Shown here: one piece after another, positions 1-64,000 of the stretch
Layout of the letters: each line of letters opens with the position of its first letter
How positions within the stretch are numbered: position 1 is the first letter of the stretch
NCBI GenBank assembly: GCA_965197525.1
Contig: OZ240211.1
Location: forward strand, 1,248,001 to 1,312,000
Source of the DNA: Nitrosopumilus sp.
GTDB lineage: Archaea > Thermoproteota > Nitrososphaeria > Nitrososphaerales > Nitrosopumilaceae
Length of the DNA: 64,000 nt
Direction: 5' to 3'
Position numbers and translations under genes: made by a program
Notes under the pieces: model-generated
What the model was told of the DNA's origin: nothing
Seen by the model: the letters and a program-made list of their open reading frames with translations, nothing else
The model's database searches: none

Positions 1-1265
1 ATGGTGGTCACCGACGAGGTGTCCCAGCCGGAGATGTCGCCGTCAAAGGAAGTGGCACCGTAGAACATCCTATACATGGTGGTCACCGACGAGGTGTCCC
101 AGCCGGAGATGTCGCCGTTGAATGAAGTGGCACCTGTAAACATGTCGTTCATGCCAGTCACCGACGAGGTGTCCCAGCCGGAGATGTCGCCGTCAAAGGA
201 AGTGGCATCGTAGAACATGCTGTTCATGCCAGTCACCGACGAGGTGTCCCAGCCGGAGATGTCGCCGTTGAATGATTGGGCGCCTTGGAACATCTGAGAC
301 ATGTCAGTCACCGACGAGGTGTCCCAGCCGGAGATGTCGCCGTTGAATGAAGTGGCACCTGTAAACATCAGCGACATGTCAGTCACCGACGAGGTGTCCC
401 AGCCGGAGATGTCGCCGTCAAAGGAAGCGGCATTACCGAACATCCAGCTCATGTCTGTCAGCAACGAGGTGTTCCAGCCGGAGATGTCGCCGTTGAATGA
501 TGAGGCGCCGTGGAACATCCAATACATGTTGCTTACAGACGAGGTGTTCCAGCCGGAGATGTCGCCGTTGAATGATGAGGCGCCGTGGAACATCCTATAC
601 ATGGTGGTCACCGACGAGGTGTCCCAGCCGGAGATGTCGCCGTCAAAGGAGGATGCGTCTGCAAACATCATCCACATGTCGTTTACCGACGAGGTGTCCC
701 AGCCGGAGAGGTCGCCGTTGAATGATGAGGCACGGTGGAACATCAAGTGCATGGTGGTCACCGACGAGGTGTCCCAGCTGGAGATGTCGCCGTTGAATGA
801 TTGGGCGCCTTGGAACATCTGAGACATGTCAGTCACCGACGAGGTGTCCCAGCTGGAGATGTCGTCGTTGAATGATAAGGCGTCGCGGAACACCCGAGAC
901 ATACCGGTCACCGACGAGGTATCCCAGCCGGAGATGTCGCCGTCAAAGGAGGATGCGCCCGCAAACATCAGAGCCATCTCGGTCACCGACGAGGTATCCC
1001 AGTCGGAGATGTCGCCGTCAAAGGAAGTGGCACCGTTGAACATGTTGTTCGTGTCAGTCACCGACGAGGTGTCCCAGTCGGAGAGATCTGCGTTGAATGA
1101 TGAGGCGTCGCGGAACATCCAGCGCATGCTGGTTACAGACGAGGTGTCCCAGTCGGAGATGTCGCCGTCAAAGGAAGTGGCGCCGTTGAACATGTTGCTC
1201 ATGTCAGTCACCGACGAGGTGTCCCAGTCGGAGAGATCGGCGTTGAATGATGAGGCTCCCTGAAA
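1..1265. repeat. Tandem coding repeat, 75-bp period, 17 copies in window
   Basis: The core gaggt(g/a)t(c/t)ccag recurs at 16, 91, 166 ... 1216, exactly every 75 nt. Confidence 0.95.
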
Positions 1266-1730
1266 CATAAAGCTCATGCCTTGCGCAACCGAGAGATCTG
1301 GTGTATCGGTTGCACGATATACCATATTTGATGCACCGTTAAATGCTGAGGACATTAACCTCCACTGTATCGCGCCCCATTGATCTATGGAAAGCAGTTT
1401 TTCCGCATTTGCCATGTCTCTTAGACGAATGTGGGCAAAGTCACCTGATATACTGACCTGGTAATCCCCGGGTTCAGCATATTCATGAGTCTGATCCCCT
1501 AAGACATTAGCAGATACGGTTCCGTCGCCCCAGTCGACTGTGTACACGCCTGAGAAGCTGCTTGTAGGTATGGTTATCGACTCGCCGGGCGTCGTTGTCC
1601 GCCAAGTGGTGACAAAAGAATCTACATCTACTTGAGACTCAGAAGGCATGGGTACGGCAACAAGGACAAAAATCACTACTGTAAGAATACATAGACTGCC
1701 TGTTCTTCGCAACGAAAACTGTAAAACCAT
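1..1730 (-). CDS. DUF285/BspA-family (bacterial surface protein repeat) secreted protein with N-terminal PKD-like domain; 3' end runs out of the window
   Basis: Manual translation of the minus frame (ATG at 1730, no stop down to base 1): [27 protein letters not shown] (signal-like), [25 protein letters not shown] (PKD-like), [26 protein letters not shown], then 25-aa repeats MxxMFxxAxSF[ND]GDISxWDTSSVTx. Absent from the ORF track because there is no stop in the window. Confidence 0.93.
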
Positions 1731-2312
1731 GATATCATGTATTTCACAGACATGGTATTATGTATTTCACAGGACACAATTAACTCAAATGTGCGCTCCA
1801 ACTACGGAAGCGGTTCAGGTTTGGAAATTTGACATGTAAACAACCTGTCATAAACCACATTTTTAACAAAAAACACCGTTTCATGATCTTTTTTATCACT
1901 AAACGGTTTCCGTATCACTTTTCTTCGGTTTTCACGGCGCCAGTCCGCGTAATTTGCGCCTGCCGCCATTCAGCGCAGTGGCATGACTATCTAGCGTGCC
2001 GGAAAACATCCCGTACACCCCCCTCTACGCCGTGACGTCAGTGTTGCAGCGAAAGCACCGTACACATACCGCGCGCAACTGTCTCGGTCTGTATATCTTT
2101 ACGGTGTCCTCGTCCATGCGTACTAGCTTTTCCCCATTCCGGCAGAACTACCGTCAACAGCGCGTTGATCGTAGCTGTTCTGTACTCTCATTCCTACAAA
2201 CCATTGCAGTAACTATAACGTTGTAATTCGGAGAAGATCCTGAAAACACCCCAAGTTCACAGTTACATGAAAACATCCGCTAACTTACCAGTGCAAAAAC
2301 AGGTGATAATGG

Positions 2313-2403
2313 TATGTCTCGAATTGAACAGTCTTAAAATAGACATATTGTTATGTCCCAAATTGAACAGTATCTGGAAATATCCCGAATTTTGAACAGT
2401 GTA
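2313..2403 (-). repeat. Transposon/MITE-like end (copy D): three sub-repeats ..AATTGAACAGT ending in AACAGTGTA
   Basis: tatgtctcgaattgaacagt (2313), tatgtcccaaattgaacagt (2352), atatcccgaattttgaacagtgta (2380-2403). 2357-2403 matches the reverse complement of 12501-12547 at 33/47 positions without gaps. Confidence 0.7.
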
Positions 2404-2417
2404 TAATTTTAAAAAAT

Positions 2418-2843
2418 TTAATTTAGCTTTACAAAAGGATTCGTTTTATCATCAGTGTCAACGGCAATTTTATCGCCTGTGCGTAATAAGGCTAACACGT
2501 CTCCTGGCACTAAAAAGAGTGGAATGTCAGCTAGCGCACAGCCAGTTGCAACGGTAAGATCCGCCTTTGTGCATATCATTGCAAGTGGCGCCGTACCGTT
2601 TGATTTTATTGAATAGATGGTATAGGCGCCAACACTGCTCCCAACACCTGAAGGAAATACCAAGATGGAGCCTGAGACAGAGGACTCGAAGAGATCGTGG
2701 TTAGAGTCTGTAACGATCCCAGTCTTTTTATCAACTGTGCCCAAAAAGTTAATCGGTTTGTCAGATTTTAAAACAGTGCCTTGTGTCTTGCCAGAGACTA
2801 GAATTTTTGTCGTCGTCATCATCTTCTTCTCCTTCATCATCAT
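2418..2843 (-). CDS. AcnX swivel subunit (DUF126), mevalonate-5-phosphate dehydratase small subunit
   Basis: FLGTVD...G ILVFPSGVGSSVG motifs; overlaps the DUF521 gene. Confidence 0.88.
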   Translation of the reverse strand: MMMKEKKMMTTTKILVSGKTQGTVLKSDKPINFLGTVDKKTGIVTDSNHDLFESSVSGSILVFPSGVGSSVGAYTIYSIKSNGTAPLAMICTKADLTVATGCALADIPLFLVPGDVLALLRTGDKIAVDTDDKTNPFVKLN

Positions 2844-4039
2844 CTCACTGCCTCGTCTTTGATTATCTGAGAGAGCGGTTTCAGATTTACACCAACACCG
2901 TTTGAATTTTTGAGATAAAATGCACCTTTGATACTATTGGTGGTCACAGCATCGACACTGTCTTTGTTTATCAGAGGAGAAAGACACGTACAACAGTCAG
3001 AGAGTATCTCGCATCCTGCACGTTCTAGTTGCTCAGTATATCCAACCTTTCTTGCTTGCTCTTTTACAGTCCGCGGTACGAACACCATACATCTCTTTTG
3101 AAATGTCTTACCGTCTAGTCTGTTTACAAGGTCAGATATCTCTTCATATCCTAGTTGAGGGCTGCCAAGTGTGATTATATCTCCTTGGGAAGAGGTATTA
3201 AGTTCGTCATGAATGTTCTGCATCTCTTTTTCATCAAAGACTATCTTTTCACAGTTGTCAGTCTCGTCATTTTTTTTATTTAAAATATTACTTGCATTAT
3301 CGTTGTCATCGAAGATAAACTTGGCACAGGTTCCAGAAGTTCCCATTCCTCCACACATTGCCTTGCGTTGTCTGTTATCCATTGTTGGAAGACCGGAAAT
3401 ATTTACAGATGTATCACCTACCTTTCCTGCAAAAAATCCAAGCATTCCGTATGTCAGCTCGTCTGGATCTTTGATACCCATCTGAATCGTAACATTGGGG
3501 CTGTCCTCCTTTCTCAGTGACGAGTAAGGACTCTTGCCAATAATTGCACTGGCAAGTGCGCTAAATGCGCTCTCTTTGTTTGTCTTGAGACCATCATACG
3601 AGTTTGCATGAATTGCAGCATTGCTCTCTGCAAAGGCAACTTGGGTCCCGTCTGAAGGAATGTCAAATATCTCATAAGGAATGCATGAGAATGACGGGAT
3701 GACGCCCATCTTTTCATACGAGTTTTTAATTGATAGCTGTTTTGTGATAAAATTTTCATCAATGGGATAATCTGATACGTTGTCAATATCAAATCCCATT
3801 GGATTCAAGGTTGTTCGTACTCGGACCCGTGCATCCTTGCTAATACTTGATAAAAGTTCTTCTCCTGCATCGCCAATAGTGTTATAGTTTACGCCTGAGA
3901 GATGTGCCCATTTTATTGGTACGAGTCTTTCAGCATCGGTTGCCTCTCCTGTTGCAACTAGGATTCTGTATGCCGTCTGTATGCTCTTGCCATACTTGCC
4001 TCGTAGGCCGTCTTGTTCATCAGGCGTTAGTTCCATCAC
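2840..4039 (-). CDS. AcnX catalytic subunit (DUF521), mevalonate-5-phosphate dehydratase large subunit
   Basis: HLSGVNY, SFSCIPY, AESNA, LGSPQ, DCCTCLSP, TNSIKGAFY motifs. Confidence 0.9.
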   Translation of the reverse strand: MMELTPDEQDGLRGKYGKSIQTAYRILVATGEATDAERLVPIKWAHLSGVNYNTIGDAGEELLSSISKDARVRVRTTLNPMGFDIDNVSDYPIDENFITKQLSIKNSYEKMGVIPSFSCIPYEIFDIPSDGTQVAFAESNAAIHANSYDGLKTNKESAFSALASAIIGKSPYSSLRKEDSPNVTIQMGIKDPDELTYGMLGFFAGKVGDTSVNISGLPTMDNRQRKAMCGGMGTSGTCAKFIFDDNDNASNILNKKNDETDNCEKIVFDEKEMQNIHDELNTSSQGDIITLGSPQLGYEEISDLVNRLDGKTFQKRCMVFVPRTVKEQARKVGYTEQLERAGCEILSDCCTCLSPLINKDSVDAVTTNSIKGAFYLKNSNGVGVNLKPLSQIIKDEAVR

Positions 4040-4084
4040 AGTTGTTTTGTATTACAGTTATAATATTCTTGTACATGGCGTTAA

Positions 4085-4744
4085 TTGGGAATGAAGAAAA
4101 TTCTAACTGGTATGAGAAAGACCATGAATGCTGTAAAGCCACCAAGAATCACTGCATTACAAGAATTACACGATGCAGAGACAGGACCGTTTAGCATCTT
4201 GATTGGCACAATACTCTCTGCAAGAACAAAGGATGAGGCAACAACAAAAGCGATAAAGGTGCTGTTTGCAAGATACAAGAACTCAAAAGAGTTGTCACGT
4301 GCAAAGGTAAAAGACGTAGAGAAGATAATACACTCTATTGGATTTTTTCATGTCAAGGCAAGAAGAATAATCGAGGTGGCAAAGATTATTGATAAAAAGT
4401 ACAAGGGAGCAGTTCCTGATGATTTGGAGACATTGGTACAACTTCCAGGAGTAGGACGAAAGACTGCTAACTGTGTATTGGTTTATGCATTTGAACAACC
4501 TGCAATTCCAGTTGATATTCACGTTCACAGAATATCAAATAGATTGGGGCTAGTCGAGACAAAAAATCCTGAAGAGACAGAAGTCGAGTTAATGAAGATC
4601 GTTCCAAGAAAGTACTGGATTGACATTAATGACACTTTTGTAATGTATGGTCAGAATATCTGCAAACCAATATCTCCAATGTGTAACGTGTGTCAAATAA
4701 AAAAAGATTGTAAATTTTATGAAACTAGGAAGAACGTCTCTTAG
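4085..4744 (+). CDS. nth: Endonuclease III (HhH-GPD, 4Fe-4S)
   Basis: LPGVGRKTANCVL, VDIHVHRISNRLG, C-terminal CKPISPMCNVCQIKKDC. Start may be the ATG at 4091. Confidence 0.95.
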   Translation: MGMKKILTGMRKTMNAVKPPRITALQELHDAETGPFSILIGTILSARTKDEATTKAIKVLFARYKNSKELSRAKVKDVEKIIHSIGFFHVKARRIIEVAKIIDKKYKGAVPDDLETLVQLPGVGRKTANCVLVYAFEQPAIPVDIHVHRISNRLGLVETKNPEETEVELMKIVPRKYWIDINDTFVMYGQNICKPISPMCNVCQIKKDCKFYETRKNVS

Positions 4745-5423
4745 TTAGAAACAACACGCCTACAACAACTCCCATGCCTGCTGCAATATAGAATGGGAAT
4801 AATGCAAATTGGTTCTTTGCAGGATCACCTGAAAGAAACTCTACTGTCATGATTCCAGAATTGATGGCAGGCGGATCAAGTAGACTCTCCATGCCATAAG
4901 CAGAGTATGCATCAATTACAAATTTACCAATATCCAAGTTGGTAACTACTATTCGCGCACCATTGTTTACAGTCAATCCCGCTCTGTCAGTAAATGATAC
5001 TATAGATTTGGCTTGAGGGTACCATCCTCTATCTAGGTCCCTGTGAACTACAACATAGCCCTCTTTTGGAGTTTGTACTGCAACCCAAAACTTGTAGTCA
5101 GGCTGGGCACCCATCCCAACTTCGATGAACTCGTCGTAAGTCTCTTGGTCATAGAATCGCAGTACGGCGTTTCCACCAGAATGTTCATAAAGTAAATTGT
5201 TATCAATTGTTATCTGCCAGCTAACTCCATGAACTCCATCCAATGCAACTACAGGCGCATTACGTAAAATTGTGTTAAAGTCATCAGATGGAACGTCTAT
5301 TGTATTGATAATTAATGAAGGGTTGTTGGGTTCTTGAGCATGAACAAAAGATGGTGGTGCAAGCAAGAATGTAAATAGTAACAACGATCCTACAGACAGA
5401 AATACCGTATCAAAATGCTTCAC
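4725..5423 (-). CDS. Hypothetical membrane-anchored exported protein
   Basis: N-terminal signal peptide and C-terminal TM helix followed by a basic tail. Confidence 0.75.
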   Translation of the reverse strand: MKHFDTVFLSVGSLLLFTFLLAPPSFVHAQEPNNPSLIINTIDVPSDDFNTILRNAPVVALDGVHGVSWQITIDNNLLYEHSGGNAVLRFYDQETYDEFIEVGMGAQPDYKFWVAVQTPKEGYVVVHRDLDRGWYPQAKSIVSFTDRAGLTVNNGARIVVTNLDIGKFVIDAYSAYGMESLLDPPAINSGIMTVEFLSGDPAKNQFALFPFYIAAGMGVVVGVLFLTKRRSS

Positions 5424-5453
5424 AGATAAGATTCAAGACGATTAAATAAAAAT

Positions 5454-6602
5454 CTAATCAACAAATGGCTTGGGATGAGCTAAAATAATTTTGGCTACTT
5501 CGGGCCTCAAGATAAATTCAGACGGTGGTTGGTGGTTTTGAATCATCTCTCGTAGCTTAGTACCGCTAATTTGTACTTTGGAGTCATTGTCATGTGGACA
5601 CGCCTTTGGAGTTGTATATGTCAGACATTGTTTGCAATAAAAGAATGCTGGGAAAAACACAGGCGCAATATCAAGTTCCGGATAGTCAGAGAATATTGCC
5701 TGAGCGGCAAACGGATCATAGAATGTGCCAACGCCTGCATGATCTCGCCCGATGATAATGTGCGTGCAGCCGTAATTCTGTCGCATGATTGCATGATGAA
5801 TTGCTTCTTTAGGACCCGCATATTTCATCTCAGTGTGCAGAGTTCCTAACTGGCATCTATTCTCTGGATAGTATAACTCTATTAGGGTTTCATAACATTT
5901 TACAATGACTTTGTCTACGAAATCACCTGATTTTTTCTTGCCTACAAGAGGATTGACAAATACACCATCACGTGTTGTAATGGATGTTTTTTGAAGCATC
6001 TCGTGTGCTACATGTGGTGGATTTCTAGTTTGAAATGCACAAATGGTCTTCCAGCCTGCTTGGGCAAAGGATTCCCTTGTCTGTTTTGGAGTCAGTCTGT
6101 GTTCTCTAATCTCAGTATCGTCCGGTCGCTGAATATAGTCAATCTTTCCACTGACTAGATGGTCGTTCATTGACATGGTCTTGGCAACGCCTGGATGTGA
6201 TACGTCACTAGTTCCATAAACACCGTTTACCACCTCTTCTTTATCAAATGTATACGTCTCATCAACCCGCAGTATTGCGACGCCTACACCAAAAGGATTC
6301 TTTAGCAGCACATTCTGTGACTCTTTCATTTTAGAGGCAGTTGGTTCATCAACATCAAGAACAATTGGAATAGTCCAGGCAACCCCGTTAGCTAGCCTTC
6401 CACGGGATACAACACTCTTGAAATCTTCTTGTCCCAGGAATCCTTCTAAAGGACTAAAGATACCATCTGCAATATTTTCAACGTCGTTTGCCAAATCTTC
6501 AGTAATTGTAATAGAGTATAACGAATCCAAATCATCATTGACTGTTGTAACTCTATTTACGAGTACGCCACCGTGTGGTTTGATCAAACTGGGTTCTGCC
6601 AT
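5454..6602 (-). CDS. sat: Sulfate adenylyltransferase
   Basis: [30 protein letters not shown]. Start adjusted to the ATG at 6602 ([12 protein letters not shown]) so that it does not overlap cysH. Confidence 0.95.
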
Positions 6603-6609
6603 AATAATT

Positions 6610-7326
6610 CTACTTGCTATCCGTGTGAAGGCCACACTCTTTATTTCCTTCGGTCTCCCACCACCATCTTCCTGCACGAATATCCTCGCCTGGCTTTATT
6701 GCGCGGGTACACGGTTCACAACCAATACTAGGGTAACCTTGGTCAAGAAGACTGTTGTAGGGTAGCTGGTTATCTTTGATATAGTCTTGAATTTGCTGCC
6801 ATGTCCAGTCAATAATAGGATTAATCTTCAAGATGTTATCATGTTTACGATCCAATTCAAAGATTGTCATGTTACTGCGATTAGCAGTCTGTTCTCTTCT
6901 CAGTCCTGTAATCCAGCCATCAAGGGTTGCAAGCATCTTGTTCATTGGATTTACTTTACGAATCTTACAGCACAGTTCTCTATTCTCTACGCTCTCATAA
7001 AACAAGTTCATCCCCTTCTGCCTTACCATATCCTCTACTTGCTTTGCATCAGGGAACAGAACCTCAATTGAGATATTGTATCTCTTTCTAACAATATCAA
7101 TTATGTTGTGAGTTTCCTGAGGCAGCCTGCCAGTATCAAGGGTAAAGAATCGGAATTTAGGATTAACTTTTAGCATCAAGTCCATAACAACGGCGTCTTC
7201 TGCACCAAAGCTTGATGCCTTGGCAACATTAGGGTGCAAGTTATCAGAGGTCCAAGTTAGCGCATCTTGGGTGGTAGTTATCTGAGAGTTGAGATCATCT
7301 ACCTGACTCTGAGTAAATCTTCGCAT
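6610..7326 (-). CDS. cysH: Phosphoadenosine/adenosine phosphosulfate reductase
   Basis: [31 protein letters not shown]-terminal ECGLH. Confidence 0.93.
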
Positions 7327-7356
7327 ACCTGCAGTAGGGATTTGTTTTATATTAAT

Positions 7357-7440
7357 TGTTAAAAAAATCCTAAATTATAAACAAGCAGAGATAAGGACTC
7401 GTGATACGAGTCAGATCATATGTTGTGGTATTTTCAACAT
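7357..7440 (+). repeat. Degenerate direct-repeat copy of the thiI-like gene upstream/5' region (partner at 8281-8376)
   Basis: aaaatcctaaattataaacaagc..agataa.ga.tcgtgata.gagtcagat(at)catatgttgtggt.ttt.caac is shared with 8298-8375; this copy has ATG>ACG and a 2-nt deletion. Confidence 0.85.
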
Positions 7441-7594
7441 GGAAAAAGCATTCAATCTGCTAAAGGAGTCAGGAAAAGAGATCGAAGTACTAGTCACATG
7501 CAGGTTTGATAGTAAAAACAACACCGTTGAGAAGATAAAATATTCCATTGACGAGCTATCAAACCTAAACCCCCGGTCTTTGCCTTATCAATAG
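7439..7594 (+). CDS. Short ORF (51 aa) of unknown function, possibly a gene remnant
   Basis: MEKAFNLLKESGKEIEVLVTCRFDSKNNTVEKIKYSIDELSNLNPRSLPYQ*; no recognised motif. Confidence 0.3.
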   Translation: MEKAFNLLKESGKEIEVLVTCRFDSKNNTVEKIKYSIDELSNLNPRSLPYQ

Positions 7595-7660
7595 TAATGT
7601 AAAAAATCATTAAAAGTAACGCACATGGATATTTTTACATGTCGATGTTTCTTGTGGATC

Positions 7661-7897
7661 TTATTTTACCATACCGTGGTTGTAATCGTTGGTAAATTCT
7701 TCCTTGGATATGCCTGCATACAACAGTACGGAAAATTGGGTCCTAATTTTCAATCTTTTATTTCTCGCTGGCACGACCGTAACGAGATCTTCATTACGTA
7801 GTGTTATGTGACTTCCTTTTCTCTGCGTTATGACAAACTCTTTTTTCTGCAGATACCTTACCATTTGGTTGCCCGACACCCGTGGAAATTTCGTCAT
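7661..7897 (-). CDS. hicA: HicA-family toxin (type II TA)
   Basis: 78 aa basic protein, SG..MVRYL.K..F...QRKGSHITL...VVP; stop/start overlap with hicB. Confidence 0.85.
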   Translation of the reverse strand: MTKFPRVSGNQMVRYLQKKEFVITQRKGSHITLRNEDLVTVVPARNKRLKIRTQFSVLLYAGISKEEFTNDYNHGMVK

Positions 7898-8109
7898 TAC
7901 TGTTCTATAATGAGCATGTTAAAATCCGTTATATGCCCGCCTTCCTCAGCTGCAAGCTCCATTGCCTCCTTCATGTTCTCCATCATCTCCCCAAACGTCT
8001 CTCCTTCTGATACTGCATGAAGCTCGTCACAGGTGGCAACAAATCCTCCCTCTTCAAGATCCTTGGTTATCACAACCGAGTATGTCTTTTTTTGTACTGT
8101 CGTGCTCAT
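7897..8109 (-). CDS. hicB: HicB-family antitoxin (short, no DNA-binding domain)
   Basis: YSVVITKDLEEGGFVATCDEL..VSEGETFGE..ENMKEAMEL acidic HicB signature. Confidence 0.88.
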   Translation of the reverse strand: MSTTVQKKTYSVVITKDLEEGGFVATCDELHAVSEGETFGEMMENMKEAMELAAEEGGHITDFNMLIIEQ

Positions 8110-8339
8110 AGTGTTATTTCTCTTACAAGCATTAAAGAGTTTATCCCATTGAAACTTTGTTTCCCAACTCAGATACTTCGCACCTTTACGATTAATTTAG
8201 TCCGTAAACAGCGTCAAGTCACGCGAGGGTGCGTTCTTTGTGGCAACTCAGATGTCTTTATCTAAATTAGGAAACACTTGTGTTAAAACATCTTCCTAAA
8301 ATCCTAAATTATAAACAAGCGAAGATAAAGATTCGTGAT

Positions 8340-9470
8340 ATGAGTCAGATATCATATGTTGTGGTGTTTCCAACCATCTTTGCAAAGAACAAGATACCGC
8401 AGCTAGTCACAAATATTAAAAAAATTCTCAAAGCAAGAGATCAACGCTTCAGGTCAGTCAAACGAGATGGTGATATTATACTAGTCGATGCAAACGATCC
8501 TGTATTTGCATCATCTGCAATAAATTTGATCTTTGGAGTTGAAAAAATTGCAATTGCCAAACAAGTAAAAAATAACTTTTCAGATATCGTATCAGAGATA
8601 ACATCTGTTGGGGGCAACTTGCTCTTAAAGGGAGAGAAATTCATAGTCAAAGTCGAGGGAGTGTCAAAAGGATTTATAACAAAGGATGTAGAGATTGCTG
8701 CAACCTCAAAGATAATAGATGAAAAGGCAAAGTTGGGGGCACAACCCGGAACTGATGAGCGTTTTGACAAGTTATTATACACATATCTTACAAAAAATAA
8801 TGCATACATCTGTATCTTTATTGATAAAGGAATAGGAGGCATACCATACCAAGCACAACAAAGCCAAAAGACAATATGCGCAGTGTATGATGAGACATCT
8901 GCAGTGTGCTGTTATGAGACAATCAAGCAAGGATATGATGTAGACATTATAGTATGTTACAGACAACAATCAGAGTTGATGAATCTTGCAAAGATAATCA
9001 ATAAGATTATCCCTAGATTGCTGCAAGACAATATCACAATCAAGTTCTTTCATCTTGGTATTAACCCAAAGGGCGTAAAGAATTATTTTGTGTTTGTAGA
9101 ATCAGTGCTAGAGATAATGTTAAGGCACACGCAGCAATACGTCTCACTGGCGTTATCGCCGCTGGTATTTCCAATAGAGTATATCAAAAAGGTATCAAAC
9201 AGAGTATTTCAAGCACAAAAGACTCCCGTACTTGCACTTGCAGGCGTAGATAGTGGCCTCTTTGAGAGTGCAAGAGAGATAGGATTAGAAAAAAGTATAA
9301 AAAAATTAGAAAAGCAAGTCACAATGACTGTGCGTGAGATGCCTGCTACTCCTGCCGGCGCAGCACAAGACGTAGAGAGTGTGATAAAAACAACAAAAGA
9401 GATAACAGTAAAGATAGGGCCTAACAATGTTCATGATATTTTAGATTCGTTGGAGAATTACAAAATTTAA
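8340..9470 (+). CDS. THUMP-domain ThiI-like protein (thiamine biosynthesis/tRNA modification family)
   Basis: THUMP-like N-terminus (FIVKVEG...DVEIAATSKII, LYTYLTKNNAYICIF); no canonical SGGxDS PP-loop. Start placed at ATG 8340 (MSQISYVVVFP). Confidence 0.7.
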   Translation: MSQISYVVVFPTIFAKNKIPQLVTNIKKILKARDQRFRSVKRDGDIILVDANDPVFASSAINLIFGVEKIAIAKQVKNNFSDIVSEITSVGGNLLLKGEKFIVKVEGVSKGFITKDVEIAATSKIIDEKAKLGAQPGTDERFDKLLYTYLTKNNAYICIFIDKGIGGIPYQAQQSQKTICAVYDETSAVCCYETIKQGYDVDIIVCYRQQSELMNLAKIINKIIPRLLQDNITIKFFHLGINPKGVKNYFVFVESVLEIMLRHTQQYVSLALSPLVFPIEYIKKVSNRVFQAQKTPVLALAGVDSGLFESAREIGLEKSIKKLEKQVTMTVREMPATPAGAAQDVESVIKTTKEITVKIGPNNVHDILDSLENYKI

Positions 9471-9493
9471 ACGGGCATGTCAGGTTTTACATA

Positions 9494-10744
9494 GTGTTGA
9501 AGATAGGCGAATTTATCTATCCATGGGGCGGCGGTCATTATTCACGGATGATGAGATTAGATGAGATGTTAAGAAAACATCTAAAAGAAGAGGTGGAGAT
9601 TCATTACTCTAGCAAAGATCATGTGTATGAGAAACTCTTGAAAAGATTTCCCGATAAAAAGGATAGGATACACGAGATCTTGATGCCGACACCAATTGAT
9701 GGCAAACTAGGACCGAGTGTGTCAATGTCGCTTTTAAATGTATTATTACCAGTATCAGATAACCGACCACTTGTTAAACAGATTGCAAGTTATTTAAAAG
9801 AAGAGAGGCGATTGTACAATAAAGAAAAATTTGATCTTGTTATCAATGACGGAGACATGGGATCAAATATTCTAGCGAAGAATCGGGATATTCCAAGCTT
9901 GTTTGTGACAAACCAGTTTAAACCAAGATTGTACAGTTCAAGAGCATATCTCTATCCATCATTGATTTTTATTGCAAAACAGATTGCAAAAGCATCAAAA
10001 ATTCTTGTTGCTGATTCTCCGCCGCCATATACAATGTGCGAGTATAATCTTAATTTTACAAAAGAGGTACAAGAGAAGATAACGTATGTTGGACACTTTA
10101 CAAGTAATGGTAAAAAAAACAAAAATAAGAAACAGGCAGAAACCGAGACGGATCTTCAGAGATTGGTAAGAGACAAAGAGTTTGGATATTGGATGAGAAC
10201 AGGCAACAAATCAACTAATGATGGAACAGGCAAGAGATACGAGGAAGCGTTTCATACAGACGAGATGGCACATGAGAGGAGAATAGTATCGCACGCAAGA
10301 GACGATCCAAGTATTGATTCGGTACTAGGAATGGACAAAAAGAGATATTCAATAGCAGACGCATATGATAAAAAAATTGACTGGCTGCAGATTGATGTTG
10401 GATTTTTGTCAGAGGAAGAAAAAGACACTGTTCTAACATTGTGCCAATATGCAGTTGTAAACGGGTCGCATACGGTGATGGGTGAGATTATGGGCGGAAA
10501 ATCTAAACCAATAATTGGAATTCCGATATATGATGAGCATACAAACAATATCAGATGGGCGCAAGACAAGAATTTAGGAATACTGGCAGTAAATATAGAC
10601 AGAGTAGTCTCAGGAATTGCAACAATTAAGAAAAACTATGAAACATTTGAAGAAAGTTTGAGTAAATTCTCAAAGAATTTTATTCCGGATGGGGCAGAAA
10701 ACGCCGCAAGAATTGCAATAGCAACCATACAAGAAAAGAGATAA
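9494..10744 (+). CDS. GT-B glycosyltransferase (GT28/MurG-like)
   Basis: WGGGHYSR, LVINDGD, GSHTVMGE, PIYDEHTNN motifs. Confidence 0.8.
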   Translation: MLKIGEFIYPWGGGHYSRMMRLDEMLRKHLKEEVEIHYSSKDHVYEKLLKRFPDKKDRIHEILMPTPIDGKLGPSVSMSLLNVLLPVSDNRPLVKQIASYLKEERRLYNKEKFDLVINDGDMGSNILAKNRDIPSLFVTNQFKPRLYSSRAYLYPSLIFIAKQIAKASKILVADSPPPYTMCEYNLNFTKEVQEKITYVGHFTSNGKKNKNKKQAETETDLQRLVRDKEFGYWMRTGNKSTNDGTGKRYEEAFHTDEMAHERRIVSHARDDPSIDSVLGMDKKRYSIADAYDKKIDWLQIDVGFLSEEEKDTVLTLCQYAVVNGSHTVMGEIMGGKSKPIIGIPIYDEHTNNIRWAQDKNLGILAVNIDRVVSGIATIKKNYETFEESLSKFSKNFIPDGAENAARIAIATIQEKR

Positions 10745-10898
10745 TAGATTATTTTGGTGATCGTCTTTGTCTGGCACGCAGGATATCGATGGGCGAACTG
10801 ACTGCAAAGAATGATGAAAAAATCTGCGTGCCGGATAAATATAGACAAGGTTTTAGGCGTGCGAACGCTTTTAAAGAAAAAATTAAGTCAGATAATTA

Positions 10899-11207
10899 GT
10901 GCCTAACTGTCCAGAATGTACATCACGAGAAAAGAAGAAGATTCAAGCAAAATACGAAACAGAGACCTTGGAAGAAGATAGGGGTCGGGAAAATCTGTTC
11001 AAGTTGTTTGATGAGATTGATATTCCAATGAAGATGGATTCAGCTACTAAACATTTTATCTGTAAGAGATGCGGACTGTATGCAACAAGAGAGCAGGTAT
11101 CAGATATCAGATACAAGTTAAATCAAAAAGAGAAGACGCGTGATGACAAACATGATGACTATCTGAACTGGTGGCAGAAAAGCAAGAAAGAGAAGTCAGA
11201 AGAGTAG
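10899..11207 (+). CDS. Conserved Zn-binding hypothetical protein
   Basis: CPEC and CKRC pairs; TTTTAAAG box 30 nt upstream of the GTG. Confidence 0.75.
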   Translation: MPNCPECTSREKKKIQAKYETETLEEDRGRENLFKLFDEIDIPMKMDSATKHFICKRCGLYATREQVSDIRYKLNQKEKTRDDKHDDYLNWWQKSKKEKSEE

Positions 11208-11220
11208 GAAGAGATTAGAC

Positions 11221-11625
11221 ATGGTGAAGAAGAAGAGCGATATTCCTGATTGGGTTTCTGATGAGATTCAAAATGCAAAATTTCAAAAACCAAAGGAGAT
11301 GAAAAAGTCGGGATATATTTTAGAGCTGTATAATGATGATAACAAAATTGATGTCCAGCTGTATGACGGTGTCGAAGACGGACGGCATATAGTTACAATG
11401 GATTTGACAGAATCAATAAAGATCGACGAGTTGGAGAGGGGAGTAGTCTATGAATTTACATTTGATCAGCACAAGGCCCCGCTAAGTAAAAAAGTATCAG
11501 AGTTCTTGGCAAAAGAAAAAGAGATAGAGATGGACGCGATTTATCAGTTTGAATTAAAATCACTTGAATTGTTGGATGTAGAAGCTGATGGCGATAATGC
11601 ATCTGACGGTAATGATGACGAGTAA
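11221..11625 (+). CDS. Conserved hypothetical acidic protein
   Basis: Long open frame with host-like codon use, same strand as the upstream gene. Confidence 0.7.
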   Translation: MVKKKSDIPDWVSDEIQNAKFQKPKEMKKSGYILELYNDDNKIDVQLYDGVEDGRHIVTMDLTESIKIDELERGVVYEFTFDQHKAPLSKKVSEFLAKEKEIEMDAIYQFELKSLELLDVEADGDNASDGNDDE

Positions 11626-11627
11626 GA

Positions 11628-12431
11628 CTAGTCTTCTTTGTTAGAGTTTTTCAATTGCTTGCCAAAAGATGCACCCAAGATGGGATTAATGAGATACGGA
11701 AATGTGTGTTTTAACCATACAGCGGCCCTGACAACGGATGGGACTATGATCTCAAGTCTTGGTGAACCAGCGGCCCGGATGATTGCTTTGGCTACAGTTC
11801 TAGAACTAAGAGATGTAGGAGAATATTTTGGCATCTTTGCAAACGAGGGATGTTCAAAAAAATTTGTTCGAACCATTATTGGGCTAACGACTGTAATCCC
11901 AACTTTAGTTCCCTTTAATTCGTGTTTGAGGCCTTCTGAGAACCCCAGCATTGCAAACTTTGATGCACAATAAGAAGCAATACCAGGTAATCCAAAGCTT
12001 GCTGCAACTGACGCAACGTTAACTATGTGACCTGAATCTCTTTTGAGCATGAATGGAAGAATATTCTTGGTACAGTATACCATTCCAAAATAATTCGTAT
12101 CCATCTGTGATTCTATCTCATCAATGGTAAGATCAGATATAGAACCGTATATTGCAAAACCTGCATTATTTACCAAAACATCAACAGAGTCAAATTTCTC
12201 AAATACTGTATCTGTCATTGCTTTTACTTGATCACGTTTCGAGACATCACACGGACATGCCAGCACAGTTACACCAAATTTTGATAGTTCTTTTGCAAGT
12301 AGATTTAGTTTATCCTCTCCCCGCGCCACAAGAACAAGATTACTTCCTTGCTTTGCGAATTCGACTGCGGTCTCTTTGCCGATTCCAGAGGATGCACCAG
12401 TAATCAGGACTAGCTTGTCTTTAAAATCCAT
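11628..12431 (-). CDS. Short-chain dehydrogenase/reductase
   Basis: ITGASSGIG, NNAG, YCASK. Start adjusted to ATG 12431 (MDFKDKLVLI). Confidence 0.92.
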   Translation of the reverse strand: MDFKDKLVLITGASSGIGKETAVEFAKQGSNLVLVARGEDKLNLLAKELSKFGVTVLACPCDVSKRDQVKAMTDTVFEKFDSVDVLVNNAGFAIYGSISDLTIDEIESQMDTNYFGMVYCTKNILPFMLKRDSGHIVNVASVAASFGLPGIASYCASKFAMLGFSEGLKHELKGTKVGITVVSPIMVRTNFFEHPSFAKMPKYSPTSLSSRTVAKAIIRAAGSPRLEIIVPSVVRAAVWLKHTFPYLINPILGASFGKQLKNSNKED

Positions 12432-12500
12432 ACAACTGAGGAATAGTTTTTGTGATAAAGCAGTTTCGCTAGATAGATGCTTGTTTTTGTATAAAATAAC

Positions 12501-12547
12501 TATGCTGTTCAATATTTGGGACTTTTCAACTGCCTGTTAAGTTAGGG
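12501..12547 (+). repeat. 47-bp transposon/MITE-like terminal repeat, copy A (uninterrupted)
   Basis: tatgctgttcaatatttgggacttttcaactgcctgttaagttaggg; 38/47 identical to reconstituted copy B; a further sub-repeat (tcaagttaggg) follows at ~12556-12566. Confidence 0.75.
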
Positions 12548-12615
12548 TTTTTTTATCAAGTTAGGGATTTTTATGCTGTTCAATCTCAGGCGTTTTTCAA
12601 TTACCTGTTAAGTTA

Positions 12616-12854
12616 TCTATGTGCGCTCTTTTTAAAGGTTTTCTGAGTTTGTACGTGTTTGAGTACAGCATCAGCTAGGAACAAGGTTTCACTTAGAAGA
12701 TGGTCGGATACATATCTATACGAGCTCTGTCACTCAGCACCATTCTTCATCCATTCATTAGGGTTAATCGCAGTTAGAATCCGAGCATGAAAACTCACAC
12801 TTAACATCGCGCAAATCCCTAACCATAATCTCCTGACATTCAGTCATATGCAAT
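12616..12854 (-). ncRNA. Putative bridge/seek RNA of the IS1111-type element
   Basis: Non-coding 3' end with two predicted stem-loops (TTAGGG/CCCTAA; GAAGA-TGGT/ACCA-TCTTC) whose loops contain target- and donor-matching segments. Folded by eye; boundaries approximate. Confidence 0.65.
12629..12636 (-). promoter_or_regulatory. Outward-facing TATA box in the IS right end (candidate circle-junction promoter)
   Basis: Minus strand agaaaacc-TTTAAAAA; in the circular form its first T is 30 nt upstream of GTG 14177. Confidence 0.5.
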
Positions 12855-14177
12855 TCATTTTTTTGCAAGTTGTTTCACACTCTTTACACTTTTCTTACTC
12901 TTTACACTTTTCTTATCCTTTATATTCTTCAAATGCTTTGCTCTTGCATTTCTACATGATTCTGTACGTTGTCTTTGGCATTCTGCAAAGGTAATTCGTT
13001 TTTTTAGCATCCAAAATATAATACGCAACATCTTAGCCGCCGTTGCAACGATGGCCTTGGCTGTTCCTCGCTTTCTTGCAACACGTTTGTAAAACTCTGT
13101 CAAGACAGTCGTCTCTTTTGCATGTATCCTGTGTGCAAGTGCAGCCTCTGTGAGAACCCATCGCACAGTAGCGTTACCGGCATGTGTTATCCTTCCATGA
13201 TGTGTTATTCCTGCAGAGTTTCTCACTGATGGAGCCAATCCAATGTATGATACTAGCTTGTCAGGATCCTCGAATCTGCTGATATCATCTATCTCTGATG
13301 CGATGGCAAGTGCTGTAAACTTGCCTACTCCGGGTATTGACATGAGAATTTGTACATATTCGTTGTTTCGTACCATGTCATGTATCTTAAGATTGGCTCT
13401 GCCTATGCGCTCATCAAAGGATTTTATGCATTCCAAATACTCTTCTATCCTCCAATCCTTCAGTCTGCGCAACTCTCTGTTAAATGCAGGTGTAAATGTG
13501 GGTCCTGGAATCTTGATTGACTCTTGGAGCAGTATGCCATGGATCATGTTCTTTATCTGAGTTCTGTTCTGCACCATTCTTGTGCGAAAGCGCACCACCC
13601 GTTTCTCCTCGACGGTTTTTGGAGGCGAGACATATGATGCATGGATGTAACCTCCTCTGAGCAGGTCTGCTAGTGCATGCGCATCAAACCTGTCAGTCTT
13701 CTTTTTGGATTTTGCTATGAGGCGTGTACGATAGGGATTTGACAGGGTCACATCCAGTCCCAGATCCACTGCAAGTTTTTTGTATATACCATACCACACA
13801 GATGACGATTCCAATACATATTTGGCATTTTTTGGAAATGCTGAAAACTCGTACTCAATTATCTTAAAGTCATTTTCAATCCTCTCGTTCATCAAAAGAT
13901 TTCCATTCTGATCTACTGCCGCAACCTGAAGAAATTTTTTGTGCAGATCCAACCCAAAGAACACTTTTTGTTCTTCTTTTGTTTTTTTGATTCTTGTAGT
14001 GGAAGATCTTGTTGCAGCCATCACCTGCACGCCCGATCTCTGTTTCATAACAGTATTATTTTTGAGGGTAATCTGTTTCTTGGCATTTCCTGCCTTTTTT
14101 ACCTTCTTTGCACTAAGTATCTTGGAATCTGCGGGTTTATGCTTTGTACCATCTAAATTTCTTTGTCTGTTTCGCAC
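12855..14177 (-). CDS. IS110-family DEDD recombinase/transposase
   Basis: FFGLDLHKK (D), VLESS (E), KKTDRFDAHALA (D,D), SIPGVGKFTA, SYIGLAPSVRNSAG (catalytic Ser loop), GNATVRWVL. Start is GTG 14177 or ATG 14048/14021. Confidence 0.95.
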   Translation of the reverse strand: MRNRQRNLDGTKHKPADSKILSAKKVKKAGNAKKQITLKNNTVMKQRSGVQVMAATRSSTTRIKKTKEEQKVFFGLDLHKKFLQVAAVDQNGNLLMNERIENDFKIIEYEFSAFPKNAKYVLESSSVWYGIYKKLAVDLGLDVTLSNPYRTRLIAKSKKKTDRFDAHALADLLRGGYIHASYVSPPKTVEEKRVVRFRTRMVQNRTQIKNMIHGILLQESIKIPGPTFTPAFNRELRRLKDWRIEEYLECIKSFDERIGRANLKIHDMVRNNEYVQILMSIPGVGKFTALAIASEIDDISRFEDPDKLVSYIGLAPSVRNSAGITHHGRITHAGNATVRWVLTEAALAHRIHAKETTVLTEFYKRVARKRGTAKAIVATAAKMLRIIFWMLKKRITFAECQRQRTESCRNARAKHLKNIKDKKSVKSKKSVKSVKQLAKK

Positions 14178-14345
14178 ATATGGTTAGGTATTTTTCAATG
14201 AATATTAATTTTAGTGGTTACAGTCTTGTAAACTTGAACATTCTTGAATGTTTGCAAATCTGTAACAACTTAAACACAAAACCAACCTAATTTAACAGCT
14301 AGTTGAAAACAACTAAAGATTTAACAGTGTAGAAAATCATACTAC

Positions 14346-14364
14346 TGTGGTGATATCTACCACA
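14346..14364. promoter_or_regulatory. Inverted repeat TGTGGT-N7-ACCACA, possible regulator site or hairpin
   Basis: Perfect 6-bp arms in the intergenic region upstream of the protease gene. Confidence 0.3.
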
Positions 14365-14676
14365 CATATCCAACTCAATAACAAGTACATATACATACGT
14401 TCTTTTTAATATTGGGCGAAGATGTCGAAAACAAAAGATCTAAGATTTGCTCAAAATGAAATCTTGTTTGGAATTCGCATGTGAACGTATATTGAATTTA
14501 ATAGATTGTTACAGGATTTGAACGAAAGAATGTTTGATTAAAAAATTGAAAGTGGGTTAATACTCAACTATGCATGTTTATAATGAATTGTTCAATCTGC
14601 ATTGACTGTCAAACTGGATTGAGCATCAATTTGGATTGACTGTTTGTTTAACTACATAACTCTGAACAGAATAGTA

Positions 14677-15814
14677 ATGACGAGCAAATACATTATTTCT
14701 GGAGCTGCATTGCTTGCAGTAGTCGTACCGGCTTCTGCCATCAACACTGCGTTTGCAACATCAGAACTAACTGACGCCGAACTACAAGACATGCTGGGAA
14801 ATGAAATACATGAGCTTGAGTGGATCAACGAAAACCTGTCCAAACTAGATCCCAATGACGAGGTAACTGCGCTGATCGAAGCCAACAACAACAGGATTGA
14901 GGATCTCTGAAAAATACTATGCACTTGCACCAAAGAAAGAGCTTGCAGATATTAGTGACGAGAAAAAAATTGAGATTGAGATACTGATGTGGAAGATGGC
15001 AGCAACAAACCATCTGTTCCTATCTATGGGACTCGATCCATACACGGGGGAGCTGGATATACTTCTGGATGTTTTAAAGGCACCCAATATAGATGAAATA
15101 AATGAGGAACTTCGGATTATCGCTGGTGATACAGTCCAGATTAACGTTGTTTATGGACAGAACAATGCCAGATTCCAAGGTTCCTGCAACAGCCAGACCG
15201 GATACTGTCCCACGATAATCGGGGCTTCCAAGGGTGAACCTGACAACGTAGACGATATTGACTGTACAATCAATATCGTAGCCACAAAAGGATCCGGGTC
15301 TTCTCAAGTGAATGGTGTTGTGATTCCACACCACTGCAATATCAATCACGACGACTATTACCAGTACAGCAAGGGATCCTCCTCACATCTTGTGGGATCA
15401 CACAACACGGACGGTGGGTGGTGGTGCGACTGTGACTTTGTCGAGATCGACACAAGATCGTCAAGCACCGGTAAAGTCAATGACGCTGGAAGCGACATAT
15501 CAGTAAGTTATGGAGATCTGTCAGTGGATGACTCTGTGTACATGATTGGACAGCATTCAGGCAAAGATTATGGGATAATTGCAAAGACGAACCAATGGGT
15601 ATGGATCAATGGCAACGGGTATACAGATGTATACTTTGTTAAAAATATTGATTTCTCCACTGGAGACAGCGGTGCACCCATCATCAGGGATTCGGATGAA
15701 ATGTACGGCGGAATGAACATAGGAGTCGGAACAGAACACATTGACGGTCAGTCTATCACTGTCAACTATGTGCACGACTGGACGTTCCTCAAGCACAAAT
15801 TGGGTCTTAACTAA
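14677..15814 (+). pseudogene. Secreted chymotrypsin-like (S1/PA clan) serine protease split by a frameshift at ~14905
   Basis: ORF1 carries a signal peptide and ends NNRIEDL*; ORF2 continues SEKYYALAP and has VIPHHC, DCDFV, GDSGAP. Adding CT at gatctctgaa fuses them. Confidence 0.75.
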
Positions 15815-16354
15815 CCCTTTTTTTCTTTTTTTCCAGTAACAATATGGCCAAGCCAATTATTACTACAATATACGGAATAGATGATATTGGAATGATCGCC
15901 TCAGTTGCATTCCCGCCTCCCTGAAACTGTCTAGGGGAGAATACCCAATGTGCAGTAATGGCCCCAACCCCGATGGCGACGAATTTTACGGTGCTTTTTA
16001 AAACTCTTGCAGTCATCCCAGTCCTGACAGTTTGGTGTGACTTGCTGGGAAATACTACCATACCAGGTACAACTCTGAAAAAACGATGCTCATTTCCATT
16101 CCGCATGATTTTTTTTTTTGCGTAATCTCAAGCATATCTATTGATTCCATCTTGTTTATGTGATGGATTACCAAGCTTACCCTGAGACCCAGTGTATTTG
16201 ATATCTCGTTTATGTAGCTCTCCCTCTCGATCAGCATCCTTATGATGTCTCTGCTTGACTTATTGCTCAGTAACTCTCCAAGTATTTTCAGTTTGTCATC
16301 GTCAGACGAAAAGACCTTGATTTTTTCACTTTCGATTTTTTCATCTTCTCCCAT
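15807..16354 (-). pseudogene. ArsR-like winged-helix regulator with C-terminal membrane helices, frameshifted in an A11 tract
   Basis: KLKILGELLSNKSSRDII...INEIS..LGLRVSLVIHHI.KM; T11 run at 16109-16119; A9 or A12 joins to IMRNGNEHRFFRV plus two TM segments. Confidence 0.75.
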
Positions 16355-16465
16355 TTGATTAGGAGTGTAGCGTGGCAATATAATAATTCAAGCATTAGGT
16401 TTGTTCTAGTATGAGCTTTTGCATTTGTCAAGTTGTCTAGAATAATCAATTTATCAACTCCTGAG

Positions 16466-16600
16466 TCAATCCATCATCTATTTTCTGATCGGCCTTGAGT
16501 TGATTACCAACCTGTTCTTCGCAACCCTGATCTATCAGTCAAGCTGATCTCCTACTTTCAGGTCATAGTCACTATGCTCTGCAGGCTACTGTATCACTAC
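16466..16600 (-). pseudogene. Remnant of an AbrB/MazE/SpoVT-type DNA-binding protein
   Basis: Minus frame reads PAEHSDYDLKVGDQLD**IRVAKNRLVINSRPIRK*, resembling the LxxGDxLxW swapped-hairpin motif with in-frame stops. Confidence 0.4.
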
Positions 16601-16857
16601 AAATTGCCAATATTGTGAATTAAACAGATGATAGAACTTTTTTGTATAAATTATGTCAAATTGATAGTTTTTTTTTTTGTTACATCAGTATGACAAAGAC
16701 AAGCAGTCATTCAGGCATGTAAAATCACAGCAAAAATTTTAGAATAATTTAACTACAGATTTGTATTTGATTCGAACCTATGGATCTATATAGTACAAAT
16801 GATTGACTATGTTATACCGTTATTATAGGCATATAATTCTAAAATAATGACAGAATA

Positions 16858-18456
16858 ATGAGGACAAAAATAACATCGCTGCTGATAATGGCAACTCTTA
16901 TTGCCTTTGCACCATCATCAAATGCATATGCAGATTTCACACCAGATCCGCCAAAACCAGATCAAGAATTTAATTTAATTGGGGCTGGAGCAACGTTTCC
17001 GTTCCCTCTAATTGATTTATGGAGAGTTGAATACAAAAATGTATACGACAATGTAAATCTAAACTATCAGTCAATTGGAAGTGGCGGCGGTATCAAACAG
17101 CATATTGAAAGAACTGTAAACTTTGCAGCATCAGATAAACCGATGAGTGAATCAGAACGAGAATTGGTTCCAGGCACACTACACATCCCCGAATCAATTG
17201 GCGGAGTAGTGTTAGTGTACAACATTCCAGAAGTTCCTGACAGAGGACTCAAACTAACAGCGGATGCTATTGCAAGTATGTTCTTAGGGGATATTACAAG
17301 ATGGGACGATCCTGTAATAGCTGCAGAAAATCCGGGATTGAATCTTCCAGATAAGGAGATCGTCACAGCACATAGATCAGATGGTTCTGGGACAACGTTC
17401 ATCTTTACTGACTATCTAAGTGTCGTCAGTCCAACATGGGATGAACAGATAGGTAAAGGAAAATCGGTACCATGGCCTTCAGGTCTTGCTGCTGCAGGAA
17501 ATGAAGGTGTTGCGGGAATTATAAAATCTACAGAATACGCAATTGGATATGTTGAACTAGCTTATGCGTTCCAAACTGGAATGACTTATGCATCAGTGCA
17601 GAATGCTGAGAAAAGTGCATTTATCGAGCCTACATTAGACAGTATCTCTGCAGCATCAAGTGGTGTATCTGATAGTTTGCCTGCCGCAGAGGAGAGTTGG
17701 GTTGATGTATCACTTATCAATGCACCCGGAGCTGAATCCTATCCCATTGCTAGTTTTACATATCTACTTGTGTACGACGATCTAGAACCGGTAACCAGAG
17801 ATAGAGAACAGGCAAAAGCTGTAATCCACTTGATCAATTGGATGATCACTGATGGTCAGAGATATTCACCAAGTCTATTGTATGTTCCATTAACAGACAG
17901 TATTATAAAATTGGGCCAAGATGGACTATCCACAATAACCTATGGAGGTGAGCCATTGATAGGAGCAGAATCATCATCAAATGATTCAGAGATGATGATG
18001 GAGAAAGACGACGAGAGCGATACAGGAACACCACAAACACCTAAAGAATCAGACGGTGATTCTGCTGATAATAGTGGCGGCTGTCTAATAGCTACTGCTA
18101 CGTTTGGTTCTGAACTAGCACCACAAGTTCAACAATTACGAGAGATACGTGATAATCAACTGATGAGTACAAATTCGGGCATAATGTTCATGTCTGGATT
18201 TAACCAGCTATACTACGCATTCTCACCAACAGTTGCTGACATAGAAAGAGAGAATCCGATAGTCAAAGAGACTGTAAAGATTGCAATCACTCCATTACTG
18301 TCTTCATTAGTAATAATGGAGAATGCCCAAACCGAATCTGAAGTTTTGGGATATGGAATAAGTGTAATCCTAATGAATGTTGGATTGTATCTAGCAGCAC
18401 CGGCCGTGTTACTCTATGGAATAGGTAAGACAATAAAGAAGAGAAGCGACTCTTAA
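16858..18456 (+). CDS. pstS: Phosphate ABC transporter substrate-binding protein with CFI-box-CTERM-type tail
   Basis: GAGATFP, YQSIGSGGG, HRSDGSGTT, GNEGVA; C-terminal GGCLIATATFGSELAPQVQQLREIRD plus TM. Confidence 0.95.
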   Translation: MRTKITSLLIMATLIAFAPSSNAYADFTPDPPKPDQEFNLIGAGATFPFPLIDLWRVEYKNVYDNVNLNYQSIGSGGGIKQHIERTVNFAASDKPMSESERELVPGTLHIPESIGGVVLVYNIPEVPDRGLKLTADAIASMFLGDITRWDDPVIAAENPGLNLPDKEIVTAHRSDGSGTTFIFTDYLSVVSPTWDEQIGKGKSVPWPSGLAAAGNEGVAGIIKSTEYAIGYVELAYAFQTGMTYASVQNAEKSAFIEPTLDSISAASSGVSDSLPAAEESWVDVSLINAPGAESYPIASFTYLLVYDDLEPVTRDREQAKAVIHLINWMITDGQRYSPSLLYVPLTDSIIKLGQDGLSTITYGGEPLIGAESSSNDSEMMMEKDDESDTGTPQTPKESDGDSADNSGGCLIATATFGSELAPQVQQLREIRDNQLMSTNSGIMFMSGFNQLYYAFSPTVADIERENPIVKETVKIAITPLLSSLVIMENAQTESEVLGYGISVILMNVGLYLAAPAVLLYGIGKTIKKRSDS

Positions 18457-18581
18457 AATCTCATAATTTTTTATTTTTATTTCATATCATCAAACGGCTA
18501 TGATGAATCTATATAGTACTATGATATGTTTATAGAACATAATGATCTATTAGATAACCCCACTTGCACCCGTGAAGACTA

Positions 18582-19556
18582 TTGGAGAAGAAGATACCAT
18601 ACCAAAAACCGAAGAGGTATTCTCTCTCCGATAAAATATTCAAGCTTGCAGTGACAATAGCAGGCGTCTTTGTTTTAGTTATGATTGCGTTGCTAGTCTT
18701 TGAGCTGGTTGCTGAATCCTACCCAATCTGGGAAGAAGAAGGATTGTCGTTTATCACAAAGACGGATTGGAATGCAGTAGAGGGAAGGGAATCGTTTGGC
18801 GTACTGCCGTATATCTTGGGTACGCTAGTTACAGCATCTCTTGCAATGCTGATTGGGGTTCCACTAAGTATCGGAATTGCAATGTTTATCTCTGATGCGC
18901 CTGCCAAGATTGGTGGTCCATTAGGTTTTGTAGTTGAGCTTTTAGCTGCTGTTCCTAGTGTAATTTATGGCCTATGGGGGCTCTTTATATTTAGAATTTA
19001 TTTCAAAGATTGGATTGAAGAACCACTACATGAGGCATTTGGTGATTCAATATTTTTATTTTCAGGAACGCCGTTTGGACTAGATATTTTGACTGCAAGT
19101 GTTATCTTGGCTATTATGATTATTCCTACGGTATCTGCAGTATCGCGTGAGGTAATGAAAGCAGTCCCACAACAGCAAAAGGAGGCAGCGTACATGTTAG
19201 GTGCAACAAAATGGGAAATGTTTAGACTGGCCATATTCCCATTCTCAAAGACAGGATTGATTGGAGCATCTATCCTTGGATTAGGCAGAGCGGTGGGAGA
19301 AACAATGGCAGTAACTATGCTAATTGGAAACGCTACAGGCATCGCTGCAATTCCATCTTCTTTCTTCAAAGCAAGTCAAACGATGCCTAGTATTATTGCA
19401 AATGAATTTGTAGAAGCGTCTCCTGCGTCGTTGCATCTGCCTGCGCTGATTGGAGTTGCTCTAGTTCTGTTACTAATTGCAATGGCTATCAATATTGTTG
19501 CACATGTTTTAGTTACAAGAATGCTCAAAGTAAATGAGGGAGCAATCAATAATTGA
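18582..19556 (+). CDS. pstC: Phosphate ABC transporter permease
   Basis: VELLAAVPSVIYGLWG, LGLGRAVGETMAV. Confidence 0.95.
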   Translation: MEKKIPYQKPKRYSLSDKIFKLAVTIAGVFVLVMIALLVFELVAESYPIWEEEGLSFITKTDWNAVEGRESFGVLPYILGTLVTASLAMLIGVPLSIGIAMFISDAPAKIGGPLGFVVELLAAVPSVIYGLWGLFIFRIYFKDWIEEPLHEAFGDSIFLFSGTPFGLDILTASVILAIMIIPTVSAVSREVMKAVPQQQKEAAYMLGATKWEMFRLAIFPFSKTGLIGASILGLGRAVGETMAVTMLIGNATGIAAIPSSFFKASQTMPSIIANEFVEASPASLHLPALIGVALVLLLIAMAINIVAHVLVTRMLKVNEGAINN

Positions 19557-20488
19557 CTGCCGATATTGCAGTTAGAAGACAAGAGTATAGGAAACTCTTC
19601 AAACAGAATGTAAAGAAGAGATTACTAGTCGATAAGATAGTAAAGATCATCATCATCTCATGTGTTATAATAGCAATCATTCCATTGGGTAGTATTCTAA
19701 TCGAAGTCTTCAAAAATGGTGTAGCGGCAATAAGTTATGAATTTTTAACAGAGACTCCTGGAGCTATAGGTTCGGGCGAGGGCGGAATTGGGCCGGCAAT
19801 TCAAGGTACTCTGATAATAATTGGATTAGCGAGTTTAATTGGAGTTCCGATAGGTGTAATGTCTGGGATTTACTTATCAGAGTATGATAACAATCAACTC
19901 ACAAAATCTATCAGATTTTTTAATGATGTCTTTATGGAGTTTCCATCAATCGTATTGGGGATATTTGCATTCTTGGTAATTGTTTTGATTCTTGGACATT
20001 TTTCAGTCTGGGCTGGTGCGTTTGCATTAGCTTTAATCATGTTTCCTATTGTAGGAAGAACCACAGAAGAATCCCTAAAGATGGTTCCAATCACGTATCG
20101 TGAAGCAGGAACAGCTTTAGGTTTGAAAAAATGGGTGATAACATTCAGAATTGTCATCTCTGCTGCAAAGAGCGGAATGATTACTGGGATTTTACTCTCT
20201 GTTTCCAGAATTGGTGGTGAGACTGCTCCTTTGATAATGACGATTCTTGGGAGTAGTCAATTCTTTAGCGGTCTGGATGTTCCTATGGATGCCTTGCCTT
20301 TAAGAATATGGAGACTGTCTCTATTGCCTTATGATAGTGCACAGCTACAGGGTTGGGGCGCTGCTCTGGTCTTAATCATAATTATTCTAGGAATTAATCT
20401 TGGTGTCAGATACTTTTTTGCAAATAGAGGTAACAGGTTTGGATTCTCCAAACAATTAATTAAAAAAGGGATAGGTAGAAGATATTGA
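19553..20488 (+). CDS. pstA: Phosphate ABC transporter permease
   Basis: [26 protein letters not shown]. Confidence 0.95.
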
Positions 20489-21321
20489 TAGCGTTGAGTG
20501 TTAAACCAACTGTGGTGGAAAGAAAAATCTCTTCTTCAAGGCCGCAAATAGACGTTGATTCTGAGAAATACAAGATGATAGCAGAAGATGTAACAATTAG
20601 CTACAATGGAGTCAAGGCTGTCAAAAACATCACGATGAAGTTTAAAGAAAAATCAGTTACAGCATTAATTGGCCCTTCGGGTTGTGGAAAGACCACGTTT
20701 CTTCGCTGTCTTAACAGAATGCATGATATGACAAAAAATGCAGTCGTAACCGGTAAGGTGATGATTGACGATATTGACTTGTATGACAAGTCAATTGATC
20801 CTATTTATCATAGACGGAAAGTCGGCATGGTCTTTCAGAAGCCAAATCCATTTCCAACAATGTCCATCTATGATAATGTTGTAGCAGGTTTAAAACTAAA
20901 TGGAATCCGAGATAAAAAAATCCTAAACGAGATTACAGAAGATTCCTTAAAGATGGCATATTTGTGGGATGAAGTCAAAGATGATCTTAAAAAATCTGCA
21001 ATGGAGTTATCGGGAGGACAGCAGCAACGTCTCTGTATTGCAAGAGCACTTGCAATTCAACCGGAGGTTTTGTTGATGGATGAGCCTGCATCGGCCTTGG
21101 ATCCAATTGCTACTCAAAAGATAGAAGAGACCATTACTGAATTAAAGAAAGATTATACAATAATTATTGTAACTCATAATATGCAACAAGCAGTAAGATT
21201 GTCAGACTATACTGGATTTATGTATCTAGGAGATTTGGTTGAATTTAGAGAGACAAAAAAATTGTTTACGGACCCAAAGAATGAGTTAACTGCAAAGTAT
21301 GTGCAAGGGCAGTTTGGTTAA
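20485..21321 (+). CDS. pstB: Phosphate ABC transporter ATPase
   Basis: [40 protein letters not shown]. Confidence 0.96.
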
Positions 21322-21993
21322 ATGACTCGGTTAATTGATCCCTCGTTACAAAAACTCTCGTTTATCATGGCAGAGATGGGAGACATGGTTATTGAATCAA
21401 TCTCATTAGCCACTGACTCTTATCTTGATGGTACAAATACCATGGACAAGGTTTTGGCGTTATCTGATGCTATTCGTTCAAAATATTTCGAAGTCGAGGA
21501 TTTGACGTTTGATATGCTGTTACGATTTCAGCCTGTCGCAGATGATTTTCGACTGATTCGCTCCTCCACTGAAATTTCTTATGCATTTTCAAGATTTGGA
21601 AGATATGCATATGACATCACTCAAGTCAGGGATCTGTTTGGGGATGTCTCAGAATGTACTAACGCATCTCTTATCGAATGCACAAAAAAAGTCAAACATA
21701 TGATTAAAGAGGCCGTATTGTCATTTGCAGAATTGGATGTACGAAAAGCAATTAAGATTAGAGAGGATGAGAAGACAATTGATCAAATATATAGAGACAG
21801 ACTCGGGAAATTAATCCAATCAAAGAATACAAAATGCGCTCTTGCCGAAGTGCTGTTGTTAAGATATTTGGAACGTATTGGAGATCATGCAGTCTTTATG
21901 AGTGATGCTATAAACTACATAGTAACAGGGAAACATAGACCCAGTGAGAAACGAATAGAATCGCATTTGAAACAAGATCAAGACAAATCCTGA
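21322..21993 (+). CDS. phoU: Phosphate transport regulator PhoU
   Basis: QPVADDFR, RYLERIGDHA; follows pstB. Confidence 0.9.
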   Translation: MTRLIDPSLQKLSFIMAEMGDMVIESISLATDSYLDGTNTMDKVLALSDAIRSKYFEVEDLTFDMLLRFQPVADDFRLIRSSTEISYAFSRFGRYAYDITQVRDLFGDVSECTNASLIECTKKVKHMIKEAVLSFAELDVRKAIKIREDEKTIDQIYRDRLGKLIQSKNTKCALAEVLLLRYLERIGDHAVFMSDAINYIVTGKHRPSEKRIESHLKQDQDKS

Positions 21994-22158
21994 TTGCGTG
22001 CATAGGTGTAATCAGTATGTTGAAGTTGTGTGCGAATCTATTTTTTTGTAAAGTTTGATAGATTAGTCTACAAGCAGATCTTGGCTTGTATTTTAATAGA
22101 TATGATTAATCTAAGTGCTAGTACAAAATAGAGTAGAAAAATAAAGAATTGTATTCGA

Positions 22159-22632
22159 CTATTCCAGTATGGATCGTAGCATCCATGCTGTTTTTTCATG
22201 CTTTTCAATGAGTGCTGTAAGAAAATCTTCGGTGCCTACATCGTTGTGTCTCTCACAAGACACGACATCCTGGCGGAGTGTACGAATGATTTTTTCATGA
22301 TCAGATAACAGATTTTGAATCATGATGCCAGCTGAAGGATAATCTTTAGGAGCTTCTTCTAATCTTGTACTATCTACAAATTCGTGTAGAGTTCCAGGAG
22401 ATTTTGCTCCTAATGATCTAATTCTTTCTGCAATATCATCGATATCACTGTCGATCTCATCGTATTGTTCCTCAAACATCTTGTGATATTCACTAAAATC
22501 TGACCCAGTTACGTTCCAATGATAGTTTCTAGTCTTGGTGTAAAGAACATACTCGTCAGCCAAGAGTTTTGAGAGAATGTCGACCACGCCTGTACGATCT
22601 TGTTCTTTGATGCCTATGTTTACATCAGTCAT
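22159..22632 (-). CDS. dps: Dps (DNA-protecting miniferritin)
   Basis: LYTKTRNYHWNVTG, H..FEEQY, D.IAERIRSLG, HEKTAWML. Confidence 0.95.
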   Translation of the reverse strand: MTDVNIGIKEQDRTGVVDILSKLLADEYVLYTKTRNYHWNVTGSDFSEYHKMFEEQYDEIDSDIDDIAERIRSLGAKSPGTLHEFVDSTRLEEAPKDYPSAGIMIQNLLSDHEKIIRTLRQDVVSCERHNDVGTEDFLTALIEKHEKTAWMLRSILE

Positions 22633-22671
22633 ACAATAGTATGATATTTATTCTTAATTAAATGTTATTAA

Positions 22672-22683
22672 TAATAATTATTA
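22672..22683. promoter_or_regulatory. Fur/Per-box-like palindrome TAATAATTATTA between divergent dps and fur-family genes
   Basis: Perfect 12-bp palindrome of AAT hexamer character next to the dps TATA box (22655-22662). Confidence 0.55.
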
Positions 22684-22725
22684 AAAGAGAATAGATATTA
22701 AATAGAAAATCTAATCACAAATACA

Positions 22726-23151
22726 ATGCAACAACTAGAACAGATTATAAAATCATTAAAGGATAAAGGTCTCAGAATTACTCCACAGAGAACTGCAATC
22801 ATGCACTATCTGTTAAATACGGTAGAGCATCCCAGTGCTGAGCAAATTTACAAAAAAATTCGACAGAGTTATCCGATGATAAGCTTGTCGACAGTATACA
22901 AAACGTTAGACATGTTAAAAGAGAAAGAGATGGTAAATGGAATTGAAGTTCAAGGAGAGATGAGGTTTGATGCACATATAGATGAGCACCTAAATTTAAT
23001 CTGTATTGATTGTGGAAAAATCAAAGATGTTGACGAAGGTTCAATAAAAGAGATCCGAAAACGGGCTGCCGGTAAATCAAGGTATCGTATCTTAAAGAGT
23101 AATTTTGAATTGTTTGGGTATTGTAATGTTTGTAAATCAAAATTCAAGTAG
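22726..23151 (+). CDS. Fur-family regulator (PerR-like)
   Basis: GLRITPQR, HPSAEQIY, ISLSTVYKTL, HLNLICIDCG, GYCNVC. Confidence 0.92.
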   Translation: MQQLEQIIKSLKDKGLRITPQRTAIMHYLLNTVEHPSAEQIYKKIRQSYPMISLSTVYKTLDMLKEKEMVNGIEVQGEMRFDAHIDEHLNLICIDCGKIKDVDEGSIKEIRKRAAGKSRYRILKSNFELFGYCNVCKSKFK

Positions 23152-23393
23152 GTTGTTTAGAGTATAACATTATAAAAAAATTCTTGCGTAATATAATAGA
23201 ATTGAGATGATAGTGGAATAATTAATTGCTAGTTCCTAAAAATAAAGAGAATGGCACATCAACACTGATATGTATAATATATGATACATTTTAGGCACCA
23301 AACAATCATTATTTGCATGTATTCAGCCTAAATCGTGTTATTGGTTAATCTGATAAATTAAGATTTATAACTAAATCGAGTAAAAAAACATAG

Positions 23394-23792
23394 ATGGAGC
23401 TAGTAAAACAGGTCATCAAAGAGATTGGAACCAAGACAAGAGAGTTTTATGAGTTTGTCCTGCCTCCTATTGATATGTATCTAAACGATGATAGCCTCAA
23501 GGTGGTAATTGACATTCCGGGATTTGAGAAAAAAGATATCAAACTAACACTGTCTGAGAATATTCTATCAATTAAAGCTGCAAAGACGGGGGGAAAGGAG
23601 GATGATCAGAAAGATGGGAAAACACAGACGCCTGTAGTAAATCAGAGACCAAACATCATTGATAAGAAGATCAGATTGCCAGTTGAGATTAAACAGGGTG
23701 AAGAAGAGATAGAATCTGCCAAATTAAAGGACGGAGTACTTGTATTGATTATTCCAGTAAAGAAAACAGGCAAGGATATTTCAATAGAGTGA
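23394..23792 (+). CDS. hsp20: Small heat-shock protein (Hsp20)
   Basis: Alpha-crystallin domain (VVIDIPGFEKKDI, AKLKDGVLVLIIP); TTTATAA 30 nt upstream. Confidence 0.9.
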   Translation: MELVKQVIKEIGTKTREFYEFVLPPIDMYLNDDSLKVVIDIPGFEKKDIKLTLSENILSIKAAKTGGKEDDQKDGKTQTPVVNQRPNIIDKKIRLPVEIKQGEEEIESAKLKDGVLVLIIPVKKTGKDISIE

Positions 23793-23797
23793 AACAT

Positions 23798-25372
23798 CTA
23801 ATGTCTTCTAAATAATGCAGAGATTGTCATTATGATGCCAGAGCTGATCATGCCTACTGAGCCTAAAAGTTCGTTTATCTGAAATAGGTATACAGACCCA
23901 AGAAAGATAGAAGAGGCAAATATACTACCGCCAATTAAAACCGTAGGTCTTCTCTTGTTTTGCATATAGAACTGTGATTTATCAAGAAATTGTTCCATCT
24001 CTGGTGCAATTCGGAGCAAGGATTCAACGGATTTAGAAAAAGTAGTAAAAGAAGATTTGAGCTCTTCAACATATCCCCTTGTCATAAGATCCTCTTCTTC
24101 AAATATATTCCTCAACACCTTGACGAATTTGAAATCAACATTATGTGTTTTGTAAATCCCTTCAATTATTGATGCCATTCTCATATACAGCGCTAAATTT
24201 TTTGGCAGCATAAAGGGAAATTTACTCATTGTTTGATTTGCAAGCTCCATCAAACTTTGAACTTCCATCTCATCCGGCCTATTACCATGCATAGCACGAA
24301 TTGATAATTCAATTCCCCGTTCAATTATCATCCTATTAAAGTCAGGTGTCAGCATTCCCAGATCATTCATAGCGTTCACAACGCGGGCAGGATTTTTTTC
24401 AACGAGGGCAAGATAAAGTCGAATTAGTCTAAATCTGGTATCATTGTTTATTTTCCCGACCATCCCATAGTCATATAATATCAACCGCCCATCATTTGTA
24501 ACTGAGATGTTTCCTGGATGTGGGTCTGCGTGAAAGATTGAGTGCTTGAGAAGCATTGTAAAGAAGATTTTGTGAACGTCAACAACTAGTTGTTCTCGAT
24601 TGATGCCCATTTCGTTCAAATCTTTGACGTTGGTAACTTTGATGCCTGGAAGATACTCCATTGTTAGTACGTTTTTGGAGGAGAGATCGTCGAAAACCGT
24701 TGGTACAACTACCTTGCGATTTGACTTCAGATTTTCCTTGATCTTCTTCAAATTTTTGGATTCAATGTTATAATCCATCTCTTCGTAGATTGTTTCGATA
24801 AACTGAGATAGCATTGCCTTTGCAGAGTAGCGTAAGTTGGGATCAACGAATCTTAGTCCCAGCGGAAGTATCTTCTTTAAAACTTTGATATCTTTTGCAA
24901 CAATGTTCTCAATACCGGGTCTTTTTACTTTGATGACAATCTGTTTGCCTGAGACTGATCCTCGATAGACCTGACCTAATGACGCACCTGAGATTGGGTT
25001 TGTATCTATCTCGTCGAATCTATCAGTAAGTGATCCTAGATCATTTTCTATAATTGGTTTTACTTGTGTAAAAGGAGCAGAAGGAACACTATCTTGTAGT
25101 TTCGAGAGTTCAGCCAAGTATGGTTGAGGCAAGATATCTGCTCTTGACGAAAGCCATTGTCCTAGTTTGATGTACACAGGTCCCAATGAAACGAATGTTG
25201 CAAGTGTCTTGCGAGCATTGTTTCTAAATGGTTCCAGATCCAACTCGTATTTTTGTTTTTGATCTTGATCTTTTTGGCGAATCCATTTTTTTCGATCTCG
25301 ACGTAATGCAAGAAATGTGGGTAACAGTTTTAGCAGGACTTTGAGTGCTCTAATAGTATACATCTGATTCAC
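23798..25372 (-). CDS. AarF/UbiB (ABC1) family kinase
   Basis: LGPVYIKLGQ, ASLGQVY, VIKVKRPG, FHADPHPGN, YDYGMVG. Confidence 0.93.
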   Translation of the reverse strand: MNQMYTIRALKVLLKLLPTFLALRRDRKKWIRQKDQDQKQKYELDLEPFRNNARKTLATFVSLGPVYIKLGQWLSSRADILPQPYLAELSKLQDSVPSAPFTQVKPIIENDLGSLTDRFDEIDTNPISGASLGQVYRGSVSGKQIVIKVKRPGIENIVAKDIKVLKKILPLGLRFVDPNLRYSAKAMLSQFIETIYEEMDYNIESKNLKKIKENLKSNRKVVVPTVFDDLSSKNVLTMEYLPGIKVTNVKDLNEMGINREQLVVDVHKIFFTMLLKHSIFHADPHPGNISVTNDGRLILYDYGMVGKINNDTRFRLIRLYLALVEKNPARVVNAMNDLGMLTPDFNRMIIERGIELSIRAMHGNRPDEMEVQSLMELANQTMSKFPFMLPKNLALYMRMASIIEGIYKTHNVDFKFVKVLRNIFEEEDLMTRGYVEELKSSFTTFSKSVESLLRIAPEMEQFLDKSQFYMQNKRRPTVLIGGSIFASSIFLGSVYLFQINELLGSVGMISSGIIMTISALFRRH

Positions 25373-25752
25373 TCCAAATATTTTTTAATTTTCTTTGTAG
25401 TAGAATATCCTGCATAACCAGAAACAATGGATGTAATCAAGCTAAAAGCACGATCAGGATTTGTTGGTGATTTATTATGAATGTATTTTTTAATTGCAGA
25501 CGCAGTAAATATACCACATGCCAATCCAACCAAGACTTCAGGCGCATCATGGACTAAATGGCCTATGGGATCTTTTCTGGGATCAATTTTATCGACATGC
25601 ACTAAAAATTTATCATCATATTCACGTATGTGTAAATTACCATAGCGGTACTGTCTTTTAGAACCGTTGCTTTTGCCAAGAAGGGTTACCTCTGCACCTT
25701 CTAACATGAACTCACGTAACTCTTTTGGGACAACTATCTCATCACCGGACAT
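25369..25752 (-). CDS. Conserved hypothetical protein
   Basis: HIREYDDKFLVHVDKIDPRKDPIGHLVHDAPE; coupled to the downstream gene. Confidence 0.75.
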   Translation of the reverse strand: MSGDEIVVPKELREFMLEGAEVTLLGKSNGSKRQYRYGNLHIREYDDKFLVHVDKIDPRKDPIGHLVHDAPEVLVGLACGIFTASAIKKYIHNKSPTNPDRAFSLITSIVSGYAGYSTTKKIKKYLE

Positions 25753-25929
25753 GATACAAATAGTTCGTAATTGTTTATAACCCTACGCAGTGTCACAGAA
25801 AAGGATTGAGGCTAATATTCAAGAGTTAAATAAAATTGATATCAGCAGATGGGAAATTTTTTGCTAAACATTATGTATAGTTAAAAGAGATTTTTAAATT
25901 ATACATATGTTGAAATTGTTAGAACGATT

Positions 25930-26121
25930 TTATGATTTTAATTGATTTTTTGTAAACGTGTAAAAAGCAATTGAAAATGCTGCAAGCATTAGAATTCCAG
26001 TTATGTATGCAAAGTTAAAATCTGTCGCAAAAACTTTTTGCTGGCTAGAGTAATTATTTATCAGAATTGTTAATAATAACAAGATTAATCCAAGAATGGT
26101 TAGTCTACGATGAGTTTGCAT
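25930..26121 (-). CDS. Small two-TM membrane protein
   Basis: Two hydrophobic segments. Confidence 0.55.
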   Translation of the reverse strand: MQTHRRLTILGLILLLLTILINNYSSQQKVFATDFNFAYITGILMLAAFSIAFYTFTKNQLKS

Positions 26122-26368
26122 ATTGCTACTATTTCAAAATTAATTACGAATTTATACGCTGTTAAATCTGTAGACGTTCTCAGATTTTCGTATTTTTTTT
26201 AAAGCTAAAATTTGAATGTAAGGTGATAAACCCTCAAAGCAAAAAGTTCGATGTGAAGGAAGATGAGATAAAGTAATAATAGTTCTGATTGTTGTCCTAA
26301 TATTAACACGTCATCAAACATCCGATAAATACAAAAGCGCGTTGTACTGGAGACAGGATTTTATCATA

Positions 26369-27673
26369 TTATCCATCATCTGCGCGTCTTTTGCGTTTAG
26401 CTACTATAATAGCTACAACTATGGCTGCTACTATAATAGCTCCAATAATCATTGTATCATAGTCTACTGCTGATGTCTCTTCGATGACTGGTTCGTTGAT
26501 AAAGATGGTTTGTTGCTGAGTTAAAAAGATCTCATCTCTGAGACTGTTTTTGTATCTTAGAGTAATTGTGATATCGTGCTCGCCGTATCTTGGTTCGCCA
26601 TCAAATTCGACTGGAATGTTAAATGGGACCGGGGCGTCAGTCTCAATCTCATCAATAAATTGAGTATTAGGTTTAATATTTGAGCCATCATCCGGCTCAA
26701 CAGTTACAAAACCAAACAATCCACGTTGATTGCCCTCGTTAATTATCTCACCGACAATCACTTGAACATCAGATAGTTCAATTACATCAACATTAAAGAT
26801 GGTAAGATCAATTAGACCCTGCACGTAAAAATCAACTGATTTTGATATCTGCCGTGCTTCGCCATATACATCATAATAGGTAATAGATATAGGAATATGC
26901 AGAGTGTCTCCGATTAGGGATTCTGGGACATATACACTGGTACTGATGTATGCAGTTGATTGGGGATCAACATTGCCAATATGCCAGCTTGAATCAGACA
27001 TTACAATCTTTTCTATATTCATATTTGATGGTTGTGAGGATGCCATAAGATCAGATTGGGTGTTTTCTACAACAACATTGACGTTGGAGATTGGAGCAGT
27101 GCCATCGTTTGTAATTTCAATTACGATGTCGTTTGATTGTAAAGATGTAAGGAATGGTTCTGTAGATTTGACATTTATCACGCTATCGCCTGTCACTTTA
27201 AAGTCAAAGCTAACGAATGTTGTACGAATGCCGGATTCTCTCAAGCGAGAATAATCAACTTTAATAGTTCCTGGATATTCTTGAATTCGTACATTTTGAT
27301 CTATATTCACAGAGAAAGTAAGATAAAAGTCTTCACCGGTTATAGCATTAGCATTACCATCAGAATTAATGATGGCATTTGATCCCGCAGATGACGAGGA
27401 TGAGAAGCCTAATGGGAGTGATAGCTGACCGCTAATACCTGTAATATCATTGCTTCCGATGTTAACTAATACCACTGTAAATGGAACGTTGTTATCGCCG
27501 CTATCAACCTGTATTTTATTACCAGGAGTGCCAAAGTACGCATCAATGTATTTGATATCGCCAAAATCCCTATCAGAAGATGAGCCTGTAATAATCTGAG
27601 CAAAAGAATCATCAAAGATAAGTGGCATCAACGAACCAACTGCGATCACTAGTAGTATTACTTTAAAAGTCAT
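26369..27673 (-). CDS. COG1361-type S-layer/cell-surface protein
   Basis: Signal peptide, beta-rich Ig-like segments (TNDGTAPISNV, GEIINEGN), C-terminal TM + KRKRR. Confidence 0.8.
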   Translation of the reverse strand: MTFKVILLVIAVGSLMPLIFDDSFAQIITGSSSDRDFGDIKYIDAYFGTPGNKIQVDSGDNNVPFTVVLVNIGSNDITGISGQLSLPLGFSSSSSAGSNAIINSDGNANAITGEDFYLTFSVNIDQNVRIQEYPGTIKVDYSRLRESGIRTTFVSFDFKVTGDSVINVKSTEPFLTSLQSNDIVIEITNDGTAPISNVNVVVENTQSDLMASSQPSNMNIEKIVMSDSSWHIGNVDPQSTAYISTSVYVPESLIGDTLHIPISITYYDVYGEARQISKSVDFYVQGLIDLTIFNVDVIELSDVQVIVGEIINEGNQRGLFGFVTVEPDDGSNIKPNTQFIDEIETDAPVPFNIPVEFDGEPRYGEHDITITLRYKNSLRDEIFLTQQQTIFINEPVIEETSAVDYDTMIIGAIIVAAIVVAIIVAKRKRRADDG

Positions 27674-28383
27674 GATGCAATAATCTCACCTATATTTGAC
27701 ATTTGATCTTCATCATACGCCTTACCATCTTTAATTGTTATTACCCTGTCAACATTACCAAAATGTTCTCTATCGTGCGTTACTATGATGAATGTTTGGT
27801 TAAGCTTCTCTGCCATAGATTTCATTAACGCAATGGTGGTTTCTGAAGTTAACGAATCAAGATTACCAGTTGGTTCATCAGCAAGTACGACAGATGGTTT
27901 GTTGATTAATCCTCTTGCAAGAGCCGCTCTTTGAGCTTGACCTCCTGAAATTTGATTTGCACGCTGATGCATTTGAGGTTCCAACCCAACTGCTTTTAGC
28001 AGATCTTTAGCATCTTTACGAGTATGATTAGTGTTGCCTGCAATTTGATTTGGTAACATTACATTTTCCAAAACCGATATGTCGCTTAACAGGTTGGAGA
28101 ATTGGAATATGAATCCTAATTTCTTATTTCTAAATGAAGATATTGCACCATCACCTAACTTCTTAACATTTATTCCGTCGATAAAGATCTCTCCTGCTGT
28201 AGGTTTATCTAATAGTCCTATCAGATTTAGCAATGTGGATTTACCAGATCCTGAACTTCCAACAATTAAAACAACATCACCACGGTTAACTGAAAACGAT
28301 ACATTATCCAAAGCCTTTACTCTATTGTTACCTCGTCCGTAAACTTTGGTGAGATTTTTAATATCTAGTACAAGATCAGACAG
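27670..28383 (-). CDS. ABC transporter ATP-binding protein (LolD/MacB-like)
   Basis: GSSGSGKST, ISGGQAQR, LADEPTGNLD. The frame is open upstream of the listed TTG (28311) to a CTG at 28383 (SDLVLDIKNLTKVYG). Confidence 0.9.
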   Translation of the reverse strand: MSDLVLDIKNLTKVYGRGNNRVKALDNVSFSVNRGDVVLIVGSSGSGKSTLLNLIGLLDKPTAGEIFIDGINVKKLGDGAISSFRNKKLGFIFQFSNLLSDISVLENVMLPNQIAGNTNHTRKDAKDLLKAVGLEPQMHQRANQISGGQAQRAALARGLINKPSVVLADEPTGNLDSLTSETTIALMKSMAEKLNQTFIIVTHDREHFGNVDRVITIKDGKAYDEDQMSNIGEIIAS

Positions 28384-29563
28384 TTCTCATCGCCTCTACT
28401 GGAAGTAGCCTTGTGGCTTTATACGACGGGTACAACGACGCAGCTACTGCCAAAACAAATGACGTAATAGCAGTTTGGATGATCTTTTCCCAATTATAGG
28501 TTACCTCAAGGGGGATACTGTTGTTAAATGACATCTTTGTCTCTTTAGCATATACGGTATAGCCCAATCCTGCAGCAGTGCCAACACCTGCACCAACTAC
28601 TCCAATTATCATTCCTTGGAAGAGAAATATGATAAGAATGTCCTTTCGTTTAGCACCAATTGCTCTCATAATACCGATCTCTTTAGTTTTGCCGTTGACT
28701 AGCATTGTCTGAATAGTAACAATGGCAAATGCAGATGACATCATACCAAAGTATCCTATTATAGTGATCATGGCTATACCAGACCTAAAACCAGCAAGTT
28801 GTTCTTCTGCTGATTCCTCTGTAGTTTCTGCAACAAAGGAGTCATTAGGGAATGAACGCAAAAAGAATTCTTTGATCTCGTATGCTCTGGAGGGATCGTT
28901 TAATTTTATCATAAATGATCCTGTGGCATCACTCCTACCTAACATATCACGTAGAGTATCAATATGTAGAACTACTGTATAGTCAAATCCTTGGCCGCCA
29001 GGTGACTCAGCTATACCAGAGACAGTAAATCGTCTTACCTGATCCACACCATGGCGGTCAACTATCAAAACTTTGACGCTATCACCAACTTGAGCACCTC
29101 CGAGATCTTGTGCAACATTAGACCCCAAAACAATGGAATTTCGTGAAAACACGTAACTCCCATCAACAATAGTTTCATGAACAGTGGATGCCTGAATGTC
29201 GCGGAAAGGATCGACGCCAACCATTGGTACTCTAGTCTCCTGATACAAATTACCATTCTTCGTCATATTCAGCTCTCCAGTTGATGAAAGCCGCGGCGCC
29301 GCTGCTTGCACATATGGAATTCTTTCAAACCAATTTACAATAGATAGATCAGATTTTGTAATGTAATCAGATTCATCAGTAACAAGAAGATCGCCATTTC
29401 TATAATCAGCAATATCCCGGACTATTGCATCAAAGAGACCTTGAAATATTACAAAATTGACATGGACTACTAAAATTCCAATTGTTACAGCTAAAACAGC
29501 GGCAATCAAACTACCTTTTTTATTAAACAACATCTTTTTTGCTAAACGTAGTCTGTATTCCAC
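28376..29563 (-). CDS. ABC transporter permease (FtsX/LolE-like)
   Basis: KEIGIMRAIGAKRKDI..IFLFQG; MacB periplasmic-core plus TM architecture. Confidence 0.9.
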   Translation of the reverse strand: MEYRLRLAKKMLFNKKGSLIAAVLAVTIGILVVHVNFVIFQGLFDAIVRDIADYRNGDLLVTDESDYITKSDLSIVNWFERIPYVQAAAPRLSSTGELNMTKNGNLYQETRVPMVGVDPFRDIQASTVHETIVDGSYVFSRNSIVLGSNVAQDLGGAQVGDSVKVLIVDRHGVDQVRRFTVSGIAESPGGQGFDYTVVLHIDTLRDMLGRSDATGSFMIKLNDPSRAYEIKEFFLRSFPNDSFVAETTEESAEEQLAGFRSGIAMITIIGYFGMMSSAFAIVTIQTMLVNGKTKEIGIMRAIGAKRKDILIIFLFQGMIIGVVGAGVGTAAGLGYTVYAKETKMSFNNSIPLEVTYNWEKIIQTAITSFVLAVAASLYPSYKATRLLPVEAMRTV

Positions 29564-29676
29564 AAGTTAGATTGCGTACTCTGTTATTTAATAGGTGTGA
29601 GGTACCGACATATTTTAGACAATTTTATATCGTATTAGTTAAATTCATACTATGGTGAAGTAAAATAAGTGGCAAA

Positions 29677-30579
29677 ATGGACAATTTAGATATAAAGATC
29701 TTCAGCCAGCTGCTAGTTGATTGCAGGAGATCCAACAGACAGATAGGTAAAGAGTTAGGCGTGTCTGGAGGAACGGTGATGGCAAGAACAAAAAAAATGA
29801 TAGATCATGGCATCATTGAAAAGTTTGCTATTATAATAAGACCTGCGGTTTTTGGATATAATATTTTGTATATTGTAATAAAAGATATTGATACCAACGA
29901 AATTTTTGAACGAGGTAAGTTTGTAGGCGAATTAGATTATGTAGTTCCATGTGTAGGAGGTATTACACTGTGTAGTATTATAGTAAAAGACAATCTAGAA
30001 GAAAAAATAAAATTGTTAAATGAATTGATAAAAGATGTAAAAATTTTATCTGTCCTTAGAGTAGAGGAACTGAACTTTGAACAAAATTTTACAAAGACGG
30101 ACATAGAAATTGTGGATGAGCTGATAAAAGATCCTAGACAGAAGAAAGAGCAGATTGCAAAAAATACAAAATTATCGACAAAGACAGTAGCACGCTGTAT
30201 TGAAAAGCTTCATGCAAACAACGGAGTTCAATTCACATTAACTTGCAATCCAATAAAGATGGATAAGTTTATCCCTCATGCAATGATGGTATGGGTAAAT
30301 GATCAAATGGACGAAGCCGTAAAAGACTTTAACTGTGCATTTGAAGAGTTATACTTGCAAAATCCTTTAATTACAAAAGACCAAATTATGTTGTATATGT
30401 ATACTGATAGTATCTTTAAAATAGATGAAATAACACAAGAAATCAAAAAAAGAAAAAATGTAACAGCAGTAGATCTCTTCATTCCAAAAGAGATATTGTT
30501 TTCCAATAAATGGTTAGAAGATGTAGTGATAGATTGTAAAAAAGCATCTAAATTACATTTAACATATCATAGAAATTAA
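29677..30579 (+). CDS. Lrp/AsnC-family transcriptional regulator (two HTH modules)
   Basis: LDIKIFSQLL.DCRRSNRQIGKELGVS; second HTH DIEIVDELIKDPR. Confidence 0.85.
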   Translation: MDNLDIKIFSQLLVDCRRSNRQIGKELGVSGGTVMARTKKMIDHGIIEKFAIIIRPAVFGYNILYIVIKDIDTNEIFERGKFVGELDYVVPCVGGITLCSIIVKDNLEEKIKLLNELIKDVKILSVLRVEELNFEQNFTKTDIEIVDELIKDPRQKKEQIAKNTKLSTKTVARCIEKLHANNGVQFTLTCNPIKMDKFIPHAMMVWVNDQMDEAVKDFNCAFEELYLQNPLITKDQIMLYMYTDSIFKIDEITQEIKKRKNVTAVDLFIPKEILFSNKWLEDVVIDCKKASKLHLTYHRN

Positions 30580-30603
30580 ATAGTAACAACATTTAATGTT
30601 CAT

Positions 30604-31119
30604 ATGAAGAAAACAAAGATCTTTGAGGGAAAAATTTTAGAACTTTGTGTTTATGAAGGAAATATAGAAGGTAGGAGGGTCAGGCGGGAGATAATTGAAC
30701 ATAGAGGGGCTGCTGCCATGCTTGCTTTTGATGAAAACAATAAAGTGATTTTGGTCAGACAGCACAGATTTCCTCATGGATATGGCTTGGAGATTCCGGC
30801 AGGAACGCTAGAGAAGGGAGAAGATCCAATGAAATGTGCATTTAGAGAACTAGAAGAAGAGACGGGATATAGGGCAAAAAAGATGACACCGTTAATAATG
30901 TACTATCCATCACTTGGATACAGCACAGAATCGATTCATTGCTTTCTTGCTACAGGACTAAAAAAGATGGATGGATTGAAACTAGATGATGATGAGATAC
31001 TGTCTGTTGTAAAAATGGATTTGAGGAAAGTATTGCGGTTAATCCGAACAAGTAAAATCCACGACTCAAAAACTATTTGTGCGGTTTTAACGTATGCTGC
31101 AAAGAAGAAATTATACTAG
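30604..31119 (+). CDS. NUDIX hydrolase (ADP-ribose pyrophosphatase-like)
   Basis: Nudix box GTLEKGEDPMKCAFRELEEETGY. Confidence 0.93.
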   Translation: MKKTKIFEGKILELCVYEGNIEGRRVRREIIEHRGAAAMLAFDENNKVILVRQHRFPHGYGLEIPAGTLEKGEDPMKCAFRELEEETGYRAKKMTPLIMYYPSLGYSTESIHCFLATGLKKMDGLKLDDDEILSVVKMDLRKVLRLIRTSKIHDSKTICAVLTYAAKKKLY

Positions 31120-31167
31120 TGCCATGATCATTTATTTTTACTATTGTGGGTATTGGCCCTACAATTA

Positions 31168-32148
31168 TTATTTGTTATAAATTGGTTGGACAAGATCAGC
31201 AACGTCTGCCCAAGATTGTCCTATTCTCTCAAACATATACACCAAATCTAAAAAATCCATTGGAATTTGTTTTGTATTTCCTAATACAGTACGGAGCTTA
31301 CCAAGCTTTGCTTCATATTGTTTGTGAAGAGATATTGCTTCAATAGCTAAAAGCCTATCTGATTTTACAAATGCGTTAATGGATTTTTCAGCATGATTGT
31401 TGAAATTTTTCACGACGTCGTATATCTTTTTCAAGGATTCTTTTGAAAGAGAAGAGTTGTAAATGGAATCCGACAGTTCTACAATAGAATCACCTGCATT
31501 TTCAAGAAGGTTTGCTGCCACTCTATAGTCGAGAATATCAATATTTTCTAAATTGAATGTAGAGGATAATCTTCTGTTAACTAGAGTGCTACGAATCAGA
31601 CGGACAAGTAAAAAATATTGTCTGTTTACCTCAACATCACGATTCGATAACGTCTGTAAATTAGATTTGTCTTCTGAAATTAATCCATTTAAAATATCGT
31701 TATACATACCTAGTGCAAGAGAGCTTATTCGTTTGAGAATTTTTGAAGGGTTAAGCGTTGTTGCATCTAATAGAAATTGCATATTAATATGAGAAGCGTC
31801 CTCTTCAATTATCTCCATTCCAACTAGTCGCCGCATTGAATTTCGAATTTCTTCTCTGTCTTTTCCGGGAATGAATGATTTGGAAGTGATCGCAATGATG
31901 TCATATCCTAAAAGATATGCTCCTGTAATGTCAGCTACAATATTCTCTTCTTTTGGTAAGGGGTAGGAGATCACGAGTTGCTTTGTAGGCCGTGTCTCTT
32001 TATTTACCGATATTGAGATGCTGTCTTGCATAGTCTCAAGCTCAACTTGATTGCCTTTGTCTAAATTATTGATATCAATCCACTCCTTTGGTAGAGACAC
32101 GAGTATGCTACTGCCAATTCTCTGTAGGCGTCTAACAAATTTAGTCAA
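31168..32148 (-). CDS. AbrB-PhoU phosphate uptake regulator
   Basis: RRLQRIGSSILVSLPKEW N-terminus plus PhoU repeats (FERIGQSWADVAD). Confidence 0.88.
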   Translation of the reverse strand: MTKFVRRLQRIGSSILVSLPKEWIDINNLDKGNQVELETMQDSISISVNKETRPTKQLVISYPLPKEENIVADITGAYLLGYDIIAITSKSFIPGKDREEIRNSMRRLVGMEIIEEDASHINMQFLLDATTLNPSKILKRISSLALGMYNDILNGLISEDKSNLQTLSNRDVEVNRQYFLLVRLIRSTLVNRRLSSTFNLENIDILDYRVAANLLENAGDSIVELSDSIYNSSLSKESLKKIYDVVKNFNNHAEKSINAFVKSDRLLAIEAISLHKQYEAKLGKLRTVLGNTKQIPMDFLDLVYMFERIGQSWADVADLVQPIYNK

Positions 32149-32213
32149 TTTAAACCAATTTAATTAATTTAAGCCATATTCTTATATTTTGTGTTTAGTT
32201 TAAATTAGAATTA

Positions 32214-33134
32214 ATGAAGGGAATGGCGTTTTGTCCTGCACACATCACAGGTTTCTTTAAAGCACATATGCCAGACAAACAAGATCATGGTGTTTTAGAT
32301 AAAGCAGGATCAATCGGGGCCGGCTTTTCAATAAAGCAGGGAGTCACAACAAGAGTAAGAGTGGAGGAGAGGAAGAATAACCAGAAACGAAACTTTCAAA
32401 TCAGAACATATGGATATCAGTCAGATAAAACCAACGTATCTAAACATGTTTTAAGTGAATTTTTAAAACTAGGAGAATTTTCAAATTTATTTTTTAACAT
32501 TGAACATGTTGTGTTGGTTCCAGTAGGATATGGTTTAGGTTCTAGTAGTGCAGTTGCGTTATCATTGGCTTTTGCACTAGATCAAGCTCTCAAAACAAAA
32601 CTGGAGAAGACAAAGATGGGAGAGATTGCCCATAATGCAGAAATAAAATGCAGAACAGGGTTGGGAGATGTTTTGGCATCATTTCATGGTGGTTTTGAAA
32701 TTCGTCTCAAACCAGGAGCGCCAGGAATTGGCTCTGTTGAGAAGATCTCTGTTGAGAAGATCTCTGTGATCATGGCATGTTTTTCTCCAATATCTACAAA
32801 TAAATTCATCAAAGAACACTTGTCTCAAATTAATGGATTAGGGGGAAGAATGGTAAATAGGCTGTTAGAATCCAAGAGTTATGAACATTTTCAAGATATG
32901 TCTATCGAATTTGCAAGATATGTGGATATCATGACTCCAAGAATGAAGAAGATAGTTGATGAATTAGAAAGAAATAACATTAAATGCGGGGTAGCGTTGT
33001 TTGGTGAAACTATTTTCTCACTAGTACCGCATAAAGAAGAGCAGAAAGTTTTAGAGATTATACAAAAGTATCCAGATGGAATTATAATAAAATCAGAGAT
33101 AGATGAGGTAGGAGCAAGAGTTCTAAATAATTAA
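32214..33134 (+). CDS. pok: Pantoate kinase (GHMP family)
   Basis: PAHITGFF, PVGYGLGSSSA, AHNAEI...TGLGDV, RLKPGAPG. Confidence 0.88.
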   Translation: MKGMAFCPAHITGFFKAHMPDKQDHGVLDKAGSIGAGFSIKQGVTTRVRVEERKNNQKRNFQIRTYGYQSDKTNVSKHVLSEFLKLGEFSNLFFNIEHVVLVPVGYGLGSSSAVALSLAFALDQALKTKLEKTKMGEIAHNAEIKCRTGLGDVLASFHGGFEIRLKPGAPGIGSVEKISVEKISVIMACFSPISTNKFIKEHLSQINGLGGRMVNRLLESKSYEHFQDMSIEFARYVDIMTPRMKKIVDELERNNIKCGVALFGETIFSLVPHKEEQKVLEIIQKYPDGIIIKSEIDEVGARVLNN

Positions 33135-33144
33135 TTGAAGATAC

Positions 33145-33912
33145 ATGATGACTGTTATTCCCAAATCTCATCCAAGAGCCAAATCGCTTTTAATTCGTGA
33201 AAAACTAGTAAAAGGATTTGAGGAAGGATTAGTCGCAAAAGAAGGGCTGTTAGCACAGGGCAGGGGAGAAGCTTTTGATTATCTGCTAGGTGAACAGACA
33301 AACAAGGCTGCAGTACATGCTATAAGGGCCGCAGCAGCGCAAATATTGCTAGCAGACAGGCCTTTAATCTCAGTTAACGGAAACATATCAGCACTAGTTC
33401 CAGAATCAATCGTAAAGCTATCCAATAAGAGCAATGGAAGATTAGAAGTAAACCTGTTTTATGCAGATAAACAAAGAAAACTGGCAATCATCAAAACTCT
33501 GCAAAAAAATGGAGCAGATGAAATTTTTGGCTCTAATGATAATTTGTCTAAAAAATTAGATGGGATTGATTCTGCAAGACAGCTTGTTGACAAAGATGGT
33601 ATTTTTGCAGCAGACGTTGTAGTTGTGCCACTAGAAGACGGAGATAGGACTATGGCATTAAGACGGATGGGAAAAATAGTAATTACGTTTGATCTAAATC
33701 CTTTGTCAAGAACAGCACAAACTGCTAATATTACAATTGTAGATAATGTAACAAGAGCAGTTGATCTATTAATTGATAAAGTAGAAGAACTGTCAAGAGA
33801 GAGTAAAAAAAATCTACAAGAGATTGTAGAGGATTTTGACAATAAAAAAAATCTACAGGAATGTGTAAAACAAATAAAAGATAATTTAGAAGAGAGGGCG
33901 GGAATTGCATAA
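33145..33912 (+). CDS. pps: Phosphopantothenate synthetase
   Basis: IPKSHPR, AQGRGEAFDYLLGE, VPLEDGDR, DLNPLSRT. Confidence 0.92.
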   Translation: MMTVIPKSHPRAKSLLIREKLVKGFEEGLVAKEGLLAQGRGEAFDYLLGEQTNKAAVHAIRAAAAQILLADRPLISVNGNISALVPESIVKLSNKSNGRLEVNLFYADKQRKLAIIKTLQKNGADEIFGSNDNLSKKLDGIDSARQLVDKDGIFAADVVVVPLEDGDRTMALRRMGKIVITFDLNPLSRTAQTANITIVDNVTRAVDLLIDKVEELSRESKKNLQEIVEDFDNKKNLQECVKQIKDNLEERAGIA

Positions 33913-34741
33913 GACAGTCGAGAATATCATGCAAATGAAACAAAACCAAGAAAAAATTTCCGTAATTACAAGTTATGACTATACTTTGGCATCGTTATGT
34001 GATAGGGCAGGAATTGATGTAATACTAGTTGGTGATAGCGCTGGAATGGTGATGTTAGGATATGAGAATACAGTACAAGTAACAATGGAACATATGTGTA
34101 TGTTTACAAATGCGGTTAGTAAAGCAAGAAAGGATGCTTTGGTGGTAGCAGATTTACCATTTATGTCATATCAAACAAGCATTGAGAATGCTATCAGTAA
34201 TGCAGGAAAATTGATCAAAGCTGGTGCAGATGCAGTAAAACTTGAAGGAGGTAAGGAAATGGCTAAAACGGCTAGAGCGATAGCGGATGTAGGCATTCCT
34301 GTAATGGGTCATATTGGATTGCAACCACAGACCACTACACTACTACAAGGGTACAAGGTACAAGGAAGAACAAAGGAGGCTGCACTCAGGCTGATAAATG
34401 ATGCAAACGAGCTTCAGGAAGCAGGTGTGTTTAGCATTGTATTAGAGATGGTAAGTCATGAGGTTGCCCAGATTATCTCAGAGACTGTCAGCATTCCTAC
34501 AATAGGAATAGGTTCTGGGGTGAATTGTGATGGACAAGTGTTGGTAGCTCAAGATTTGTTGGGAATGTATGATCGAATTAAACCAAAATTTGTAAATAGA
34601 TACATGAATCTGTCTGAAGATATTACAAAATCGCTTGCTAATTATAAAAATGATGTTAGAGCAGGCATATTCCCATCAGAGGAGAATTGGTTTTTGATGA
34701 ATAAAGAAGAATTACAAAGATTACGTGATTATCTTGGGTGA
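33905..34741 (+). CDS. panB: 3-methyl-2-oxobutanoate hydroxymethyltransferase
   Basis: LVGDSAGMV, ADLPFMSY, AVKLEGG, GHIGLQPQ, IGIGSG. Confidence 0.95.
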   Translation: MHKTVENIMQMKQNQEKISVITSYDYTLASLCDRAGIDVILVGDSAGMVMLGYENTVQVTMEHMCMFTNAVSKARKDALVVADLPFMSYQTSIENAISNAGKLIKAGADAVKLEGGKEMAKTARAIADVGIPVMGHIGLQPQTTTLLQGYKVQGRTKEAALRLINDANELQEAGVFSIVLEMVSHEVAQIISETVSIPTIGIGSGVNCDGQVLVAQDLLGMYDRIKPKFVNRYMNLSEDITKSLANYKNDVRAGIFPSEENWFLMNKEELQRLRDYLG

Positions 34742-35999
34742 TAAAAGACCTACAAAAGGACATCCATCCTTAGACATAGTTAGTTCACGTGGAGTTGAAT
34801 TAGTTGGGAAAAAGATTGTGCTTTGTATAGCAGGTAGTGTTGCAGCATACAAAGCAATTGAACTTGCAAGATTATTGATGCGACATGGAGCAGATGTAAG
34901 ATGTGTGACAAGTGATGCGGTTACAAAATTGATACGACCTGATTATTTCAAATGGGCTACAGGTAATCAAGTGGTTACAAAACTTACGGGAGAGCTAGAA
35001 CACATACAACTAGCAGACTACAAGCAGTCTGATTTGATAATAGTATATCCTGCAACCGCAAATACGTTAGGAAAGCTAGCAAACGGTATTGACGATACCC
35101 CGGTATCGACTGTGCTTACAGTGGGGTTTGGATCAAGAATTCCGATTTTAATGTGTCTTGCCATGCACGCATCAATGTATGATAATTCGGCTGTCAAGCG
35201 AAATATGGGATTTTTAAAAAAAAAGTTAACGTTTCTTGAACCTTCAATAGTTGAAGGTAAGGCAAAAGCTTCAGAACCAGAAGATGTTTTAGAGCATGTT
35301 TTAAAGAAATTTGGATTATCGTCAGTATTAAAAGACAAGCGAGTATTAATTACTGCGGGACCAACTGTAGAGCGTATAGATCAGATACGCGCGATTATAA
35401 ACCAGAGTTCAGGGAAAACCGGAGTTAGTCTAGCAACAGAGCTAGTTTCTGCAGGAGCCAAGGTTACATTCGTTTATGGTCCAGGCAGAGAGGAACCACC
35501 AAAGGGGGTAAAGGTGGTCAATGTCTCATCTAGTAAAGAGATGCATGATGCAGTAAAAAAAGCATTAAAGAAGAAATTTGATATTGTAATTATGGCAGCT
35601 GCAGTAGCTGACTATACGCCCACAGCCCAGAGTAAGACAAAGATTTCAAGCCTGGAGGTAAGATGTAGGATAGATCTTAAAAAAACTCCCAAGATTATTG
35701 ATTATATAAAGACATATCAGAAAGATGTCTTGTTAGTAGGCTTCAAAGCTGAGGTAGGTTTGACTGAGGCCCAATTGATCAAAGCAGCTAAAAGGAAGTT
35801 AAGCGAGTCGTCTGCAGATTTTATTGTAGCAAATGACGTTGGGTCTAGCAAATACAAGAAAAACTCTCAAAAAAATCAGGTATGGATTGTAGATTCTAAA
35901 AAGGCGGTTACTTCAGGTTGGGTAAATAAACAAAAAATTGCAAAAATTATCAGGAAGAAAATTGAAACAAAGATAAAACAAAGAAAACAAGAACTGTAA
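34725..35999 (+). CDS. coaBC: Phosphopantothenoylcysteine decarboxylase/ligase
   Basis: GSVAAYKA, PATANTLGK, ITAGPT.E.ID, MAAAVADY, VGFKAE. Confidence 0.95.
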   Translation: MIILGDKRPTKGHPSLDIVSSRGVELVGKKIVLCIAGSVAAYKAIELARLLMRHGADVRCVTSDAVTKLIRPDYFKWATGNQVVTKLTGELEHIQLADYKQSDLIIVYPATANTLGKLANGIDDTPVSTVLTVGFGSRIPILMCLAMHASMYDNSAVKRNMGFLKKKLTFLEPSIVEGKAKASEPEDVLEHVLKKFGLSSVLKDKRVLITAGPTVERIDQIRAIINQSSGKTGVSLATELVSAGAKVTFVYGPGREEPPKGVKVVNVSSSKEMHDAVKKALKKKFDIVIMAAAVADYTPTAQSKTKISSLEVRCRIDLKKTPKIIDYIKTYQKDVLLVGFKAEVGLTEAQLIKAAKRKLSESSADFIVANDVGSSKYKKNSQKNQVWIVDSKKAVTSGWVNKQKIAKIIRKKIETKIKQRKQEL

Positions 36000-36123
36000 A
36001 AGATCGGTTAATCTATACACCTTGACTAAAGATAAAAGTTCAGACGATGCAACGCGTATGATACAACAAAGACGCAAGTATATTCCACAAAATATATCAG
36101 ATGTAGATAATGCGATCATATAC

Positions 36124-36963
36124 ATGAGATTTGCCAATACGGAATATAAAAAACGAAATATGAAGATCTGGGATGAGATTGCCCCTCGGTATCATAAGAG
36201 ATGGGCAAATAAGGGAAGAGGGCCGTTTCAGAGTACGAAAAAATTAGTAGATTCTGTTGGAATTAAAAAGGATGATTCGGTGTTAGATGTAGCGTGCGGT
36301 ACAGGTGTAGTGATAAGAGAGATTCAGAGGAGGATTAAGAGATCAGGATATGTTATAGGTGTTGATACCTCAAGTACAGCAATTAAAATTGCAAAGAGGT
36401 GTAATAAGGAGACAAATGTGGATTTTGTGAATGCTGACGCCGAGAGATTCACTTTTACCAAAAAATTTGATATTGCTACATGCCAGTATGCATTATTCTT
36501 CTTTCCTAATGCACAAAAAACATTGAGAAATATCAGACGCAGTCTTAAAAAAACAGGTCGTATTGGGATTTCAGTTCACGGAAGGAGTGACAAGGTTCCG
36601 TTTTTTAGTAGCATTTTGGATGTTATTATAAGATATATTCCAGATTATGTCCCACCCGGGTCTCTAAATCTTGATAGGTTTGGTACAAAATCGTCTTTAT
36701 ACGCTGAGGTCAAAAAGGCTGGATTCTCAAAAATAGTAGTAAAAGAGTTTATTTTTTACCATAATCCAGGAAAGTTTGAAGATTATTGGAGAAATTACCT
36801 CAGATATATAGCAAAACCGGCAAAAGAGAAGATAACCGAGCTGAGCAATACGGGTAGAAGGGAGTTGAGGCGTTTAGTAAAGGAGAATACTATCCAGTAT
36901 ACCAATAAGGATGGAGATATTGTGTTTCCCTGGCAAGTTTTAATTCTAACAGCAGAATACTAG
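36124..36963 (+). CDS. Class I SAM-dependent methyltransferase (UbiE-like)
   Basis: VLDVACGTG, GVDTS, DAERF. Start placed at ATG 36124. Confidence 0.85.
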   Translation: MRFANTEYKKRNMKIWDEIAPRYHKRWANKGRGPFQSTKKLVDSVGIKKDDSVLDVACGTGVVIREIQRRIKRSGYVIGVDTSSTAIKIAKRCNKETNVDFVNADAERFTFTKKFDIATCQYALFFFPNAQKTLRNIRRSLKKTGRIGISVHGRSDKVPFFSSILDVIIRYIPDYVPPGSLNLDRFGTKSSLYAEVKKAGFSKIVVKEFIFYHNPGKFEDYWRNYLRYIAKPAKEKITELSNTGRRELRRLVKENTIQYTNKDGDIVFPWQVLILTAEY

Positions 36964-36979
36964 TGATCAAGGAGAAGAA

Positions 36980-37477
36980 GTGATAGTATTGAAAAAAGAT
37001 GACAAGAAGAATAGGGATAATGACAAGCCAAAAGAGAATAGTTTCAGATCATTTCTCAAGAAGAGAGCACCACTCTATCTTGCAGTGGTTGCTATAGTAG
37101 TGGTTTTTGTAATTCCTGAATTAACAAAAGGAACATTAGAAAATAGCTTGCCTGAACTGCCTGCTGCTGAACAAGAAATTGTGAATATTTTGATGGAATA
37201 TGACGGTCCTAATAAAGTTGGATTAACCGTAATGGATGCAATAAGCATCAAGATAGATGAAGAGTATCTTAATGAAAAAATTTACGATAATAAAAGAACG
37301 CAGATAGAGCTTGTGGTAACAGACGTAAGCGCAGAAGAATACCAGATAGTTTTGAATTTCAAATCACATAAAGGTGAGATGAATTACGATTGGAATGTAA
37401 ATACAAATTCTGAGGAGATTATATCAAATAATCAAGAATCAAAGCATATCATAAATCTGGTAGATTTTTACGATTAG
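36980..37477 (+). CDS. Hypothetical membrane-anchored protein
   Basis: Single N-terminal TM and acidic soluble domain. Confidence 0.7.
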   Translation: MIVLKKDDKKNRDNDKPKENSFRSFLKKRAPLYLAVVAIVVVFVIPELTKGTLENSLPELPAAEQEIVNILMEYDGPNKVGLTVMDAISIKIDEEYLNEKIYDNKRTQIELVVTDVSAEEYQIVLNFKSHKGEMNYDWNVNTNSEEIISNNQESKHIINLVDFYD

Positions 37478-37542
37478 TGTATTTTTATGAAAAAATGGAC
37501 ATTTAGACAAATTTTTATACAATGTATATTCATGTGTGTGTA

Positions 37543-37740
37543 ATGAACGTGAGACGAAATATCGTAATCGATAAAAAGTTGGAAGATATGTTTCGTAGGA
37601 GAATATCTGACACTCGAGGAGATCTCAAGAAAGGCGCAATAAGTGAAGCACACGCAGAAGCAATGAAATTGTGGATTAGTGCAAACCCAAAGAAGAAGAA
37701 GAAGAAAGGCGCAAAAGCAAAGAAGAGAACCAGAAAGTAA
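37543..37740 (+). CDS. Small basic protein, ribbon-helix-helix-like with Lys-rich tail
   Basis: MNVRRNIVIDKKLEDMFR...GAISEAHAEAMKLWI; TATA-like tttttata about 30 nt upstream of ATG 37543. Confidence 0.6.
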   Translation: MNVRRNIVIDKKLEDMFRRRISDTRGDLKKGAISEAHAEAMKLWISANPKKKKKKGAKAKKRTRK

Positions 37741-37986
37741 TAATAATAAATAATTAGAGTTATTTTCAAAACCCATTATTGGTTTTTATTTTAAAATCAT
37801 AACTGAAGATACCGCATGGTATTTTGGCCAAAATATCTACAAGATGTCTAAAATTAGGATATGGTGTTACCAAATAATAAAAAATCAGAATGCCTGTTTT
37901 TATCAGGATATAATAGCTGTGTTTTAGATCGTCAAATACTCAAATTTGACTTTTGGTTTTGTTTAACATGTAAAAGAAATAACATT

Positions 37987-39051
37987 TCATAGTACAAGCA
38001 GATCTTTTGTAAATTTGTGCATTATAATAGGTCGCTGCTTTACAATTAGTGAATCTTCTATTCGTATTCCAAATTTGTTTGGTATGTATACTCCAGGCTC
38101 TACAGTTATTGCCATATTCTCTTTTAATTTTGCGTTACTGTTGCAAGAAATATTTGGTAATTCATGCACTTCTAATCCAATTCCATGTCCTGTTGAGTGA
38201 ATAAAGTATTGGCCGTAGTTCTTTTCTGAAATATAGTCCCTGCATGCAGTATCTACATCTTTGCAATACACATTAGGTTTTACAGTTTTTAAACCAAGTT
38301 TTTGAGATTCTTTAACAATCTCATATGCTTGAGTGGCTTGGGATGAAATATTTCCAAGTGCAAATGTTCTTGTTGCGTCAGATACATATCCTTTGTATCT
38401 CAATGTAAGATCAATTACTATAAGATCACTCCTCTTAAATTTCCGTCTTGTCACTTGAGCATGAGGAAGTGCACCATTTGATCCTCCAGCAATAATCAAA
38501 GGATTGAGTGTTGATTTGTATCCTGTATCAAACATCTCTTGCTCCATTGCAAATGACATCAAGATTGTTTGTAGCTCGGACTCTGTTTGACCTACCTTGA
38601 TCTTTTTGGTACACATGTAAAACATCTCATCAATAATTTTTGAGGCTTTTTTCAGAATTTGAATCTCTTTGTCATCTTTGATGATACGAGAATCGTAAAA
38701 TGGTTCTGTGGATGACTTGATCTTTGGGAGAGATTTTTTCAAAGCCGTCACAATAGAATAATTCTGACAATCAGTGCATATGTGTTGATCTTGGACTTTG
38801 GTTATCAAAGAAGAGATTAGACCAGTTCCACGTTCTGCTACAACTATATCGCAATCCAGAGATTCGTCTCTAGCACGTTGCACCTCAAGTTCAGGAGCTA
38901 TGATTGTAGTTTTCCCCGTTTTTTCAAGCAGTCCTATGGCCTCACCCCAAAAACCAGTCATGTAAAACAGATTTTCAGGCTCAAATGTAACTAGTGTGTC
39001 ACAGTCGATTTTTTTAGCATTTTTTAACAGATTTTGTCTACGTTGTTTCAT
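37987..39051 (-). CDS. Xaa-Pro aminopeptidase (M24)
   Basis: GALPHA, DLTLRYKGYVSDATRT, HSTGHGIGLEVHE, TVEPGVY, GIRIED. Confidence 0.93.
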   Translation of the reverse strand: MKQRRQNLLKNAKKIDCDTLVTFEPENLFYMTGFWGEAIGLLEKTGKTTIIAPELEVQRARDESLDCDIVVAERGTGLISSLITKVQDQHICTDCQNYSIVTALKKSLPKIKSSTEPFYDSRIIKDDKEIQILKKASKIIDEMFYMCTKKIKVGQTESELQTILMSFAMEQEMFDTGYKSTLNPLIIAGGSNGALPHAQVTRRKFKRSDLIVIDLTLRYKGYVSDATRTFALGNISSQATQAYEIVKESQKLGLKTVKPNVYCKDVDTACRDYISEKNYGQYFIHSTGHGIGLEVHELPNISCNSNAKLKENMAITVEPGVYIPNKFGIRIEDSLIVKQRPIIMHKFTKDLLVL

Positions 39052-39077
39052 ACAGATTACCTAGAATTCTCAAATTT

Positions 39078-40145
39078 ATGTATGATGCAAAGTTTGTATA
39101 TGGAAAATTTATGCATAACTCTGTGTCCGAAGATAAAGAAGAGAAGAGTAAGAAGAAAGTAGTTGCATTGCTATCAGGAGGTTTAGACAGCCAACTTGCA
39201 GTAAGAATGATGCAGAAACAAGGTTTTGAAGTTTCAGCAGTAGCAATTAAGACGCCTTTTTGTGATTTTGATTGTGGACGGGGGTGCGGATTTGAAATTA
39301 GGGAGAGAGCGGACGATCTCAATGTGAATTTAAAGACGGTATATCTTGGAGATGAATACATAGAGATGCTAAAACATCCAAAACATGGAGTGGGTGCGGG
39401 ATTTAATCCATGTGTAGATTGTAGAACTATGATGTTTGATGCTGCAAAAAAACACATGGAAGAGATTGGTGCAGAATTTGTTATCTCAGGCGAAGTTTTA
39501 GGACAGCGTCCAATGAGTCAGCACAGAAAAGCGTTGAGAACCATTGAAGAGGAATCAGGATTAGATGGAAAGATTGTAAGGCCGTTGTCAGCAGGATTAT
39601 TACCAAAAACAGCTCCTGAAAAAGAAGGTCTGATTAAAAGAGAGAATCTCGGGATGATAAAGGGGAGAACAAGAAGGCACCAACTACAAATGGCAAAAGA
39701 GTATGGAATAGATAATCCACCTAACGCTGGTGGCGGTTGTTTATTAACAGAACCGCAATTTGGAAGAAAGGCAAAAGATTTGTTTGATCATGTTGAGACT
39801 CCTTCAATAAATGAGATTGATCTATTAAAAATTGGAAGGCATTTCAGATTGGATGAGCAGACAAAATTTGTGGTGGGGCGAAACAAGGATGAAAATGATA
39901 TGATACAAGCATTGGCGTTGCCAGAAGATATTCTACTTGAAGCAAAAGATGCCTTGGGACCGATCTCAATTCTGCGTGGGAAGAGTGCAGCATCTCATAT
40001 AGAATTTGCAGCGTCGGTGACTTTGAGATACTCTGATGCACCAAGAGATCAACGCGGTGTTGTATCTGTGAAAAAGGGCCCTCTGACTGAAGAGATTAAT
40101 GTTCAGTGTGCAAAAGAAGAATCCTACATCAAATTTAGAATGTAG
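39078..40145 (+). CDS. PP-loop tRNA sulfurtransferase-like protein with DUF814/NFACT-R C-terminus
   Basis: LLSGGLDSQLA, CVDCR, SGEVLGQRPMSQ, PNAGGGCLLT, GRHFR. Confidence 0.85.
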   Translation: MYDAKFVYGKFMHNSVSEDKEEKSKKKVVALLSGGLDSQLAVRMMQKQGFEVSAVAIKTPFCDFDCGRGCGFEIRERADDLNVNLKTVYLGDEYIEMLKHPKHGVGAGFNPCVDCRTMMFDAAKKHMEEIGAEFVISGEVLGQRPMSQHRKALRTIEEESGLDGKIVRPLSAGLLPKTAPEKEGLIKRENLGMIKGRTRRHQLQMAKEYGIDNPPNAGGGCLLTEPQFGRKAKDLFDHVETPSINEIDLLKIGRHFRLDEQTKFVVGRNKDENDMIQALALPEDILLEAKDALGPISILRGKSAASHIEFAASVTLRYSDAPRDQRGVVSVKKGPLTEEINVQCAKEESYIKFRM

Positions 40146-40218
40146 GCATGAAATTTGTCATGAATTGCCTGCAAATAAAGAAGAGTTTTTGAGGAAGTAT
40201 ATCTAATTTTTAGTAAGA

Positions 40219-40497
40219 ATGCAGAAACAAGAGAATCCAACATATCTGAAAGCCCTAACAATCAGAGATATCAGCGATGTTCATTCTATCAAGGAAGACA
40301 TTAAAAAAGATATGATCTTGATTTTACGGGTTACGCCACTAGCACAAAAAGACGTTGCAGAACTACGCAAGGTAGTAGAGACGTTATATTCTGTTGCAAA
40401 ATCAGAAAATGCAGAAATTGCAAGATTGGGAGAGGAGAGGATTATAGTAACGCCATCTGGTATAAAGATTTGGAAACCAGAATACGATCTAAAATAA
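40219..40497 (+). CDS. sepF: Cell division protein SepF
   Basis: IKEDIKKDMILILRVTPL...IARLGEERIIVTP. Confidence 0.8.
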   Translation: MQKQENPTYLKALTIRDISDVHSIKEDIKKDMILILRVTPLAQKDVAELRKVVETLYSVAKSENAEIARLGEERIIVTPSGIKIWKPEYDLK

Positions 40498-42429
40498 TTT
40501 TATGGCTTCTTGAATTTGTGGATAATGAGCTGAAAGTTTATACATTCGCCTAATGTTTGTGGCAAGGTTCTCAGATTTCTTGCGTTCACCGTGATTGACC
40601 AAAACGCGACGAAGTTTGGGTCTCAATCTCTGTACAAAAGACATTAACTGATTATAATCACTATGTCCACTAAAACCATCCAGTTTTTCAACACTGCAAT
40701 TAATAGAAACAATTTCTACTTTACCATCTTTGCCTAACATGGTGGCTTGTTTAGAGCCGTCAAGAACTCTTCTGCCCAAAGTTCCATTTACTTGATAAGA
40801 TACAAACAGTACTTTGTTCTTTTTGTCAGGTGCTATATTTTTAAAATACTCCAATACTGGTCCGCCTTCTAGCATACCAGATGTTGCCAAGATGATACAT
40901 GGAGAGTCATCTCTCATTGGTTCTTCTCTTGCATCTGCATGCTCAATGTTTGTAAAGTATTCAGAGTCAAATGGATTATCGTCTGTCTCTAAAATTTTTT
41001 GTTTAAGTTCCTTGGCCAGATATTCAGGATATGATTCATGTATTGCTGATGCTTCAGAGATCATTCCTTCAGTAAATACAGGCGCTTCTACCATCTCTCC
41101 TGACTTCATATAATGATCAATGACCATCATGATCTCTTGTGCACGTCCTACTGCAGGTATTGGAATTAAGACTTTGCCGCCATCTGCCAAAGTATTGTTT
41201 ACAGCATTAATGAATGCAGATTCTACCTCTTGTCTAGTTGGCTGAATATCTTCTTTGAGGCCATACGTGCTTTCAATTAATAATGTCTCTACTCTTGGAA
41301 AATTCCAGCTAGCAGCTTCAAAGAGAATACTCTTTCCAAATTTAATATCGCCAGAGTAAACAAAGTTGTGGTCCCCGTTTCCAATATGAAAATGACACAG
41401 TGCAGAGCCTAATATGTGACCAGCATTCATCAAAACCAGTTTGATGTCAGGGGAGATATCAGTTACAGTATCGTATGGCAGAGTTATTGTTTGCCGCATG
41501 ATCTGTTTTACATCCCGTTCAGAGTAAATCGGAGTTCTGCCTTGAGCGGCAGATACCTTGATGGCATCTAATTGAATCAAGTTCATCATAGGTAATGTTG
41601 GTTCAGTACAGTAGATGGGACCTTTGTAGCCATATTTACATAAAGCTGGCAGGAATCCAGTATGATCTAGATGAGCATGGCCAATAACTACGGCATCCAA
41701 TTCGTCCAGGGTGAGATTTAATGAATCTAATCTCGGAAATGCGTCGATAGGAGAGCGTGCACCGGGATTAATTCCACAGTCAATCAAGACTTTGCTTTCG
41801 GCAGTTGATAATAACAGCGAAGATCTCCCCACTTGGCCAAATCCTCCAAGAGTATAGACAGATACTTCGGTTCTTTGAGATAGTCTGGGTCTAAAGATAT
41901 CATCGCCTACTGTCCTGAGTTGTTTGCTTCTTTCTGCGGCTGATTGTTTCAGGGTTGCATTAATTGTTTGAATTGTGCGGGAGGGTATAGTGGTTGCTTT
42001 TCTAACACGCAGTCTCCAGCCTATCTTTTCAGTAATTTCTGCATGATTGAACTCTTTGGCATTTCTTTGTAGTAGCCATGGTCTCTTTGTTTCAACTGAT
42101 ACTTCACCAGTTGCCGTATCAAATATGGTTCCTTGCAAATTCGCCTCTTTTGGGACGCATTCTGTCAAAATTTTTCTAGCTTCTGTTTCGGATTTTCTAA
42201 TTGACTCGTCAGTTCTTACAACAATTCTTTTTTTAATTATGTTTACAAGACTTGAGATCTTGTCATTGTTCTCCATCAGATAACGGGGCGTGTTTGTATA
42301 AAGTGCGATTCGTGGTCCTTCGTACTCTATTTTTGTAACACCAGCTTCTTTGGGTATACTTTGCAGTATGGTTGCCATTATATTTTGGCTATTAGGAAAT
42401 AGTTCTTTTGATGTTTGTTTTCTTTGCAT
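40489..42429 (-). CDS. fttA: beta-CASP ribonuclease aCPSF1 (transcription termination factor FttA)
   Basis: KH domains, GGFGQVGRS, HAHLDH, AGHILGS, GFSGHSD, NHGE. Start placed at ATG 42429. Confidence 0.95.
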   Translation of the reverse strand: MQRKQTSKELFPNSQNIMATILQSIPKEAGVTKIEYEGPRIALYTNTPRYLMENNDKISSLVNIIKKRIVVRTDESIRKSETEARKILTECVPKEANLQGTIFDTATGEVSVETKRPWLLQRNAKEFNHAEITEKIGWRLRVRKATTIPSRTIQTINATLKQSAAERSKQLRTVGDDIFRPRLSQRTEVSVYTLGGFGQVGRSSLLLSTAESKVLIDCGINPGARSPIDAFPRLDSLNLTLDELDAVVIGHAHLDHTGFLPALCKYGYKGPIYCTEPTLPMMNLIQLDAIKVSAAQGRTPIYSERDVKQIMRQTITLPYDTVTDISPDIKLVLMNAGHILGSALCHFHIGNGDHNFVYSGDIKFGKSILFEAASWNFPRVETLLIESTYGLKEDIQPTRQEVESAFINAVNNTLADGGKVLIPIPAVGRAQEIMMVIDHYMKSGEMVEAPVFTEGMISEASAIHESYPEYLAKELKQKILETDDNPFDSEYFTNIEHADAREEPMRDDSPCIILATSGMLEGGPVLEYFKNIAPDKKNKVLFVSYQVNGTLGRRVLDGSKQATMLGKDGKVEIVSINCSVEKLDGFSGHSDYNQLMSFVQRLRPKLRRVLVNHGERKKSENLATNIRRMYKLSAHYPQIQEAIKLF

Positions 42430-42436
42430 TAAATCA

Positions 42437-43069
42437 CTATAATTCAATAACTGATTTCTTTTGTTCATCAGTTAAAAGACGGAAACCGTCTTTATCCATA
42501 ACCGCGATGTTAATTCCATCACCGGTACCAATATTTCGAACTATTGCAGCTTTGACAGCACGTAGAGCTATCTGTTTTGCTTCTTCTATTGTAAGATCTT
42601 CTTTATACTCTTCTTCTAGTAAACCATAAGCCACTGGTGAACCACTACCAGTTGTAACATATGGTTTCTCTTCGACTGAACCAAACATGTCAATGTTAAA
42701 TAGCTTAGGACCATTCCCATCGTATCCGCCTACTAGGATATCAGCCATAAATGGGTAGCCCCGGTTTTGATGAAATATTAGTGAACATAACCTAGCAAGT
42801 GAGTGAATTGATATTGGTTTCTGAGTTTCAACTCTATGAACATTGGAGTGGTAACGTAAAATATCGACAATGTTTTGTGCATCCGCAACGCCTCCTGCCA
42901 AAGTTAAGCCTGCGTGCAAGTCGATCTTTTGAATCTTCATGGTATTGTTGTTGGCAATGAAATAGCCTGCACTAGCCCTCATATCAGCGCATAAGACCAC
43001 ACCGTCTTTAGCTTTTATACCTACAGTGGTAGTCCCATGCAAAATTTTTTCTTCAACATTACTTGACAA
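42437..43069 (-). CDS. psmB: Proteasome subunit beta
   Basis: HG-TTTVG, ADMRAS, GGVADAQ, TGSGS. Confidence 0.95.
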   Translation of the reverse strand: MSSNVEEKILHGTTTVGIKAKDGVVLCADMRASAGYFIANNNTMKIQKIDLHAGLTLAGGVADAQNIVDILRYHSNVHRVETQKPISIHSLARLCSLIFHQNRGYPFMADILVGGYDGNGPKLFNIDMFGSVEEKPYVTTGSGSPVAYGLLEEEYKEDLTIEEAKQIALRAVKAAIVRNIGTGDGINIAVMDKDGFRLLTDEQKKSVIEL

Positions 43070-43164
43070 AAATACACCTAAGTTAAAGTAAGTAATATGT
43101 TCCCTTTTAAATAACTTTTTGATCCATTGAAATCATAAATAATAACAAGAAATCAGAGTATTAT

Positions 43165-44208
43165 ATGCAATCACATACTATGGAACTGCCTAGACTTATT
43201 GAGATCGGTGAGAAGAACGTCAAGGATTTTGGAAAATTTCTAAACTCGCTGAATAGACCAAAAAAAGTATCACTAATAGCAGGTATTAACGTCCAAACGG
43301 TTTTAAGTAAAGAGATTGAAAAATCGTTAAAATTAGCAAAGATTCAGTATATTTGGCATACTTCAAAGGATAATCAAATAAATTTCATAAATAATATTCA
43401 AAAAGATGTAAAAAAAGATGGCTCCGATATGGTGGTTGGAATTGGTGGAGGTCGTTCAGTAGATACTGCCAAGTTAGTTTCATATAATTTAGACAAACCG
43501 TTTGTGAGTCTGCCGACTGCGGCATCTCATGATGGGATGGCAAGCCCATTTGTATCAATACAAAGTGATAAACCTCATTCAATTGTTGCAGTAGCGCCAA
43601 TGGGCGTCTTTGTAGATATTGACATTATTAAAAAAGCTCCCTTAAAATTACTGGCTAGCGGATGTGGTGATCTAATTGCAAATATTATAGCAGTAAAAGA
43701 TTGGCAACTAGGTCACAAAAAGACGGGAGAATACTATGGACGATACTCATCAAATTTGGCCATGATGAGCGCAAAGATAATCATGGAAAACTCTGCTGAG
43801 TTTGCAAAGAAAGGATTAGACGCGCGGGTAATTGTAGAGGGATTGATTAGTGCAGGAGTTGCGTCTTGTATTGCAGGAAGTAGCAGACCGTGTTCGGGTG
43901 CAGAGCATCTATTCTCGCATGCACTCGATAGACTTGCTCCAGGTGTGGGATTACATGGAGAAAAGTGTGGAATTGGTTCTATAATGATGGCAAAGTTACA
44001 AGGGCAGGATTGGGAAGGTATCATAAAGGCGCTAAAAAATGTGGGGGCACCAACTAGTGCAAAACAAATTGACTTAAAACCAGATATGGTAATTCAAGCT
44101 CTATGTATTGCACAAGAATTAAGACCGAAGAGATATACGATTCTAAAAGAGGTAAAAATGACTAAGAAGAAAGCAGAAAACCTTGCAAAGAGTACTAGAG
44201 TAATTTAA
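43165..44208 (+). CDS. egsA: sn-glycerol-1-phosphate dehydrogenase
   Basis: GIGGGRSVD, PTAASHDG, SGAEHLFSHALD, LHGE. Confidence 0.95.
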   Translation: MQSHTMELPRLIEIGEKNVKDFGKFLNSLNRPKKVSLIAGINVQTVLSKEIEKSLKLAKIQYIWHTSKDNQINFINNIQKDVKKDGSDMVVGIGGGRSVDTAKLVSYNLDKPFVSLPTAASHDGMASPFVSIQSDKPHSIVAVAPMGVFVDIDIIKKAPLKLLASGCGDLIANIIAVKDWQLGHKKTGEYYGRYSSNLAMMSAKIIMENSAEFAKKGLDARVIVEGLISAGVASCIAGSSRPCSGAEHLFSHALDRLAPGVGLHGEKCGIGSIMMAKLQGQDWEGIIKALKNVGAPTSAKQIDLKPDMVIQALCIAQELRPKRYTILKEVKMTKKKAENLAKSTRVI

Positions 44209-45011
44209 TCAGATTTTTCATTTGGAGCGGGTTCGGATGTTGTTGTAGTTGTAGTCGTTTTTGTTGTAGATGTCGTGGGTGTTGTATCATTAGGCGTGGA
44301 TTTGGATGTATCACTTGCAGGCGATGAATTTGTGTATGTTTCAATAAAATTTAGTGTATGTAGTGTTGGGACAAATTTGAAGATATTTTGCTGCATAAAA
44401 TGTTTTGTTATCTGCAAGTCTTCGGCACGGAAAACTTCTTCGGGAAGTATAATATCCAGAGTGTGGTCTTTTAAATTATAGTTAGTTTTCGCATCTTGTC
44501 CTCCAAATCTACTTGAAACAATTCCATTAATTCTACTATCTGGCGAATCTAGTGATTCTATAACATTGACGTCATAAAGAATTGTTTTTCCAGCGAATTT
44601 GTGGTTGTAATCTATGTGAACTCTGCCAGAGCCGATAAGACGGATGGTGCCTGTTTTATTATCAAGTGTGACTGTATCGCCGATTGTAACCTTGTCTGCA
44701 TCATCGCCTAACTTTCGAGTGGGAATTGCTCTAACTTTCTTAGGATCTCGCTGACCAAAAGCTTTGTCCGGTGGTACTTCGACTGTAAGTTTTTCTCCAA
44801 CAGATGTTTTTACAAGCGCTTCATCTAATCCCTGCAAGACAGAATAAGCAAAATCACCTAGTGAAACTAGTTTTGGTTGATATACGACATCTTCGCTGTA
44901 AATAGAATATTTCTCAGCATCTGCCTTAACAGTTGTGTCAAAAGCGTCGTCCGTACCTTTTATTCTAGCAGTGTAATCAATAAGGATTAAAGAACCTTTA
45001 TCAAAAGTCAA
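44205..45011 (-). CDS. FKBP-type peptidyl-prolyl isomerase (long archaeal/SlyD type) with Thr-rich tail
   Basis: DYTAR...FDTT, PPDKAFG.RD, DYNHKFAGKT. Confidence 0.9.
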   Translation of the reverse strand: MTFDKGSLILIDYTARIKGTDDAFDTTVKADAEKYSIYSEDVVYQPKLVSLGDFAYSVLQGLDEALVKTSVGEKLTVEVPPDKAFGQRDPKKVRAIPTRKLGDDADKVTIGDTVTLDNKTGTIRLIGSGRVHIDYNHKFAGKTILYDVNVIESLDSPDSRINGIVSSRFGGQDAKTNYNLKDHTLDIILPEEVFRAEDLQITKHFMQQNIFKFVPTLHTLNFIETYTNSSPASDTSKSTPNDTTPTTSTTKTTTTTTTSEPAPNEKSD

Positions 45012-45187
45012 TGTGAATTGTTTTGAAATTCCTTATATTAAGTTAAACTTTGTCAGAGTAGACAATTTGGAGATTGACATTCAAGAAGATTGTTTTAAAA
45101 ATTCAATATAAAAAATGGTGTAGGCATAGAATATTATAAAATGAGAATAGAATTTTAGATTGTAAATAATGTGTATGCAGAAATAAT

Positions 45188-46342
45188 TTAGAGGCCTTTT
45201 AGTTTATCTTCTGCAGTTTTGAGTCCTGCAGCAGAATCTGTATCATATCCCATCATTGCCAATGTGGATGAAATTGCAGAGATGGTTCTCATAACGTGAT
45301 ATGGGCTAACCTCACCCATACAGCCAACTCGGAACACCTTGCCTTTGAGATCGCCGAATCCTCCTGCAACTAAAACTTTGAATTTATCAGCTAGTGTATT
45401 TCTGAAAGTTTTGTCCTCCAAACCTTCCAAATAGTTTAACGCAACAATCGAGATCGATCGATCTTCTTCTTTTGCAAATGGTGTTAGACCAATTGCGCTT
45501 AATCCAGAGTATAGTGCGTCAGAACAGATCTTATGACGTTTAAAGACATTTTCTAATCCCTCTTCTAACATTATTGAGAGTGCCTCTCGATATGCATAAA
45601 GTAACGGTAGTGCAGGAGTAAAAGGAGTGTGCTTTGATTCTTCATAGTAATGAAAGTATCTTGCAAGATTAAAGTACATGGTTGCGGGGGGATTCTCGAT
45701 CATGTATTTTTTAGCTTTAGGACTGACTGATATTGGTGAGATGCCGGGAGGTGCTGCAATTGCTTTTTGAGCACCAGTCATGCATACGTCAATATTCCAC
45801 TTGTCTACAGGAAGTTGAGCGCCGCCTAATAACGAAACAGAGTCTACGATGTAAAATGCATCGTTTCTAGATGTCAAATCAGATATTCGATCAAGATAGT
45901 TTACCATAGTTCCAGTTGATGTCTCATTATGAACTACGTAAAATGCTTTGACATCTTTGTTATTATCAAATGCTTCTTTAACTTGATCAAAAGTTGCATT
46001 CTCTCCAGGCGGAGTCTGGAGTTTTACCACATTTGCACCTTGATTCTGGATTAGTTGTGCTAGTCTGTTACTAAATTCGCCATTTACAGGAATTATAATT
46101 TTATCATCTTTCTTAACTAAATTTATGACACCGGCTTCTACTGCACCAGTTCCAGAACACGACAGAGCAACAATATCATTTTGTGTTTGAAATACTTTTT
46201 GGGTCTTTTCAACGACATCAGTGTACAGTTCTACAAAATCATAACTTCTATGATTAATTATGGGTGCAAGCATTGCTCTCATAACTCTATTAGGTACGTT
46301 AGTTGGACCTGGAAGCATTGATAAGTATTCCATCTGAATCAA
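45188..46342 (-). CDS. Class V PLP aminotransferase (alanine-glyoxylate/serine-pyruvate type)
   Basis: PGPTNV, VHNETSTG, DSVS, GAQKA, FRVGCMG. Confidence 0.92.
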   Translation of the reverse strand: MIQMEYLSMLPGPTNVPNRVMRAMLAPIINHRSYDFVELYTDVVEKTQKVFQTQNDIVALSCSGTGAVEAGVINLVKKDDKIIIPVNGEFSNRLAQLIQNQGANVVKLQTPPGENATFDQVKEAFDNNKDVKAFYVVHNETSTGTMVNYLDRISDLTSRNDAFYIVDSVSLLGGAQLPVDKWNIDVCMTGAQKAIAAPPGISPISVSPKAKKYMIENPPATMYFNLARYFHYYEESKHTPFTPALPLLYAYREALSIMLEEGLENVFKRHKICSDALYSGLSAIGLTPFAKEEDRSISIVALNYLEGLEDKTFRNTLADKFKVLVAGGFGDLKGKVFRVGCMGEVSPYHVMRTISAISSTLAMMGYDTDSAAGLKTAEDKLKGL

Positions 46343-46365
46343 GATATTTTTGGGATTATTTATAA

Positions 46366-46860
46366 TTAGATATTTCTTAGATGTTTTTTAGCGTTAGTTG
46401 TTTTCAAAAAATCTCTAGTCCCCGAAGGTACTAGATCGACCCAAGATTTATCATTAGTTATAAGATCACGTATATTAGTTCCCGACAATTCAGATCTATT
46501 TAGAAACGGAATAGAGATAACTTGACAGGATCTATGTGAATACAAATGTTTAGTTAGTTCATCATTTGAAAAGACTAGATCAAATTTGGGAACGATGTTA
46601 GATATAGCTTCAATCCATTTGATATGATTGTCAAAATCAGGAATGGTGTAAATCGAGATTCTCTCTTTCATTTTGTCATTAATTGAGGACCATATCATGG
46701 TCTCACGTTGTTTGGCTGTGAAGGGATTGTCTTTTTGAGGAGGTTTGTTGGAACTGCCTAGACCAATAAACAGTTTATCAACTCTTGATAATGCAAATTC
46801 TAATGCATGAAGATGTCCTAAATGAAAAGGTTGGAATCTCCCAACTAGTAGTCCATTCAT
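46366..46860 (-). CDS. nadM: Nicotinamide-nucleotide adenylyltransferase
   Basis: GRFQPFHLGH, NPFT, SGTNIR. Confidence 0.92.
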   Translation of the reverse strand: MNGLLVGRFQPFHLGHLHALEFALSRVDKLFIGLGSSNKPPQKDNPFTAKQRETMIWSSINDKMKERISIYTIPDFDNHIKWIEAISNIVPKFDLVFSNDELTKHLYSHRSCQVISIPFLNRSELSGTNIRDLITNDKSWVDLVPSGTRDFLKTTNAKKHLRNI

Positions 46861-46911
46861 ACAAGATATAGAAATTTTTCTTTTTTAAAAAACTATCATA
46901 AGGTGTGTTAA

Positions 46912-47961
46912 ATGATGGTAAACGTGGAGTTTTTAGATATAAATGGGGGTTATGGTGAAGGAGGTGGGCAGATTATCCGCACAGCAATTACTCTGTCATG
47001 TATTACAGGGCAACCAATTCGTATAGAGAATATAAGGAAAAATAGAAGTGTGCCGGGTTTAAAACCGCAGCATCTCACGGCAATTACAATTCTTCAAAAG
47101 ATAACAAATGCCAAAGTTGCTGGGGCAGAGATGGGCTCTACTGAACTAGAGTTTATTCCAGGAAATATTAAAAGTACGAAACTGATTGAAGATGTAAAAA
47201 CTGCAGGAAGTATTTCCTTAATTGTACAAGCCTTGATTCTTGTAGTTGCAGTCGCGGGGAAGAAGCTTGAACTAGAAATTAAAGGAGGAACCGATGTTCT
47301 TTGGAGTCCATCGATTAATTATACTCAATATGTTCTAAAAAATGCATACTCTAAGATGGGAATAAGATTTGAGATGCAGGTAGGAAAACCTGGTTACTAT
47401 CCAAAAGGTGGAGGTAAGATCAAACTAACAGTATATCCAAGTACTGTAAGAGCGTTAAGACTTTCAGAGAGAATAACGCATAATGCAAAATTGACATGTT
47501 CATTTTCAAAACTCTCAGGTAAAATAATAGCAGATAGCACTCAGGCAATTAAAAAGACGTTGATAGGTGCAAATTTCATTGTAGATTCGGAGATTGTAAT
47601 GCAGCAGGCGTTAGATTCAGGAGCGTCTTTGCTAGTTTATAGTGCTGATGAGAATTCTGTAATTGGTGTTGATGGATTGTTTGATCAAAACACACAGCAG
47701 TTTGGTTTGGATGTTAACAGATTTGTTGAAGGGTGTTCAGTTGATGAGAATTTAGCGGATATGTTAGTGGTTCCTGCAAGCTTGGCTGACGGAAAGACTA
47801 CATTTCGTGTCAGAAGAATAACAAGGCATTTGGAGACAAACTTGTTTGTCACATCGCAAATTACAGGCTGTAAATATGGAATTGGAAGGGTGAGTAGAGG
47901 GTTTGAAATAATCATAGAGGGAGTCTCATACTCCCGCATCAAGCAATGCTGCAAAAAGTAA
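46912..47961 (+). CDS. rtcA: RNA 3'-terminal phosphate cyclase
   Basis: GEGGGQIIR, IRKNR..PGLKPQH, GGTDV, GYYPKGGG, RHLETN. Confidence 0.92.
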   Translation: MMVNVEFLDINGGYGEGGGQIIRTAITLSCITGQPIRIENIRKNRSVPGLKPQHLTAITILQKITNAKVAGAEMGSTELEFIPGNIKSTKLIEDVKTAGSISLIVQALILVVAVAGKKLELEIKGGTDVLWSPSINYTQYVLKNAYSKMGIRFEMQVGKPGYYPKGGGKIKLTVYPSTVRALRLSERITHNAKLTCSFSKLSGKIIADSTQAIKKTLIGANFIVDSEIVMQQALDSGASLLVYSADENSVIGVDGLFDQNTQQFGLDVNRFVEGCSVDENLADMLVVPASLADGKTTFRVRRITRHLETNLFVTSQITGCKYGIGRVSRGFEIIIEGVSYSRIKQCCKK

Positions 47962-48423
47962 GATTGCAACAGATAAAACCACCGTAACTTCTCCAAGAAT
48001 AATTATCTTTTTTCGTAATTTTTGAAGCTCGGGTTCGGATATTTGATTTGACATGATCTTCTCTTCAACATCTTTGCGAATCACTCGTACATGAATCACA
48101 TATGTAATAATTAAAGCAATTACGAGAATTATTTTAATAATCAGAAATGTTCCATAACTTGATGCGATAAGAAGATCAGGTCGACCAAGTAAGATATGGG
48201 AGTTATACACGCCAGTTACTATTAGGATAATCAATGATGGGACAGCAATTTTGTTAAATCGTCTTCCCACACGAATCATTATCTGCATTCGTTCAGGGAC
48301 TGAGTCAGTAATCGTCTTTAAAAGCGGAGACAACACAAGTCCGATAGTTAATGAACCTCCAACCCAGATTGAAGCTCCGACAAGGTGAATCCAAGTAATA
48401 ATTGCCTGCTCTAGCGCTGCCAT
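47926..48423 (-). CDS. CopD-family membrane protein
   Basis: WIHLVGASIWVGG, four TM helices, YG..LIIKIILV. Confidence 0.8.
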   Translation of the reverse strand: MAALEQAIITWIHLVGASIWVGGSLTIGLVLSPLLKTITDSVPERMQIMIRVGRRFNKIAVPSLIILIVTGVYNSHILLGRPDLLIASSYGTFLIIKIILVIALIITYVIHVRVIRKDVEEKIMSNQISEPELQKLRKKIIILGEVTVVLSVAILLFAALLDAGV

Positions 48424-48686
48424 GAATTGAAATATTTTGAAACAATATTATGTATTTGGATCAGCGGTTTTTGGGTTTGACAGTTTTTGGATCTTTTTGT
48501 TTATCAAATGATAGTTTGTAGCCACGCAAAATTTTTTAAAAATAATGTCAAAATATCAAGATCTGTTCATAAAACTTGATTTTAGGCTTTGAAAAAGAAG
48601 TGTCAACTTGTATTTTTGAGACAAAAACACGGACACTTACAATCCTGTTGACAACCTTTTTTAGTTGTACAAAAATAATGATTGAG

Positions 48687-49184
48687 ATGACACTGCAAAG
48701 TAAGACAACTGTTTATGCAGCTGTCGCAGGAGTCCTGGCTTTAATGATAGCAATCGTTGGATATGCAAGCCTCGATAACGAGGATCTCCAGCAAGTTGAG
48801 ATCGAGTTAGAAAGTGTAGAACTAAAAGAAGTAAATTCTGTTGCCAACCAAGTAAGACTGGATGTTACATTTCTAGTGAAGAATCCTAGTGATACGACAT
48901 TAACTATATCAATTATTGATTATCAACTGTACGCTGATGACGTATTATTAGGTCCTGGATTATATACTACAGCAGATATTGCGTTGCCAGGCAGGGCGTT
49001 GTTTTATTCAGGGGCAGAAATTCCTTTAAAAAATATATTTGTGCTAGATAGATCTGAGAGAAATTCGGAAGTTTTTGACTCCATAGCAAATAATGAGATC
49101 ACAAACTTTAGTGCTGTAGGCACAATAACTAGTCAAACATCATGGAGTGAGACGGATAAGGACTTTGAAACCAGTATTAATTAA
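48687..49184 (+). CDS. Membrane-anchored LEA_2/WHy-like protein
   Basis: N-terminal TM, VTFLVKNPS...ISIIDYQLYADD.LLG. Confidence 0.65.
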   Translation: MTLQSKTTVYAAVAGVLALMIAIVGYASLDNEDLQQVEIELESVELKEVNSVANQVRLDVTFLVKNPSDTTLTISIIDYQLYADDVLLGPGLYTTADIALPGRALFYSGAEIPLKNIFVLDRSERNSEVFDSIANNEITNFSAVGTITSQTSWSETDKDFETSIN

Positions 49185-49187
49185 AAG

Positions 49188-49261
49188 TGGGTCGAGTGAG
49201 ATTCGAACTCACGATCACCGCCGTGTCGAGGCGGTATCCTAACCAGCTAGACTACCGACCC
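49188..49261 (-). tRNA. tRNA-Val(GAC)
   Basis: Cloverleaf GGGTCGG/TCGACCC-A; anticodon arm CCGCC-TCGACAC-GGCGG; TTCGAAT T-loop. Confidence 0.9.
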
Positions 49262-49343
49262 ATTGAAGTAAAAGGAGAGAGAGTGACATTATTAACGTTT
49301 AAGAAGAGAAAGAGTGAATAAAAGCATAGAAGATGTAGTATAG

Positions 49344-50054
49344 GTGGCTGATAATTTTACTGAAGAAGAGAAGAGAGGCTTTTACAAAGCAATTTACTCA
49401 AGAAGAGATGTAAGATCACATTTTACATCAAGGCCAATAGGAGATAATGTATTGTCAAAGATTCTTCATGCTGCACATCATGCACCTTCAGTCGGATTTT
49501 CCCAACCGTGGAACTTTATTCTAATAAAAGATGGTAAGACCAAAAAGATGATCAAAGAATCATTTGATAAAGAAAGGGAACGATCATCGCAGTTAGTTAC
49601 AGAACCTAAGAGATCAAAGTACCTCTCGTTGAAATTGGAAGGAATATTGGAGTCGCCAGTAAATCTTTGTGTAACGTATGACCCCACAAAGTTTGGTCCA
49701 TTTGTAATTGGAAGATCAAGTATTCCAGAAGCGGGTTTATACAGTGTGTGTTGTGCGATTCAAAACTTGTGGCTAGCAGCCAGAACAGAGGGAGTGGGCC
49801 TTGGATGGGTAAGTATCCTATCAAATGAGGTACTAAAAGATGCTTTAGTGCTGCCTGAGCACATAGTTCCAGTTGCATATCTGTGCTTGGGATATGTCGA
49901 TGATTTTGCAGAAAAACCAGATCTTGAAACAGAAGGATGGCTACCACGCCTAGAATTAAAAGATGTGGTGTACTATGAACGATGGAACAATACGGAGAGT
50001 AAAGACTGGGATAACATTCAGAATATGATTAGAGATAATTTTGATTACGCTTAA
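49344..50054 (+). CDS. bluB: 5,6-dimethylbenzimidazole synthase
   Basis: RRDVRSHF, AAHHAPSVGFSQPWNF, KLEGI, LWLAARTEGVGLGWVSI. Confidence 0.93.
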   Translation: MADNFTEEEKRGFYKAIYSRRDVRSHFTSRPIGDNVLSKILHAAHHAPSVGFSQPWNFILIKDGKTKKMIKESFDKERERSSQLVTEPKRSKYLSLKLEGILESPVNLCVTYDPTKFGPFVIGRSSIPEAGLYSVCCAIQNLWLAARTEGVGLGWVSILSNEVLKDALVLPEHIVPVAYLCLGYVDDFAEKPDLETEGWLPRLELKDVVYYERWNNTESKDWDNIQNMIRDNFDYA

Positions 50055-50078
50055 ATAATTAGAAAAATGTTTTTGCTT

Positions 50079-50171
50079 GGGCTTGTGGCGCAGAGTCAAT
50101 TTGACGCGAAGTATGGATAGCGTGGTAGCCTCCTAAGTTACAGGTCGAGGGATCGAAGCCCTCCAAGCCCG
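50079..50171 (+). tRNA. tRNA-Arg(CCT) with an 18-nt intron in the D-loop (about 50094-50111)
   Basis: GGGCTTG/CAAGCCC-G acceptor; GTAGC-CTCCTAA-GTTAC anticodon arm; insertion agtcaatttgacgcgaag forms a relaxed bulge-helix-bulge. Confidence 0.88.
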
Positions 50172-50336
50172 TTATTAATCATAGCTTTTAGTAAGAAGAT
50201 AGAACGGCAAGTCAGGTAAACGGTAACGGCATAAATGGAAAACTAACTGTAAATTAATAGAATCACTAAAATTTCAATACCTAGTTCGTAACTCAGACTT
50301 ACAGACATTTAAATATAAAATTGAATTACCGTAAAT

Positions 50337-50867
50337 ATGAAGATAGTCGTAATTTCGGGCAGTCCACGAAAAAATGCCAATACACAGATAATAATGAAGT
50401 ATGTGTTTGAATATACTAAATCAAAAAATGCCGATACAAAACTAATCAATCTCTCAGAACAAGATGTTCAATGTTATAAGGGACCTGATGTAGAATACAA
50501 TGATGCAACTCGTACTGCAGCACAAGATATTACTGATGCGGATGTGTGGTTAATCGGTTCGCCAATTTATAACTCATTTTTCAGCTCTGCGTTAAAAAAT
50601 CTGTTTGAATATATCAACTATAAAAAAACACCGGGAAAAGTTGCTGGAATGGCAATTTTAGCTGCTGGAAACATTGGTTTTATTGACGTCCAAACATTAA
50701 TCACGCAGCTGCTATCATATTTCAGAGTAATAGCAAATCCAAAGGCAGTGTTTTTAACTACAGAATGCATAGCTGGAAATGCTGTATCAGACGTAGATGC
50801 ACAAAATAGACTAAAAGAGATGGTAGATGAAACTTTGGAGCTTGCCTCCAAGATACATAACAATTGA
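50337..50867 (+). CDS. NAD(P)H-dependent FMN reductase
   Basis: ISGSPRKNANT, GSPIYN...LKNLFE. Confidence 0.92.
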   Translation: MKIVVISGSPRKNANTQIIMKYVFEYTKSKNADTKLINLSEQDVQCYKGPDVEYNDATRTAAQDITDADVWLIGSPIYNSFFSSALKNLFEYINYKKTPGKVAGMAILAAGNIGFIDVQTLITQLLSYFRVIANPKAVFLTTECIAGNAVSDVDAQNRLKEMVDETLELASKIHNN

Positions 50868-50933
50868 GTATCGTAATTAAATTTTTAAAAATACAAATAT
50901 TAAAAACAACAATAAAACTAACCTAAAAGTAGG

Positions 50934-51065
50934 ATGGATCCAACAGAATTATGTTCATGTAAATGTCATTATGGTGGTGCTGTTAGTTGTCCTAGTTGTA
51001 AGAATAGTCATAATAACAATAGTAACAGTAATGATGATACAATATGCTGTCATTGTAAAGATTAG
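50934..51065 (+). CDS. Cys/His-rich 43-aa peptide (metallothionein-like), not in ORF track
   Basis: MDPTELCSCKCHYGGAVSCPSCKNSHNNNSNSNDDTICCHCKD*; fills the intergenic gap, ends 3 nt before the convergent gene's stop. Confidence 0.65.
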   Translation: MDPTELCSCKCHYGGAVSCPSCKNSHNNNSNSNDDTICCHCKD

Positions 51066-51067
51066 AA

Positions 51068-51547
51068 TTATTTTGAATTCTTTCTTTTAGTCGATAACGT
51101 TTTGAGATTAGCCAGCTCAGTCTTTAATGACTCAATCTGGACACGGGTCTCTAGGTTGGCAATTTGTTGATTTAATCGTTCAATCTCATCATCTTTGAGT
51201 TTGACTGATTTCTTCAAATCGTTCAATTCAAGTGATAGTTCGTTTTGAATCTGCTTTATCTCTACTAGAGCAACTTGGTCTCCTTGAGTTGTAATTTTTA
51301 CAACCTGCATATCCTCCTGTGAGTGTCCAATTTCGTTGTGAGATGGGGTGGCATAACTATGCATATAATCAGTACTCTTTTGAGAGATCCAGCACGTAAA
51401 TGTTAGAAAAGCTGTAATTGGGATTGCCATTATGAATATAAAATTTAAAAGAGACGTCCATTCAAGAAACCAAAACCACGTTATAGCTAGTGCTACTGTA
51501 AAAACACCTGTTGCCAAAGTAGCCAACTGATTCCCCAAATACCCCAT
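51068..51547 (-). CDS. Hypothetical membrane protein with C-terminal coiled coil
   Basis: Two TM helices, then heptad pattern. Confidence 0.7.
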   Translation of the reverse strand: MGYLGNQLATLATGVFTVALAITWFWFLEWTSLLNFIFIMAIPITAFLTFTCWISQKSTDYMHSYATPSHNEIGHSQEDMQVVKITTQGDQVALVEIKQIQNELSLELNDLKKSVKLKDDEIERLNQQIANLETRVQIESLKTELANLKTLSTKRKNSK

Positions 51548-51718
51548 TAGTTATTTTGAAAATTCATTATTTATAATAGTAATGCTGCTAAAAGGGATCG
51601 CGCGTATTTACGATAATGCCTAATAGAACAACGTTTTGTGCAGTTAGAAAATAAACACTGGGTTTGATCTAAACCTTCCTTACAAAAGACTATAAAGATG
51701 TGCTAGAAGATCAACTGT

Positions 51719-52195
51719 ATGGCTACAGTAAATATTGAAACCAATTTAGGGAAAATTTCATTCAAGTTATTGCCTGAATTAGCGCCAGAGACTGTAAGAA
51801 ACTTTGAAAAATTAGTAAAAGATGGATTTTATGATGGTACTTTATTCCACAGGATTATCCCCGGTTTCATGATCCAAGGCGGTGATCCCAACACAAAAAC
51901 CGATAACAAGGGATCATGGGGAATGGGAGGAGCGGGATACACCATAAACGCTGAATTTAGTTCAAGATCTCATCTAAGAGGTATAGTATCTATGGCTAGA
52001 GCACAAGACCCAAACAGTGCAGGTTCACAGTTTTTCATAGTAACAGCAGATAGTACATTCCTAGATAAGCAGTATACTGTATTTGGAGAGGTAACACAAG
52101 GAATGGATGTTGCAGACAAGATTGTAAAACAGGATAGAGACAATAATGACTGTCCGTTAGAAAAGATACAGATGACTCGTGTTAGTGTAGAATAA
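51719..52195 (+). CDS. Cyclophilin-type peptidyl-prolyl isomerase
   Basis: FHRIIPGFMIQGGDP, SMARAQDPNSAGSQFFI, YTVFGEV. Confidence 0.95.
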   Translation: MATVNIETNLGKISFKLLPELAPETVRNFEKLVKDGFYDGTLFHRIIPGFMIQGGDPNTKTDNKGSWGMGGAGYTINAEFSSRSHLRGIVSMARAQDPNSAGSQFFIVTADSTFLDKQYTVFGEVTQGMDVADKIVKQDRDNNDCPLEKIQMTRVSVE

Positions 52196-53118
52196 TGAAG
52201 TTAGTAATCGTGGTATTTATCGTAATATCAATAATTTTAGCAACTATACCTACAGTAGGTGCGCAGGAGATTAAAGTTGGATCAGATGCAAAACAGAAGC
52301 CCATAGACATTACCATAGATGTAGATGGTAATATCCATGTAACACATATCGTTCTCGCATCTAATGCACCTAGCCAATTAACATTGATAGATGGTACAGT
52401 AGAAAACCTCATAATGTCTGATGAGGCAGGCAGCACACAACCAGTAACAAAGATTTCCGGTAGTAATGATGTGTTGATTTTACCGTCTGGAAGTAATTCA
52501 GTTATAGAATATGATTTGAAAGATGTGTTATTGTTAAAAGATGGCATATGGACATGGGATTTTCTGTATCTTGAAACAACAAACTTTTTCCTGCCTAAAG
52601 AGGTAGAGTTATTTTTTGTAAACGAAAGAGGGGTATATCTAGGTGAGAAGAAGGGGTTTGCATGTCATGGTTGTCAAATGACTTTGGAATATTCATTGAA
52701 TCAACCAAGTAATATGCAGAAAGTCAGTTGGGAAGATCACGAATTTCTTGTAGAGATCCGAACCTTCAAAGAGATAGAGAGTTTCACATTTGACCAATCC
52801 GCAAAACAGATTGCATTTGATGTAATTGGTATGGATGACGAAGATGAAGATCGTAATAGTAAATTTCTCACCGCAGTAATACCATTGGAATTGCTGTGGG
52901 AACCATACGTGGTATTTCTTGATGAACAAAGAATACCCCATACTCAATACACCAATAATGGAACACATGCATGGGTTAACATGCATCCAGACGCAACAGG
53001 GGAAATTTCGATAATAGGCACTACTGTTATTCCAGAATTTCCAATTATTGCCCCACTAGCAATTGGATTTTTAATGATTTTGGTAATTCCGTGGATAAGA
53101 AGAGTTAATCTCCGCTAG
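52195..53118 (+). CDS. Exported protein with PEF(G)-CTERM-type sorting signal
   Basis: Signal peptide; C-terminal VIPEFP + TM + basic tail. Confidence 0.8.
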   Translation: MKLVIVVFIVISIILATIPTVGAQEIKVGSDAKQKPIDITIDVDGNIHVTHIVLASNAPSQLTLIDGTVENLIMSDEAGSTQPVTKISGSNDVLILPSGSNSVIEYDLKDVLLLKDGIWTWDFLYLETTNFFLPKEVELFFVNERGVYLGEKKGFACHGCQMTLEYSLNQPSNMQKVSWEDHEFLVEIRTFKEIESFTFDQSAKQIAFDVIGMDDEDEDRNSKFLTAVIPLELLWEPYVVFLDEQRIPHTQYTNNGTHAWVNMHPDATGEISIIGTTVIPEFPIIAPLAIGFLMILVIPWIRRVNLR

Positions 53119-53260
53119 AGCCGCAAGAACAAAAACCATATTCATCAACCCTCACATCACACACTGGACACTTTTCGCCATAATCTACCTCCCATGGTTC
53201 TTTCCCAAAGAGTTTAAAGTGATCATCAATCTCTAATGGAATTTCTCTTTTTTTGTCCAA
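53105..53260 (-). CDS. Small Zn-finger-like protein (51 aa), not in ORF track
   Basis: TTG start: MDKKREIPLEIDDHFKLFGKEPWEVDYGEKCPVCDVRVDEYGFCSCGSSGD*. Confidence 0.7.
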   Translation of the reverse strand: MDKKREIPLEIDDHFKLFGKEPWEVDYGEKCPVCDVRVDEYGFCSCGSSGD

Positions 53261-53306
53261 TAGTTTGTATAAGCATTACAACTATACATAGATTATCTGA
53301 GAAATT

Positions 53307-53507
53307 ATGGAAATCAACTGCGGGTGTCACTGTATAAGATGTAAAAGCGTTAATTTGGAATCAAATAGAGTAGGAGGGGTTGAAAAAGATGGATATTTTG
53401 ACATGCATCACACATGTAAAGAATGTAATGCACATTTTGATCATTTAGATGGTGAAGTTTTTTTAAATTGTAAAAGATGTAATTATTCATCAGAATCCAA
53501 AAGTTAG
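53307..53507 (+). CDS. Small Cys-rich Zn-ribbon protein
   Basis: CxCxCxxC, CxxC and CxxC motifs. Confidence 0.7.
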   Translation: MEINCGCHCIRCKSVNLESNRVGGVEKDGYFDMHHTCKECNAHFDHLDGEVFLNCKRCNYSSESKS

Positions 53508-53764
53508 AGAAGAGTATTAACAACGGATTTGTATGAATATTTGTATGTATGATGTTTTAGTGTTTTAATTTAGTAATGTCGTTTTTATCTTTTTTGTCGT
53601 TGTTGACTCCGTGTTTCTTATCTTGTTAATGATTAACCAGCTGTTGTAATAGATATATTAGATAATTTATCATCTAGAGAAATCTCTAAGAAATTAGAAG
53701 ATAATAGATTATAAGATATATGGCTAGAGGAATTAATAGTCACAAATACATTATAAACAACTAG

Positions 53765-54505
53765 TTAACGTTCTTGTGTTGTGGGTCGTATTAAGATCTC
53801 ATTCACATTAACGTGTGGTGGAGAATCCACAGCATATAAAATTGCGTTTGCAATGTCATCTGCCTGTAATGATGTCATTTTTTTTGCGTTTTCCACAAAT
53901 CCTTGCAAAGACTCATCAGTTATTGCGTCATTAAGCTCCGTTGCTACAACTCCAGGTTCAATGCTTGTGACTCTAATGTTGGAACGGACACTAAATTCTT
54001 GACGTAATCCTTCACTGAGTGCTGCAACTGCGTGTTTTGTAGCACAATAAACACTGCCGGCAGGAAACACAATTCTTCCAGCAACCGATGAGAGATTGAC
54101 AATATGGCCTGATTTCTTCTCTTTCATGTGATTGATGACAGCTGCGGTGGAATACAAGACGCCCTTGATGTTGACATCGATCATTTTTTCCCACTCATCA
54201 ACTTTGAGATTTTTAAAAAAGCTCAAAGGCATCAGTCCAGCATTATTTACAAGAATATCCACTGTTCCCCATTTTTTTAACACCGCATTCACAAAATCGT
54301 CACAGTTAGATCTCTGTGTGACATCTAGTTTTTTATAAAATACTTGATTATCCTCAGATGTTATTATGCCTGCAAGAGATTCTAATCGATCGACCCTTCT
54401 TGCTCCTATTGCAACCTTTGCACCTGCTCGAGATAACGCTAAAGCAGTAGCATATCCAATACCACTACTTGCTCCTGTAATTATTGCAACTTTGTCTCTA
54501 ACCAT
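53765..54505 (-). CDS. Short-chain dehydrogenase/reductase (YdfG-like)
   Basis: ITGASSGIG, NNAG, YCATKHA. Confidence 0.92.
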   Translation of the reverse strand: MVRDKVAIITGASSGIGYATALALSRAGAKVAIGARRVDRLESLAGIITSEDNQVFYKKLDVTQRSNCDDFVNAVLKKWGTVDILVNNAGLMPLSFFKNLKVDEWEKMIDVNIKGVLYSTAAVINHMKEKKSGHIVNLSSVAGRIVFPAGSVYCATKHAVAALSEGLRQEFSVRSNIRVTSIEPGVVATELNDAITDESLQGFVENAKKMTSLQADDIANAILYAVDSPPHVNVNEILIRPTTQER

Positions 54506-54608
54506 TCAAGCTCAAATGATCCAAATGAAATCATTGTAAAAATGTTTAGACATTCAATAAAAGATTATCACTAACACCTTTATTAAAAGAATAACAGCTA
54601 CTACAACT

Positions 54609-54830
54609 ATGGAAGCAGAGAACTGTGCATATTGTGGTGAATTAACAGTTATGCCATTTCAATGCAATTATTGTAAAGATCCGTTTTGTGCAGAACACAG
54701 ACTTCCAGAAGAACATAGGTGTGTAAAACTTACACAAATAAGAGCACAGAGATTTGGTGAAAAAAAAGTAATACGGGATGGAGGACGTAACAAGCCAAAC
54801 ATTTTCAAACGAATTTTTGGACGATTTTAA
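54609..54830 (+). CDS. AN1-type zinc finger protein
   Basis: CAYC...PFQCNYCKDPFCAEHRLPEEHRC. Confidence 0.88.
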   Translation: MEAENCAYCGELTVMPFQCNYCKDPFCAEHRLPEEHRCVKLTQIRAQRFGEKKVIRDGGRNKPNIFKRIFGRF

Positions 54831-54832
54831 AA

Positions 54833-55117
54833 TCAGTATGGGCTTTTATCAGGAGAAATTTTTGCGCGTCGTCCCTGATAGAGTAAAGCAACGGCAAGTG
54901 CAAACATTACCATAGCAGTTAATGGAAAATTTTGAGGTGCGGGTAAGATAAACCAATAATAAATTCCGAAACCAATAGAGACTACTGCTTGAGTCCACAA
55001 CTTTGCCCATTTTGGAGCCCGAAGTAATCTACTTAAGATTTCAACTAAAAAAATTCCAATTACAGGATAAATGGTATAGAATAAAAAATCAATTACATCA
55101 ACGCCCGTATGAGACAT
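54833..55117 (-). CDS. Small membrane protein
   Basis: Three hydrophobic helices. Confidence 0.7.
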   Translation of the reverse strand: MSHTGVDVIDFLFYTIYPVIGIFLVEILSRLLRAPKWAKLWTQAVVSIGFGIYYWFILPAPQNFPLTAMVMFALAVALLYQGRRAKISPDKSPY

Positions 55118-55172
55118 ACATCAACACCTAAACAAAATATACATCATGCTCAATAAAAATTATAATTTTTGT

Positions 55173-55730
55173 TTAATCCTTCCAACTAACTCGCTTTGCA
55201 ATATTCTTAGTAATTAATGCTTGAGCATTTTCGTATGGAATAGTGGCGACATCTTCAATTTTGAAAGGACCATAAATTTCAAGATCAGCTCCGGTTAAGA
55301 CATCCGCGTCTTTAAGAAAACGAACTACAACTTTCTTAGTTTTATGATCATTGGCTAATGACTCTAGAAATTTGGATTTGCCATTAATAGTTGCTGAAAT
55401 AATCATGTCTATCTTTCCTTTTTTATCGTCTTGCGAATCTAGAATAAATTTCTCCTCATCTAAAAGAAGACCAATCTCAAAGTTGCCAGTCTGTAAAATT
55501 TTATCAAGCCTAACCTGTATTAATAATGAAGTAAGTTCTGTGACCATCTCTACCATAGTATTTTTAATCTGATTTTCGACACCCTCAAACTCTTGTTTGC
55601 TTAGGTTTCCAATAAAATCGGCAAGGTTGCGGTAAAAGCTTGAGTCTATCTCCAAAATAGAATCGTTTTCTATCTCACGTAAAACTGTGTGATGTAAAGT
55701 GTTGATGTTAATCTCTTCGGATTCGGACAT
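55173..55730 (-). CDS. GINS complex subunit (Gins15-like)
   Basis: Helical A domain followed by VVVRFLKD...GADLEIYGPFK.EDVATIPYENA B domain. Confidence 0.82.
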   Translation of the reverse strand: MSESEEININTLHHTVLREIENDSILEIDSSFYRNLADFIGNLSKQEFEGVENQIKNTMVEMVTELTSLLIQVRLDKILQTGNFEIGLLLDEEKFILDSQDDKKGKIDMIISATINGKSKFLESLANDHKTKKVVVRFLKDADVLTGADLEIYGPFKIEDVATIPYENAQALITKNIAKRVSWKD

Positions 55731-55782
55731 TTCCTACCTAATCCTTAAATGACTGTTGTATTTGTGTTTGATCGAGTAGAAC

Positions 55783-57243
55783 TTGCCATATAAAGTAAGC
55801 CACGGTAAAGCAATTCAAGTAAAATTCTCAGCTGATGAAGTGTTCTCACGAATTCAACATGAAGGAATTCAGTTCATCGATCTGCAATTTACAGGTTTGA
55901 CAGGCCACTTTCATCACACCACAATCTCAGCAGATACCTTCACGCATGAACAGATGAGGGATGGGTTGCCAAAGTTAGATGGTTCGTCGATTGTCGGCTT
56001 TACAAGCATTGATGACTCAGATCTGCTCTTAAAACCAGATCCAAACACGTTTGCAATAATTCCTTGGATGACAGAAAATAAAACGGCGAGAATGCTATGC
56101 GATGTTTATTGGGGAGAGGACAGGGGGAGACTAGCACGAGATCCTAGAGGAATCTCTCAAAAAGCTGAAGAGTATATTCAATCGCAGGGGTTTGATTTTA
56201 GTAATTGGGGACCAGAAGTTGAATTTTTTGTCTTCGATAAAGTGCATTGGGATGTTCTAACACCATACAAAGGACAATCCTATTCAATAGAATCAAAGGA
56301 AGCGCCATGGAGTCAGTCAGGAGACGGATATCCAATGGGATTACAAGAAGGATACTATCCAAGTACGCCGTCAGATACTTTAACTCCGTATAGGAATGAA
56401 TGTGTTAATATTCTCAAAAATAATTTTGGGATTTTGTGTGATAACCACCATCACGAAGTCGCAACAGCTGGACAGTGTGAGATCGATATAAAGTATGATC
56501 ATATGACAAATGCTGCAGATGCTGCACAGACTTACAAGTATGTGATTAGAAATGTTGCACAAAAATATGGGAAGGTGGCAACCATGATGCCAAAACCGAT
56601 TGCAATGGATTCAGGTTCTGGCATGCATGTCAATGTTAGTTTATGGAAAGGAAAGGAAAACGCATTTTATGATCCAGATAATGAATTTGAATTAAGCCAG
56701 ACTGCAAGATATTTTTGTGGTGGGATAGTTAACCATGCAAAAGCATTATCGGCAATTTGTAATCCTACTACTAACTCATACCATAGACTAGTTCCAGGAT
56801 ATGAAGCTCCAGCATACATTGCATGGAGTTCTGGAAATCGTTCTGCAATTGTGAGAGTTCCAAAACACCTTAGAGGTAAACGATACTCAAACCTAAAGAG
56901 GTTGGAGTTTAGAGCTCCTGACCCTTCATCAAACCCATATCTTGTGTTTGCAGCAGTGACAGCTGCCGGAATGGATGGAATAAAAAAGAAGACGGATCCC
57001 GGTGAACAAGTACGTGATGATATCTTCAAAATGACTAAATCAGATAGGGCAAAGAAGAAAATAGGTGTTTTGCCAAAAAGTTTAGGAGAGGCATTAGACG
57101 AATTAGAAAGTGATAGAAAGTTCCTGAACACGATTTTTGTTAATGATGTTATTGATAAGATTATAGAATTAGAGAGAAGAGATCAGCGCGAGATATCTAT
57201 TAGGCCCCACCCACATGAATTTTATCTATACTTTGATATCTAA
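55783..57243 (+). CDS. glnA: Glutamine synthetase type I
   Basis: DGSSI, GPEVEFF, HHHEVA, TMMPKP...GSGMH, RLVPGYEAP, RLEFRAPDP. Confidence 0.97.
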   Translation: MPYKVSHGKAIQVKFSADEVFSRIQHEGIQFIDLQFTGLTGHFHHTTISADTFTHEQMRDGLPKLDGSSIVGFTSIDDSDLLLKPDPNTFAIIPWMTENKTARMLCDVYWGEDRGRLARDPRGISQKAEEYIQSQGFDFSNWGPEVEFFVFDKVHWDVLTPYKGQSYSIESKEAPWSQSGDGYPMGLQEGYYPSTPSDTLTPYRNECVNILKNNFGILCDNHHHEVATAGQCEIDIKYDHMTNAADAAQTYKYVIRNVAQKYGKVATMMPKPIAMDSGSGMHVNVSLWKGKENAFYDPDNEFELSQTARYFCGGIVNHAKALSAICNPTTNSYHRLVPGYEAPAYIAWSSGNRSAIVRVPKHLRGKRYSNLKRLEFRAPDPSSNPYLVFAAVTAAGMDGIKKKTDPGEQVRDDIFKMTKSDRAKKKIGVLPKSLGEALDELESDRKFLNTIFVNDVIDKIIELERRDQREISIRPHPHEFYLYFDI

Positions 57244-57387
57244 ACTGTTAAGATAAAAATAATTGTTCGCGCCTTTTTTAGATTTGTGCCTGAGAACGTA
57301 TTATGGAGGTGGTTGATGTGATTTAGGTGTATTAGAACAATCACAAGTATAGTAAAACAACATTGGTAATTCAATATGGATTCCGAA

Positions 57388-57666
57388 TCAAGTTCTTCCA
57401 GTTAGATTAAAAACTAAAAACAAGGATAATCCAAGTAAAGCAAATCCAGATCCGAGAAATATAGTTCTTTTATTGTAAGATGTGGCAGCCTTGTATAACA
57501 GAATGCCTCCTACAAGACCGAGAAGTAGCACTAGAACACCAGATACTGTATCGGTATAAGGGGTCATTGTGATGAGTGGATAAAAGACTCCTGCAAGTAG
57601 TGTAAAAAAGATAATCAAATAGATGTACTTAAAACTAGTCAGTAGTGTAGATATAGTCTTATTCAA
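57388..57666 (-). CDS. Small membrane protein
   Basis: Three hydrophobic helices. Confidence 0.65.
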   Translation of the reverse strand: MNKTISTLLTSFKYIYLIIFFTLLAGVFYPLITMTPYTDTVSGVLVLLLGLVGGILLYKAATSYNKRTIFLGSGFALLGLSLFLVFNLTGRT

Positions 57667-57712
57667 TATGATTCGTAAATATGGTAGACAATTAAAGTTT
57701 TAAAAACAAAAA

Positions 57713-59419
57713 CTACATCATTCCGCCCATGTCAGGCATTCCACCCATACCGGGCATGCCTCCCATACCAGGCATTCCACCCATACCGGGCATGCCTCCT
57801 TCACCACCACCAGGTGGTCCACCAGCAGATTTTTGAGTTGCTATTACATCATCAATTCGAAGAATCATGCAAGCAGCTTCTGCTGCTGACGATACAATCT
57901 GTAGTTTGACTGCAAGTGGTTCAATAATATCACTTGATTTCATATCAACAATTTCGGCCTTCATAACATCAATTCCTGTCCATTTTTCACCTTTTTGTTG
58001 TTTTGAGCGAAGCAGTGTTAAAGTATCAATTGGATCCATTCCAGCATTTTCAGCAAGTGTAATGGGGATCTCCTCTAATGCATCAGCAAATTTTTCAGCT
58101 GCGAGTTGCTCTCTACCTTGTAGAGATTTTGCCCAGTTTCTAAGCATTGTTGCGGCATATGTTTCTGGTGCACCGCCGCCTGCGACAACTTGAGGTTTTA
58201 GTATAACGTCTTTTACAACCATCAGTGCATCATTAACAGAACGTTCAACTTCATCTACAACCCTCTGAGAACCTCCACGAAGAAGTAAGGTCACCGATTT
58301 TGGATGTTTGCAACCTTCAATAAAGACCCATTTGTCTTCTTCGATCTTCTTCTCTTCAACCACATTGGCTATGCCAAGATCTTTCTCAGAGAGATCATCT
58401 AAAGTTGTTATTATTCTGCCTCCGGTTGCTTTTGCAAGTTTGGAAAGATCGCTCTCCTTGATTCTTCGGACAGCAATAATGCCTGCTTTAGCTAGATAAT
58501 GTTGAGCCATGTCATCTAATCCTTTCTGGCATAGCACCACATTTGCACCAGAGTTAATGACTTTGTCAACCATTGTTTTCAACATTTTGTTTTCTTCATC
58601 AAGAAAAGCTTTTAGTTGCTGAGGATCTGAAATGTTGATCTTTGCATCGGTCTCTGTTTTGTTGATCTCCAATGCAACGTTGATTAACGCAATCTTTGCA
58701 TCAGTAACTCTCCTAGGCATACCTCCGTGAACGATCTCTTTATCGAGAACGATGCCTTGGATAATGGTAGAATCTTTAATTGAGCCCCCTGCCTTTTTCT
58801 CTACTTTAATATCATCAATATCTACATCAAATGCTGCGCCATCTTGTTCAGTAACAGCGAGTACTGATTTTACAATTATGTCTGCTAATTGAGTGGAGTC
58901 TTTTCTAACGAGTTTGGTCTGCATTGCTGTCTTGGCAATTTTACTTAGAATGCTACTGTCGTTAGCAGAAACTGCCTCTGCGATATCCTCAAGATACTCT
59001 TTGGCTTTCTTTGCAGACTTTCTATACCCATCAACAATAATTGTTGGATGGACGTCTTGGTCAATTAATGATTCGGCCTCTGAGAGCAAAGAACCTGCAA
59101 AGACAACAGCGGATGTTGTGCCGTCCCCAACTTCGTTATCTGTGGTTTTAGAGATCTCAACGAGCATCTTTGCTGCCGGATGTTGGACATCAATCTCTTT
59201 AAGGATAGTTGCACCGTCATTTGTAATTGTAACGTCACCTAATGAATCAACCAACATCTTATCCATGCCTCTTGGACCAAGACTGCTGTGAACAATTTCA
59301 GCAATAATTTTTGCTGCTGCAATGTTGTTTTTTTGAGCGTCTCGTCCTTTAGTCTCAGAACCGCCTTCCTTTAGTAATACAACAGGCATGTTTCCTTTTG
59401 ATGTAGCTTGCATGCTCAT
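57713..59419 (-). CDS. Thermosome (group II chaperonin) subunit
   Basis: SSLGPRGMDKML, TNDGATIL, GDGTTS, VAGGGA, GGM-repeat tail. Start placed at ATG 59419. Confidence 0.96.
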   Translation of the reverse strand: MSMQATSKGNMPVVLLKEGGSETKGRDAQKNNIAAAKIIAEIVHSSLGPRGMDKMLVDSLGDVTITNDGATILKEIDVQHPAAKMLVEISKTTDNEVGDGTTSAVVFAGSLLSEAESLIDQDVHPTIIVDGYRKSAKKAKEYLEDIAEAVSANDSSILSKIAKTAMQTKLVRKDSTQLADIIVKSVLAVTEQDGAAFDVDIDDIKVEKKAGGSIKDSTIIQGIVLDKEIVHGGMPRRVTDAKIALINVALEINKTETDAKINISDPQQLKAFLDEENKMLKTMVDKVINSGANVVLCQKGLDDMAQHYLAKAGIIAVRRIKESDLSKLAKATGGRIITTLDDLSEKDLGIANVVEEKKIEEDKWVFIEGCKHPKSVTLLLRGGSQRVVDEVERSVNDALMVVKDVILKPQVVAGGGAPETYAATMLRNWAKSLQGREQLAAEKFADALEEIPITLAENAGMDPIDTLTLLRSKQQKGEKWTGIDVMKAEIVDMKSSDIIEPLAVKLQIVSSAAEAACMILRIDDVIATQKSAGGPPGGGEGGMPGMGGMPGMGGMPGMGGMPDMGGMM

Positions 59420-59565
59420 GGATTTCAAAACATAAAATTCCCCTTTTATATCTTGCATTTATGACAGGCTCTATCTTATACGCCGTCACCTTAGTTGCCA
59501 CCATTATTATCATAAAACATTGCTGTATCGGTGTTTTTAAATTGGGAAATTATTTGTAAGGAAAT

Positions 59566-60888
59566 ATGACTAAATCAGAAAACAAGAGATCGTATGATAA
59601 GATTTTCACTAAATTAAAAGAGCACCACAAATTCTTTAATAGCTCGATTCCATTAATTGCAAGTGAGAATATACCTAGTCCTGCAGTTAGGGAAGCGACG
59701 GCTTCAGATTTTGCAAATAGATACGCTGAAGGATGGCCAGGCGAACGAGTTTATGCTGGTTGCCGTTACATCGACGATGTTGAGTTTGAATGCATGGATT
59801 TGGCTAAAAAATTATACAAGGCAGAGTTTGTTGATGTGAGACCAATTTCAGGAGTTGTGGCAAACTTGGCAGTGTATTCAGCTTTTACTAATCCTAGAGA
59901 CGTAATGCTTGCACCGTCAATTCCTGCAGGGGGACACATATCACATGGTAAAAAAGAACACTCTGGTACTGCAGGTTTAGTACATGGGTTAGAGATAGAG
60001 TTCTATCCATTTAATGCAGAAGAAATGACCATAGATGTAGAAAAGACAAAACAAAAGATAAAAGATCTTAAAAAAGCTAAACGTCTCCCAAAGATGGCAA
60101 TGTTTGGCGGTTCATTATTCTTATTCCCACACCCCCTCAAAGAATTATCAGATTTTCTTAAGAGTTATGATATGCATGTTAATTATGATGGAGCACATGT
60201 GGCAGGATTGATTGCTGGTGGAAAGTTCCAAGATCCTCTTCGAGAAGGTGCGGACACAATGACCATGAGTACTCATAAAACTCTGTTTGGGCCACAAGGT
60301 GGTATTATTCTAGGCTCTAAAGAGTATGAGGAGGTAATTAAAAAATCAGTCTTTCCAGGTATGACAAGTAGCCATCATATTCATCATGTGGCGGGAAAAG
60401 CAGTGGCGTTTGCAGAAGCCTTAGAATTTGGGCAAGATTATGCAACTCAAGTAATAAAAAATGCTAAAGTTCTTGCAGAAGCTCTAAGTAATGTAGGATT
60501 CAAAGTACTAGGAGAAAAGAAAGGATTTACCCAATCACACCAGATAGCCGTTAATGTATTGGATTATTCTAACGGGGGACAGGTGGAGTTAGATTTGGAG
60601 AAGGCGAACATAATTGTGAATAGACAACTCATTCCGGGGGACATCAAGGCGGGAAGAAATTATTTCCACCCGGGTGGAATTAGATTGGGTGTTTCGGAGA
60701 TCACACGTCTCGGAATGAATAGAGATGAGATAGTAGAGATTGCAACATTTATGAAACAGGTTGTAATTGAGAAGAAAGATCCAAAGAGAGTACTGGCAAA
60801 AGTTAAAGCTTTGAGAAAAAGTCACCAAAAAGTAAAGTTTTGTTTTGATAAAAAATTAGGCGCATATGAATATGTCAAACTGCGCTAG
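59566..60888 (+). CDS. glyA: Serine hydroxymethyltransferase
   Basis: LIASEN, RYAEGWPGERVYAGC, STHKTLFGPQGG, GIRLG. Confidence 0.96.
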   Translation: MTKSENKRSYDKIFTKLKEHHKFFNSSIPLIASENIPSPAVREATASDFANRYAEGWPGERVYAGCRYIDDVEFECMDLAKKLYKAEFVDVRPISGVVANLAVYSAFTNPRDVMLAPSIPAGGHISHGKKEHSGTAGLVHGLEIEFYPFNAEEMTIDVEKTKQKIKDLKKAKRLPKMAMFGGSLFLFPHPLKELSDFLKSYDMHVNYDGAHVAGLIAGGKFQDPLREGADTMTMSTHKTLFGPQGGIILGSKEYEEVIKKSVFPGMTSSHHIHHVAGKAVAFAEALEFGQDYATQVIKNAKVLAEALSNVGFKVLGEKKGFTQSHQIAVNVLDYSNGGQVELDLEKANIIVNRQLIPGDIKAGRNYFHPGGIRLGVSEITRLGMNRDEIVEIATFMKQVVIEKKDPKRVLAKVKALRKSHQKVKFCFDKKLGAYEYVKLR

Positions 60889-60890
60889 AG

Positions 60891-63800
60891 TCATGCATAA
60901 TCTGTAAGGAGAGATTGGTCTCCTTGATTTTTTCCAAATAAAAGATCTATCTCGTCAGATAGAGCATTGATTCTTCCCCTCTGATATGGACTCACATCAT
61001 ACTTGTCAACTAACCGCTTTGCCATTTTTAGATATTTTTCAACAGAGCCTCTTGTGATTGTGGGAATTAACTTATTTCCACAAGCGCATCTTTGGTTTAG
61101 AGGCACTCTACGATAGGATCTTTCACATTTTGTGCATCTAAAACTTTGACTGGCATACGCTCGGAGATTTCCCATAATATCCGGTACGAGGTGTGTTGTA
61201 ATGATGTTAGCTACAATCTCTGCCGGATTAACTGATTCAATTAATGTGGCGTTTTTAATCTGCATATCAAGTTTTTCATGCATCGAACCGAGCGTAGAGT
61301 AAGCACTGCGTGATTTTGAGGTTGTTAAAGAAGAAGTGCCGTGTGTATAAAAATAGTCATAAAATTGCTTCTCGGTTCCTAAGCGAGATTCAATAATTTC
61401 TACCGATTTAACTTTTGAGGTCTTTATTCGTTGGAATGTGGATTGGAAAAATTCCAAAGGAAGGGTCTTGATAACTTCAAGATTATGTGCTTGTGGCTGC
61501 GACTCGTGTGGTAAAACGTTGGGCTGAACAAGTAATGGCGCATCCATTAATCCGCCTATCCCATCTGACAGGAACTTGAGTGAAAAGTTGAGAAAACAAT
61601 CCATCAAAAGCATGATGGAATCAGCATCGCCGTCGGCGTCTCGTCTTTTAGCAGAATGCCAGTTGGGTGTTCCATAACAAACATGCGTCTCAGTATATCC
61701 AATAATCCGCCCAACTACCCCAACTGATGTATGAGGTGCTAAACCAATTATCAGATTTCCAATCAACTTTTCTAATGTGCCAACATTATATAATGCAGGC
61801 TTGTGATAAAATCTGGTTAAGAGTAAATCAACATACTTGCATGTTTTAATTAAATATTTTCCAGTATTATATGGAATAATCACGTCTTGAAGACGTAGTT
61901 CTACTATCTGGTCCGAGTTTTCAAGTGGTTTGTTGTTAATATCGTGTGTATAACCAAGTTTTTTTAACATATCAACTGACGTTCCAATCCAAGATGGTTT
62001 AAACTGAGTTAAGGGTGCGTTTGTAGCATCAGAACGCGTGGTACCATCTTTGAAAATGCTCAGCTCAAAGTTTTGACGAGCAAGTCCCTTTTCAAGAGGC
62101 TCGCATATCTTATTCTGGCTGATTAATCCTTTCACTCCTTTAAAAGGAGATTTTGCACGAATGCGCATATTTTCTTGTGCCAGGACTAACCGTGATTTTA
62201 ATGGAAATTCTTTATGTGAATTGGCAGATACCTTACGCTTACATTTTCTGCAAAATTGTTCATCAAGAACAGCACCGCAGTTAAAACATTTGAAATTAAT
62301 GGATGTATCTGTACCACAAACAATACATCGTATGCTCAAAGATGGTTGATTACATTTATGACAGTGTCTGTTTGAAATGTTTGCGAAAAAATGATTCTGT
62401 TTGATGGATTTGATTAGATCTCTAGTTGGGCCTCCGGTGTCGCCTACAGGAAATAATATGTGTGTGGGAGGTTGCATTACTCTGATGGCTGCTTTTTCTG
62501 GTCTCCCTATCCTGACTCCAATAGAAGTTGAGAATTTATTGTTAATTGGAATTCCTGATGCGTTTGTTAAGATTTCTGGAACTGTTGAATTATCAATTAA
62601 CGGTTTTTTATCAAATAGTAGATTAAAGAAAAGTTTAGTCTCATCACCTTGCAACACTATTGTATCATTCTCGATTTTATGAGGTGTGCCTAGATTTTCA
62701 AGTGTTTTTTTATTAGAAATTGGATATATAATGTGTGTAGAAGTCATTTTAACTGGTTCTAAAAGTTTACTGAGTTCGGTGGGAGATATTTTGTCCCAAA
62801 AATACAAGTAGCGTGGATAGAGTGGGACTTGAAAATTTAGAGATATATTTAATGCCTCATCTAGTGTTGGGGCTCTATTCAGAAATTGAATAAGATGTTG
62901 GGTATTAGACTCGTTTTTTTGTATTATTTGTTTTAGATCTTCTAACCAAAATTCTTCAACATATCCTGAAGGTATAAGCTGTGCGTTATTTTCAAGAAAG
63001 TCCCCGAATGAGATGAGGATGTCCCCTAAATGAAGAATTGAGTTTATCTCGTTTTTGATTTGAATGCCGTGTTTAACATCTTTAATCTTTATCACATCGC
63101 CATTGTGCAATCGGACGGTAGGGGTATCAATGGAATCAACAAATGCTACGGTTGCTCCTTTTCCAGGAAGATCGATTTTCAATTGAGTCCCCACAGCTAT
63201 CACATGATCAAGAATTTCAGCTACGGCCGGATGAATTCCCACTGTGGCAAATCCGGTATTGCAAGCTCTTCCATACCTTAATCGGAACCCCCCTAGCTTG
63301 TTTGGTATTGATAGAACTGATCGGCCTACAATTACTTCGCGCATTCGTTTAGCAGCAGCGTCCTCTTGATCATCACCTGTTTTAACGGCTCCTTTAAGAT
63401 CATTGAGCCATTCCCAACCGTCTAATTCATATAATTCAATTCTTTTAAGTAGTTTTTTTGATCTTCCAATTAATCCGTCGTTTAGTACACGCAAAGCTCC
63501 CCCCCTGACCCGATCAGTTTTGATACGAGTCATGGATTTGTGATTTACAACTTCAAATGGATCTGTATCCACCCCTGCCAACTCAACTGGAAGGTTGGAG
63601 ATTACGTGTCCGATGTCTTCATCTAATATATGAAATTGAAAGTTGGACACTTCTCGTTCATAAATTCGTAGTTCTTCAATGAATCTGCCTGTCTCGTCAT
63701 CAAAAGAGTTAGCTTGAAACTTGGAAAGCTGTCCAATTTTTCGGACATAATCTGCAATTATCATAGTTATGGCAGATTCTGTGCCGCCTGCAGAGCGCAT

Positions 63801-64000
63801 CGGTCCTGCAATTGAGACTGAAAGATAGTTAGTGCTGTCTTTGTTTTGTTTAATTTTAACTTCATGAATACCTTGAAGTGAGGCAATAGTCACGCCTTCG
63901 GTAACAATAGCTAGACCTACGCGTATCGCCAGATCTAATTTTTCTTCCAAAGTCGTATCAGGTGGTGAATGCTTACCCAACGCAATATCTCTTGCAAGGT
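60891..64000 (-). CDS. polC: DNA polymerase D large subunit DP2 (5' end outside window)
   Basis: YFAGPMRSAGGT-like AGPMRSAGGTE, GGFRLRYGR, KRRDADGDAD, C-terminal CxxC Zn fingers; frame open to the window end. Confidence 0.96.
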   Translation of the reverse strand, partial: LARDIALGKHSPPDTTLEEKLDLAIRVGLAIVTEGVTIASLQGIHEVKIKQNKDSTNYLSVSIAGPMRSAGGTESAITMIIADYVRKIGQLSKFQANSFDDETGRFIEELRIYEREVSNFQFHILDEDIGHVISNLPVELAGVDTDPFEVVNHKSMTRIKTDRVRGGALRVLNDGLIGRSKKLLKRIELYELDGWEWLNDLKGAVKTGDDQEDAAAKRMREVIVGRSVLSIPNKLGGFRLRYGRACNTGFATVGIHPAVAEILDHVIAVGTQLKIDLPGKGATVAFVDSIDTPTVRLHNGDVIKIKDVKHGIQIKNEINSILHLGDILISFGDFLENNAQLIPSGYVEEFWLEDLKQIIQKNESNTQHLIQFLNRAPTLDEALNISLNFQVPLYPRYLYFWDKISPTELSKLLEPVKMTSTHIIYPISNKKTLENLGTPHKIENDTIVLQGDETKLFFNLLFDKKPLIDNSTVPEILTNASGIPINNKFSTSIGVRIGRPEKAAIRVMQPPTHILFPVGDTGGPTRDLIKSIKQNHFFANISNRHCHKCNQPSLSIRCIVCGTDTSINFKCFNCGAVLDEQFCRKCKRKVSANSHKEFPLKSRLVLAQENMRIRAKSPFKGVKGLISQNKICEPLEKGLARQNFELSIFKDGTTRSDATNAPLTQFKPSWIGTSVDMLKKLGYTHDINNKPLENSDQIVELRLQDVIIPYNTGKYLIKTCKYVDLLLTRFYHKPALYNVGTLEKLIGNLIIGLAPHTSVGVVGRIIGYTETHVCYGTPNWHSAKRRDADGDADSIMLLMDCFLNFSLKFLSDGIGGLMDAPLLVQPNVLPHESQPQAHNLEVIKTLPLEFFQSTFQRIKTSKVKSVEIIESRLGTEKQFYDYFYTHGTSSLTTSKSRSAYSTLGSMHEKLDMQIKNATLIESVNPAEIVANIITTHLVPDIMGNLRAYASQSFRCTKCERSYRRVPLNQRCACGNKLIPTITRGSVEKYLKMAKRLVDKYDVSPYQRGRINALSDEIDLLFGKNQGDQSLLTDYA

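Follow-up and report, generated by a model that had tools for sequence, protein, structure and literature searches.

Why does an insertion sequence in a Nitrosopumilus genome lie inside one copy of a 47-bp repeat, with an uninterrupted copy of the same repeat close by, and was it directed there? The window analyzed here, a stretch of 64,000 bp, comprises bases 1248001-1312000 of a one-contig Nitrosopumilus genome (2.21 Mb, 39.6% G+C), for which the related database records are Nitrosopumilus and Nitrosopumilaceae MAGs. According to our analysis, the insertion sequence (IS) is an IS1111-type (IS110-family) element that has probably been steered into the terminal repeat of a second mobile element.

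Three copies of the repeat are found around the insertion. Copy A (12501-12547, plus strand; nhmmer E 1.5e-10) is an uninterrupted 47-bp transposon end with the sub-repeats CTGTTCAATATTTGGG and CTGTTAAGTTAGGG, the second of which is a guide-matching empty site; the presence of such a site had been proposed in the initial annotation, and an intact CTGTTAAGTTAGG is indeed kept there. Copy B, on the same strand, is split, with its outer 44 bp at 12572-12615 and its final 3 bp (GGT) at 14187-14189, to the right of the IS. The break falls directly after CTGTTAAGTTA, within the conserved inner sub-repeat. Copy C (14285-14331, minus strand; E 1.5e-10) is inverted relative to A and B and has its outer tip at 14331. 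Removal of the IS (12616-14186) restores the 47 bp of copy B as a full-length family repeat according to its profile score (E 1.7e-10), and the rejoined empty site reads CTGTTAAGTTAGGT. This restoration and the pairwise identities given earlier for A/B (38/47) and A/C (35/47) were reproduced, and B and C are identical at 33/47 positions. One further 47-bp transposon end is present in the window at 2357-2403 (genome 1250357-1250403, minus strand; E 5.9e-9).

The segment bracketed by B and C had been described as a MITE of about 189 bp. Its length was reproduced (44 + 145 = 189 bp without the IS), and the unit has inverted termini (33/47) and no coding capacity, as a MITE would. The MITE interpretation is at odds with two other results: no 8-bp target duplication flanks either the B-C or the A-C pair, and the interior (14190-14284, 95 bp, not assigned to a strand) has no second copy in the genome, so that there are no MITE copies with a common interior. 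The unit may consist of nested or tandem ends instead of being a member of a MITE family. Copies A and B have the unusual tip TATGC in common and may represent a local tandem duplication, in which case the unit could equally run from A to C. Homology with 19 relatives stops exactly at window position 12430, the start of a dehydrogenase gene. In two of these relatives the DNA adjoining the equivalent position is the inverted counterpart of genome 1381605-1382650, which points to a rearrangement breakpoint at or beside the repeat cluster; at the second breakpoint, we found no repeat common to both breakpoints.

The IS of the window, hereafter c1 (12616-14186, minus strand), is 1571 bp long. Since GTTA is present at both junctions, ending the left flank as well as the IS, its borders are ambiguous by 4 nt. 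Elements of the IS1111 group are characterized by a long non-coding region 3' of the transposase gene, subterminal inverted repeats of usually 11-13 bp and terminal extensions of 7 and 3 bp, and they are stated to be present in archaea (PMC11187229). In c1, perfect subterminal inverted repeats (ATGTGCG, 12619-12625; CGCACAT, 14173-14179) are followed outward by extensions of 3 bp (AGA, 12616-12618) and, on the transposase side, 7 bp (TAACCAT, 14180-14186), which fits the asymmetry of the group, while the repeats themselves are shorter (7-8 bp) than usual. The transposase gene (12855-14177, minus strand) begins with a GTG within the subterminal repeat and encodes an IS110-family DEDD protein of 440 aa. 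Both of its domains score above the gathering threshold (PF01548, DEDD, 71.9 bits; PF02371, Transposase_20, 86.8 bits), and the protein passes the NCBIfam model for IS110 RNA-guided transposases (NF033542; 226.9 bits, cutoff 140). Downstream of the gene lie 239 bp of non-coding DNA (12616-12854, minus strand), a candidate seekRNA/bridge RNA gene, compared with 9 bp upstream, as in the IS1111 subgroup. The insertion was precise and without target duplication, the rejoined site being a full-length repeat copy. The expected circle junction of c1 is ...CACATAGA joined to TAACCATATG....

Is the position of c1 a matter of targeting? Three full copies of the IS are present in the genome: c1, c2 (genome 1841641-1843211; 90% identical to c1) and c3 (genome 367750-369298; 87% identical to c1), the last with a frameshifted transposase gene (pseudogene). 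The motif interrupted by c1 is the inner one of copy B, a full 47-mer. That interrupted by c2 is a subterminal one, 23 bp inside a second full 47-mer (1843248-1843294). Both copies occupy the identical position and orientation of CTGT(T/A)AAGTTA|GG (2 of 3 full copies). The initial annotation had regarded IS copies in unique sequence as evidence against targeting. The location of c2 speaks for targeting; c3 does lie in unique DNA, and its guide has changed to match its left flank; end fragments with a left flank of this type are likewise located outside the repeat. Divergence among the three amounts to 10-13%, so that none of them can have arisen recently from another.

When the non-coding regions of c1, c2 and c3 are folded as an alignment, a stem-loop is predicted; the sequence variation among the copies is concentrated on both sides of its internal loop. 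In c1 the predicted target-binding stem-loop (12757-12826, minus strand) is formed by an outer stem GUUAGGG/CCCUAAU and an inner stem CGCG/UGCG, with the guides flanking the internal loop. Predicted guide 1, on the 5' side of the loop (12799-12806, minus strand), reads UGUUAAGU in the RNA of c1, the same as the plus-strand left flank TGTTAAGT, and becomes UGUAAAGU in c2 and AUAAAAGG in c3. The corresponding left flanks are TGTTAAGT-TA, TGTAAAGT-TA and ATAAAAGG-TTA. Guide 1 equals the copy's own left flank at 8/8 positions in all three copies, and its changes, one in c2 and five in c3, are all mirrored in the targets. Predicted guide 2 of c1 (12773-12782, minus strand; RNA GGAUUCUAAC) pairs through its 3' part, UCUAAC, with the plus-strand GTTAGG at the junction, by five Watson-Crick pairs and one G-U pair. 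This 3' side of the loop (..UCUAAC in c1, ..GCCUAAC in c2) pairs across the junction with GTTAGG or GTTAGGT. In c3, guide 2 pairs only with GTTA and has no match beyond it in the right flank; it is of the repeat type and would suit the site GTTAGGTT instead, so that c3 looks like a half-retargeted or rearranged copy.

In tested IS1111 seekRNAs the top-strand complement lies 5' of the bottom-strand complement and the two matches overlap in the target (PMC11187229). The order and overlap of the two guide matches described here, top-strand complement first, agree with this at the level of sequence and fold. A search of the IS against Rfam matched no family. By analogy with tested IS1111 and IS110 elements, we infer that an RNA from 12616-12854 is produced and guides insertion.

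As the initial annotation had supposed, the 47-mer is a multicopy mobile-element end, which is evident from its copy number, from an exact target duplication and from its adjacency to transposase genes. Twenty-nine nhmmer matches at E<=0.01 are present in the 2.21-Mb genome, far beyond chance, and a profile search found that two further species of the genus have well-conserved copies. Conservation within the consensus is strongest at the tip, TACACTGTT, and over the inner motif CTGTTAA(A/G)TTAGGG. An inverted pair of 47-mers, 96% identical, bounds an element of 17,654 bp (genome 1581627-1599280) with the exact 8-bp target duplication TTATCTTC on both sides, and at a second pair (genome 95414-96521, 1108 bp) the duplication matches at 7 of 8 positions. 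Each end of the 17.6-kb element has two or three extra copies of the motif, spaced by about 38 bp; in the family, whose ends comprise 47-bp terminal inverted repeats and subterminal repeats, the short target motif occurs 2-4 times per end. Among the genes of the 17.6-kb element is one for a zinc-ribbon DDE protein of 460 aa (Pfam DDE_Tnp_IS240, 57.3 bits, cutoff 27; NCBIfam IS6, 105 bits, below the cutoff of 125). In another species (genome G078), orthologues of this protein with 68-70% identity are found in four places at a distance of about 200 bp from copies of this repeat, whose tip faces outward. Most pairs of the 47-mer are without target duplication, many copies are solo and intergenic, and a comparison of the interiors between repeat copies within the genome revealed no shared gene.

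The IS6 family is known for small size, an 8-bp duplication, ends of 15-20 bp with a GG tip, cTGTt / caaa motifs and, in clade i, a zinc-finger form of the transposase of about 450 aa (PMC7986276). The host element resembles IS6 / IS26 in its 8-bp duplication, its CTGTT and CAA(A/T) end motifs, its DDE_Tnp_IS240 domain and its zinc-finger transposase of about 450 aa as in clade i. It differs in its TA instead of GG tips, in its 47-bp ends with doubled motif and subterminal repeats, in its size of 17.6 kb and in a transposase score under the NCBIfam IS6 cutoff. Because these marks are only partly shared, we refer to it as an IS6-like DDE transposon, which we do not place within the IS6 family.

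Further observations were made on this family and its surroundings. The cargo of the 17.6-kb transposon (L001:1128-18781) comprises a Schlafen AlbA_2 / HEPN-like protein and several large ORFs without family match, and may be of a defence type. The transposon shares its 8-bp site with a neighboring mini-element of 58 bp (genome 1581561-1581618), resulting in three target copies; this mini-element has GG-tipped IS6-like ends (GGTTCTGTTAA...TTAACAGAACC) and is flanked by TTATCTTA and TTATCTTC. A unit of 1767 bp between two 47-mers (genome 590137-591903; L002:638-2404) carries a protein of 429 aa, which we considered as a transposase and rejected: its sole recognizable part is an N-terminal winged-helix domain (WING-49) that is widespread in the genus, where it recurs in hundreds of varied proteins.

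How many of the possible landing sites are filled? The exact 12-mers TGTTAAGTTAGG and TGTAAAGTTAGG occur three and six times in the genome, compared with about 0.5 expected by chance for each, and 8 of these 9 sites lie within 150 bp of a repeat match, a zone that makes up 0.45% of the genome. All nine are empty, including the one in copy A, 71 bp away from c1, and four in the 17.6-kb element. No IS lineage has more than one copy, despite these vacant matching sites. Only two insertions were seen in the motif, and both are old (copies 87-90% identical). The provision of safe multicopy landing sites and a disabling of the host element, both suggested in the initial annotation, are conjectural, and any effect of the IS on its host transposon is likewise put forward here as a conjecture.

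We consider the following mechanism likely. The sequence at 12616-14186 is an IS1111-type IS whose 3' non-coding region probably encodes a seekRNA/bridge-type RNA. The two guides in the target loop of this RNA would specify TGT(T/A)AAGT-TA-GG, a short motif that is repeated in the IS6-like transposon ends and serves as landing site, and the IS would thereby land inside those ends, entering them site- and orientation-specifically and without target duplication. The core of the earlier proposal, that an IS of this type is steered into an end repeat of a different mobile element, holds in view of the transposon nature of the repeat, the common motif position of c1 and c2 and the covariation of the guides with their targets; c3 lies outside the repeat. 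A more far-reaching version seems possible to us, if doubtful: the IS lineage may track a transposase-binding motif by retuning its guides (c1 TGTTAAGT, c2 TGTAAAGT, different variants of the motif), and each insertion would split the transposon tip from the inner binding sites. If true, this would be a case of parasite-on-parasite interference between two classes of mobile elements in ammonia-oxidising archaea.

Alternatively, the match to a transposon end may be incidental, in that the repeat happens to be rich in the 12-nt word specified by the guide, the mobile nature of the repeat is unselected, and the IS is merely site-specific like any IS1111 element. Guides are freely reprogrammable, matching sites are rarely occupied, and c3 as well as relatives in other species use unrelated targets, all of which would be expected from an incidental match. 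We nevertheless judge it improbable, as the diverged lineages c1 and c2 each follow a different variant of the same motif, c3 retains a repeat-type guide 2 (GTTAGGTT), and a sister IS in the same genome likewise lies in a multicopy repeat. This sister IS (genome ~864769-866275, L079; 49% transposase identity, same end sequences) interrupts a different repeat of about 660 bp, of which two intact empty copies (at about 390300-390960 and 2084241-2084903) show that the insertion was precise and free of duplication.

The inverted orientation of B and C on either side of the IS could also suggest one composite unit, in which IS6-like ends would enclose the IS110-type gene as cargo and the DDE transposase would mobilize it. 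This is very unlikely, since the IS interrupts B after 44 of its 47 positions and does not lie between two whole ends, no 8-bp duplication surrounds A-C or B-C, an inverted partner is absent within 214 bp of c2 and any repeat is absent at c3, the guide of each copy matches its own junction, and no further B-IS-C unit with 8-bp duplications was found in the genome. That the 47-mer has a regulatory or structural role in the host, as its many solo intergenic copies and the lack of target duplications at most pairs might suggest, is hardly credible in view of the exact 8-bp duplication around the 17.6-kb element with its near-identical inverted ends, the DDE transposase beside the repeat in two species and the absence of the repeat from the orthologous loci in 19 relatives. 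Guided insertion into IS6-like transposon ends is the reading that we favor.

The insertion of IS1111-type elements into terminal repeats of the Tn21 family, REP sequences and attC sites is established, according to references given in PMC11187229 and to PMC12288879. The element of the window may be seen as analogous to IS4321/IS5075 in Tn21 ends, an archaeal counterpart showing a behavior already known in bacteria. Like these, it is inserted at a fixed place, and in a fixed orientation, in the terminal repeat of a DDE transposon family, has subterminal inverted repeats and a downstream non-coding region, and generates no target duplication. Unlike these, it has an archaeal host, subterminal repeats of 7-8 bp compared with the usual 11-13 bp, and as target a repeated motif of IS6-like 47-bp ends instead of a Tn3-family end. 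Repeated independent insertions are known for IS4321/IS5075, whereas here two copies (c1, c2) share motif position and orientation and the third is located elsewhere. The predicted RNA resembles the seekRNAs of IS1111/IS110 elements and the bridge RNA of IS621 in its two short internal-loop guides, which address opposite target strands and overlap at the crossover (PMC11187229, PMC11208160); as in IS1111 seekRNAs the top-strand complement comes first, and the sister copies display natural reprogramming. Compared with those systems, the RNA of c1 is predicted from sequence and fold, with no match in Rfam. The use of multicopy, non-essential repeats as landing sites is further reminiscent of ISPpu9, ISPa11 and IS621 (REP) and of the IS1111-attC group (integron attC), from which the present case differs in that the landing repeat is a transposon end and not REP or attC.

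Our searches in other genomes bear on the history of this targeting. An empty allele of the c1 locus was sought in 60 genomes of the same genus and not found; the nearest are about 75% identical with broken synteny, so that the locus is not comparable. At this identity and with synteny broken, the orthologous loci of the 19 relatives are without repeats. Metagenome contigs were scanned for exact matches to the empty site and, separately, to the IS end, and neither scan yielded a match; no close homologue was found among 400 genomes of the family. Close homologues of the transposase, with 70-91% identity, are present on ENA contigs. Distant relatives of the IS (45-53% identity) occupy 27 loci in 17 other genomes, none of them beside the 47-bp repeat, and those with readable ends use other conserved targets. 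It follows that the targeting of the repeat is a property of the c1/c2 lineage.

A literature search on Nitrosopumilus and IS110 returned no description of a case of the c1 type. The findings extend to archaea the bacterial pattern of IS1111-type elements landing on transposon ends, REP sites or attC sites. With c1, c2 and c3 they also provide three natural cases in which a guide of a predicted archaeal seekRNA/bridge-type RNA covaries with its target; this series is directly testable and might yield a recombinase that works in a different cellular background. In addition, they define a previously undescribed Nitrosopumilus transposon family, whose ends measure 47 bp and each contain several motifs of binding type, whose DDE transposase is a zinc-finger protein of about 455 aa and whose cargo reaches up to 17.6 kb.

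Other IS110-type sequences in the genome deserve mention. A second IS110-family IS of 1422 bp is present in four copies that are 96-98% identical (genome 1599294-1600712, 712167, 1421271 and 1995744). It was considered as a repeat-targeting element and rejected, its four targets (..T|TGAATGC...CATAGG|TGTTT) being unrelated to the 47-bp repeat. One of its copies is located 13 bp outside the 17.6-kb transposon, beside a 124-bp repeat that is present at least seven times. Solo copies of the end of the c1-type IS, which comprise its terminal ~185 bp with the 3' part of the non-coding region, were found at 1591571-1591752, 1838231-1838409, 2193073-2193253 and 18294-18435, and may be compared with the solo copies of the downstream RNA gene that PMC12288879 describes for ISPpu9. 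All of the solo ends break off within the apical hairpin of the predicted target loop, and two of them continue for about 160 bp in a common sequence that starts with TAACGTATGTGCGAAAC, which resembles the left end of the IS.

Follow-up and report, generated by a model that had tools for sequence, protein, structure and literature searches.

Positions 12612-14186 of the window (the whole 64,000-nt stretch of Nitrosopumilus sp. DNA that was analysed) are a single intact IS110-family insertion sequence with one gene and an IS1111-like organisation, a likeness of layout (3' non-coding end, inverted repeat and guide order). The host genome encodes archaeal amoA, the gene of an ammonia oxidiser. 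The best explanation of the element, which we regard as highly probable, is that a two-loop guide RNA from its 3' end directs its DEDD/Ser recombinase. The element is a well-supported archaeal example of a guide-RNA mechanism previously demonstrated in bacteria. This reading is supported by the domains and catalytic residues of the transposase, by an RNA fold established through covariation and by four guides that all covary with the flanks or with the element's own ends. The original prediction, made from the letters of this copy, was of an RNA-guided recombinase with readable guides in an ammonia-oxidising archaeon, and both the fold and the guide covariation support it. Every sequence feature that this prediction named was found at its given position. 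The features of the element are listed in Table 1.

Table 1. Features of the insertion sequence and its neighbourhood, in window coordinates.
Feature	Position	Strand	Remarks
Uninterrupted paralogous target site, CCTGTTAAGTTAGG	12533-12546		70 bp from the insertion
GTTA junction repeat, right-end side	12612-12615		Family-wide core TA at 12614-12615
Right-end terminus, ...CGCACATAGA before the core	12616-12627	-	Holds one inverted-repeat arm (12618-12625) and the left-donor sequence that the donor guide matches
TATA-like box, TTTAAAAA	12629-12636	-	15 nt from the right end; conserved
Bridge/seek RNA core, ~132 nt	12700-12831	-	Covariance-model match, 129.4 bits, highest of all matches to the model
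P1	12817-12823 with 12757-12763	-	Comparative fold
P2	12808-12811 with 12769-12772	-	Comparative fold
P3 hairpin	12783-12796	-	Comparative fold
P4	12748-12752 with 12706-12710	-	Comparative fold
P5 hairpin	12721-12736	-	Comparative fold
Right target guide, UGUUAAGU, 5' side of target loop	12799-12806	-	Complementary to the right flank
Left target guide, UUCUAAC, 3' side of target loop	12773-12779	-	Same sense as left flank, core and first two element bases
Right donor guide, AUGGU, 5' side of donor loop	12739-12743	-	Complementary to left-end bases 1-5 (ACCAT)
Left donor guide, AUAGAUA, 3' side of donor loop	12713-12719	-	Reads in the sense of the right-end terminus, core TA included
Transposase/recombinase ORF, 440 aa, GTG start	12855-14177	-	DEDD RuvC-like domain and Transposase_20 with Ser loop
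Left-end box2, ATGGTAC on the minus strand	14146-14152	-	Left-end bases +33 to +39, within D-G-T codons
Left-end terminus	14173-14186	-	Inverted-repeat arm 14173-14180; GTG 14175-14177; ACCAT 14180-14184; core TA 14185-14186

The transposase had been described as intact, with a DEDD domain and a Ser loop. Both Pfam domains were found above their curated cut-offs (DEDD_Tnp_IS110, PF01548, E 6.6e-20; Transposase_20, PF02371, E 1.3e-24), and the catalytic residues are conserved, D77, E123, D162, D165, G313, P316 and S321 being identical in at least 19 of 20 homologs. The Ser loop, GLAPSVRNSAG, aligns with the region around the catalytic Ser in the structures of IS621 and ISCro4. The ORF (440 aa; homologs 367-421 aa) begins with a basic N-terminal extension of ~70 aa, and its nearest annotated relatives are haloarchaeal IS110-family proteins, with 36-37% identity over ~74% of the query. 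The predicted subterminal inverted repeat is present as 8 bp (TATGTGCG at 12618-12625 and CGCACATA at 14173-14180) and is kept across the family as CACATA/TATGTG. A GTTA core had also been proposed. It is found at 12612-12615 and 14183-14186, but the four-base GTTA/TAAC identity is limited to the subfamily of the window copy; TA stands at both junctions in nearly all copies for which both ends were found and is the core of the family. As in IS110-type insertions, donor and target share a short core, and insertion is specific for site and orientation, without conventional target duplication.

The long non-coding region 3' of the transposase, where the guides had been placed, was confirmed: 243 nt lie downstream of the ORF compared to 9 nt upstream. 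In the comparative fold, the RNA read from this region has two internal loops, target and donor, between five helices. Among 14 diverged sequences, 94.6% of cells were paired compared to 30-47% in slid controls, with compensatory changes in 13 of the 24 pairs. Extending the alignment to 83 distinct sequences gave 95.0% of cells paired, with slid controls at 32-46%, and 18 compensatory pairs. Column variability was highest in the target loop (1.5-1.8 bits), and the donor loop (0.57-0.66 bits) and the stems were conserved. Pairing of the guides within stems had been named as grounds for abandoning the original prediction; in the consensus fold the guides are unpaired, lying in internal loops bounded by covariation-supported helices. 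The folding check proposed at the time was informative in its comparative form alone. The single-sequence minimum-energy fold was not more stable than shuffles (z -0.25) and paired both target guides with each other, because the guides overlap on the core; only the comparative fold opened the internal loop and left the guides within it. An Rfam scan at permissive E-values returned no relevant family, its three chance-level matches (E 3.5-9.3) all lying outside the 3' non-coding end. Among the genomes searched, matches to the RNA model came from Nitrosopumilaceae only. When the model was run against three haloarchaeal loci, it gave one weak match (E 0.063), upstream of the transposase gene. From the sequences we infer that the RNA is produced and that the transposase binds it.

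Across ~90 related copies, the target and donor loops change together with the insertion sites and with the ends of the element itself. The two target-loop guides were found where the original prediction had placed them, at 12799-12806 and 12772-12779, and their matches exceed chance. On the minus-strand RNA the latter interval reads UUCUAAC(U), and the guide corresponds to acCTAAC with one G-U wobble. The inferred empty target was likewise backed by a paralogous site: CCTGTTAAGTTAGG occurs at one other place in the genome, within the adjacent unit of a ~70-bp tandem intergenic repeat. The window copy has as its natural target a short intergenic repeat of REP-like type (CCTAAC/TTAACAGG). The proposed comparison of guides and targets across copies revealed that diverged copies carry altered guides together with correspondingly altered targets, in 33 guide families from 20 genomes. 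A fixed register of the right target guide to the core TA was tried and dropped; the guide was scored register-free because its register shifts by 1-2 bases between subfamilies. The mean exact run was 6.33 nt in cognate guide/flank pairs compared to 3.53 nt in non-cognate pairs on the right, and 6.04 compared to 4.05 nt on the left. A run of at least 8 nt, as in the window copy, was seen in 15 of 4348 non-cognate pairs (0.35%). When the right guides were permuted by family (33 families), 0 of 20000 permutations reached the observed fit, and the left guides (18 families) gave 61 of 108 matches compared to 26 expected, again with 0 of 20000; kinship among the sequences overstates the significance of both figures. 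Within the genome, the guides of the three copies differ exactly where their flanks differ, copy c2 having the guide UGUAAAGU and the flank TTTACA, and copy c3 the guide AUAAAAGG and the flank CCTTTTAT. The left guide of c3 has no match to its left flank past the core. Uninterrupted sites, one for the window copy and six for the guide pair of c2, also favour the guide-RNA reading.

In the donor loop, AUAGAUA had been proposed as one guide and was found to covary with the right end. Its partner, which had been missed, is AUGGU at 12739-12743 and follows the left end. Where the right end reads ATAGATA, ATGGATA or GGGTA, the 3' side of the loop reads AUAGAUA, AUGGAUA or AUGGGUA, respectively, and the left-end variants recur as complements in the 5' side of the loop (ACTAT/AUAGU, ATCAT/AUGAU and GTCAT/AUGAC). 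The predicted circle junction would read ...CACATAGA-TA-ACCATATGTG... Three other candidate contacts were rejected. AUGGUUAG, in the 5' strand of P1, resembles the left-end junction and was considered as the right donor guide, but it is paired within P1 with compensatory changes and, by eye, does not follow the left-end variants. The dinucleotide that follows the left donor guide was considered for a match with the right flank after exchange, but gave no consistent pattern by eye. The tail past P4 (GACCAUC), considered as a partner of box2 or of the right donor guide, suited the window subfamily and not the others, also by eye.

The three full copies in the genome are 87-89% identical and therefore indicate no recent burst there; they are distinct lineages, not recent duplicates. 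The transposase of copy c3 is frameshifted, four solo 3'-end fragments are present, and six uninterrupted sites that fit the guide pair of copy c2 stay unoccupied. These observations would suit a genuine bridge-RNA element that is now a silent relic, either as the window copy or perhaps as the whole family in this genome, with guides that record the last insertion. We consider this possible but doubtful. The window copy has an intact ORF with every catalytic residue present, two intact ends, an intact TATA-like box and the RNA with the top score of the model. In related genomes, up to ~20 near-identical copies occupy different sites, which indicates that the family has recently been active elsewhere. 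Circle formation by the window copy and its current activity are predictions from its sequence. Logan contigs of public runs were broken at the element repeat and contained no circle-junction joint; they are uninformative on circles or expression.

It is much less probable that the matches at the 3' end act as DNA, whether as protein sites, hairpins or captured target copies for synapsis, and not as an RNA guide. Box2 is a same-sense DNA copy of the loop sequence elsewhere in the element, and the guide-coding DNA has been struck by a nested insertion, both of which would fit such a role. However, the five helices are maintained by G-C to A-U compensation and by frequent G-U pairs, which occur on one strand only, a pattern of RNA and not of duplex DNA or protein sites. 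Furthermore, each loop matches one DNA strand with its 5' side and the other strand with its 3' side, as in the RNA-DNA pairing of homologous enzymes established by biochemical and structural work (PMC11208160, PMC11187229, PMC13626964). Chance resemblance in AT-rich sequence would be helped by ~40% G+C, by guides of 7-8 nt and by a target that is partly self-complementary, so that the two target guides can also pair together, but given the outcome of the permutations for each target guide, the rarity of runs of at least 8 nt in non-cognate pairs and the mirroring of the point differences between c1 and c2 in their flanks, it can practically be discounted.

In the preferred reading, the DEDD/Ser recombinase would act with an RNA of ~130-140 nt that would be transcribed from the non-coding 3' end. 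Its two modules are of like build: in each, an outer stem is followed by an internal loop and then by a hairpin cap. In the target module, the 5' side would pair with top-strand bases right of the core, and the 3' side with bottom-strand bases left of it and on through TA and two more bases. The donor module would read the circle junction through its donor-binding loop. Recombination of the excised circle with a target that shares the common TA core (TAAC in the subfamily) would then yield insertion in a single orientation, without true duplication. In the window subfamily, the right target guide and the right donor guide end before the TA core. Because these right guides stop short of the core, unlike in the IS621 rule, the crossover could be at TA or at AC within TAAC. 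By analogy with IS1111 elements, for which transposase expression from a circle-junction promoter has been proposed (PMC11187229), the mRNA and the guide RNA would probably be transcribed together, from a promoter that forms when the two ends join in the circle.

The TATA-like box, which occupies the same alignment columns in 17 of 18 diverged elements, may be an archaeal junction promoter that also reads outward. In the circle, transcription from it would begin at the GTG that lies 8 nt inside the left end and yield a leaderless transposase mRNA, and in the integrated element it would read outward into host DNA. Box2 lies ~30-42 bp inside the left end. Over 7-10 nt, its top strand has the same sequence as the 5' strand of the donor loop, and the two covary family-wide; box2 follows this strand more closely than the left-end terminus does. 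Box2 could be an extra donor-recognition contact, or it could serve RNA-guided autorepression, with the ribonucleoprotein on the template strand just past the transcription start. We tentatively raise the possibility that the family carries two features undescribed for IS110/IS1111, the RNA-complementary site at box2 and an archaeal-type junction promoter.

The element resembles the IS1111 group in having a single DEDD/Ser transposase followed by a long non-coding end, subterminal inverted repeats (8 bp here, 7-17 bp in the group), natural retargeting through loop replacement and insertion into short repeats. The order of the target matches in the RNA is also the same, the top-strand match lying 5' of the bottom-strand match as in the seekRNAs of ISEc11, ISPa11 and ISKpn4 (PMC11187229, Siddiquee et al. 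2024). Unlike in that group, the ORF has 440 aa and a basic N-terminal extension (330-350 aa, ~340, in the group), the donor loop is a simple internal loop like the target loop and not multi-loop, and the RNA is without a match to any curated Rfam model. The host is archaeal, and any junction promoter must here be of the TATA/TFB type, with a probable leaderless GTG start. With IS621 and ISCro4 (pairing rules of the IS621 bridge RNA, Durrant et al. 2024, PMC11208160; structures 8WT6 and 9T56) the element shares an alignable catalytic Ser loop and one target and one donor internal loop, of which the target is hypervariable and the donor conserved. In both systems, loops of either kind recognise the bottom strand left of a common core dinucleotide and the top strand right of it. 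In contrast, the RNA lies 3' of the gene here and 5' in IS621 and ISCro4, the guide order within the loops is reversed, and the core is TA (TAAC in the subfamily) instead of CT. The right-side guides of the subfamily leave the core uncovered, the left target guide enters the left end by two bases, and sequence similarity is detectable in the C-terminal domain only (E 7e-6 to 6e-5). The haloarchaeal IS110-family elements of Natrinema, Halorubrum and Halanaeroarchaeum plasmids are likewise archaeal and encode the closest annotated proteins, but their RNA, if homologous, would lie at the opposite end, as the weak match at one of three loci suggests.

The RNA-guided recombinases of IS110/IS1111 elements form a new class of programmable enzymes for genome writing. 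To our knowledge, all such systems tested to date are bacterial. The family described here adds a compact example from archaea, namely mesophilic ammonia oxidisers of low G+C, with all four guides readable from the sequence, and its at least 33 naturally retargeted right-guide variants form a ready specificity data set. The finding also bears on proposals that tie IS110 recombinases to archaeal Nop5/box C/D guide-RNA proteins (bioRxiv 10.1101/2024.06.21.599552). It raises the question of how such elements are expressed via archaeal promoters. In Nitrosopumilaceae, the elements also target REP-like intergenic repeats, which parallels the targeting of REP sequences in bacteria.

Read along the minus strand, the IS110/IS1111-type element c1 consists of flank-TA, the left end ACCATATGTGCG, the ORF, a 243-nt non-coding end, the right end CGCACATAGA and TA-flank. 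Both the DEDD_Tnp_IS110 and Transposase_20 domains are present in its only long ORF. In a protein alignment of 20 homologs, with identities to the c1 transposase from ~30% upwards, D77, E123, D162, D165 and the G313-x2-P316-x4-S321 loop were identical in at least 19. Aligned with the solved IS621 and ISCro4 recombinases, this loop falls on their catalytic-serine region. Haloarchaeal IS110-family proteins, at 36-37% identity, are the nearest annotated relatives, which makes any clade placement of the transposase tentative. The host genome, a single 2.21-Mb contig encoding archaeal amoA, carries three full copies, namely c1, c2 (89% identity) and c3 (87%, with a frameshifted gene).

Features of c1, its copies and related loci (G000:C1 is the host contig; other coordinates without prefix are window positions)
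Feature	Coordinates	Strand	Remark
Transposase ORF	12855-14177	minus	440 aa from GTG
GTG start	14175-14177	minus	
box2	14146-14152	minus	
P1	12817-12823 with 12757-12763	minus	helix
P2	12808-12811 with 12769-12772	minus	helix
P3 hairpin	12783-12796	minus	helix
P4	12748-12752 with 12706-12710	minus	helix
P5 hairpin	12721-12736	minus	helix
Right donor guide	12739-12743	minus	AUGGU
TATA-like box	12629-12636	minus	
Short-chain dehydrogenase ORF	11628-12512	minus	
Target-repeat sequence	12486-12611, 14187-14215; G000:C1 95518, 593633, 1581660, 1581737, 1599196, 1599235		
Intact adjoining repeat unit	12533-12546		
c3	G000:C1:367746-369298		
Solo 3'-end pieces	G000:C1:1838227-1838409, 1832961-1832995, 982986-983021, 18294-18448		no transposase gene
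Composite remnant	G000:C1:1591546-1591754 (L004), 2193069-2193281 (L006)		two copies
Second IS110 family	G000:C1:712369, 1421403, 1599429, 1995906		385-aa ORFs
RNA-model match, haloarchaeal relative	L130:740-868		E 0.063

Aligned 3' ends of 18 diverged elements gave a consensus fold with two modules. When a 14-sequence alignment was scored on a hand-specified structure, 94.6% of cells were paired, compared to 30-47% in controls with partners slid by 1-3 columns, and compensatory changes were found in 13 of the 24 pairs. A covariance model derived from this alignment had eight matches in the host genome and 95 at E <=0.001 spread over 20 of the 151 family genomes. A search under stricter filters of 131 genomes, representing 33 further families in the phylum, gave zero matches. 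A second alignment of 95 matches (83 distinct), which adds by hand three G039 and nine G177 loci and omits some matches at E <=0.001, was 95.0% paired with 18 compensatory pairs, values that are biased towards the model to which it was fitted. The guide sequences of the original prediction are not stem-paired but sit in the consensus fold's two internal loops. Column variability was highest in the target loop (1.5-1.8 bits), while the donor loop was among the lowest (0.57-0.66 bits).

The target guides were predicted to match c1's own insertion site, and they vary with the flanks both in the host copies and across guide families. The right target guides UGUUAAGU (c1), UGUAAAGU (c2) and AUAAAAGG (c3) face the right flanks ACTTAACA, ACTTTACA and CCTTTTAT, respectively. 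On the left, UUCUAAC faces acCTAAC in c1 and GAGCCUAAC faces gcaCCTAAC in c2; the c3 guide matches the core alone. Covariation is already evident among the three copies. We extracted loops and flanks from ~80 additional loci and permuted the flanks 20000 times per side, using one representative per guide family. On the right, exact runs averaged 6.33 nt in cognate and 3.53 nt in non-cognate pairs; the left-side means were 6.04 and 4.05 nt. The observed fit was reached by 0/20000 permutations on the right (33 families) and on the left (18 families; 61/108 matches vs 26 expected), counts that overstate significance because related elements are not independent. The effect is large and is seen even as single-base differences between close copies, such as five guide variants in one genome.

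Donor guides vary with the element ends. AUAGAUA, proposed as a donor guide from c1 alone, is supported as such, as the 3' side of the donor loop follows the right-end variants (AUAGAUA with ATAGATA, AUGGAUA with ATGGATA, AUGGGUA with TGGGTA). The guide reported as not confidently identified can now be placed on the 5' side, where AUGGU, AUAGU, AUGAU and AUGAC accompany left ends starting ACCAT, ACTAT, ATCAT and GTCAT. Throughout the element family, right ends always terminate in ...GATA and left ends open with TA|ACCATATGTG, so the common core is TA. The GTTA core claimed earlier is correct for the c1 subfamily, whose targets have AC after TA and so read TAAC over four bases, or GTTA on the opposite (plus) strand, but does not hold family-wide. 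The left target guide extends through the core and two more bases, a pair that tends to agree with bases 1 and 2 of the left end (in 78-83% of families), and right-side guides in the c1 subfamily end just before TA. On this register, the crossover may lie at either TA or AC within TAAC.

A further site, box2, lies 30-42 bp inside the left end within the N-terminal codons, with equivalents at loci L049-L128. Over 7-10 nt it repeats, in the same sense, the donor loop's 5' strand (AUGGU + 2-5 nt), with which it covaries; its variants are ATGGTAC, ATGGTGC, ATGGTATT, ATAGTAAT, AAGGTTGT, AGATAGCAT and ATGGCAA. Among 19 families, 0/20000 permutations reached the observed fit. The encoded residues vary (T, A, I, N, C, S, K), so the constraint is on nucleic acid rather than protein. 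The template strand here would be complementary to the predicted bridge/seek RNA, and the site may serve as an extra donor contact, in autoregulation or as a left-end hairpin.

Of 18 diverged elements, 17 have a TATA-like box (TTTAAAAA or TTTATAAA) in constant alignment columns, at 15 nt from the right end. Counting on from this box in the excised circle, the G of GTG (left-end position 8) would be base 23, which is the usual archaeal TATA-to-start distance. This spacing suggests an archaeal-type promoter at the circle junction, from which the right-end box would direct a leaderless transposase mRNA starting at GTG. All 16 elements of the c1 clade have a frame already open at the left-end terminus (PYV...), with N-terminal extensions differing in length and sequence. 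Box and open frame fit the model put forward for IS1111 elements, of co-transcription from a promoter at the junction (PMC11187229), carried over to archaeal signals. In integrated c1, the box points outward to a short-chain dehydrogenase ORF on the same strand.

Insertion sites belong to a REP-like short intergenic repeat, CCTAACTT(T/A)ACAG, with a conserved tail ending ...aatattgaacag. Beside c1 the repeat is duplicated in tandem; the element occupies a unit of this tandem repeat (~70 bp), and six uninterrupted sites match the c2 guide pair. In a different context, contigs of two other samples show identical right-flank bases beside a related right end. At locus L020 (G039:C20), unlike the other insertions, ~30 bp of flank (…ttattcgttttgaaatttcaggtataatg) is found on both sides, perhaps as a tandem repeat of the target or through an unusual duplication.

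Of 201 sampled family genomes, 33 encode protein homologs. Copy c3 is decaying: its transposase gene is broken into two overlapping frames and its left target guide mismatches the left flank. The host genome also has one further relative (~70% DNA identity), a second, distant IS110 family (~30% protein identity) and several solo 3'-end pieces, in which the donor loop may or may not accompany the right end and which are either decay products or possibly non-autonomous derivatives. In the composite remnant, whose two copies have ~150 bp of upstream sequence in common, GTTA marks the joint between a left-end-like terminus in inverted orientation (…tttcgcacatac) and the interior of an older copy's right-target-guide DNA. 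The arrangement resembles a nested insertion, in inverted orientation, into the DNA encoding a guide; such DNA necessarily mimics half a target. The sole RNA-model match in three loci of the haloarchaeal relatives, on the Halanaeroarchaeum plasmid NZ_CP008875.1, is weak and lies upstream of the transposase gene, hinting at a related RNA at the opposite element end.

The published IS1111 study states that the family is present in archaea (PMC11187229), and 662 archaeal IS110-family recombinases have been catalogued (bioRxiv 10.1101/2024.06.21.599552); our literature search found no paper on the Nitrosopumilaceae element family of c1 or its RNA. Agreement in every sequence-level property that could be tested gives good support to the view that c1 works like the published IS1111 seekRNA and IS621 bridge RNA systems. 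Beyond this known mechanism, two side observations, box2 and the archaeal-type TATA-like box, could be new.
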